DNA from: Ruminococcus albus 7 = DSM 20455
GTDB lineage: Bacteria; Bacillota; Clostridia; Oscillospirales; Ruminococcaceae
DNA length: 32,000 nucleotides
Assembly: GCF_000179635.2 (NCBI RefSeq)
Contig: NC_014825.1
Span: 320,647 to 352,646, forward strand
Direction of reading: 5' to 3'
The notes under the pieces were generated by a model that was not told the origin of the DNA, ran no database searches, and was given only the letters and a program-made list of their open reading frames with translations. The position numbers and the translations under genes were made by a program. Shown here one piece after another: positions 1 through 32,000 of the stretch. The number at the start of each line of letters is the position of its first letter. Positions within the stretch are counted from its first letter, which is position 1.

Positions 1-1
1 T

Positions 2-3000
2 TCACAGGCAGCAGATACAGCTTCGTCAGCTGCACCGTCGGGTAACAAGGACACTGATAGTGATACCACAGGAGATGAAACAACGTCCGACAGTGAGACT
101 ACCGACAGCGAAACGACAGACGATGAAAACGGTTTGAATGTTATAGACCTATCAGGTGAAGGCACCATAGCTGACAACATAAGACTGACTTCCCTTTCCG
201 CTGTTGAAAGAGGTGCATTCAGAGAAACACCTTCAACAAGGATAAACGTAGGTACCTCAGCCAAGGCAAGAAAATGGTCCGATAAAAAGAAAGAGGAAAA
301 GAAAAAGCTGACACTGATGGTATACATGGTCGGTTCTGACCTGGAAAGCAAACAGGCGCAGAAAGCCGCTACCATAGATATCGGTGAGATGATATACAGC
401 GGTCTTGATGACAAGGATGTAAACCTTGTGATATACTGCGGCGGTGCACAGACATGGTGGATACCCGGATATCCGGCAGGCAAGAATGCTTATATAGAGT
501 ACAAGTCCAAGGACTCCGATATACAGGGCGACAACGGTGCAGGTATAAATATCTATGAGACAGATAAAAAGAATATGGGCAAGGCTGATACCTTCGGCGC
601 ATTCCTCAAAGATGTTCCCGAGAAATATCCTGCAGATGACTATGCACTGATATGCTGGGACCACGGCGGCGGACCGGTGCTTGGCTACGGCAGCGACGAA
701 CTGAACGTTGACAGCAAGACGAAACTTGGTGACAGCCTTACCATAGCTGAGATGAAGGACGCACTTGACAAATCCGATTTCAAGAAAAACAAGCTGAAAT
801 TCGTGGGCTTTGATGCCTGTGTAATGTCATCGATCGAGATAGCTGACCTCTGGCAGGACTATGCTGAATACCTTGTGGCTTCTGCAGATTCCGAACCTGG
901 CTGCGGCTGGAACTATGAGTTCCTCAAGGATGTAAAGGGCGATACCGATACCACCAAGATATGCAAGGGCATAATAAAGACCTACTTCGATTATCTTTCC
1001 AAGATCAGTTCAAGCTGCTATATCTCCGATGCCACCCTCGCAGCCTTTGACCTTTCAAAGACTGACAGCGTAAAGGAAGCTGTCGGCGGTGTATGCAAGG
1101 CAATGAACGATGACCTGAAGAACGGTGACAAGAAGTCATACGAGAAGTTCCTTGACGGTGTACACAGCTACGCAAGCTTTGACCTGGCTGACCTGGGTAC
1201 TATGGTAACTTCCCTTTCGGGCTCTTATGCTGATGAAACAAAGGAGCTGAAAAGTGCCATAAACGATATGGTGATAGACGGCACTACCACTATCAGCAAC
1301 ACCTGCGGAATGTCAGTATATTTCCCGCTTTCAAACAGCACCGCAGATCTGGAGACCAGCCTTATAATACTGAAGATCCTGGGCGGCGGCGACTACATAA
1401 AGAACGATCCGCTCAACTCAGATTACCATGCACTGATGAGTACTCTGCTGAGCAATACTGATGTAGATGTGGGAACACCTTCATCAAAGCCAGACAGCAG
1501 TTCCTCAAAGAAGGATGAAAAATCATCCTCAAAGGCTGAGTCAAGCTCCTCAAAGAAGGACGAAAAATCATCCTCAAAGGCTGAGTCAAGCTCCTCAAAG
1601 AAGGACGAAAAATCATCTTCAAAGGCTGAGTCAAGCTCCTCAAAGAAGGACGAAAAATCATCCTCAAAGGCTGAGTCAAGTTCCTCAAAGAAGGATGAAA
1701 AGTCGTCCTCAAAGGCTGAGTCAAGTTCCTCAAAGAAGGATGAAAGCTCATCAAAGCCCGATAACAACGGAAACTCATCTGCATCGGCATCCGCACTCGA
1801 TAAGCTGGATCTGACAGTGGTTGAAAAGGGTGCAAAGTCCTCCGATAAGGAATTCAAGGACGACGGCTGTGCCTACTCAAAACTGCCCAAGGAAGAACTT
1901 GCCAATATCCGCGGCGTTTACTACACAGTACTCAAAAACGTGTCCATGGACGAAAAGAAAAAGAGCTGGGCACCTTATGTACTTTATATACCTGCCGAGG
2001 TGGATAACAAAGGCATAGCAAAAATGGATCTCGACCCGACCATCATCGGCGTTGTTACCGATAAGGATGCAGAGCCTAATATCTGTCTTACCAAGTATCT
2101 GGGTGACGGAAATTACCGTTCATCCGGTACACTCAGTTCTACCCGTGATCTTGCCGATGAGTATCTCAGAGTAAATATACAGTCTCACGTTGACGAAAAA
2201 GGCAATTCAGCTATCACAGGCGTTACCTCAAATCAGAACACAGACAGCGGCGTACCTATAGCTTCCAAGGACGATATCGACCTTAACGAGTGGCTGTCAT
2301 TCAGTTCACCTGTCACAGGCTATGCACCCGATCCCAAGAACCCCCGCAAGCATTTCAGCGAGGGTACTGCCGATACGCTCGGCGCTGCATTCAGCCTTCT
2401 TGGCGATAACTTCGATGTCAAAGCCTGCAAGCCCTCTGATATACCGGGCGAATACGCAATACAGATGAGCGTGTTCACCATCGACGGCAAAGAGTACTGC
2501 AGCAACATCGGCAGCTGGAACATAAAGGACGGAAACACTGAAAAGCTGAAAGAAGCAAAGGTGGATAAGGGCGTACTTAAATTTGCCGTACACGATGACT
2601 ACGCTGAACTTGTAAAGTTCGAGAAATCAGGAAAGGAGGAGCCCAAAAAGCTCACCGTTCCCGACAAGTTTGAAGGCAAGAAGGTAACAACTGTCCGCGA
2701 CGGTGCGTTCTCAGGCACAAGCCCCGAGGAGATAGTATTCCCCGACAGCGTTGAGTACATAGGCTATCTTTCTTCGGGTTCTTCCGCAACAAAGAAAGTA
2801 ACTCTCCCCAAAAAGCTCAAGAGCATACCCGATGAGATGTTCAGCTATTATACTGAACTTGAAAGTATCGAGATACCGTCCACAGTAGAGAGCATCGGCG
2901 CTTTCGCTTTTGAAAACTCAGGTCTGAAGGAAATAACTATACCAAAGGGCGTAACCTATATCGGTGACGGTGCATTCAAGGAGTGCGGTTCGCTCGACAA

Positions 3001-3532
3001 GATAACCATTGAAAGCGGCTCCAAGAACTACATCGCAGAGGATAATGTTCTCTACACCGCAGGCAAGAAAAAGCTGCTGGCATTTACAGGACGTAAACAC
3101 AAGGAATTCACTGTACCCGAGGGCGTCACCGAGATAAACAGATATGCCTTTGCAGGCAGCTTTGAACAGGGGCTGTCCTTCGGAAATGTCAGCGGAGATT
3201 CTGACGGTCTTACAAAGATCAGTTTCCCCAAGACCCTTGTAAAGATAGGTGACTTTGCTTTTGAAGGCTGCACAGGCTTCAGCGAGATCATTCTCCCCGA
3301 CAGCCTTGAATACCTGGGTACAGGCGCATTCGGTCATGCTTTCATACAGTCATCGGAGACCGAACTGGCTGTGCTGAAACTTGGTCCCAATTTAAAGAGG
3401 ATACGTTCTTTTGCAATCTCGGGCTACAAGATCAAAAAGTTAGAGGTAGACAAAAAGAACACCTGCTTCAGGACCGACGGCAAGAAACTTACAAGTATCG
3501 ACGGATCGGTGGAAATAAAGCTCACCAAATAA
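2..3532 (+). CDS. Secreted/surface multidomain protein (5' end outside window): clostripain-like peptidase C11 domain, Ser/Lys-rich tandem-repeat linker, and C-terminal BspA-type leucine-rich repeats
   Basis: Frame 2 is open from base 2. The low-complexity stretch SQAADTASS...TDSETTDDENG precedes the TTG at 134 used by the ORF track, so the true start is upstream of the window. C11 hallmarks are present: MVYMVGSDLES, ICWDHGGGP (catalytic His) and FVGFDACVMSS (catalytic Cys). The last ~450 aa consist of repeated 'I.IP..V..IG..AF..C..L..I' units typical of LRR_5/BspA repeats. Confidence 0.85.
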   Translation, partial: SQAADTASSAAPSGNKDTDSDTTGDETTSDSETTDSETTDDENGLNVIDLSGEGTIADNIRLTSLSAVERGAFRETPSTRINVGTSAKARKWSDKKKEEKKKLTLMVYMVGSDLESKQAQKAATIDIGEMIYSGLDDKDVNLVIYCGGAQTWWIPGYPAGKNAYIEYKSKDSDIQGDNGAGINIYETDKKNMGKADTFGAFLKDVPEKYPADDYALICWDHGGGPVLGYGSDELNVDSKTKLGDSLTIAEMKDALDKSDFKKNKLKFVGFDACVMSSIEIADLWQDYAEYLVASADSEPGCGWNYEFLKDVKGDTDTTKICKGIIKTYFDYLSKISSSCYISDATLAAFDLSKTDSVKEAVGGVCKAMNDDLKNGDKKSYEKFLDGVHSYASFDLADLGTMVTSLSGSYADETKELKSAINDMVIDGTTTISNTCGMSVYFPLSNSTADLETSLIILKILGGGDYIKNDPLNSDYHALMSTLLSNTDVDVGTPSSKPDSSSSKKDEKSSSKAESSSSKKDEKSSSKAESSSSKKDEKSSSKAESSSSKKDEKSSSKAESSSSKKDEKSSSKAESSSSKKDESSSKPDNNGNSSASASALDKLDLTVVEKGAKSSDKEFKDDGCAYSKLPKEELANIRGVYYTVLKNVSMDEKKKSWAPYVLYIPAEVDNKGIAKMDLDPTIIGVVTDKDAEPNICLTKYLGDGNYRSSGTLSSTRDLADEYLRVNIQSHVDEKGNSAITGVTSNQNTDSGVPIASKDDIDLNEWLSFSSPVTGYAPDPKNPRKHFSEGTADTLGAAFSLLGDNFDVKACKPSDIPGEYAIQMSVFTIDGKEYCSNIGSWNIKDGNTEKLKEAKVDKGVLKFAVHDDYAELVKFEKSGKEEPKKLTVPDKFEGKKVTTVRDGAFSGTSPEEIVFPDSVEYIGYLSSGSSATKKVTLPKKLKSIPDEMFSYYTELESIEIPSTVESIGAFAFENSGLKEITIPKGVTYIGDGAFKECGSLDKITIESGSKNYIAEDNVLYTAGKKKLLAFTGRKHKEFTVPEGVTEINRYAFAGSFEQGLSFGNVSGDSDGLTKISFPKTLVKIGDFAFEGCTGFSEIILPDSLEYLGTGAFGHAFIQSSETELAVLKLGPNLKRIRSFAISGYKIKKLEVDKKNTCFRTDGKKLTSIDGSVEIKLTK
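1499..1756 (+). repeat. In-frame 45-nt tandem repeat, 5 full copies plus a partial copy, encoding (SSSKKDEKSSSKAES)n
   Basis: Units start at 1499, 1544, 1589, 1634 and 1679, with a partial unit from 1724. Copies differ only at a few synonymous positions (gat/gac, agc/agt, tcc/tct, aaa/aag). The repeat explains the three spurious alternative-frame ORFs at 1413-1857. Confidence 0.95.
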
Positions 3533-3549
3533 CGATAAACAGCGTAACA

Positions 3550-3582
3550 GGGCTCATGCAGCAGCATGAGCCCCTCTGTTTT
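3550..3582 (+). terminator. Rho-independent terminator of the C11/LRR gene
   Basis: Perfect 10-bp stem GGGCTCATGC (3550-3559) / GCATGAGCCC (3564-3573) with loop agca, followed by ctctgtttt. Confidence 0.85.
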
Positions 3583-3597
3583 ATGTAGTTAAAAGTC

Positions 3598-3626
3598 TTG
3601 ACAATATCGCTTTAGTGTGGTATAAT
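3598..3626 (+). promoter_or_regulatory. Sigma-A type promoter for the TrpB-like gene
   Basis: TTGACA (3598-3603), 17-nt spacer, TATAAT (3621-3626), preceded by TGg (extended -10). Confidence 0.7.
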
Positions 3627-3672
3627 ATTAATACTTTATAGTTTTTTAGCAACGAAAGGAGTTTTTTGTATA

Positions 3673-5040
3673 ATGGCAACCAATATACCTTACAAAACTT
3701 ATCTCGAAGAAAGTGAAATGCCAAAGCAGTGGTATAATGTCAGAGCTGATATGAAGAACAAGCCTGCTCCCCTGCTCAATCCCCAGACCCTCAAACCCAT
3801 GACCGCAGAGGAACTGGGCGTAGTATTCTGTGATGAACTGGTACAGCAGGAACTGAACACCACTGATGCTTACATAGATATCCCCGAGGAGATACGCGAG
3901 TTCTATAAGATGTACAGACCCTCACCTCTGGTAAGGGCTTACTGCCTTGAAAAAGCTCTGGGTACTCCCGCAAAGATATACTACAAGTTCGAGGGCAACA
4001 ACACCTCCGGCAGCCACAAGCTCAACAGTGCTATCGCTCAGGCTTACTATGCAAAGAAGCAGGGTCTGAAGGGCGTGACCACAGAAACAGGAGCAGGTCA
4101 GTGGGGTACTGCGCTTTCAATGGCTTGTTCATATTTTGACCTGGACTGCAAAGTGTTCATGGTAAAGGTAAGCTATGAGCAGAAGCCTTTCCGCCGTGAG
4201 GTAATGCGTACCTACGGTGCTTCCGTAACACCTTCACCCTCTGAGACCACCAACGTAGGCAAGAAGATACTTGCTGAACACCCCGGCACTTCGGGAAGCC
4301 TTGGCTGCGCTATTTCCGAGGCAGTAGAAGTTGCTGTCGGCACTGAGGGCTACCGTTACGTACTGGGCTCCGTACTCAATCAGGTACTGCTGCACCAGTC
4401 GGTTATCGGTCTGGAGAGCAAGGCTGCTTTTGAGAAGCTGGGCGTTAAGCCTGATATCATCATCGGCTGCGCAGGCGGCGGCTCCAATCTCGGCGGACTT
4501 ATCGCGCCTTTCATGGGTCAGAAGCTCCGCGGCGAAGCTGACTACCGTTTCATAGCAGTTGAACCTGCATCCTGCCCCAGCCTTACACGCGGCAAGTACG
4601 CTTATGACTACTGCGATACAGGTATGGTTTGCCCCCTTGCTAAGATGTACACTCTGGGCAGCGGTTTCATACCCTCTGCAAACCACGCAGGCGGTCTGAG
4701 ATATCACGGCATGAGCAGCACACTTTCTCAGCTGTATGATGACAAGCTGATGGAGGCTGTAAGCGTTGAGCAGACTAAGGTATTTGAGGCTGCACAGCAG
4801 TTTGCACGTGTTGAGGGAATACTCCCCGCACCCGAATCCAGCCACGCTATCCGCGTAGCTATCGACGAAGCACTCAAGTGCAAGGAAACCGGTGAGGAAA
4901 AGACCATCTTCTTCGGTCTTACAGGTACAGGCTACTTCGATATGGTGGCTTACCAGAAGTTCAATGACGGTCTGATGACCGACTATATACCCACCGATGA
5001 TGATCTGGCAAAGGGCTTTGCAGGTCTGCCTAAGGTATAA
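3673..5040 (+). CDS. TrpB-like pyridoxal-phosphate-dependent enzyme (tryptophan synthase beta, TrpB2-type), stand-alone
   Basis: 455 aa. The N-terminal extension (YLEESEMPKQWYNVRADM..KPAPLLNP) is characteristic of the TrpB2 group. The PLP-lysine motif is NTSGSHKLNSA and the GGGSN loop is CAGGGSNLGG. RBS AAAGGAG lies upstream. No trpA or other trp genes are adjacent. Confidence 0.9.
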   Translation: MATNIPYKTYLEESEMPKQWYNVRADMKNKPAPLLNPQTLKPMTAEELGVVFCDELVQQELNTTDAYIDIPEEIREFYKMYRPSPLVRAYCLEKALGTPAKIYYKFEGNNTSGSHKLNSAIAQAYYAKKQGLKGVTTETGAGQWGTALSMACSYFDLDCKVFMVKVSYEQKPFRREVMRTYGASVTPSPSETTNVGKKILAEHPGTSGSLGCAISEAVEVAVGTEGYRYVLGSVLNQVLLHQSVIGLESKAAFEKLGVKPDIIIGCAGGGSNLGGLIAPFMGQKLRGEADYRFIAVEPASCPSLTRGKYAYDYCDTGMVCPLAKMYTLGSGFIPSANHAGGLRYHGMSSTLSQLYDDKLMEAVSVEQTKVFEAAQQFARVEGILPAPESSHAIRVAIDEALKCKETGEEKTIFFGLTGTGYFDMVAYQKFNDGLMTDYIPTDDDLAKGFAGLPKV

Positions 5041-5055
5041 TAAATAATAAACATC

Positions 5056-5093
5056 GTGCGCTCACGGTCTTTCCGCGGGCGCACATTTTGTTT
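5056..5093 (+). terminator. Rho-independent terminator after the TrpB-like gene
   Basis: GTGCGC (5056-5061) pairs with GCGCAC (5079-5084). An inner CGG/CCG helix has a 5-nt loop. The hairpin is followed by aTTTTgTTT. Confidence 0.7.
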
Positions 5094-5103
5094 AATCAGC
5101 CGA

Positions 5104-5132
5104 TTGAAAATCATATAAAAATCGCGTATAAT
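5104..5132 (+). promoter_or_regulatory. Sigma-A type promoter for the MATE-like gene
   Basis: TTGAAA (5104-5109), 17-nt spacer, TATAAT (5127-5132). Confidence 0.6.
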
Positions 5133-5165
5133 GATAATTGTGATTTTTCAGAGAGCGGTGATATA

Positions 5166-5861
5166 ATGTCAAAGAGAACAATGACGGAGGGTACTCCGTG
5201 GAAACATATAGTCAGCTTTGCACTTCCTGTGCTGGCAGGATCTCTTCTTCAGCAGCTTTACAATACTGCAGATTCTGTCATAGTCGGCAGGAACGCTGGA
5301 CAATCGGCGCTATCGGGCGTGGGAACTACGGGTACATTCACTTTCCTGTTCCTCGCCATAGCCATAGGCTTTTCATCGGGCAACAGCGTGGTGATAGCCC
5401 AGCACTACGGTGCAGGCAAACCCGAACGTGTCAGACAGGGCGCACGTCAGACTACACTCATATCCGTTGGCATTACCATTTTGATAGCCGCTGCGATAAT
5501 GCTCACAGCCCCGAAGATAATAGACCTTTTTGCCCTGAATCATGCCGCCGCAGATTATTGCATACAACATCTGCGAACAATTGCGATGGTAAATTTGGTA
5601 CTGTCGGTATACATACCGCTCTTCGGCGTATTCCAGGGCACAAACCACAGCACCGTTCCCACTATTGTGGCTACCTGCGCACTAACTGTACGAGTTATAG
5701 TCACCTACATTTTCAGATACAGTGACTTTTTCGGATACACCATAATATGGTGGAACGGTCTTTTCGGCTTCGGAACAGGCTGCACCATAACATGGTCATA
5801 CTACCTCAGCGGCAAGTGGCTTGATCACAAGTCTGCCTTCACTGAAAAAGACAGCATCTGA
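5166..5861 (+). CDS. MATE family efflux transporter, about half normal length (possible in-frame internal deletion or pseudogene)
   Basis: The MATE N-terminus is present (TEGTPWKHIVSFALPVLAGSLLQQLYNTADSVIVGR...AQHYGAGKPERV). The typical MATE C-terminus is also present (IIWWNGLFGFG...WSYYLSGKW). The protein has only ~231 aa, against ~450 aa and 12 TM helices for the family. The ATG at 5166 is preferred over the track's TTG at 5088, because 5088 lies upstream of the predicted promoter. Confidence 0.7.
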   Translation: MSKRTMTEGTPWKHIVSFALPVLAGSLLQQLYNTADSVIVGRNAGQSALSGVGTTGTFTFLFLAIAIGFSSGNSVVIAQHYGAGKPERVRQGARQTTLISVGITILIAAAIMLTAPKIIDLFALNHAAADYCIQHLRTIAMVNLVLSVYIPLFGVFQGTNHSTVPTIVATCALTVRVIVTYIFRYSDFFGYTIIWWNGLFGFGTGCTITWSYYLSGKWLDHKSAFTEKDSI

Positions 5862-5873
5862 TATAACGAACCG

Positions 5874-5912
5874 GCCCCCGTCACAGTTCATTAGCACGGG
5901 GGCTGAGTTTAT
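5874..5912 (+). terminator. Probable terminator after the MATE-like gene
   Basis: GCCCCCGT (5874-5881) pairs with ACGGGGGC (5896-5903) across a 14-nt loop, followed by tgagTTTaTTTa. The loop is long and the T-tract is interrupted. Confidence 0.5.
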
Positions 5913-5937
5913 TTATGAACCAAGCTGAAACTTTATA

Positions 5938-5966
5938 TTGTATTTTATCGGCAGGTATGGTATAAT
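5938..5966 (+). promoter_or_regulatory. Sigma-A type promoter for the GNAT gene
   Basis: TTGTAT (5938-5943), 17-nt spacer, TGg-TATAAT (5961-5966). Confidence 0.6.
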
Positions 5967-6039
5967 GATACAAAGCTGTATCCCATGACCGATAAAGAAC
6001 GTTGATACGGCAGATGATAATTAAAGCAGGTGAAAGTCC

Positions 6040-6588
6040 ATGAATATAAGACTTATAAATATCAAACATGACACCACCGACATTGATAAGATCATGCGGC
6101 TGTATAATACCGCATTTCCGTCGGATGAACGCGCACCTTTCGGGATACTTGTAAAAGGTGCCGCAAAGCCAAACGTTAATTTTTTCAGCTGTCTTGACGG
6201 TGATACCTGGATAGGATTTATCTATACCGTCAACTACCGTGATCTCAGCTATGTGTTCTATTTTGCCGTGGATGATGCTGTGCGCGGCAAGGGGTACGGC
6301 ACTGCCATACTGAAGGCGGCTCAGAAAAAGTACAGCGGCAGAAAGCTGTTCCTGGCAATAGAAGAAGTCGATAAAAAATACAAAAACTACAGTCAGCGCG
6401 TAAACAGACTTCGTTTTTACGAGCGTGCAGGATTTGTGCGTACAGGTCAGAAGATGCAGGAAGCAAAGGTCATATACGACCTGATGAGTACAGGCGGCAG
6501 GATACAAAACGCTGAATACCGAAAACTCATGAGATCATTTGCAGGACTGCGTATGCTGCTGTTCACTGTTAAAATACTGAATGACTGA
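6040..6588 (+). CDS. GNAT family N-acetyltransferase
   Basis: 182 aa. The acetyl-CoA binding motif A is FAVDDAVRGKGYGTAILKAAQ (R-x-x-G-x-G). RBS AGGTGA lies 7 nt upstream of the ATG. Confidence 0.85.
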   Translation: MNIRLINIKHDTTDIDKIMRLYNTAFPSDERAPFGILVKGAAKPNVNFFSCLDGDTWIGFIYTVNYRDLSYVFYFAVDDAVRGKGYGTAILKAAQKKYSGRKLFLAIEEVDKKYKNYSQRVNRLRFYERAGFVRTGQKMQEAKVIYDLMSTGGRIQNAEYRKLMRSFAGLRMLLFTVKILND

Positions 6589-6597
6589 TATAATAAC

Positions 6598-6637
6598 AAG
6601 ACCTCCGCAGTAAGATGATACCGCAGGAGGTCTTTTA
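6598..6637 (+). terminator. Rho-independent terminator after the GNAT gene
   Basis: AAGACCTCCGC pairs with GC(a)GGAGGTCTT, running into TTTT. Confidence 0.75.
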
Positions 6638-6840
6638 ATGACTATTAAATTCTTACATGGTTATCCCTTTAACACAACATTACAAAGTGCTATATAACAC
6701 GGTAATATCGTGTCGTAGTTATCATTCCCCCGCCTGCGGCGGGTGAGGATAACCGCCAAGTGTTTCAAGTTCCGATATAATACTAATTAATGTGGTGTGT
6801 CATCGGGATAATCTCGTATTAAGAGCAAGCCCGTATGCCT

Positions 6841-7236
6841 TTAGTATGTGTTATCAAATAGAATACATTTCGTGTTTTGTTTGAACCATTCCATATATTC
6901 TTTTTTATGGCGAATAAGGAATATAAATTCATCAATTTCAAAAACCATCTCGATTAATGAATTTTTTGCATATTCAGCCGCAACTGTATCTATGATATGA
7001 ACTTCATTTTTATCGTTTGAAATTATATACTGATTTCCTTCTAAAAAAATACCTTTATAACCGCTATCGTTGCAGATCATATCAGAATATTCCTGTATTT
7101 TTGTTTCATCATTCGCCTTTATAAATCCAACAATGATATCAACATCATCAATATCACCTACTTCAGAAAATAAATAATCCTCAAACATATTTATTGTCAT
7201 ACGATCATATTTTTTCATTATATTTTCAATCGTCAT
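6841..7236 (-). CDS. Hypothetical small acidic protein (131 aa), the passenger gene of the cassette
   Basis: The ATG at 7236 is preceded by AGGTGA (7241-7246) with 4-nt spacing. The track's longer start at 7299 lies only ~4 nt downstream of the predicted transcription start and has no RBS. The ORF is visibly AT-rich compared with its neighbours. No recognisable catalytic or DNA-binding motifs, no TM segment and no signal peptide. Confidence 0.65.
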   Translation of the reverse strand: MTIENIMKKYDRMTINMFEDYLFSEVGDIDDVDIIVGFIKANDETKIQEYSDMICNDSGYKGIFLEGNQYIISNDKNEVHIIDTVAAEYAKNSLIEMVFEIDEFIFLIRHKKEYMEWFKQNTKCILFDNTY

Positions 7237-7309
7237 AATATCACCTATTTTATGGAATTTTGCACGGAAAGACAGTCCAGACTTGATCAAAGTCATCATA
7301 AATTAATCT

Positions 7310-7338
7310 AATATACGTTTCTCCTTTTACAAATTCAA
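7310..7338 (-). promoter_or_regulatory. Sigma-A type promoter inside the cassette, driving the passenger ORF
   Basis: Minus strand: TTGAAT (7338-7333), 17-nt spacer, TATATT (7315-7310). Confidence 0.55.
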
Positions 7339-7554
7339 CCGTCGTAAGCTGGGAAACAGTGCGTATTTAAGGCTTTTGGCTGCTTTGGTGCAGTGATCTT
7401 ACTTGTGGTGTGTTAAGGGGATAACCATAAATTCTTATGATACTTTTATAACTGACCCTCATGGAAGAATGAATGAAGAGCATCGTAGATGTAATGTCTT
7501 ACATAGCCAAAACGTTGTGTCTTTCCCGATGAAACCGTGATCACCTTCGGGTTC

Positions 7555-8823
7555 TTACTTTTTCAGGTACTTGTCAAGTATGCCTGTATAATCAAATGTG
7601 CTGAAATAATCTGCAGGGGTCTCGGCACGTCTTATCATCTGTACATCGCCGTTCTCCTTCAGCAGAAGCTCAGCGGAGCGAAGTCTGCCGTTGTAGTTGT
7701 ATCCCATGGAGAAGCCGTGTGCACCAGCATCGTGTATAACGAGGATATCGCCTATCTCCAGCTCGGGGAGCATTCTGTCGATAGCGAACTTATCATTGTT
7801 CTCGCAAAGGCTGCCTGTAACATCGTACTTGTGATCACAAGGCTTGTCCTCCTTGCCGAGAACTGTGATATGGTGGTATGCACCGTACATAGCAGGACGC
7901 ATCAGGTTGCAGGCACAAGCATCAACACCTGCATACTCCTTGTAGGTGTGCTTGAAGTGCTTTACAGTTGTTACCAGATGACCGTAGGGAGCAAGCATAT
8001 ATCTTCCGAGCTCGGTGAATATAGCAACATCGCCAAGACCTGCAGGAACAAGTATCTCATCGAATGCCTTGTGAACGCCCTCACCGATAGCAAAGATATC
8101 GTTCTGAGGCTTGTCGGGCTCATAAGCAATACCAACACCGCCTGAGAGATTTATGAACTTGAACTCGATGCCCACCTTCTCCTTGATCTCAACAGCCAGC
8201 TCAAAAAGTATACGCGCAAGCTTGGGATAATACTCATTGGTAACAGTATTAGAAGCCAGGAAAGCGTGTATACCGAAGTATTTTGCACCCTTCTCCTTAA
8301 GTATCCTGAAGCCCTCGATTATCTGCTCGTGTGTGAAACCGTACTTTGCGTCACCGGGGTTGTCCATTATCTTAGTGGATATGGAGAAAGTTCCGCCGGG
8401 GTTGTAACGGCAGCAGATAGTTTCGGGTATGCCGCAGAGCTTATCAAGGAAATCAATGTGGGTGAAATCATCGAGATTGATGTAAGCGCCCATTTCCTTA
8501 GCCTTAACATACTCCTCAGCAGGAGTAACGTTTGACGAGAACATGATATCCTCGCCCTTGAAACCGCAGCACTCGCTGAGCATCAGTTCTGTAAGGGATG
8601 AACAGTCAACACCGCAGCCCTCCTCCTTCAGTATCTGAAGTATGTATGGATTAGGAGTAGCCTTTACAGCGAAGAACTCCTTATAGCCCTTGTTCCAGCT
8701 GAATGCCTTGTAAAGATTGCGTGCATTCTCGCGGATGCCTTTCTCGTCATAGATATGGAAGGGAGTGGGGTAAGACTTGATTATCTCCTCAGCCTTCTCC
8801 TTGGTTATAAAAGGTTTTTTCAT
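7555..8823 (-). CDS. lysA: Type III PLP-dependent decarboxylase, diaminopimelate decarboxylase-like
   Basis: 422 aa. The Orn/DAP/Arg decarboxylase family 2 signature is FFAVKATPNP (PLP lysine), together with INLSGGVGI and the CENNDKF substrate loop. RBS AAGGAAG. Substrate assignment (DAP versus a related diamine) cannot be made from sequence by eye. Confidence 0.8.
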   Translation of the reverse strand: MKKPFITKEKAEEIIKSYPTPFHIYDEKGIRENARNLYKAFSWNKGYKEFFAVKATPNPYILQILKEEGCGVDCSSLTELMLSECCGFKGEDIMFSSNVTPAEEYVKAKEMGAYINLDDFTHIDFLDKLCGIPETICCRYNPGGTFSISTKIMDNPGDAKYGFTHEQIIEGFRILKEKGAKYFGIHAFLASNTVTNEYYPKLARILFELAVEIKEKVGIEFKFINLSGGVGIAYEPDKPQNDIFAIGEGVHKAFDEILVPAGLGDVAIFTELGRYMLAPYGHLVTTVKHFKHTYKEYAGVDACACNLMRPAMYGAYHHITVLGKEDKPCDHKYDVTGSLCENNDKFAIDRMLPELEIGDILVIHDAGAHGFSMGYNYNGRLRSAELLLKENGDVQMIRRAETPADYFSTFDYTGILDKYLKK

Positions 8824-8863
8824 ATTTCATCTTCCTTTACTGAAAAATTAAATGTACTTTTAT

Positions 8864-8892
8864 ATAATAACATTTTTTTCGGACTAAGTCAA
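8864..8892 (-). promoter_or_regulatory. Sigma-A type promoter for the decarboxylase gene
   Basis: Minus strand: TTGACT (8892-8887), 17-nt spacer, TATTAT (8869-8864). Confidence 0.55.
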
Positions 8893-9020
8893 TAGGAAAT
8901 AAATAAACAAATGGTCACAGCCGCCGAGATGTCTGAAAAATACCGTAATTATCAGACTCCTACAGAAACAGCAGATCACAGCCGCGATGAAGAACGGATG
9001 AAAATAGTTTTGTGTTTATA

Positions 9021-9049
9021 TTGACTTATTATTTAAACTATGATATAAT
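9021..9049 (+). promoter_or_regulatory. Sigma-A type promoter for the zinc-ribbon membrane protein gene
   Basis: TTGACT (9021-9026), 17-nt spacer, TGa-TATAAT (9044-9049). Confidence 0.65.
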
Positions 9050-9080
9050 TAATCAACATATTTAAATTGGAGGCGATATA

Positions 9081-9896
9081 ATGTTTTGTTCTAATTGCGG
9101 AAGCAATATCCCGGACGGCTCTGCACATTGTTCTCAGTGCGGTGCACCTACAGGTGCTGCACCAAAGCCTGTTATCGGAAATGAGCCTATAGGCAATACA
9201 TTTTCAAATGTATATCAGGCGATGACAAACCCGGATCAGCCCATGGTGCCTGTACAGGGCGGCGGTACTGCTGCTTTAGTTGATACCATGAGAGCAGTTC
9301 CTGCAAGACTGATAGCAAAGATAGCTTTTCTAGTGGCACTGGTATGCTTCGCATTCCCGTTCATGTCGGTATCATGCGATGCATCTGCAATAAGAAGTCT
9401 TGCAAACCAGGAAGCCAGTGGGGATTACAGCTTTGAGATCGTATATAAAGGATATAATCTCATATTCCCGTCCACTATCTCAGAGAAGAATGTGAAGACG
9501 GGTTCTGGATTCAACCAGAAAAAAACTACATCAACCACCAAGACAAAAAGCGGTGATGATTACGGTTCAGATGAAAAGTCCAATCCATGGCTCATCATAA
9601 CTGTTATATGCTGTGTTGCAGGTGCTGTGGTACTGTTCATCAAAAAGGACAAGCTTTTCAGTGCGATCGCTTCATGTCTGGGTCTGATAGCGTTTATATG
9701 TCTGCTGGTGTTCAAGGGCACTTTTGTATCGCGATACTTCACCAGCGACAATGTAAATATGCAGGGAGCCGCCAACTATCTTCAGGTCAATACGAAATTC
9801 GGTTTTGTACTGTGCCTGATATCAATAATATTGGCTCTCATCGCCAGTGTGATCTCATGGATCACGGACAGACCTTCCTACCATCAACGATTTTAG
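9081..9896 (+). CDS. Zinc-ribbon domain membrane protein, function unknown
   Basis: 271 aa. The N-terminal CxxC-x10-CxxC motif is FCSNCGSNIPDGSAHCSQCG. Several hydrophobic TM segments follow (IAKIAFLVALVCFAFPF, WLIITVICCVAGAVVLFI, IASCLGLIAFICLLVF, FVLCLISIILALIASVI). RBS GGAGG. Confidence 0.75.
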   Translation: MFCSNCGSNIPDGSAHCSQCGAPTGAAPKPVIGNEPIGNTFSNVYQAMTNPDQPMVPVQGGGTAALVDTMRAVPARLIAKIAFLVALVCFAFPFMSVSCDASAIRSLANQEASGDYSFEIVYKGYNLIFPSTISEKNVKTGSGFNQKKTTSTTKTKSGDDYGSDEKSNPWLIITVICCVAGAVVLFIKKDKLFSAIASCLGLIAFICLLVFKGTFVSRYFTSDNVNMQGAANYLQVNTKFGFVLCLISIILALIASVISWITDRPSYHQRF

Positions 9897-9908
9897 CTGA
9901 ACATTCAA

Positions 9909-9936
9909 GACTGCTGCAAACGCGGCAGTCTTTTTT
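9909..9936 (+). terminator. Rho-independent terminator
   Basis: GACTGC (9909-9914) pairs with GCAGTC (9925-9930), followed by TTTTTT (9931-9936). Confidence 0.75.
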
Positions 9937-9986
9937 GTTGGATATTCCACTCAACGTTAAAAAAATCTTAATTTTGCGGCAGATGC

Positions 9987-10015
9987 TTGCAAAGAAGCTC
10001 AAACGGTGATATAAT
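9987..10015 (+). promoter_or_regulatory. Sigma-A type promoter for the DUF951-to-M18 aminopeptidase gene run
   Basis: TTGCAA (9987-9992), 17-nt spacer, TGa-TATAAT (10010-10015). Confidence 0.6.
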
Positions 10016-10062
10016 AATATAGTATGCTGAATGATCTATTAAATTGAAAGGACGGTGGAGCG

Positions 10063-10251
10063 ATGGATATCATCAAGGGCGACAGGCTTGTTATGAAGAA
10101 AAAACACCCCTGCGGCAGCAACGAGATGATTGTGCTGCGCTCGGGTATGGATTTCAAGCTTCGCTGTGCAGGCTGCGGGCGGGAGTTCATGATACCACGC
10201 AGCAAGGCTGAAAAAAATGTAAAAACCGTTATCCGTGAGGCTGAAACTTAG
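10063..10251 (+). CDS. DUF951 family small protein
   Basis: 62 aa. The pattern GD.L.MKK.HPCGSNEM.VLR.G.DF.L.C..CGR...IPRSK matches the conserved Firmicute DUF951 (YyzM-like) family. RBS GGTGGAG. Confidence 0.8.
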   Translation: MDIIKGDRLVMKKKHPCGSNEMIVLRSGMDFKLRCAGCGREFMIPRSKAEKNVKTVIREAET

Positions 10252-10285
10252 CTGCGCCAGATATATCTGATAACAGGGAGATAAT

Positions 10286-10819
10286 ATGATAATACTTATT
10301 TACGGTGCATCCCATACGGGCAAAACTGCCCTTGCACAGAAGCTTCTTGAAAAGTACAAGTACCCGTATCTTTCCATAGACCACCTTAAAATGGGGCTCA
10401 TAAGGTCAGGACAGACCACTCTGACCCCTATGGATGATGAGGAGCTGACTCCATATCTCTGGAACATAGTGAAAGAGATGATAAAGACAGCAGTAGAAAA
10501 CGGACAGCACCTGATAGTCGAGGGCTGCTACATACCCTTTGACTGGAGAGAAAGCTTCGATGAGAATTATCTGCGTGAGATACGTGCCTTCTGCCTTGTT
10601 ATGACCGAAAGTTATATCGAACACAATTTTGACACTATAAAGCGTTTTGCGTGCGTTATCGAAAACAGGCTCGATGACAGCGGACTGAACCGCGAAGAGC
10701 TCACAAGCGAAAACAAGAGAAATTTTGATATGTGCAGAAAGCTTGGAGAGAGTTATATACTCATAGATGAGCGCTACGACATAGATGACGCAGTCGAACG
10801 GATAATAAGGAGTAAATGA
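10286..10819 (+). CDS. P-loop NTPase / small-molecule kinase-like ATP-binding protein (2-phosphoglycerate-kinase-like fold family)
   Basis: 177 aa. The Walker A motif is immediately N-terminal (IYGASHTGKTALAQ). The putative Walker B/lid is HLIVEGCY. RBS GGGAG. Specific substrate unknown. Confidence 0.65.
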   Translation: MIILIYGASHTGKTALAQKLLEKYKYPYLSIDHLKMGLIRSGQTTLTPMDDEELTPYLWNIVKEMIKTAVENGQHLIVEGCYIPFDWRESFDENYLREIRAFCLVMTESYIEHNFDTIKRFACVIENRLDDSGLNREELTSENKRNFDMCRKLGESYILIDERYDIDDAVERIIRSK

Positions 10820-10820
10820 T

Positions 10821-11900
10821 ATGTTTGAAAAATTAAGAGCACTTGAAGATAAATTCAACGAAATAAACGAAAGGCTCATGCAGCCCGAGGTGGTAAACGA
10901 TTCAAAGCTGTACACCGAGCTTATGATAGAGTACAAAAATCTTGAACCGGTTGTTGAGGCGCTGCGCGAGTATGATAAAGCAAAGGCTGAATTCGATGAA
11001 GCAGTGGAAATGTCCTCAGACAGCAGCCTTGACGCTGATATGAAGGATATGGTACAGGAGCAGTACGCTGAATCAAAAGCGGCTATGGCACGTCTTGAAG
11101 AAGAGCTGAAAATACTTCTTCTGCCCAAAGACCCCAACGATGACAGGAACGTTATCATCGAGATAAGGGGCGGTGCAGGCGGCGAAGAAGCTGCACTGTT
11201 CGCGAATTCCCTTTATCGTATGTACTCCATGTACGCGGCACAGAAGAACTGGCAGATAGAAGTAATGAGCGCCAACGAGACCGAACTCGGCGGCTATAAG
11301 GAAATAACCTTCACCGTATCGGGACAGGGTGCATATTCACGCCTTAAATACGAAAGCGGCGTACACCGCGTACAGCGTGTTCCCGAGACCGAATCTCAGG
11401 GCAGGGTCCATACCTCAACGGTTACTGTAGCCGTACTTCCCGAGGTTGATGATGTTGAGCTTGAGATAAACGAAGAGAAAGAGATCAAGATGGAAGTATT
11501 CCGTTCCTCGGGCGCAGGCGGACAGCACATCAACAAGACTTCATCAGCAGTACGTCTGATACACATACCCACTGGTACTGTTGTAGAATGCCAGAACGAG
11601 CGTTCGCAGTTCCAGAACAGGGAAAAAGCCCTGAAAATGCTGAAAGCAAAACTGCTTGACGAAAAGGTAAGGGCGCAGGAGGACGAGATAGCTTCCAACA
11701 GACGTTCACAGGTCGGTACGGGCGACAGGTCTGAGAAGATAAGAACTTACAACTTCCCCGAGAGCCGAATTTCCGATCACCGCATAAAGCTGACACTTTA
11801 CAAGCTTGAACAGATACTCAACGGAAATCTCGATGAAGTAATAGATGCACTTGCCACCGCAGATCAGGCTGCAAAGCTGGCAGCACAGGAAGAGGAATAA
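10821..11900 (+). CDS. prfA: Peptide chain release factor 1
   Basis: 359 aa. The GGQ motif is SGAGGQHINKT. The RF1-type tripeptide context is RVQRVPETESQGRVHTS (P-x-T, not the SPF of RF2). No frameshift site is present. Confidence 0.95.
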   Translation: MFEKLRALEDKFNEINERLMQPEVVNDSKLYTELMIEYKNLEPVVEALREYDKAKAEFDEAVEMSSDSSLDADMKDMVQEQYAESKAAMARLEEELKILLLPKDPNDDRNVIIEIRGGAGGEEAALFANSLYRMYSMYAAQKNWQIEVMSANETELGGYKEITFTVSGQGAYSRLKYESGVHRVQRVPETESQGRVHTSTVTVAVLPEVDDVELEINEEKEIKMEVFRSSGAGGQHINKTSSAVRLIHIPTGTVVECQNERSQFQNREKALKMLKAKLLDEKVRAQEDEIASNRRSQVGTGDRSEKIRTYNFPESRISDHRIKLTLYKLEQILNGNLDEVIDALATADQAAKLAAQEEE

Positions 11901-11905
11901 TACCT

Positions 11906-12310
11906 ATGATACACCTTGACGGTTTCGGCCTGTTCGTTAAGGATATGCCTACAATGGTAAGATTCTACCGCGATGTGCTTGGCTTTGAGATAAAGGAAGC
12001 CGAGAACACCGACAACGTATATCTTATCAAAGACGGCACACTGTTCCTTCTTTACGGACGTAACGATTTTGAACGCATGACAAACAGACAGTACAGCTTT
12101 GCCAAAGGGCTGAACGGACATTCAGAGATAGCGCTGTACGTTGATACTTTTGCAGATGTGGATGCCGAATTCGATCGGGCAGTAAAACTCGGTGCAAGAC
12201 CTGTTCTCGAACCTGCTACAGAACCCTGGGGACAGCGCACCTGCTATATCGCAGATCCCGAGGGAAATCTTATAGAGATAGGCTCATTCGGTAAACCCTT
12301 TGGACGATAA
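11906..12310 (+). CDS. VOC (glyoxalase/bleomycin-resistance/dioxygenase) family protein
   Basis: 134 aa. The VOC-fold signatures are an N-terminal hydrophobic beta-strand with FYRDVLGFE and a C-terminal W.G.R..Y..DPEGNLIEI. Confidence 0.8.
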   Translation: MIHLDGFGLFVKDMPTMVRFYRDVLGFEIKEAENTDNVYLIKDGTLFLLYGRNDFERMTNRQYSFAKGLNGHSEIALYVDTFADVDAEFDRAVKLGARPVLEPATEPWGQRTCYIADPEGNLIEIGSFGKPFGR

Positions 12311-12335
12311 ATATATTTCGGAAAGAAGATCTTAA

Positions 12336-13352
12336 ATGTTTGAAACTAAGCTTCTGGGTAAAGACGAAAACTCGATAAACACCGCCGCAGAACTTATCAG
12401 GGCAGGCGAAGTTGTGGGGATCCCCACTGAAACAGTCTACGGGCTTGGTGCCAATGCCTTTGATGAGGATGCAGTGCACAAGATATTCGCGGCAAAGGGC
12501 AGACCTGCCGACAATCCGCTGATAGTACATATAAGTTCATTTGAGGAGATCAAACCTCTTGTAACGGAGATACCCGCACTTGCCGAAAAGTGTGCTGAAA
12601 AATTCTGGCCGGGTCCCCTGACTATGATAATGCCGAAATCCGATAAGATACCCTTGGTGACAAGCGGCGGACTTGACACCGTGGGCATAAGGATGCCATC
12701 GAATGCAACGGCACGTGCTATAATCAAGGCAAGCGGCTGTCCTATTGCCGCACCATCGGCTAATCTTTCGGGCAGTCCCTCCCCTACCACAGCGATGCAC
12801 GTATTAAATGATATGGACGGACGTATTCCCGCCATAGTTGACGGCGGCGCCTGCGGTGTGGGTGTCGAAAGCACTGTCATCAGCTTTGAGGGCAACGGTA
12901 TCAGGCTTCTCCGCCCTGGATTCATCTCGGTCGAAGACCTTAAAGAGATCACCGAGAACGTTATGGTTGACAAAGGCGTGCTTGAAATGCTGGGCGAGGG
13001 TGCTAAGGTACGCAGCCCGGGTATGAAGTATAAGCACTATGCCCCGAAAGCCGAAGTAACTATCATCGACGGCAGCAGCGAACAGTTCAATGCCTTCTGC
13101 AGAGAGAATGCATCGGCTGATGATGTGCTAATGGTATTCACCGAGGCTGATGCACAAGGACTTCCACAGAGAAAAACTGTCCTCGGTGCCACAGACGAAG
13201 AACAGGCGCAGCACCTTTTTGATGCGCTGAGAGGATTCGACGAGATGTGCGCTGAGAAGGTATGGGCGAGATGCCCCCGTAAGACCGGAGTTGGTCTGGC
13301 GGTGTACAACAGACTGCTGAGAGCGGCTGCATTCAGGGTGATACATCTATGA
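12336..13352 (+). CDS. tsaC: L-threonylcarbamoyladenylate synthase (Sua5/YwlC long form)
   Basis: 338 aa. The YrdC domain motifs are PTETVYGLGANA, KGRP..NPLIVH and APSAN.SG. A C-terminal Sua5 domain is also present. Confidence 0.9.
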   Translation: MFETKLLGKDENSINTAAELIRAGEVVGIPTETVYGLGANAFDEDAVHKIFAAKGRPADNPLIVHISSFEEIKPLVTEIPALAEKCAEKFWPGPLTMIMPKSDKIPLVTSGGLDTVGIRMPSNATARAIIKASGCPIAAPSANLSGSPSPTTAMHVLNDMDGRIPAIVDGGACGVGVESTVISFEGNGIRLLRPGFISVEDLKEITENVMVDKGVLEMLGEGAKVRSPGMKYKHYAPKAEVTIIDGSSEQFNAFCRENASADDVLMVFTEADAQGLPQRKTVLGATDEEQAQHLFDALRGFDEMCAEKVWARCPRKTGVGLAVYNRLLRAAAFRVIHL

Positions 13353-13966
13353 GCATCGTGATAGGTCTTACAGGACAGAGCGGTGCAGGCAAGACACTGG
13401 TATCAAGGGTATTCGAGGAAAAGGGCTTCGGGGTGATAAACTGCGATATGGCAGCAAGAGAGGTCACCGAAGCAGGCAGCGACTGCAACCGCGAGCTGGC
13501 TGAGATATTCCCCGAATGCTTTGATGAAGACTATGTACTTGACAGACGTGCCCTCGGAAGTATAGTATTTGCCGACAGACAAAAGCTGGATACCCTCAAC
13601 AGTGTAATATTCAGGTACATCGACAAGCTCCTTGACGAAAAGATAGCCGAATACAGCCAGAGCTATGACTATGTGGTGCTGGATGCTCCCACCCTTTTTG
13701 AAGCCGGTGCTGACAAAAAATGCCATGTGATAGTATCTGTTACGGCTGATGAAGATATCAGGCTCAGGCGTATAACCGCAAGGGATGGTCTTGATGAGGA
13801 AAGCGTCAGAAAGCGTTTTGCCTCACAGCATGACCAGGCATTCTTTGAAAGGGTCAGTGACTATGTCATAAAAAATAACGGTGACAGCACAGAAGCTGTC
13901 CGACAGACAATTGAGATAACATACAAAATAAAGGAAGGTAAAATTGGCAGCAAGAACAACAAGTAA
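13349..13966 (+). CDS. coaE: Dephospho-CoA kinase
   Basis: 205 aa. The N-terminal motif is IGLTGQSGAGKT, and the remainder has CoaE-like organisation. Its ATG overlaps the tsaC stop codon (ATGA), suggesting translational coupling. Confidence 0.9.
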   Translation: MSIVIGLTGQSGAGKTLVSRVFEEKGFGVINCDMAAREVTEAGSDCNRELAEIFPECFDEDYVLDRRALGSIVFADRQKLDTLNSVIFRYIDKLLDEKIAEYSQSYDYVVLDAPTLFEAGADKKCHVIVSVTADEDIRLRRITARDGLDEESVRKRFASQHDQAFFERVSDYVIKNNGDSTEAVRQTIEITYKIKEGKIGSKNNK

Positions 13967-14762
13967 AACTTCTGCAAATAGAAGTCCAAGAAAAAAGAAA
14001 AGCTCAACCGGCGATCTGATAGCAGTGCTGTTAGGTGTAGCGGCAGCTGTCGCAGTAGTAATGTTCCTGGTTTTCCTTTTCAAACGAGGTGTAAGCCAAG
14101 GACTCAGGGAGGTAAAAGATAAGACTTCGGATTACGTACCCAGCGGCTTTACATACCCCACTAAATATGAGGAATATGTTATAAAATACTGCAAAGAATA
14201 TGATACAGACCCTGTTCTTGTGTTCTCGGTGATAAAGGTGGAAAGCAACTTCCAGCCAAAAGCCACATCAAACGTTGGCGCAAGAGGTCTTATGCAGCTT
14301 ATGGAGGATGCCTATGACTGGGTGAAATTCAGGCTGGATGACGACAGCGAGAGCTATGAGGATATGTACGATCCCGAAACAAATATAAAATACGGAACAT
14401 ATTATCTCAGCTTTCTCATGGACAGATACGATGATTCCATAGACCTTGCAGCGGCAGCTTACCACTGCGGTATGGGTCAGGTGGACAGCTGGCTGGAAGA
14501 CGGCACTATCAGCGCTGAGAAATTCGACGTTAATGATATCCCGAAAGAGAACGACCAGACTTCACATTACGTAAACAAGATAAACGATGCCTATACGGCT
14601 TACAAGAAGATACTCTCCGAACGCGGTATAGACAGCTTATATACCGATCCTTCATCGGAAGACGCAACGGAATCCGGAGAAGATACGGAAGAATCTGAAA
14701 CATACGATGACTACTACGCCGATAATTACGAAGATTACGGCGATACAGAATATATTTATTAA
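13944..14762 (+). CDS. Membrane-anchored lytic transglycosylase (SLT domain) with an acidic C-terminal tail
   Basis: The TTG start at 13944 is preceded by AAGGAAGG. The protein has a basic N-terminus and a TM segment (LIAVLLGVAAAVAVVMFLVFLF). The SLT catalytic region is VIKVESNFQP...GARGLMQLM...AYHCG. Confidence 0.85.
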   Translation: MAARTTSKTSANRSPRKKKSSTGDLIAVLLGVAAAVAVVMFLVFLFKRGVSQGLREVKDKTSDYVPSGFTYPTKYEEYVIKYCKEYDTDPVLVFSVIKVESNFQPKATSNVGARGLMQLMEDAYDWVKFRLDDDSESYEDMYDPETNIKYGTYYLSFLMDRYDDSIDLAAAAYHCGMGQVDSWLEDGTISAEKFDVNDIPKENDQTSHYVNKINDAYTAYKKILSERGIDSLYTDPSSEDATESGEDTEESETYDDYYADNYEDYGDTEYIY

Positions 14763-14781
14763 CACCAGGGAGGTAATACAA

Positions 14782-16191
14782 ATGGCAGAAAAGAAAAAAT
14801 CGGCAGCCGAGGAGCTTGCTGAAAAGCTGCTCTCACAGCACAAGAACGGTATACTGAGAGTCGATGAAAAGGAGATCAAGGATATCGACAGCTACAACGA
14901 GGGCTACAAGGATTTCCTGAACACCGCAAAGACCGAACGCGAGGCTGCTGAGGAGATCGTCAGACAGGCTGAAGCTGCAGGCTTCAAGGCTTATGAAAGA
15001 AACAAGAAGTACAAGTCGGGCGACAAGTTCTACTTTGTTAACAGAGGCAAGGCTGTGATACTCACCGTTATGGGCAAAAAGGATATTTCCGAGGGCATCA
15101 GGCTGGCAGCTGCACATATCGACTCACCCAGACTTGATATGAAGCAGAACCCCCTCTATGAGGATAAGGAGATAGCTTATTTCAAGACCCACTACTACGG
15201 CGGCATCAAGAAGTATCAGTGGCCGACAGTTCCGCTGTCACTCCACGGAGTTATCATCAAGGCTGACGGCAGTACTGTAAAGGTACGCATAGGTGAGGAC
15301 GAGGGCGACCCCGTTTTCTGTATAAGTGATATACTCCCCCACCTGGCTGAATCACAGTATAAAAGACCTGCACCAAGGCTCATCACAGGTGAGGAGCTGA
15401 ACATCATCGTTGGTTCAAGACCTTTCAAGGATGACAAGATATCCAATAAGGTGAAGCTGAATATAATGGCTATACTGAACGAGAAGTACGACATCGTCGA
15501 GGATGATCTGATCTCTGCTGAGCTGGAGGCTGTACCTGCATTCAAGGCTGTGGATGTTGGCTTTGACAGAAGCATGGTAGGTTCATACGGTCAGGATGAC
15601 AGAGTGTGCGCTTATTCTTCGCTGAAAGCTGTACTTGAACTCAAAAAGCCCGAGTATACCTGCATGACAGTACTCACCGACAAAGAAGAAACAGGCAGCG
15701 ACGGCAACACTGGTCTTAACAGCTCATATCTCCCTTACTTCATCAGCGATCTTGCTGAGGTATACGGTGCCAACGGCAGGAATGTAATGAGCAAGTCAGA
15801 GTGCCTTTCAGCTGACGTAAATGCAGCTGTTGACCCCACATTCATCGAGCCCTTCGAGGTACGCAACTGCTCACAGCTGAACTACGGCGTGGTTGCAACT
15901 AAGTTCACAGGTGCAAGGGGCAAGTCCGGTACATCTGACGCTTCTGCTGAATTCGTCGGCAGGATAAGAAGACTCTTCGACAAGAACGGCATCATCTGGC
16001 AGACAGGTGAACTGGGCAAGGTAGATGCAGGCGGCGGCGGAACTGTTGCACAGTATATCGCAAACCTTGACCTTGATGTAATCGACGTTGGTGTTCCCGT
16101 ACTGTCTATGCACGCACCCTTTGAGATAACCTCAAAGCTGGATAACTATATGGCTTACAAGGCATTCAGAGTTTTCTTTGAAGATAAATGA
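14782..16191 (+). CDS. M18 family aminopeptidase
   Basis: The start is placed at the ATG at 14782 (MAEKKKS...), preceded by GGGAGG. The track's 14707 start overlaps the upstream gene and has no RBS. Conserved M18 motifs are AAHIDSPRLD, FKTHYYGGIKKYQW, DDRVC and VLSMHAP. Confidence 0.9.
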   Translation: MAEKKKSAAEELAEKLLSQHKNGILRVDEKEIKDIDSYNEGYKDFLNTAKTEREAAEEIVRQAEAAGFKAYERNKKYKSGDKFYFVNRGKAVILTVMGKKDISEGIRLAAAHIDSPRLDMKQNPLYEDKEIAYFKTHYYGGIKKYQWPTVPLSLHGVIIKADGSTVKVRIGEDEGDPVFCISDILPHLAESQYKRPAPRLITGEELNIIVGSRPFKDDKISNKVKLNIMAILNEKYDIVEDDLISAELEAVPAFKAVDVGFDRSMVGSYGQDDRVCAYSSLKAVLELKKPEYTCMTVLTDKEETGSDGNTGLNSSYLPYFISDLAEVYGANGRNVMSKSECLSADVNAAVDPTFIEPFEVRNCSQLNYGVVATKFTGARGKSGTSDASAEFVGRIRRLFDKNGIIWQTGELGKVDAGGGGTVAQYIANLDLDVIDVGVPVLSMHAPFEITSKLDNYMAYKAFRVFFEDK

Positions 16192-16227
16192 TCCTGCGAT
16201 CGCTTAAGTTCGTATAAAACTATTTGT

Positions 16228-16267
16228 AAACTCCCTGCTGCGGATATTGCGGCAGGGAGTTTTTTTG
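16228..16267 (+). terminator. Rho-independent terminator after the aminopeptidase gene
   Basis: AAACTCCCTGC (16228-16238) pairs with GCAGGGAGTTT (16252-16262), running into TTTTTTT. Confidence 0.85.
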
Positions 16268-16358
16268 TACTTTTTCGACTTTAGTCCACCCTCATATCCG
16301 ACAGTTTTCTTTCACGCAAAGTAGTATCATATATACATCGAGCAAGGGGGACAGTGGA

Positions 16359-17189
16359 ATGAAGATATATGCCGATGTACTGATAATTACAAGCTGTCTT
16401 GTGGAGTATGTTTATCTGTATACCGCTGCAGCGCTCCTTCACATAAGGCTGAAGAGCGGCAGGGTATTCGCAGCCTGTTTTTTCGCAGGTCTGATGTCAC
16501 TGCTGATATGTGCAGACGGCGGCACATTCATCGGCGCGGTGCTTATTACCACAGCAAAAGCGCTGAGTATAGTCATAACACTGCTCATAGCGATGAGGAT
16601 GAAGGGATTTTGTGAGTTTATAAGAGCTCTCGCAGTCTTTCTGGCTGTACGCGCTGTGTACACAGCACTTATCATTATGTACTGGGAGATATCTGATACA
16701 AAGCGGATATATGTAAGAAACTTCACGGCATACTTTGATATATCCCTTCTGAAACTTGCAGCTGCACTGATAACCGCGTATATCCTCCTTACAGCTGCCG
16801 ATACACTTAAACGCAGATTTGCCCGCAAGGCAGTCACATACAATGCGGTGTTCCGCTGCGGAGATCACGAGGTCACACTGCCTGCCGTTGCTGATACAGG
16901 CAATCGCCTTTGCGACAGCTTTACAGGTCTGCCGGTGGTGATATTCTGCTGTGATGATATGTACCTGCACTACTCACTGAATGACCCCGATGAGGGTATG
17001 CGTGCAGGTTTCAGGCTTACACCTTACTCGACAATAAATGGCAGCGGACTGCTCCATGTAACTTCAAAGGGCACAGTGACCATAACAGATAACAGCGGCA
17101 TGAGCCGTAATGTGCGGTGCTGTGTCGGGATAAAGCCCTCATGCCGTAACCGCAGCTGTGCCATATTCGACCCCGCACTGCTGGAATGA
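16359..17189 (+). CDS. spoIIGA: Sigma-E processing peptidase SpoIIGA
   Basis: 276 aa. The N-terminal half is polytopic membrane. The C-terminal domain has the catalytic DTGN motif ([11 protein letters not shown]). The gene lies immediately upstream of sigE. Confidence 0.9.
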
Positions 17190-17202
17190 AAGGAGAATGG
17201 AT

Positions 17203-17907
17203 ATGAATATATTAAAGGGTATCGACCGCTGGGTGACAAGGCTTCTTGGCAGTACCGAAAGCGTTTACTACATAAACGGTCCCGAGCAGCTTCCTCCGCC
17301 CCTGACAAAAGATGAGGAGGCAAAGGCATTTCAGCTTTTTGCCACCGATGAGAAAAAAGCTCGGGAACTGCTTATAGTGCACAATCTGAGGCTTGTGGTG
17401 TATATATCCAAAAAGTTTGAATCCACAGGTGCAGGGATAGAAGACCTTATCTCCATAGGCTCCATCGGACTTATCAAAGCGGTGAATACCTTCCGCCCCG
17501 ATAAAAACATCAAGCTTGCGACCTATGCTTCAAGATGCATCGAAAACGAGATACTCATGTTCCTGCGCAAGGCATCTCAGCGAAGAAGCGAGATATCCAT
17601 AGACGAACCACTCAACACCGACTGGGACGGCAACGAACTCCTGCTATCGGATATACTGGGTACTGATGAGGATACAGTTCACAAAGGTATCGAAAGCGAA
17701 GTGGAAAAGACCCTTCTCCGCCGCGAGATAGACAAGCTGGGCGAACGTGAGAAGATGATAATGGAAATGCGCTTCGGGCTTAACGGCAAAAGCGAAATGA
17801 CCCAGAAAGAAGTGGCTCAGACCGTCGGGATATCCCAGTCCTACATATCACGCCTTGAAAAAAAGACCCTGAAAGCCATACGCGAAAACCTTGAAAAAAT
17901 ATGCTGA
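17203..17907 (+). CDS. sigE: RNA polymerase sporulation sigma factor SigE (pro-sigma-E)
   Basis: The pro-sequence plus conserved [19 protein letters not shown] matches pro-sigma-E. Sigma-70 regions 2 to 4 are present ([42 protein letters not shown]). The ATG at 17203 is 7 nt from AAAGGAG. The ATG at 17197 is also possible. Confidence 0.9.
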
Positions 17908-17961
17908 GCCGTCATGACTCAGCATATTAAACTTTCCGCCTGAAATCAAGCTATTCTTTTA

Positions 17962-18122
17962 CATGGTTATCCCTTTAACACACCATTACAAAGTGCTATA
18001 TAACAATGGATCATCGTGCTGATGTTATCCTTCCCCCGTCTGCGGCCGGGAAAGGATAACCGCCGAGAATTTCCGGTTCTGATATTACACCAAATTAATT
18101 GGTGCATAAACGGGACAATCAG
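17962..18122. mobile_element. 161-bp MITE, a stand-alone copy of the element seen at 6656-6815
   Basis: The first 44 nt are 43/44 identical to 6656-6699, and similarity continues to the end. The imperfect terminal inverted repeats are CATGGTTATCCCTTTAACACACCATT and AATTGGTGCATAAACGGGACAATCAG. The perfect 9-bp direct repeat ATTCTTTTA flanks it at 17953-17961 and 18123-18131. No ORF. Confidence 0.8.
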
Positions 18123-18271
18123 ATTCTTTTATATTTTCAGGGCAAAAACCGGTCTGCAGTCCGCATGAAGCCCCGTGTGACATAGATCTTTTTCATTTTG
18201 ATTTCCTATTGCGTTTATGATCGTTGTTGTAAAGAGTTGACTATTCAGTAAGATACTTATGCCGTTATATA

Positions 18272-19141
18272 TCATAGACTGATCCTGATCGAAAGCCGAT
18301 CGTCATCGTAATCCGCTGTGATAGTTCCTCCCATTCGTTTTACAAGTGTGCGGGCGATAGACAGCCCGAGTCCCGTTGAGTTGCGTGCGACCTCGACGGT
18401 ATAGAACCTGTCAAACAGCTGTTCTACCTCCACCGCTGACAGATCCTTTGCGGTATTTGTGAATGTGATCTCGCCCTTATCAGTAAGCGTTATCTCCAGA
18501 TCACCGTCGCTGTATTTCAGTGCATTGTTGAGCAGATTGGAAAATACTCTTGCCAGATCTGATCTTCGCATATTACGGACAATGCGGGTATCTGTGATAT
18601 CTATCTTCGGTGTGATGCCCCGCTTTGTCAGCACGGGATAAAATCCGCCGATACTCTCTTCAAGCACCTGATTCACATAAACTTCCTCCGTATCCTGTTC
18701 ACCTTCATCTGATAATATGACAGAATAGCGGAACAGTTCCTCGGTGAGTTGTTTCATGGTCTCTGTGCGTTCTTCTATGGTGCTGATATATTCCCTGATC
18801 TCTGAAATATCATCGGTCTTGCTGATCATATACAGATTTCCCGCTATTGCCGTCAGAGGTGTGCGTATATCGTGTGATATGTTCGTTATCGCGGTTTTCA
18901 GTTCGGTATTGCCCTGATGATATTGCAGATACTCCTTGCGCAGATCTTTCAGCTGACGGTTTATCTGTATCGCCAGTTCCTGCATACGGCGGTCATGGCT
19001 AGTGATAGTTATGGGTGTATTTGTATCGGAAGTAAGTCTGTCCCGTATTTCATCTGTTATCTCTCTTGCGGATCTTCGCATTATAAGTATCTTGCACACA
19101 AGCAGAATGATAAGTATGACAAGACAGACTATCATAAACAT
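18272..19141 (-). CDS. Sensor histidine kinase with a single N-terminal TM segment and no extracellular domain
   Basis: 289 aa. The HisKA H-box is ISHDIRTPLTAI. The HATPase N and G boxes are NLLNNALKYS and GLGLSIAR. One TM helix is present (MFMIVCLVILIILLVCKILI). Confidence 0.9.
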   Translation of the reverse strand: MFMIVCLVILIILLVCKILIMRRSAREITDEIRDRLTSDTNTPITITSHDRRMQELAIQINRQLKDLRKEYLQYHQGNTELKTAITNISHDIRTPLTAIAGNLYMISKTDDISEIREYISTIEERTETMKQLTEELFRYSVILSDEGEQDTEEVYVNQVLEESIGGFYPVLTKRGITPKIDITDTRIVRNMRRSDLARVFSNLLNNALKYSDGDLEITLTDKGEITFTNTAKDLSAVEVEQLFDRFYTVEVARNSTGLGLSIARTLVKRMGGTITADYDDDRLSIRISL

Positions 19142-19148
19142 GGCTCCC

Positions 19149-20048
19149 TTATTTCAAATTCTTTTTCTTAAATATCAAAGCACCACAGATCGTTATGAGT
19201 ACTGCAAATATACACATCGATGCTTCGCTTCTCACCATTTCCGAATGAGATTCTTTCTCGTATTCATACAGTTCTTCAGAGTTATTTGTGCAATAGCAGT
19301 ATGACATAAATGAATTGATGGATACATTCGGATTACTGTCACGGATCACCGTTACGATATTTCGCTTGATACCGCGGGGATATTCAGGATTTTCTTCCTG
19401 TGTTATTTCTACTATGTCATCCATATCCTCGATGCCGGTCACATCTCCTGCTACCATAGAATAACCCCCGTCAGCATGATGATATTTGGTGAAAAATTCA
19501 GGCTCATTGAGCACATCTACAGTGGTATAGCCGATAACATTTACCAGAAAGACCAGTAAGCCCCCGATGATCGCGGCTGCAGTTCGGTTTGCAGTGACAA
19601 AGCATACAAATACTATCATAATGCCGATAAAGATGTAGGCTGTATATATAATCACAAGCGAAAGTACCATATAAGTCATTCTCTGCAAATAAGCTATATG
19701 ATAGGCAACCAGAGGAACAGCTGTAAGACAGAACATGATAGTCGATATCATAACTGTAATAAGCACTTCGGAAATATAAACGATATGCTTTTTGTGCCCT
19801 GAAGATATCTTGTTCCTTATTACTCCCGAACTGAATTCTGTGCCGATATTCATAACACATAAAACTGCGTTTGCAATAATACTGAAAATGAAGTACATGT
19901 CATCGGGATTAAAGAAATCCACATTCTCGCTGGTATAAACAGACGTAATAATATACGTAATGCCGCAGATAAGTGATGCAGCAAAGCATAAATAAGTCAG
20001 CGGACGTTTAAGGTACCTGTGGATACCTGCACTTAATAAGTCAAGCAT
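19149..20048 (-). CDS. ABC-2 type transporter permease
   Basis: 299 aa and highly hydrophobic, with 6 predicted TM segments. It overlaps the upstream ATPase gene by 8 nt. It has a large loop between TM5 and TM6. Confidence 0.75.
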   Translation of the reverse strand: MLDLLSAGIHRYLKRPLTYLCFAASLICGITYIITSVYTSENVDFFNPDDMYFIFSIIANAVLCVMNIGTEFSSGVIRNKISSGHKKHIVYISEVLITVMISTIMFCLTAVPLVAYHIAYLQRMTYMVLSLVIIYTAYIFIGIMIVFVCFVTANRTAAAIIGGLLVFLVNVIGYTTVDVLNEPEFFTKYHHADGGYSMVAGDVTGIEDMDDIVEITQEENPEYPRGIKRNIVTVIRDSNPNVSINSFMSYCYCTNNSEELYEYEKESHSEMVRSEASMCIFAVLITICGALIFKKKNLK

Positions 20049-20955
20049 TTACAGCACCTCCCACCAATGACAGATAGAAGCTTTCAAGGCTCTCATCGTG
20101 TTCCTCAAAGGAAATAACTTCACAGTTTTCCTTTGCAAGGGCAAGTGTAAGCTGTGTGATGTTGGGTTTTGAGTAGATATCCGCATGGTTATCATCGATA
20201 ACACTGTATCCGATACCCATATCGTCAAGGACTTTTGCCAGTATCGCTGTGCTGCTGACAGTCAGGCGCATACACTTGCGGCATACGGCGTTCAGTTCCT
20301 CGGCGCTCATTTCCCTGATGATCTTGCCGCTGTCGATAAAACCGTAATGTGTGGCAAGCTTTGCAAGCTCATCGAGGATATGGGATGAGATAAGCACTGT
20401 GATATTCTTCTCGCGGTTGAGTTTCAGTATAAGCTCTCTTATCTCCACGATGCCCTGTGGGTCAAGACCGTTTACAGGCTCGTCCAGCACAAGAAGATCG
20501 GGACTTCCGCAGAGGGCAACTGCGATGCCGAGTCGCTGACGCATACCCAGTGAGAAATGTTTCGCCTTTTTCTTTCCTGTATTTTCAAGTCCTACCAGCT
20601 TCAGGATATCCTCAAGACCGTCAAAACCCGAAATACCGAGGGTGCGGTACTGCTGTATGAGATTATCCTTTGCAGTCATATCGGGATAGATGGAAGGTGT
20701 TTCCACCACAGCACCCATACGTCTGCGTACTTTTGAAATTTTGCTGTCCGTATGTTTTGTACCATATAAAGTGTACTCACCGCTTGAAGGATCCTGCAAA
20801 CCCGTTATCAATCTTATCAGCGTTGTTTTGCCTGCGCCGTTCTTGCCGACGAAACCGTATATCGAACCCTTAGGGACATTCATAGTCAGACCGTTCAGGA
20901 TATGGTATCGGCGGTAAGATTTGCACAGACCGTTTGTTTTCAGAACATATTCCAT
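20041..20955 (-). CDS. ABC transporter ATP-binding protein (BcrA/lantibiotic-immunity type)
   Basis: 304 aa. The motifs are Walker A GKNGAGKTT, signature FSLGMRQRL and Walker B LLVLDEP. RBS GGAGG. Confidence 0.9.
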   Translation of the reverse strand: MEYVLKTNGLCKSYRRYHILNGLTMNVPKGSIYGFVGKNGAGKTTLIRLITGLQDPSSGEYTLYGTKHTDSKISKVRRRMGAVVETPSIYPDMTAKDNLIQQYRTLGISGFDGLEDILKLVGLENTGKKKAKHFSLGMRQRLGIAVALCGSPDLLVLDEPVNGLDPQGIVEIRELILKLNREKNITVLISSHILDELAKLATHYGFIDSGKIIREMSAEELNAVCRKCMRLTVSSTAILAKVLDDMGIGYSVIDDNHADIYSKPNITQLTLALAKENCEVISFEEHDESLESFYLSLVGGAVNA

Positions 20956-20985
20956 AATGTGACCTCCTCACTTGTTTCTGAAAAT

Positions 20986-21034
20986 ATTATAAAATAAAAA
21001 AGTAAAGAAAACAGTGAAGAAAAAAGTGAAGAAA
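20986..21034 (-). promoter_or_regulatory. Activator-type promoter for the ABC genes: three 12-bp-phased direct repeats upstream of a -10 box
   Basis: The plus strand reads AGTAAAGAAA (21001-21010), AGTGAAGAAA (21013-21022) and AGTGAAGAAA (21025-21034). On the minus strand these are TTTCTTCACT x2 and TTTCTTTACT. The minus-strand TATAAT lies at 20991-20986, with no good -35 at 17 nt. Confidence 0.5.
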
Positions 21035-21037
21035 TAG

Positions 21038-21706
21038 TCAAGATTTTTCGGTCAGCATAAACCCTATGCCCCATACCGAAGAAATATATTCCTTGCCTGT
21101 CAGTGCTTTCAGTTTTTTGCGCAGATTGTAGATATGGCTTTTCAGTGAATCTTCGGTACAGTCAGGGGTATCAAGGCTGATGCGGTCTAATATCGTCAGC
21201 TTTGCCACTACCTGATCGTGATTTGACATCAGCAGTTTAAGAATGGCATATTCCGTTCTTGTAAGTTTATTCTCGTTCCCTTTTGCTGAGATAGTATGTT
21301 TATCCATATCAAGTGTGATCTCATGATAAGTGAGAAATGATCTTTCGTCAGATCTTGCATTTTTACGAAGCTGTACCAGTATCCTTGCAAGAAGTTCGTT
21401 CATATCAAATGGCTTTGTGATATAATCTGCCGCACCGCCTATCAGCAGATCGACCTTGTTTGTCACATCGGCTTTTGCACTGACCACTATCACGGGTATA
21501 TCCCCGATACGCGGCAGAAGTTCTTCCCCTGAAAGCCCCGGCAGCATAAGGTCAAGCAGAATTAGATCGGGTCTGTAATTATTCAGAAGCAGCAGCGCCT
21601 CTGTACCGGAATAAGCACTTGTTACCGAATAGCCCTCGGACCGCAGTGCTTTGGATACGATATCGTTTATATGTGTATCATCATCTATTATAAGTATTTC
21701 TGACAT
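21038..21706 (-). CDS. OmpR/PhoB family response regulator
   Basis: 222 aa. The receiver domain has DDD...D(LILLDLMLPG)...K. The C-terminal winged helix is LTRTEYAILKLL...VWGIGF. RBS GAGGTGA. Confidence 0.92.
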   Translation of the reverse strand: MSEILIIDDDTHINDIVSKALRSEGYSVTSAYSGTEALLLLNNYRPDLILLDLMLPGLSGEELLPRIGDIPVIVVSAKADVTNKVDLLIGGAADYITKPFDMNELLARILVQLRKNARSDERSFLTYHEITLDMDKHTISAKGNENKLTRTEYAILKLLMSNHDQVVAKLTILDRISLDTPDCTEDSLKSHIYNLRKKLKALTGKEYISSVWGIGFMLTEKS

Positions 21707-21735
21707 AGTTTCACCTCGTGAGTCTTGCTTGTTAT

Positions 21736-21764
21736 ATTATAGCATTTATTGTGGTATATTTCAA
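21736..21764 (-). promoter_or_regulatory. Sigma-A type promoter for the RR-ABC-HK operon
   Basis: Minus strand: TTGAAA (21764-21759), 17-nt spacer, TATAAT (21741-21736). Confidence 0.6.
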
Positions 21765-21782
21765 GTAGATATCGCATTCATA

Positions 21783-21830
21783 TTAAAAGAAAACAGCTAT
21801 GATCTCATGGTCGAGGTCATAGCTGTTTTC
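21783..21830 (-). terminator. Rho-independent terminator after the PPK2 gene
   Basis: Perfect 14-bp stem GAAAACAGCTATGA (21789-21802) / TCATAGCTGTTTTC (21817-21830). On the minus strand it is followed by CTTTTAAT. Confidence 0.8.
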
Positions 21831-21935
21831 TTGTTATAGCAAAATCATAGGATAATCGCGCATTTTGATCATTCGCAAAGTGTTTTGGCAGGTCCTCCCA
21901 CTCATATCGGGTCATGGAGATACCATACACTTATA

Positions 21936-23441
21936 TCATAGCTCCAGCAGCCTGTCCTCCAGGCGCTTGCATATAGTTTTCAGTGCTTTTATGCGGGCAT
22001 ATTTCTTGTCGTTGCCCTCGATTACAGTCCATGGCGCAAAATTCGTGGAAGTCAGCTCGACCATGCGGTCAACAGCCTTTTCGTACTCCTCCCACTTTTC
22101 GCGGTTACGCCAGTCCTCCTCGGTTATCTTCCACTGCTTTGAGGGCGTTTCCTCTCGCTCCTTGAAACGGCGGTACTGCTCATCCTTATCAATGTTTATC
22201 CAGAATTTTATCACCACTCCGCCCCATTCGGTCAGCTGATGTTCAAACTCATTTATCTCCTGATAAGCCATGTCCACACGTTCATGCGGTGTCAGCTTTT
22301 CTATCGGCTCTACCATGACCCTGCCGTACCAGGTGCGGTCAAATATAGTGAAATGACCGTCCTTTTCCAGCCTTGTCCAGAATCTCCACAGATAATGCCT
22401 TGCCAGTTCCGAAGGTTCCGGTGCTGCTATGGGCTTTACCTCATAGCCTCTGGGGTCAAGGGCATTAGCCACCCTCTTGATGTTTCCGCCCTTACCGGCC
22501 GCATCCCAGCCTTCATAGGCTATGACTACGGGTATCTTCTTCTGATAGCATCGGTTCTGCAGTTCAAACAGGCGGGTCTGATACTTCTCCAGCTTTGCAG
22601 CATACTCCTCCTCTGTCAGTGATTTGTCCATATTGACCTCGGAGAGCTTCTTGCCTTTAGTTAACTTGAACTCAGGCTTTTTGTAGTCGATGACAGGAAA
22701 TTCAGGCTTATCGAAAAACTGCTCACCTTTTTCCTTAGCAGCACAAGCGCCCTTGATAGCGTTGGTCACCGTCATCATTATTGAAAACTGAGCCGTGATC
22801 TTATCGTTCGCCGCGATGATGTGCCACGGAGCAAAAGCAGTGTTCGTGCGCATAATGGTCTTGTCGTAGCGCTTGAAGAACTTTTCATAGTTCTCATTGT
22901 TTATTATATCCTGAGGATTCACACGCCAGCGGGTTATCTCTGAGGCTGAAAGCTTCTGCAGACGCTTCGACTGCTCGTTTTTGGAGATATGCAGGAAGAA
23001 TTTTATGATAAGATAACCGTCATCCGCCAGCTGACGTTCAAAGGTGTTGATATCCTCTATCCTGTCTTTGTACTGAGATTTGCTTATCTCATCGAACATA
23101 TATGCATTTACGGTATCGCGGTACCAGCTTCCGTCAAGTATCAGGAACTCCCCTGCTTTAGGCAGCCTTTCCCAGAAACGGTGCATCCACGGCTTGCGAA
23201 GCTCTGTTTCATTGGGTGTACGTATAGATTCAACATTATAGAATCTGGGATCCATGTACTTTATAAGCTTGGCTATCTGTGAGCCCTTGCCTGCCGCAGA
23301 CCAACCGTCGATCGTGATTATGACAGGTATCTTCGCTGCTTTCGCGGCGTTAGCCAGGTCTATAAGTTCTTCCCTCATGGCAGTAAGCTCATTCATGGCT
23401 TCTTCCTTGCCTGTCTTCTTTTGTTCGATGGTCTCAAGCAT
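21936..23441 (-). CDS. Two-domain polyphosphate kinase 2 family protein (polyphosphate:AMP phosphotransferase type)
   Basis: 501 aa. Two tandem PPK2 domains each have a Walker A-like motif (DGWSAAGKGSQI and EGWDAAGKGGNI). Each also has the conserved R.WYxR lid (DGSWYRD and DRTWYGR). Confidence 0.9.
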   Translation of the reverse strand: MLETIEQKKTGKEEAMNELTAMREELIDLANAAKAAKIPVIITIDGWSAAGKGSQIAKLIKYMDPRFYNVESIRTPNETELRKPWMHRFWERLPKAGEFLILDGSWYRDTVNAYMFDEISKSQYKDRIEDINTFERQLADDGYLIIKFFLHISKNEQSKRLQKLSASEITRWRVNPQDIINNENYEKFFKRYDKTIMRTNTAFAPWHIIAANDKITAQFSIMMTVTNAIKGACAAKEKGEQFFDKPEFPVIDYKKPEFKLTKGKKLSEVNMDKSLTEEEYAAKLEKYQTRLFELQNRCYQKKIPVVIAYEGWDAAGKGGNIKRVANALDPRGYEVKPIAAPEPSELARHYLWRFWTRLEKDGHFTIFDRTWYGRVMVEPIEKLTPHERVDMAYQEINEFEHQLTEWGGVVIKFWINIDKDEQYRRFKEREETPSKQWKITEEDWRNREKWEEYEKAVDRMVELTSTNFAPWTVIEGNDKKYARIKALKTICKRLEDRLLEL

Positions 23442-23458
23442 AAATCATTCGTCCCTTC

Positions 23459-23698
23459 TTATGATCTGTTATCAGTGCTTGACAGCTTCATAATGTCCCG
23501 GTCGTAAATAAGGTCGGGTCTGCAAAAGATCTTGTTCTCGGTCCAGCCGAACATTCTGCACAGCAGTTCGATAAAATTATCGTTTACCCTGTCATGAAGA
23601 TGTTCAGCCTTTTCTAGCTGTTCTTTTACTTCTGAAAAATGCCTTGCCTTTCCGACAAGCTGGGTATCTGCCTTGTAGTACTCAATCTCAAGAATCAT
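23459..23698 (-). CDS. Hypothetical 79-aa protein
   Basis: A strong RBS (AGGAGG) lies 8 nt upstream of the ATG. The gene is 17 nt upstream of the PPK2 gene in the same orientation. No recognisable motifs. Confidence 0.6.
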   Translation of the reverse strand: MILEIEYYKADTQLVGKARHFSEVKEQLEKAEHLHDRVNDNFIELLCRMFGWTENKIFCRPDLIYDRDIMKLSSTDNRS

Positions 23699-23764
23699 AA
23701 CAAAGTCCTCCTATCGTTTCAAGCCGGTATTTGAACAATATACTCAGCACAGCACACGCCGCGC

Positions 23765-23793
23765 ATGATAACTTTTCAGAGAATCGCTGTCAA
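23765..23793 (-). promoter_or_regulatory. Sigma-A type promoter for the 79-aa ORF / PPK2 operon
   Basis: Minus strand: TTGACA (23793-23788), 17-nt spacer, TATCAT (23770-23765). Confidence 0.5.
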
Positions 23794-23817
23794 TAATATA
23801 TTATATTTCACAGACTT

Positions 23818-24294
23818 TTAAAGCCACTGTATAAAAGCCGTCTTGTCATTTTTATTATACCCCGCACGTTCATAAAATCTCAGCGTGCTGTCCTTTTTTG
23901 AACCTGTCATCAGCATCATCTTATAGCAGTTTTCACGTACAGCTATATCCCTTGCAAAACCAAGGCAAGCAGTCGCAAGACCTCTGCCGCGGTACTTTTC
24001 ATCAGTGATAACATTTTCTACGAAGGCATAGGGTCGCATCCCGTGGGTGAGATTCGGTATTATCACGCATACACATGAAGACACTATCTTTCCGTCTTCC
24101 TCACAAACGACGATATGATGATCGGGATCGTCAATGATACGTTCCCACAATGCCATTACAGCTTCATCTTTTTCAGGAAAAGGATTATCATGCAGCTGCA
24201 TATACAGCGTCATAAGACCATCAAGATCATCAGCCGTTATCTCTCTGACCAAGTCTTCACCCCACAGTTTGTTATAACGATAGCTCTTATACAC
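23818..24294 (-). CDS. GNAT family N-acetyltransferase
   Basis: The motif A is ITDEKYRGRGLATACLGFA, and the C-terminus has FYERAGY. The track start at 24294 is a GTG without an RBS. A TTG at 24252, preceded by GGGGTGA, is an alternative start. Confidence 0.8.
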   Translation of the reverse strand: MYKSYRYNKLWGEDLVREITADDLDGLMTLYMQLHDNPFPEKDEAVMALWERIIDDPDHHIVVCEEDGKIVSSCVCVIIPNLTHGMRPYAFVENVITDEKYRGRGLATACLGFARDIAVRENCYKMMLMTGSKKDSTLRFYERAGYNKNDKTAFIQWL

Positions 24295-24414
24295 AATATA
24301 TTATACCTGATTCTATTTACAAAGTATATTGACATTTTATATAAAAAATCATCATAAATTTTGTTAACGTAAAATTAATTAGCAGAGAGCCGTCCTCACC
24401 TGTATTTATAATAT

Positions 24415-24448
24415 AACAAAAAGACACCTCCGCCAAAGCAGAGATGCC
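24415..24448 (-). terminator. Rho-independent terminator after the VanY-like gene
   Basis: The minus-strand RNA is GGCAUCUCUGC-uuug-GCGGAGGUGUC, an 11-bp stem with three G-U pairs, followed by UUUUUgUU. Confidence 0.7.
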
Positions 24449-24457
24449 TTTGATATA

Positions 24458-25471
24458 TCACTGATAATAAGAATTTATGCCCAGATATTCCTCCAGACAA
24501 AGCCCCGAATCCGTGACCTCTCTTGCAAGGTCTTTTCCAAGATACCTTACGTGCCATGGTTCGTACATAAAGCCCGTGATATCTTCCTTGCCGTCTGGGT
24601 AGCGTATAATAAAGCCGTAATCGGCGCAGTGCTGTTCTATCCACTGTGCTTCGGGGGTACCTATGAATGTCCTGCTGGCGCTGTTAAGATCCATAGAAAG
24701 ACCCGTCTGATGCTCGGAGAAACCTGCCCTTGCCGAGAAGCGATCGACTTCCTCCTGTCCTCCACGGGTATTCACATAACCCCAGTATAGCTGATTCTGG
24801 TACCAGTAGCTCCTGTATCCCGAAACGATATAAAGGTTGATGCCGTCATTCCAGGCAGCAGCCTGCATCTCGGTGAATGCCCTCTCAGCATCGGGATCCA
24901 GTCCCGAACCGTAATTTTCGGGCAGACCATAGCTCTTGTTTACAACAAGTACACCGCCCACATAGGTAGCACCGTTTATCTTCTCGATCTTATAACCCCG
25001 TGAGCTTACCTGCTCACCGTTCTCGCCGTTATCGGTATTTCCGTTTATATCAGGAATATCGGTATTCTGTACTTCTGTAACGTAATTATCCACGCTCTGA
25101 GGATCGACCTCGTTGCCCATAGCCTGATAATGTGAATAGGGATCATCTGCCTGTTCATTTATCTCCGTAAGGGTCATGCCCTCTGCAGGAGTATCCTGAC
25201 CAAGCTGTATAGTAGCTGTATTTGAAACATCGCTCTCCGTCATGGGAGAATCAAGCACAGGTGCTTCAGTTGAAGATTGTCTATCCTCGGAAACTACCTT
25301 TACAGCTTCCTCCTTGACCTGCTCACGTGTTTCCACAACTATGAGAGGTACCTTGGTTTCTTTGGGCTGTTCAACAGAGTCGTTAACAGCATCGGGTTCT
25401 TCAAGACTGCCGCAGCCCGCAAGCATCATAGCCGCAGCACAGACAGCAGCCGACAGTTTTAATTTATTCAT
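24458..25471 (-). CDS. D-alanyl-D-alanine carboxypeptidase family lipoprotein (peptidase M15B, VanY-like)
   Basis: 337 aa. The lipoprotein signal is MNKLKLSAAVCAAAMMLAGCGS (lipobox LAGC), followed by a low-complexity linker. M15B motifs are SGYRSY, SEHQTGLSMDL and EPWHVRY. Confidence 0.9.
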   Translation of the reverse strand: MNKLKLSAAVCAAAMMLAGCGSLEEPDAVNDSVEQPKETKVPLIVVETREQVKEEAVKVVSEDRQSSTEAPVLDSPMTESDVSNTATIQLGQDTPAEGMTLTEINEQADDPYSHYQAMGNEVDPQSVDNYVTEVQNTDIPDINGNTDNGENGEQVSSRGYKIEKINGATYVGGVLVVNKSYGLPENYGSGLDPDAERAFTEMQAAAWNDGINLYIVSGYRSYWYQNQLYWGYVNTRGGQEEVDRFSARAGFSEHQTGLSMDLNSASRTFIGTPEAQWIEQHCADYGFIIRYPDGKEDITGFMYEPWHVRYLGKDLAREVTDSGLCLEEYLGINSYYQ

Positions 25472-25527
25472 TTTATATGTCCTTCTTTATATTCATACGA
25501 TCGTTCAGTAATATTACTGCTTATATA

Positions 25528-25556
25528 ATTATACCATTTTTCAAAAGCTATTTCAA
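25528..25556 (-). promoter_or_regulatory. Sigma-A type promoter for the VanY-like gene
   Basis: Minus strand: TTGAAA (25556-25551), 17-nt spacer, TGg-TATAAT (25533-25528). Confidence 0.6.
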
Positions 25557-25754
25557 TGGTCATTGTTCACTAGGCTTTTATGTTAATATCCTGTGATATG
25601 CATGATTCCCACAAAAACTAATGACCATTGGTCATCTTTCAAAAACCGCCATTTTTCGCGTTTTTGGGTGATTTTTGGGATAACTGAGCTTATGTGTACA
25701 AAAATGATACCCCTTACAGATCAATGTGACCATAGGCATAATAACAGCATGATA

Positions 25755-25783
25755 CAAAAAAAGCGAGAGCCTGTGCCCTCGCT
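25755..25783 (-). terminator. Rho-independent terminator after the 25796-26674 membrane protein gene
   Basis: The minus-strand RNA is AGCGAGgGC-acag-GCuCUCGCU, followed by UUUUUUU. It lies 13 nt past the stop codon. Confidence 0.8.
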
Positions 25784-25795
25784 TTATCAACAAAT

Positions 25796-26674
25796 TTATC
25801 TTATACCCAGGAACTCCAGATACTGCTTATCAGGCATTACCGTTACAGATGTCTTCTTCTGTTCGGAAGTAGGAGAAAGCCTGTAAAGCACTACAAGCGT
25901 GCCGTCCTCGTCTACAGACCAGCCCACATCAGGTACAACACCTCTTATACCCTTGTTGGATATAGTCTTCTTTATACCCTTCTGCTTCAGTGTGAAGAAT
26001 CTCAATTCTTTATCCTGACCATGGGGTACCACGCAGATATTTACGCCGCCCTTATCGCTGTTCTGTACATCGTAGATAATGATCCTGTATTTACCATTAG
26101 GTGAAAGCACATTATCATCACGGGTAACGTCACATATCTTTGTGAATTCACTGCTGTAGAATTTATACACATCGCTGTTGCGGTCAAGATTAGCATTGAG
26201 CTCGGTATACGTGGATGTACCGCCGAAAAGCAGCCTGAACACGAAAAACACCACAAGACCCAGTACATACATCAGCAGATATATCGTACCCATGACCACC
26301 TTGGCAGTCTCATGTGTACCAGCCACAAAGAACATGACTAACGCCATTACCAGTGGCGGGATAATAAGTATCCAGTCGTACATATTGAAAAGCATAAGGA
26401 GGAACACCACTAACGGCAGTACCATGCTCATTATCTTCGTGACGATTACATCTCGCGAATATATCATCAGCACAAGAAAAATTACACTCGCCGCTACGTA
26501 TAAAGTAAAGAAGGATTGTTCCTGTCCTTCAGTAAACTCCAGATCATAGAGAAATGTTGCACCGGTCAGCATACAAATTACGGCAAAATATACCAGATTG
26601 AATACACCGACCGCCCTCTTGACCCAGACGTTTGATAAAAGTTCTTTCATCTTACCAAAATTCCTCCCAGCCAT
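25796..26674 (-). CDS. Polytopic membrane protein with a ~130-aa C-terminal soluble domain, function unknown
   Basis: About 5 TM helices (e.g. VFNLVYFAVICMLTGATFLY, MVLPLVVFLLMLF, WILIIPPLVMALVMFFVA, IYLLMYVLGLVVFFVF) precede a hydrophilic beta-rich C-terminus. The start is uncertain. Candidates are the ATG at 26674, the ATG at 26650 (12 nt after GGGAGG) and the track's GTG at 26722. Confidence 0.65.
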   Translation of the reverse strand: MAGRNFGKMKELLSNVWVKRAVGVFNLVYFAVICMLTGATFLYDLEFTEGQEQSFFTLYVAASVIFLVLMIYSRDVIVTKIMSMVLPLVVFLLMLFNMYDWILIIPPLVMALVMFFVAGTHETAKVVMGTIYLLMYVLGLVVFFVFRLLFGGTSTYTELNANLDRNSDVYKFYSSEFTKICDVTRDDNVLSPNGKYRIIIYDVQNSDKGGVNICVVPHGQDKELRFFTLKQKGIKKTISNKGIRGVVPDVGWSVDEDGTLVVLYRLSPTSEQKKTSVTVMPDKQYLEFLGIR

Positions 26675-26823
26675 CGTTTTGCAGTCATAAAAGGTGCCGT
26701 GTATTATTTTTATCGGCACCACACTATACTATTTTACACCAATTCAAGCAAAAAATCAAGAGATTTGAAAAAATTCGTAGATTTGCATAAGCAAAGACTA
26801 ATTCAAACCGCTTATGAACATAC

Positions 26824-27822
26824 TCAGTTCACGATGATCTGCTCATCACCGCTCAGCCCTGATATTACTTCAACATCTCCGTTATCTTCTATGCCCAGTT
26901 CAACGTCCTGCTCCACCTTCACGCCGTCAATCAGCAGGTACACGAAATTCCTGCCGCCAAGCTCTTTCACTGCCTTTTTTGGGATGACCACACTGTCAAG
27001 GCGTGAGTAAATATCGAACACCACAGTGATATCACCGAAATCAAGCAGCTCATCAGGATCATCAGGTGTTATGACGTAGGTATACTTTGAATAATCACCG
27101 CTGTCCTTAAAGACTATATCCGTAACAGTGCCGCCGGATACGTTCGCACCCTGCTGCAGCTTGACCGCAGTGCCAAAATTAACGTTTGAAAGCTTATTAT
27201 CAAAGACCTCAACACACAGGTAACGTTCATCCTTGTCTGTCGCATAACCGAATACCGCACCCTCATTTACACGGCTGTTAACATTGTATGGATTCCAGCC
27301 GGGCTGCTCAATGGTGAATTCACCGTCACAGGGAGCATAGACACTGTAATCATCAAGACTTCCCTTCAGACGGTCAAAGCGCATCTGCTCGATCTGAACA
27401 TCATACTGAGCCATAGTTATCTGATCTGCATCAGCATTATTCTGATAGAGGGTATCCACAGTAGACTTCACCTGATCGAGCCTTATCTGCTCCTTCTCTA
27501 TCTCCTCAAGGACATCATCGGTATAAAGGGTACACAGAAGCTGCCCTTTTTTGACTTCACACGGCGCTTCCACATCAATGGACTTTATCTGCCCGGATAC
27601 AGTAAATTTAACCTTTTTTGAGTAAGGATACCCATAGGAACCCGGCTGTTCGTATTTCTGCGAGATATCACGTATCTCGGCATTAACAGTCTTATAGGTC
27701 ACCGATCTGGTTTCAAGTATAGGTACAGCTATCTCGTCCTGTGATTTTTTCTTGCCGCATCCCGTAAACACTGTTACAGCAGCGCAGAAAGCGACTAAGA
27801 TCAAGCATTTAGAATTTTTCAT
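26824..27822 (-). CDS. HlyD/efflux-adaptor (membrane fusion protein) family lipoprotein
   Basis: 332 aa. The lipobox is VFTGCGKK. The lipoyl-like motif is VEAPCEVKKGQLLCTL, followed by a coiled-coil segment. Other family motifs are VYAPCDGEF, FGTAVKL, VIPKKAV and VISGLSGDEQIIV. Confidence 0.75.
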   Translation of the reverse strand: MKNSKCLILVAFCAAVTVFTGCGKKKSQDEIAVPILETRSVTYKTVNAEIRDISQKYEQPGSYGYPYSKKVKFTVSGQIKSIDVEAPCEVKKGQLLCTLYTDDVLEEIEKEQIRLDQVKSTVDTLYQNNADADQITMAQYDVQIEQMRFDRLKGSLDDYSVYAPCDGEFTIEQPGWNPYNVNSRVNEGAVFGYATDKDERYLCVEVFDNKLSNVNFGTAVKLQQGANVSGGTVTDIVFKDSGDYSKYTYVITPDDPDELLDFGDITVVFDIYSRLDSVVIPKKAVKELGGRNFVYLLIDGVKVEQDVELGIEDNGDVEVISGLSGDEQIIVN

Positions 27823-27867
27823 ATATTTCCCTTTCGCGTCAGAGAAAACGAAGATCTTAACTTAATT

Positions 27868-27896
27868 ATTATAGCATTTTCAAGCCGTTTTTACAA
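27868..27896 (-). promoter_or_regulatory. Sigma-A type promoter for the adaptor/membrane-protein pair
   Basis: Minus strand: TTGTAA (27896-27891), 17-nt spacer, TGc-TATAAT (27873-27868). Confidence 0.6.
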
Positions 27897-27946
27897 TGAC
27901 CCATACAAAAATCATCGCACTGCACAACAGCGCCTGTGCTTTTTTG

Positions 27947-29065
27947 TCATACTTGTCCATTGGCAGCATCTATAAGCTGCGAAATGATGCCGTTGGATAC
28001 GAGAAATCCCTTCGGAGTGAGCCGCAGTACGCCGTTTTCAAAAACTGCCAGCCCATGACGTGCATATTCCTTTGCAAGTACCGAAAAGCGATCTGCGGAG
28101 GTACTGCCGAAGTACCCTGCGATCCTATCAAGCATTATGCCTTTACACAACCTCAAACCCAGCAGGATATACTCCTCGCCCCTGTCAACCGACTGCTCGG
28201 TAACTTCACGCGGCTGAAGCGGTGCGTTTATAAAAGCCTCAGTATCAGGCGGACAAAAGTATCTGACACCATCAAAGAACGAATGGGCTGCCGCCCCGAA
28301 TCCCAGATAATCCTCACCTGTCCAGTACTTATTGTTGTGCCTTGACTCATATCCTTCCATACAGAAATTGGATATCTCATACTGTCTGAACCCATGTTTT
28401 TCAAAGCTCTCGACAGCAGTAAGATAAAGGTCACTCATCAGATCATCGTCAGCTATCAAGCTTTTTGTCTTGTCATTATCAAAAGCTGTGCCTTCCTCTA
28501 TTTTGAGCATATATGAAGATATATGTCTGACCGGCATAGCACAGATGCTGTCAATTGTCTTTTTAAGACTTTCCGTATCCTCACCTGCAGCGCCAAGCAT
28601 GATATCAGCCGAAATGTTTTCAAAGCCAGCATTCACAGCGTTTTCCACAGCTTCAACAGCTTTGCCGTAATCATGCAGTCTTCCCAGAAATCCCAGCCTT
28701 TTGTCATCTGCAGACTGTATCCCGAAGGATATCCTGTTCACTCCGGCAGCACGATATCCTCGCAGTTTTTCTTCATCAACGCTGCACGGATTGGCTTCAA
28801 GAGTTATCTCCGCGTTATCAAGTGAAAACGCTTTACAACATTCGTTGACTATCATTTCAACTTGTTTTGTGTCAAGCAATGAAGGAGTACCGCCTCCGAA
28901 ATATAACGTATCAGCGCTTATGCCCCTGCCCTGATAAGCTGCTATGTTCCTGCAGATCGCCTCAACATACCGCGATGCTGTCTCTGCATCATAGGGCTTT
29001 GAATAAAAGCTGCAATAGGGACATTTACGCAGGCAGAAAGGCACATGGACATATATGCCTGTCAC
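27947..29065 (-). CDS. hemW: Radical SAM family heme chaperone HemW (HemN-like, oxygen-independent coproporphyrinogen oxidase family)
   Basis: 372 aa. The radical SAM motif is VHVPFCLRKCPYCSF (CxxxCxxC) near the N-terminus, with GGGTPS and a HemN C-terminal domain. The GTG start overlaps the upstream stop codon (GTGA). It sits in the classic position downstream of lepA. Confidence 0.9.
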   Translation of the reverse strand: MTGIYVHVPFCLRKCPYCSFYSKPYDAETASRYVEAICRNIAAYQGRGISADTLYFGGGTPSLLDTKQVEMIVNECCKAFSLDNAEITLEANPCSVDEEKLRGYRAAGVNRISFGIQSADDKRLGFLGRLHDYGKAVEAVENAVNAGFENISADIMLGAAGEDTESLKKTIDSICAMPVRHISSYMLKIEEGTAFDNDKTKSLIADDDLMSDLYLTAVESFEKHGFRQYEISNFCMEGYESRHNNKYWTGEDYLGFGAAAHSFFDGVRYFCPPDTEAFINAPLQPREVTEQSVDRGEEYILLGLRLCKGIMLDRIAGYFGSTSADRFSVLAKEYARHGLAVFENGVLRLTPKGFLVSNGIISQLIDAANGQV

Positions 29066-29535
29066 TGTCCGTCCTCCTTATCATTAAAGGCATTCTCGAT
29101 ATACTCGCCGGCTTTTTCGCTGTTGCTCCTGAATTTCTCTATTGCCTTGCGCATAGCGAACCTTCCTGCCCATATAAGGTACATTCCCAGAAACAGCAAA
29201 AAGCAGACACCTATGTAATTAAGCTTTGCTTTGATATCCAGTTGAAAGTATACCGACCTGTTTATAAGCATCTTCATCACCACAGGATGAATGGCAAGCG
29301 CACATATAAAACCGAATACTCCGCTGTACGCGATGTTGCAGGTTATCCCGATCAGTGCCTCTTTAAATGTCAACGAAGAAAACTTGACACCAACAAATAT
29401 CACCCAGCATATCACGAAAAACATCCCCACGGATGTAGATACATTCGCGTAAATCTCATAAAATAACGGCAGCTGCACCGCCCCTGCCAGTCCGAAGCCG
29501 ATAGCCAGCTTCATAGATCTCCTAAGATCAAGCAT
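29062..29535 (-). CDS. Small integral membrane protein, function unknown
   Basis: Four hydrophobic segments are present. The ATG at 29535 (MLDLRRS...) is preceded by AGAGGGA. The track start at 29565 is a TTG without an RBS. Its stop codon overlaps the hemW start. Confidence 0.6.
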   Translation of the reverse strand: MLDLRRSMKLAIGFGLAGAVQLPLFYEIYANVSTSVGMFFVICWVIFVGVKFSSLTFKEALIGITCNIAYSGVFGFICALAIHPVVMKMLINRSVYFQLDIKAKLNYIGVCFLLFLGMYLIWAGRFAMRKAIEKFRSNSEKAGEYIENAFNDKEDGQ

Positions 29536-29576
29536 TTTATCCCTCTTTTGTTCTTCATCTGTCAATATATATTACT

Positions 29577-30038
29577 TTACAATGTAAATCCATTTACTCC
29601 GATCATTCCTAAAAATGCATACAGGATCATCACAAATGAAACTCCGCTCAGCACTATGCCCATTATCGAGCTTATCCTCGCGTTGCCGTCAAAGACCTTT
29701 CCGCGCTTTTCATCCAGCATCAGACGGCACTCACGCCCCTCTGTATACAGACGGTCTTTCATAACTATCTCACAAGGAAAAACATTTCTGTATTTCTCAC
29801 CGTCTATCTCGTATACAGGCACACTGTAACCGAACTTTGGTTCTTTCTCGACGTCAGCAAGTCTTCCTGTGCATTTTCTGCAGCGTGTCATCCTGAATAT
29901 GCACCAGCCGAAAAACAGGAACAGCGCAAGCATCATAAGGCATAAAAGTCCCATAAATCCTGCAATAAGCACCTCTGCGGTAACTCCCAGAATTATCAGC
30001 AGCACCGCAACGATAACTATAACTATCAAAGCTTCCAC
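29577..30038 (-). CDS. Small membrane protein of TM / beta-rich domain / TM architecture (DUF3592-like, low confidence on family)
   Basis: 153 aa. The GTG start is preceded by AAGGAGG. Two N-terminal TM helices precede a ~70-aa hydrophilic domain (CRKCTGRLADVEKEP...VPVYEIDGEKY...) and a C-terminal TM helix. Confidence 0.6.
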   Translation of the reverse strand: MEALIVIVIVAVLLIILGVTAEVLIAGFMGLLCLMMLALFLFFGWCIFRMTRCRKCTGRLADVEKEPKFGYSVPVYEIDGEKYRNVFPCEIVMKDRLYTEGRECRLMLDEKRGKVFDGNARISSIMGIVLSGVSFVMILYAFLGMIGVNGFTL

Positions 30039-30053
30039 TGCGATGCGCCTCCT

Positions 30054-31859
30054 TTAGTCGTCCAGCTTCAGTACGCTCATGAAAGCTTCCTGGGGAACAG
30101 ATACAGTACCCAGCTGACGCATCCTCTTCTTACCTTCTTTCTGCTTTTCGAGCAGCTTCTTCTTACGTGTGATATCACCGCCGTAGCACTTTGCAAGAAC
30201 ATCTTTTCTGAGCGCCTTGATAGTTTCACGCGCGATTATCTTTCCGCCTATGGCAGCCTGTACGGGCACCTCAAACATCTGACGCGGTATATTCTCCTTC
30301 AGCTTTTCGGTAAGTCTTCTGCCGCGGGCGTAAGCCTTATCTTCATGTACGATGAATGACAGCGCATCCACGATCTCTCCATTCAGCAGAACATCCAGCT
30401 TCACAAGCTTTGAGGGCGCATAGCCCTTGAGTTCATAGTCAAATGATGCATAGCCCCTTGTACGGGATTTCAGTGCATCGAAGAAATCGTACACTATCTC
30501 ATTCAGCGGCAGTACGTAATGCAGGTCAACACGGTTCTCGTCGATGTACTGCATATCCACGAATGTACCTCTCCTGTCCTGACAGAGTTCCATTATATTG
30601 CCAACAAACTCCGATGGGGTATAGATATGCGCGTTGACAACAGGTTCTTCCGCCGAGGATATAGTACCGGGATCCGGGAAATTCGTGGGGTTGTCGATAT
30701 ACTTTGTTTCACCGCTGGTCATAGTTACTTTATATATAACCGAGGGTGCAGTTGTGATAAGATCGAGATTGTACTCGCGTTCAAGACGCTCCTGAATGAT
30801 CTCCATGTGGAGAAGTCCGAGGAAACCGCAGCGGAATCCGAAGCCCAGTGCGATAGATGTTTCGGGCTCGAATGAAAGTGAAGCATCATTGAGCATCAGC
30901 TTTTCCAGTGCATCACGGAGATCGCCGTACTTAGCGCCGTCCGCAGGATAGATACCGCTGAATACCATTGGATTGACCTTTTTGTAACCAGGCAGTGATT
31001 CAGCGCAGGGTGCCTCCGCATTTGTGACAGTATCACCCACACGGGTATCGCCTATATCCTTTATTGAAGCGGTGATGTAGCCAACCTCACCTGCATGGAG
31101 CTCGCCTACAGGTACTAAGTCCTTAGCACCCATGTAGCCCACCTCAACGGACTGGAACTCAGCCTTTGCAGCTATAAGACGGATAGTATCCCCCGCCTTG
31201 ATATGTCCTTCCATAACGCGTACATAGATTATAACACCCTTGTAGGGATCATAGTAGCTGTCGAATATCAGCGCCTTCAGCGGAGCGTTGTCATCCCCCT
31301 TCGGTGAGGGTATATCTGTTACGATACGCTCCAGCACTTCCTTGATATTAGTACCCATTTTCGCGGAGATACGGGGTGCATCCATGGCAGGTATGCCTAT
31401 AACGTTCTCCACCTCGTTGCAGGCGCGGTCGGGGTCTGCTGAGGGCAGGTCGATCTTGTTTATAACAGGCAGTACTTCCAGATCATGCTCGATAGCAAGA
31501 TAGGTATTGGCAAGTGTCTGCGCCTCTATACCCTGTGATGCGTCCACGATGAGCACAGCGCCCTCGCAGGCTGCAAGAGAACGGCTGACCTCATAGTTGA
31601 AGTCAACGTGACCGGGGGTGTCGATGAGGTTGAAGTAATAGTCCTCACCGTCATCAGCATGATAAGTCAGGCGGACTGCTCTCGCCTTGATAGTGATGCC
31701 GCGCTCACGCTCGATATCCATATTATCCAGCAGCTGATCTTCCATCTCACGCAGCTCAACAGTTTCGGTGAGCTCCAGTATACGGTCAGCGAGGGTAGAT
31801 TTGCCGTGGTCTATATGAGCGATTATACAGAAATTACGTATTTTATCCTTTGGTGTCAT
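30054..31859 (-). CDS. lepA: Translation elongation factor 4 (LepA)
   Basis: 601 aa. The G-domain motifs are [28 protein letters not shown] and NKID. The LepA-specific C-terminal domain is also present. Confidence 0.97.
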
Positions 31860-31901
31860 AGGAACATTCCTTTCTTATGGCATAGATATCCATTCTGAAT
31901 T

Positions 31902-31930
31902 ATTTTATCATATTTGAAGTGCTATGTCAA
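31902..31930 (-). promoter_or_regulatory. Sigma-A type promoter for the lepA operon
   Basis: Minus strand: TTGACA (31930-31925), 17-nt spacer, TGa-TAAAAT (31907-31902). Confidence 0.6.
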
Positions 31931-32000
31931 GACCTGCACCCAACACATACACCCGTTATGTGCCCCTGTACCGCATAAATAAAACGGCAGAACTTTCGTA

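Follow-up and report, generated by a model that had tools for sequence, protein, structure and literature searches.

How a segment with the outline of a transposable element, yet with no transposase gene of its own, came to lie between two genes of a Ruminococcus albus plasmid, and what its single gene does for the host, are the questions raised by this locus. The segment was analysed within a window of 32,000 nt, i.e., the whole stretch of DNA under study, which is taken from the forward strand of R. albus 7 = DSM 20455 (assembly GCF_000179635.2, NC_014825.1, positions 320,647-352,646). The host replicon is a plasmid of 352,646 bp, and the segment occupies 773 bp (window positions 6656-7428) between a GNAT gene and a decarboxylase gene, whose products are identical to ADU24383.1 and ADU24385.1. 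The reading preferred here, at a probability of roughly four in five, sees in the segment a mobile insertion cassette, itself non-autonomous, that derives from an insertion sequence (IS) of the IS1595 family, has three parts of different origin and carries a probable orphan immunity gene as its cargo. The features of the cassette, along with those of a related solo copy in the same window, are collected in Table 1.

Table 1. Features of the cassette and of the solo MITE, in window positions
Feature	Position	Strand	Basis
Left copy of the 9-bp target-site duplication AAATTCTTA	6647..6655		Direct reading; single in the empty-site allele L004:3080-3088
Complete MITE of the IS1595-family element; its outer IRL-type end CATGGTTATCCC... 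is the left terminus	6656..6818	+	80.6% identity to the solo copy; IRL match to the IS; hairpin
Internal right end of the MITE (TGTGGTGTGTCATCGGGATAATC), unused as a cassette terminus	6791..6815	+	19/23 to 7404-7426; counterpart of the solo MITE right end
Spacer with the last 9 ORF codons and stop (KCILFDNTY*)	6819..6870	-	Absent from the L079/L083 form; present in L084
Passenger gene, 131 codons, Rumal_3961 / WP_242843422.1, probable orphan immunity protein	6841..7236	-	Ribosome-binding site, neighbourhood, dN/dS
3' fragment of a polymorphic-toxin C-terminal domain, 24 codons and stop (GETYIRLIYDDFDQVWTVFPCKIP*)	7250..7323	-	Translation; longer fragment in L079 and L084
Terminal 105 bp of the autonomous IS: transposase gene 3' end and IRR (7404-7428), the right terminus	7324..7428	-	98.1% identity to the L052 IS
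Right copy of the 9-bp target-site duplication AAATTCTTA	7429..7437		Direct reading
Solo 161-bp MITE, with 9-bp duplication ATTCTTTTA at 17953-17961 and 18123-18131	17962..18122	+	Sequence comparison, direct reading

An earlier, sequence-only reading of this DNA had described inverted ends bounded by a 9-bp duplication, and both were found again in the same places. The left terminus reads CATGGTTATCCCTTTAACACAACA from 6656, the reverse complement of the right terminus reads ATGGTTATCCCCTTAACACACCACA, and the arms 6657-6679 and 7406-7428 are complementary at 21 of 23 positions (91%). The 9-mer AAATTCTTA, which lies directly outside both ends, occurs 3 times in the whole window against 0.51 expected. 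With up to 3 mismatches allowed, the 20-mer ATGGTTATCCCYTTAACACA has 3 matches in the window, and 0 of 100 shuffles contained any match. A third, internal end at 6791-6813 had also been noticed, and direct reading confirms its identity to 7404-7426 at 19 of 23 positions.

The interior had been judged AT-rich by eye. Through a windowed GC profile, it was observed that 6819-7323 has a GC content of 0.285 (0.268 within the ORF) as against a window mean of 0.456, the GNAT gene being at 0.444 and the decarboxylase gene at 0.473; no other 505-bp stretch of the window is lower. The sole plausible gene of the cassette is the ORF of 131 codons (ORF131), with the ribosome-binding site AGGTGA 5 nt upstream. 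Inspection of the ORFs, together with Pfam and NCBIfam searches, upholds the previous claim that it is the single ORF and that nothing in the cassette resembles a transposase or recombinase; just 105 bp of the 3' end of a transposase gene are left. The further claim that the ORF has its own promoter is not supported, as promoter-like sites in 6500-7600 (6, versus 5.6 in shuffles) are at chance level, and a promoter, therefore, cannot be claimed. A candidate site, TTGAAT-17-TATATT, lies on the minus strand at 7338-7310, where IS and cargo meet.

A cassette of this kind would need a transposase from elsewhere, and the sequence-only reading, which did not recognise the ends as those of any named IS family, had proposed a search for other copies of them and for a longer copy encoding a transposase. 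Both are now at hand. In a scan with the end pattern, which covered one genome per species and returned no record of R. albus 7, 57 stretches were found in 12 genomes, all of them Ruminococcus (R. albus 8, AR67 and KH2T6, along with nine rumen or gut MAGs). Contig ends coincide with many of these stretches, in keeping with their repetitive nature. Where two ends stand 1,022 bp from each other (L052:2383-3404 and L038:3101-4122), a single ORF of 291-306 aa lies between them, and the 25-nt ends ATGGTTATCCCCTTAACACACCACA are found at both termini. The ORFs of L052 and L038 match PF12762 (E 4e-21 and 1e-21, respectively) and PF12760, and that of L052 also matches NF033547 at 161 bits, the cutoff being 75. 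The partner is, by its features, a small, single-ORF element with an ISXO2/IS1595-type DDE transposase, an N-terminal zinc ribbon and A/T-rich duplications. Going by these domain matches, the ends of the cassette, which the first reading had left without a family, are those of a 1,022-bp IS1595-family insertion sequence. Intact or near-intact copies of this IS are present in R. albus AR67, in KH2T6 and in a rumen MAG, and partial copies in R. albus 8.

The family shares more than its terminal letters. The IS (L038), the cassette and the MITEs have in common an asymmetry of their ends. The IRL, which in the IS is the promoter-proximal end next to the transposase start, reads CATGG..., and no letters separate the IRR (...CCAT) from the duplication. 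The ends presumably resemble the consensus of one IS1595 subgroup. Perfect 9-bp A/T-rich duplications surround at least 15 family members; among these are the IS in L038, the solo MITE, both cassettes with two visible flanks and over 10 further MITEs. Among the four complete IS copies with both flanks, the duplication is perfect in L038, matches at 7/9 positions in L052 and is lacking in L014 and L037. In the IS1595 family, target duplications are reported to be A/T-rich and usually of 8 bp, with 7-9 bp in one subgroup (PMC12561309); the 9 bp observed here equal the longest of these values. No match was obtained in the PLSDB plasmid collection, queried with the IS and with the cassette, or in viral contigs, queried with the end pattern.

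The left end of the cassette comes from a MITE. The homology of its 160-bp unit to the solo copy, pointed out in the earlier reading, amounts to the identity given in Table 1; that the solo copy has its own perfect 9-bp duplication had gone unmentioned. The left 163 bp of the cassette fold as a long hairpin (-51.1 kcal/mol, z = -4.96). Its IRL is identical to the IRL of the IS, and beyond the IRL there is just loose similarity to the IS. Many related MITE subfamilies of 160-180 bp, with 9-bp A/T-rich duplications, are found in other Ruminococcus genomes. A length of 161-163 bp, the lack of coding capacity, IS-like ends, a duplication and relatives in 12 genomes all identify the left 163 bp and the solo copy as MITEs. 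As a search of Rfam with the whole window returned no family, the 160-bp unit is not a known RNA. L057 was considered as a second passenger cassette and discarded, since what it has is a remnant of 35 bp, bounded by a separate duplication and adjacent to an unrelated small gene.

The right end has another source, namely the IS itself, since positions 7324-7428 correspond to positions 1-105 of the IS L052:2383-3404, which are its last 105 bp. The original suggestion that the left end was used together with a second, more distal right end thus stands; what changes is the nature of the distal end, which is more than a spare one, being the terminal 105 bp of the IS.

From contigs whose GNAT protein is identical to that of the window, ten alleles of the locus were obtained, and 12 alleles were sampled in all. 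One of them, the metagenome scaffold L004, is the empty site with a single AAATTCTTA that the sequence-only reading had called for. It has nothing inserted, the site reads ...GACTATTAAATTCTTATGATAC..., the decarboxylase gene follows 183 bp past the GNAT gene, and its left flank is identical to the window at 605 of 609 positions. All other alleles carry the whole cassette. Other cassette loci were found by a metagenome scan with the ORF. The second site (L078:2810-3552) is located between unrelated genes, with the duplication ATAAATAAT on both sides. The third, L081, has yet another unrelated flank; its contig stops inside the MITE, so one side of the duplication is out of view. When the copies from the three sites are aligned, both internal junctions are the same, and the differences are mainly small indels. 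The occurrence of the same cassette at two further loci, one with its own 9-bp duplication, indicates that the 773-bp unit moved as a whole, and the sameness of the internal joints at all three sites shows that it was assembled once and then transposed. The proposal that about 610 bp of foreign DNA moved as part of the element is, in this way, substantiated.

A stepwise build-up in place would tell a different story. The MITE would have been inserted first at AAATTCTTA, the 610 bp would have been added later by recombination, and the 773 bp would never have been one moving unit. Indeed, the MITE is structurally complete and could transpose alone; nevertheless, the 12 sampled alleles are either empty or have the whole cassette, with no MITE-only allele among them, and the duplicated 9-mer is absent after the inner MITE end. 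A cassette with the same junctions at two other loci, of which L078 has its own duplication, contradicts such a build-up directly and makes it highly improbable. The segment thus combines the inverted repeats of an IS, the lack of a transposase gene, an unrelated passenger gene and movement as a unit, which are the features of a mobile insertion cassette (MIC).

The passenger has so far been a gene without a function. It is recorded as Rumal_3961 / ADU24384.1, a 152-aa call annotated as 'plasmid', while the RefSeq call is of 131 aa; the longer reading of 152 codons starts inside the overlapping toxin-gene remnant. Its close relatives form 13 clusters only, all from Ruminococcus, and the family counts about 31 representatives among 1.8 billion proteins, with an invariant motif, G-x4-GNQY. 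Searches of Pfam and NCBIfam with ORF131 and 18 family members gave nothing above threshold. An AlphaFold2 model made from an 18-sequence alignment reaches a pLDDT of 87.8, with the last 8 residues (124-131) below 50; a single-sequence model, at a pLDDT of 41, is too poor for use. Compared with the PDB, the ORF131 model had no match with E < 0.1. The dN/dS ratio is 0.04-0.4 against distant homologs, and ORF131 is under purifying selection over these longer distances. Among near-identical copies, dN/dS is >1, with in-frame indels, a figure that few changes underlie. The ORF is intact in every copy, including the tandem duplicate of the one strain that has two passenger copies in tandem. A homolog of 71% identity is found in an array with SUKH/SMI1_KNR4, Imm33 and PoNi genes, and another, in L069, comes after a gene for an Rce1-like membrane protease.

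The functional assignment comes from the neighbourhood of the gene. A copy of ORF131 with 96-98% identity stands outside any element in L079, and another in R. albus SY3 (L083); each follows, at a distance of 13 nt, the stop of a gene fragment ending ...GETHIRLIYDDFDQVWTVFPCKIS. The cassette retains the last 24 codons of that toxin fragment, and the ORF131 gene begins 13 nt further on; in L079 and L084, the toxin-domain fragment runs further upstream. A gene of the ORF131 family is located directly downstream of a toxin-domain gene in L079, L083, L082 and L084, and the pairing holds even in the distant pair of L082, at about 30% protein identity. A profile of the toxin domain, which is roughly 100 aa long, identified 49 proteins in Firmicutes, several of them with a PT-HINT domain (PF07591) directly upstream, which points to the domain being the C-terminal domain of a polymorphic toxin. 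The profile search recovered short proteins and fragments only, some with PT-HINT, and no full-length toxin. From this gene neighbourhood, ORF131 probably encodes the cognate, here orphan, immunity protein of the toxin domain. The cargo as a whole would be an orphan module of toxin fragment and immunity gene, the immunity function being suggested by context. Of the hallmarks of an immunity protein, the pairing downstream of a toxin domain is present, and a described immunity family or fold is not.

It may also be that the unit is mobile but its ORF is carried along neutrally, as a hitchhiker, or serves some purpose other than toxin immunity. The missing match to any known immunity family or fold would agree with this, the dN/dS of >1 and the in-frame indels among near-identical copies could be due to relaxed constraint, and the L069 homolog adjoins the protease gene instead of a toxin fragment. 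However, the reading frame is intact in all copies, even in the tandem duplicate, the low dN/dS against distant relatives speaks of constraint, the toxin-domain pairing persists in L082, and the 71%-identical homolog is housed among SUKH, Imm33 and PoNi genes. A hitchhiker or an unrelated function is, hence, rather doubtful, though it deserves to be kept in view.

The assembly of the cassette can be followed in part from loci outside it. The contigs L084 and L085 stand for 17 short contigs from public sequencing runs, all encoding the same 152-aa product as the window. Between 7335 and 6784 of the window, their DNA differs at 4 positions only, all at the upstream end; this stretch includes the ORF with its odd 3' tail, then the spacer and the inner end of the MITE. 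Upstream, they have toxin-domain sequence truncated by an IS3-family element, with no IS1595 remnant. The homology of L079 stops at window position 6871, and the stretch 6819-6870 is identical in L084. On the simplest reading, L084 would be a progenitor-like locus; the opposite direction of descent, in which the L084 arrangement is derived from the cassette, may also apply. The junction between the IS and the captured DNA is formed by GAATTTGTAA and AAGGAGAAACG, and at the joint of GAATTTGTAA with AGGAGAAACG, the letters TAA are common to both parents.

These observations suggest an origin in two steps. In the first, a MITE would have been inserted into a toxin-immunity locus, some 50 bp past the immunity gene. 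In the second, the 3' part of the toxin gene may have been joined illegitimately, through the TAA microhomology, to a neighbouring IS at a position 105 bp into that copy. The result would be one IRL and one IRR facing outwards. At a later time, the structure has been altered further: a deletion between the imperfect repeats GATAACACA and GATGACACA has removed the inner MITE end from L081 and from alleles of the L003 type.

An explanation that dispenses with such a fusion is a decayed passenger-carrying IS, whose ends once enclosed both a transposase gene and the passenger, and which later lost the transposase by internal deletion. The right 105 bp are, after all, the true 3' end of a transposase gene, and in 2009, Siguier et al. 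reportedly noted the IS1595 family for members that carry passenger genes. On the other hand, the left part of the segment is a complete MITE with an inner end, loosely IS-like beyond the IRL; no copy with both the transposase and the ORF was found in the 57 genome stretches or in the metagenome scan; and L084 has the joint of ORF and MITE in a toxin context without any IS remnant. The decay of a larger element is, consequently, regarded as unlikely.

The chimeric cassette would work in the following manner. Its first part, a complete MITE of 163 bp, supplies the IRL-type end; the second, about 505 bp of captured AT-rich DNA, the cargo; and the third, the last 105 bp of the autonomous IS, the IRR-type end. 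To judge from this anatomy, the transposase of a full-length 1,022-bp IS located elsewhere would bind the two outer ends and move all the DNA between them, leaving a 9-bp duplication of an A/T-rich target. The cassette would thus be mobilised in trans by its cognate transposase, and, built once, it has been inserted at three or more sites. It would protect its host against the cognate toxin without bringing along the toxin itself.

The first mobile insertion cassettes to be reported were those of IS231 in Bacillus cereus (MIC231); PMC4133298 refers to the general concept. Like the present cassette, MICs have IS-type inverted ends, no transposase, one unrelated passenger gene and a target duplication, and their mobilisation is presumed to occur in trans. 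MIC231 belongs to the IS4/IS231 family, whereas the cassette belongs to IS1595; unlike MIC231, it combines one end from a MITE with another from an IS stump, and carries a toxin-immunity cargo. Mosaic non-autonomous transposons built from Tn3-derived miniature elements (TIME-COMP) are also known (PMC4133298). There, too, a miniature element provides an end, and the adjoining DNA is mobilised in a transposon-like manner without a transposase gene. TIME-COMP elements, however, are of the Tn3 family, were captured experimentally and have two miniature elements (PMC4133298), while in the cassette, one end is an IS stump, and the mobility is deduced from insertion polymorphism. As for the partner, IS1595 elements such as ISApl4 (PMC12561309) share with it the DDE transposase, the zinc ribbon, a size of about 1 kb, a single ORF, inverted repeats and A/T-rich duplications of 7-9 bp. 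The cassette differs from elements of the ISApl4 type in having no transposase and in its duplications of 9 bp instead of the usual 8.

The cargo has its own parallels. Orphan modules of toxin fragment and immunity gene, and acquired islands of immunity genes, were reportedly described by Zhang et al. in 2012 and by Ross et al. in 2019. As in such orphan polymorphic-toxin modules, a 3' toxin fragment is followed here by an intact immunity-like gene with no full toxin, and relatives of the gene occur in arrays. The known modules, in contrast, are present in fixed arrays or in recombinase-associated islands, and this one is inside a transposable cassette of less than 800 bp. The literature searched, whose coverage is incomplete, yielded neither an IS1595 element described from R. 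albus nor a MIC that carries an immunity gene, which is weak evidence. The MIC as a kind of element is known; the new points are the assignment to IS1595, the chimera of a MITE and an IS stump, and the probable immunity-gene cargo.

For non-autonomous bacterial transposons, an autonomous partner, an empty site, several insertion sites and a progenitor-like locus are rarely documented together. As all four are present here, the cassette illustrates neatly how a neighbouring gene can be made mobile by a MITE together with an IS stump. The analysis also gives a name to an IS/MITE family that breaks many Ruminococcus assemblies, and the assignment of the cargo would explain the otherwise function-less gene Rumal_3961. 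A broader proposal, made tentatively and considered less likely than not, is that in rumen Ruminococcus, it may be routine for single orphan immunity genes to be enclosed by IS1595 MITEs and IS stumps in cassettes of less than a kilobase. These would hop between chromosomes and plasmids and spread in the population as a minimal selectable defence against contact-dependent or secreted polymorphic toxins, with the repeated loss of the inner end locking the cargo to its vehicle. If the passenger is indeed an immunity gene, the present cassette would be among the smallest known vehicles that spread resistance to interbacterial toxins in the dense and competitive community of the rumen.

Among the aligned cassette copies, the differences in the passenger gene, ORF131, are concentrated in its N-terminal third, and in-frame indels of 9 bp and 27 bp in an acidic stretch are among them. 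The ORF131 copies of the window and of L001, the copy of another strain, share 98% identity with a non-cassette paralog, as against 97% with the other cassette copies. This closeness suggests gene conversion between the ORF131 paralogs. The chromosome of R. albus 7 (the 3,685,408-bp contig) also carries a second paralog of the passenger gene (P0005, WP_242843396.1), which is 92% identical and differs from it at the C-terminus.

Another allele at the window's locus, L068, holds two passenger-gene copies in tandem inside its cassette. The joint between them, GATAGAATAAAATAATTTATG, is identical to the native 3' flank in L083, the R. albus SY3 locus, so that the arrangement is not explained by mere doubling of a cassette with a single copy.

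Coordinates of the features described
Feature	Location	Size
Concentrated differences in ORF131	window 7140-7200 (codons 12-35)	
Tandem passenger copies	L068:3413-4568 (GCA_002363195.1)	138 and 145 aa
Toxin-fragment and immunity module	L079:2666-3484	
Toxin-fragment and immunity module	L083:4877-5697	
IS3-family element	L084:62-1193	
Element remnant	L057:7614-7666	35 bp
Hairpin before cassette, site 1	window 6600-6655	
Hairpin before cassette, site 3	L081:2730-2776	
MatE transporter remnant	window 5088-5861	231-257 aa
ORF containing the repeats	window 134-3532	1,132 aa
Tandem repeats	window 1429-1788	45 bp each, six to seven

In L079 and L083, the toxin-fragment and immunity module lies outside any transposon. 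Here, it is bordered on both sides by 99-nt direct repeats, each matching the 5' terminus of a gene for a pyrophosphatase-like protein, which suggests that it arrived by a different insertion route from that of the cassette, possibly through a circular intermediate that recombined with the site.

Upstream of the GNAT gene, the window's MatE transporter gene is an internally deleted remnant; in L002, L003 and L080, the transporter measures 443-453 aa, with ~650 bp of DNA more than in the window. Elsewhere in the window, tandem repeats lie within a long ORF, for which Peptidase_C11 and LRR_5 domains are found in related loci.

The remnant in L057 consists of 8 nt of IRL joined to 27 nt of IRR, the cassette's two end types, and ATTAACTTT, a perfect 9-bp duplication, lies on either side of it. 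Such a remnant is either a footprint or the product of an extreme internal deletion.

In the progenitor-like locus L084, an IS3-family element (HTH_28 and rve ORFs) interrupts the toxin fragment immediately upstream of the module. The AT-rich toxin-fragment/immunity modules seem to attract insertions. At sites 1 and 3, the gene upstream has a terminator-like hairpin and the cassette lies a few bases beyond it, which hints that insertion of the cassette favours A/T-rich tracts behind terminators.
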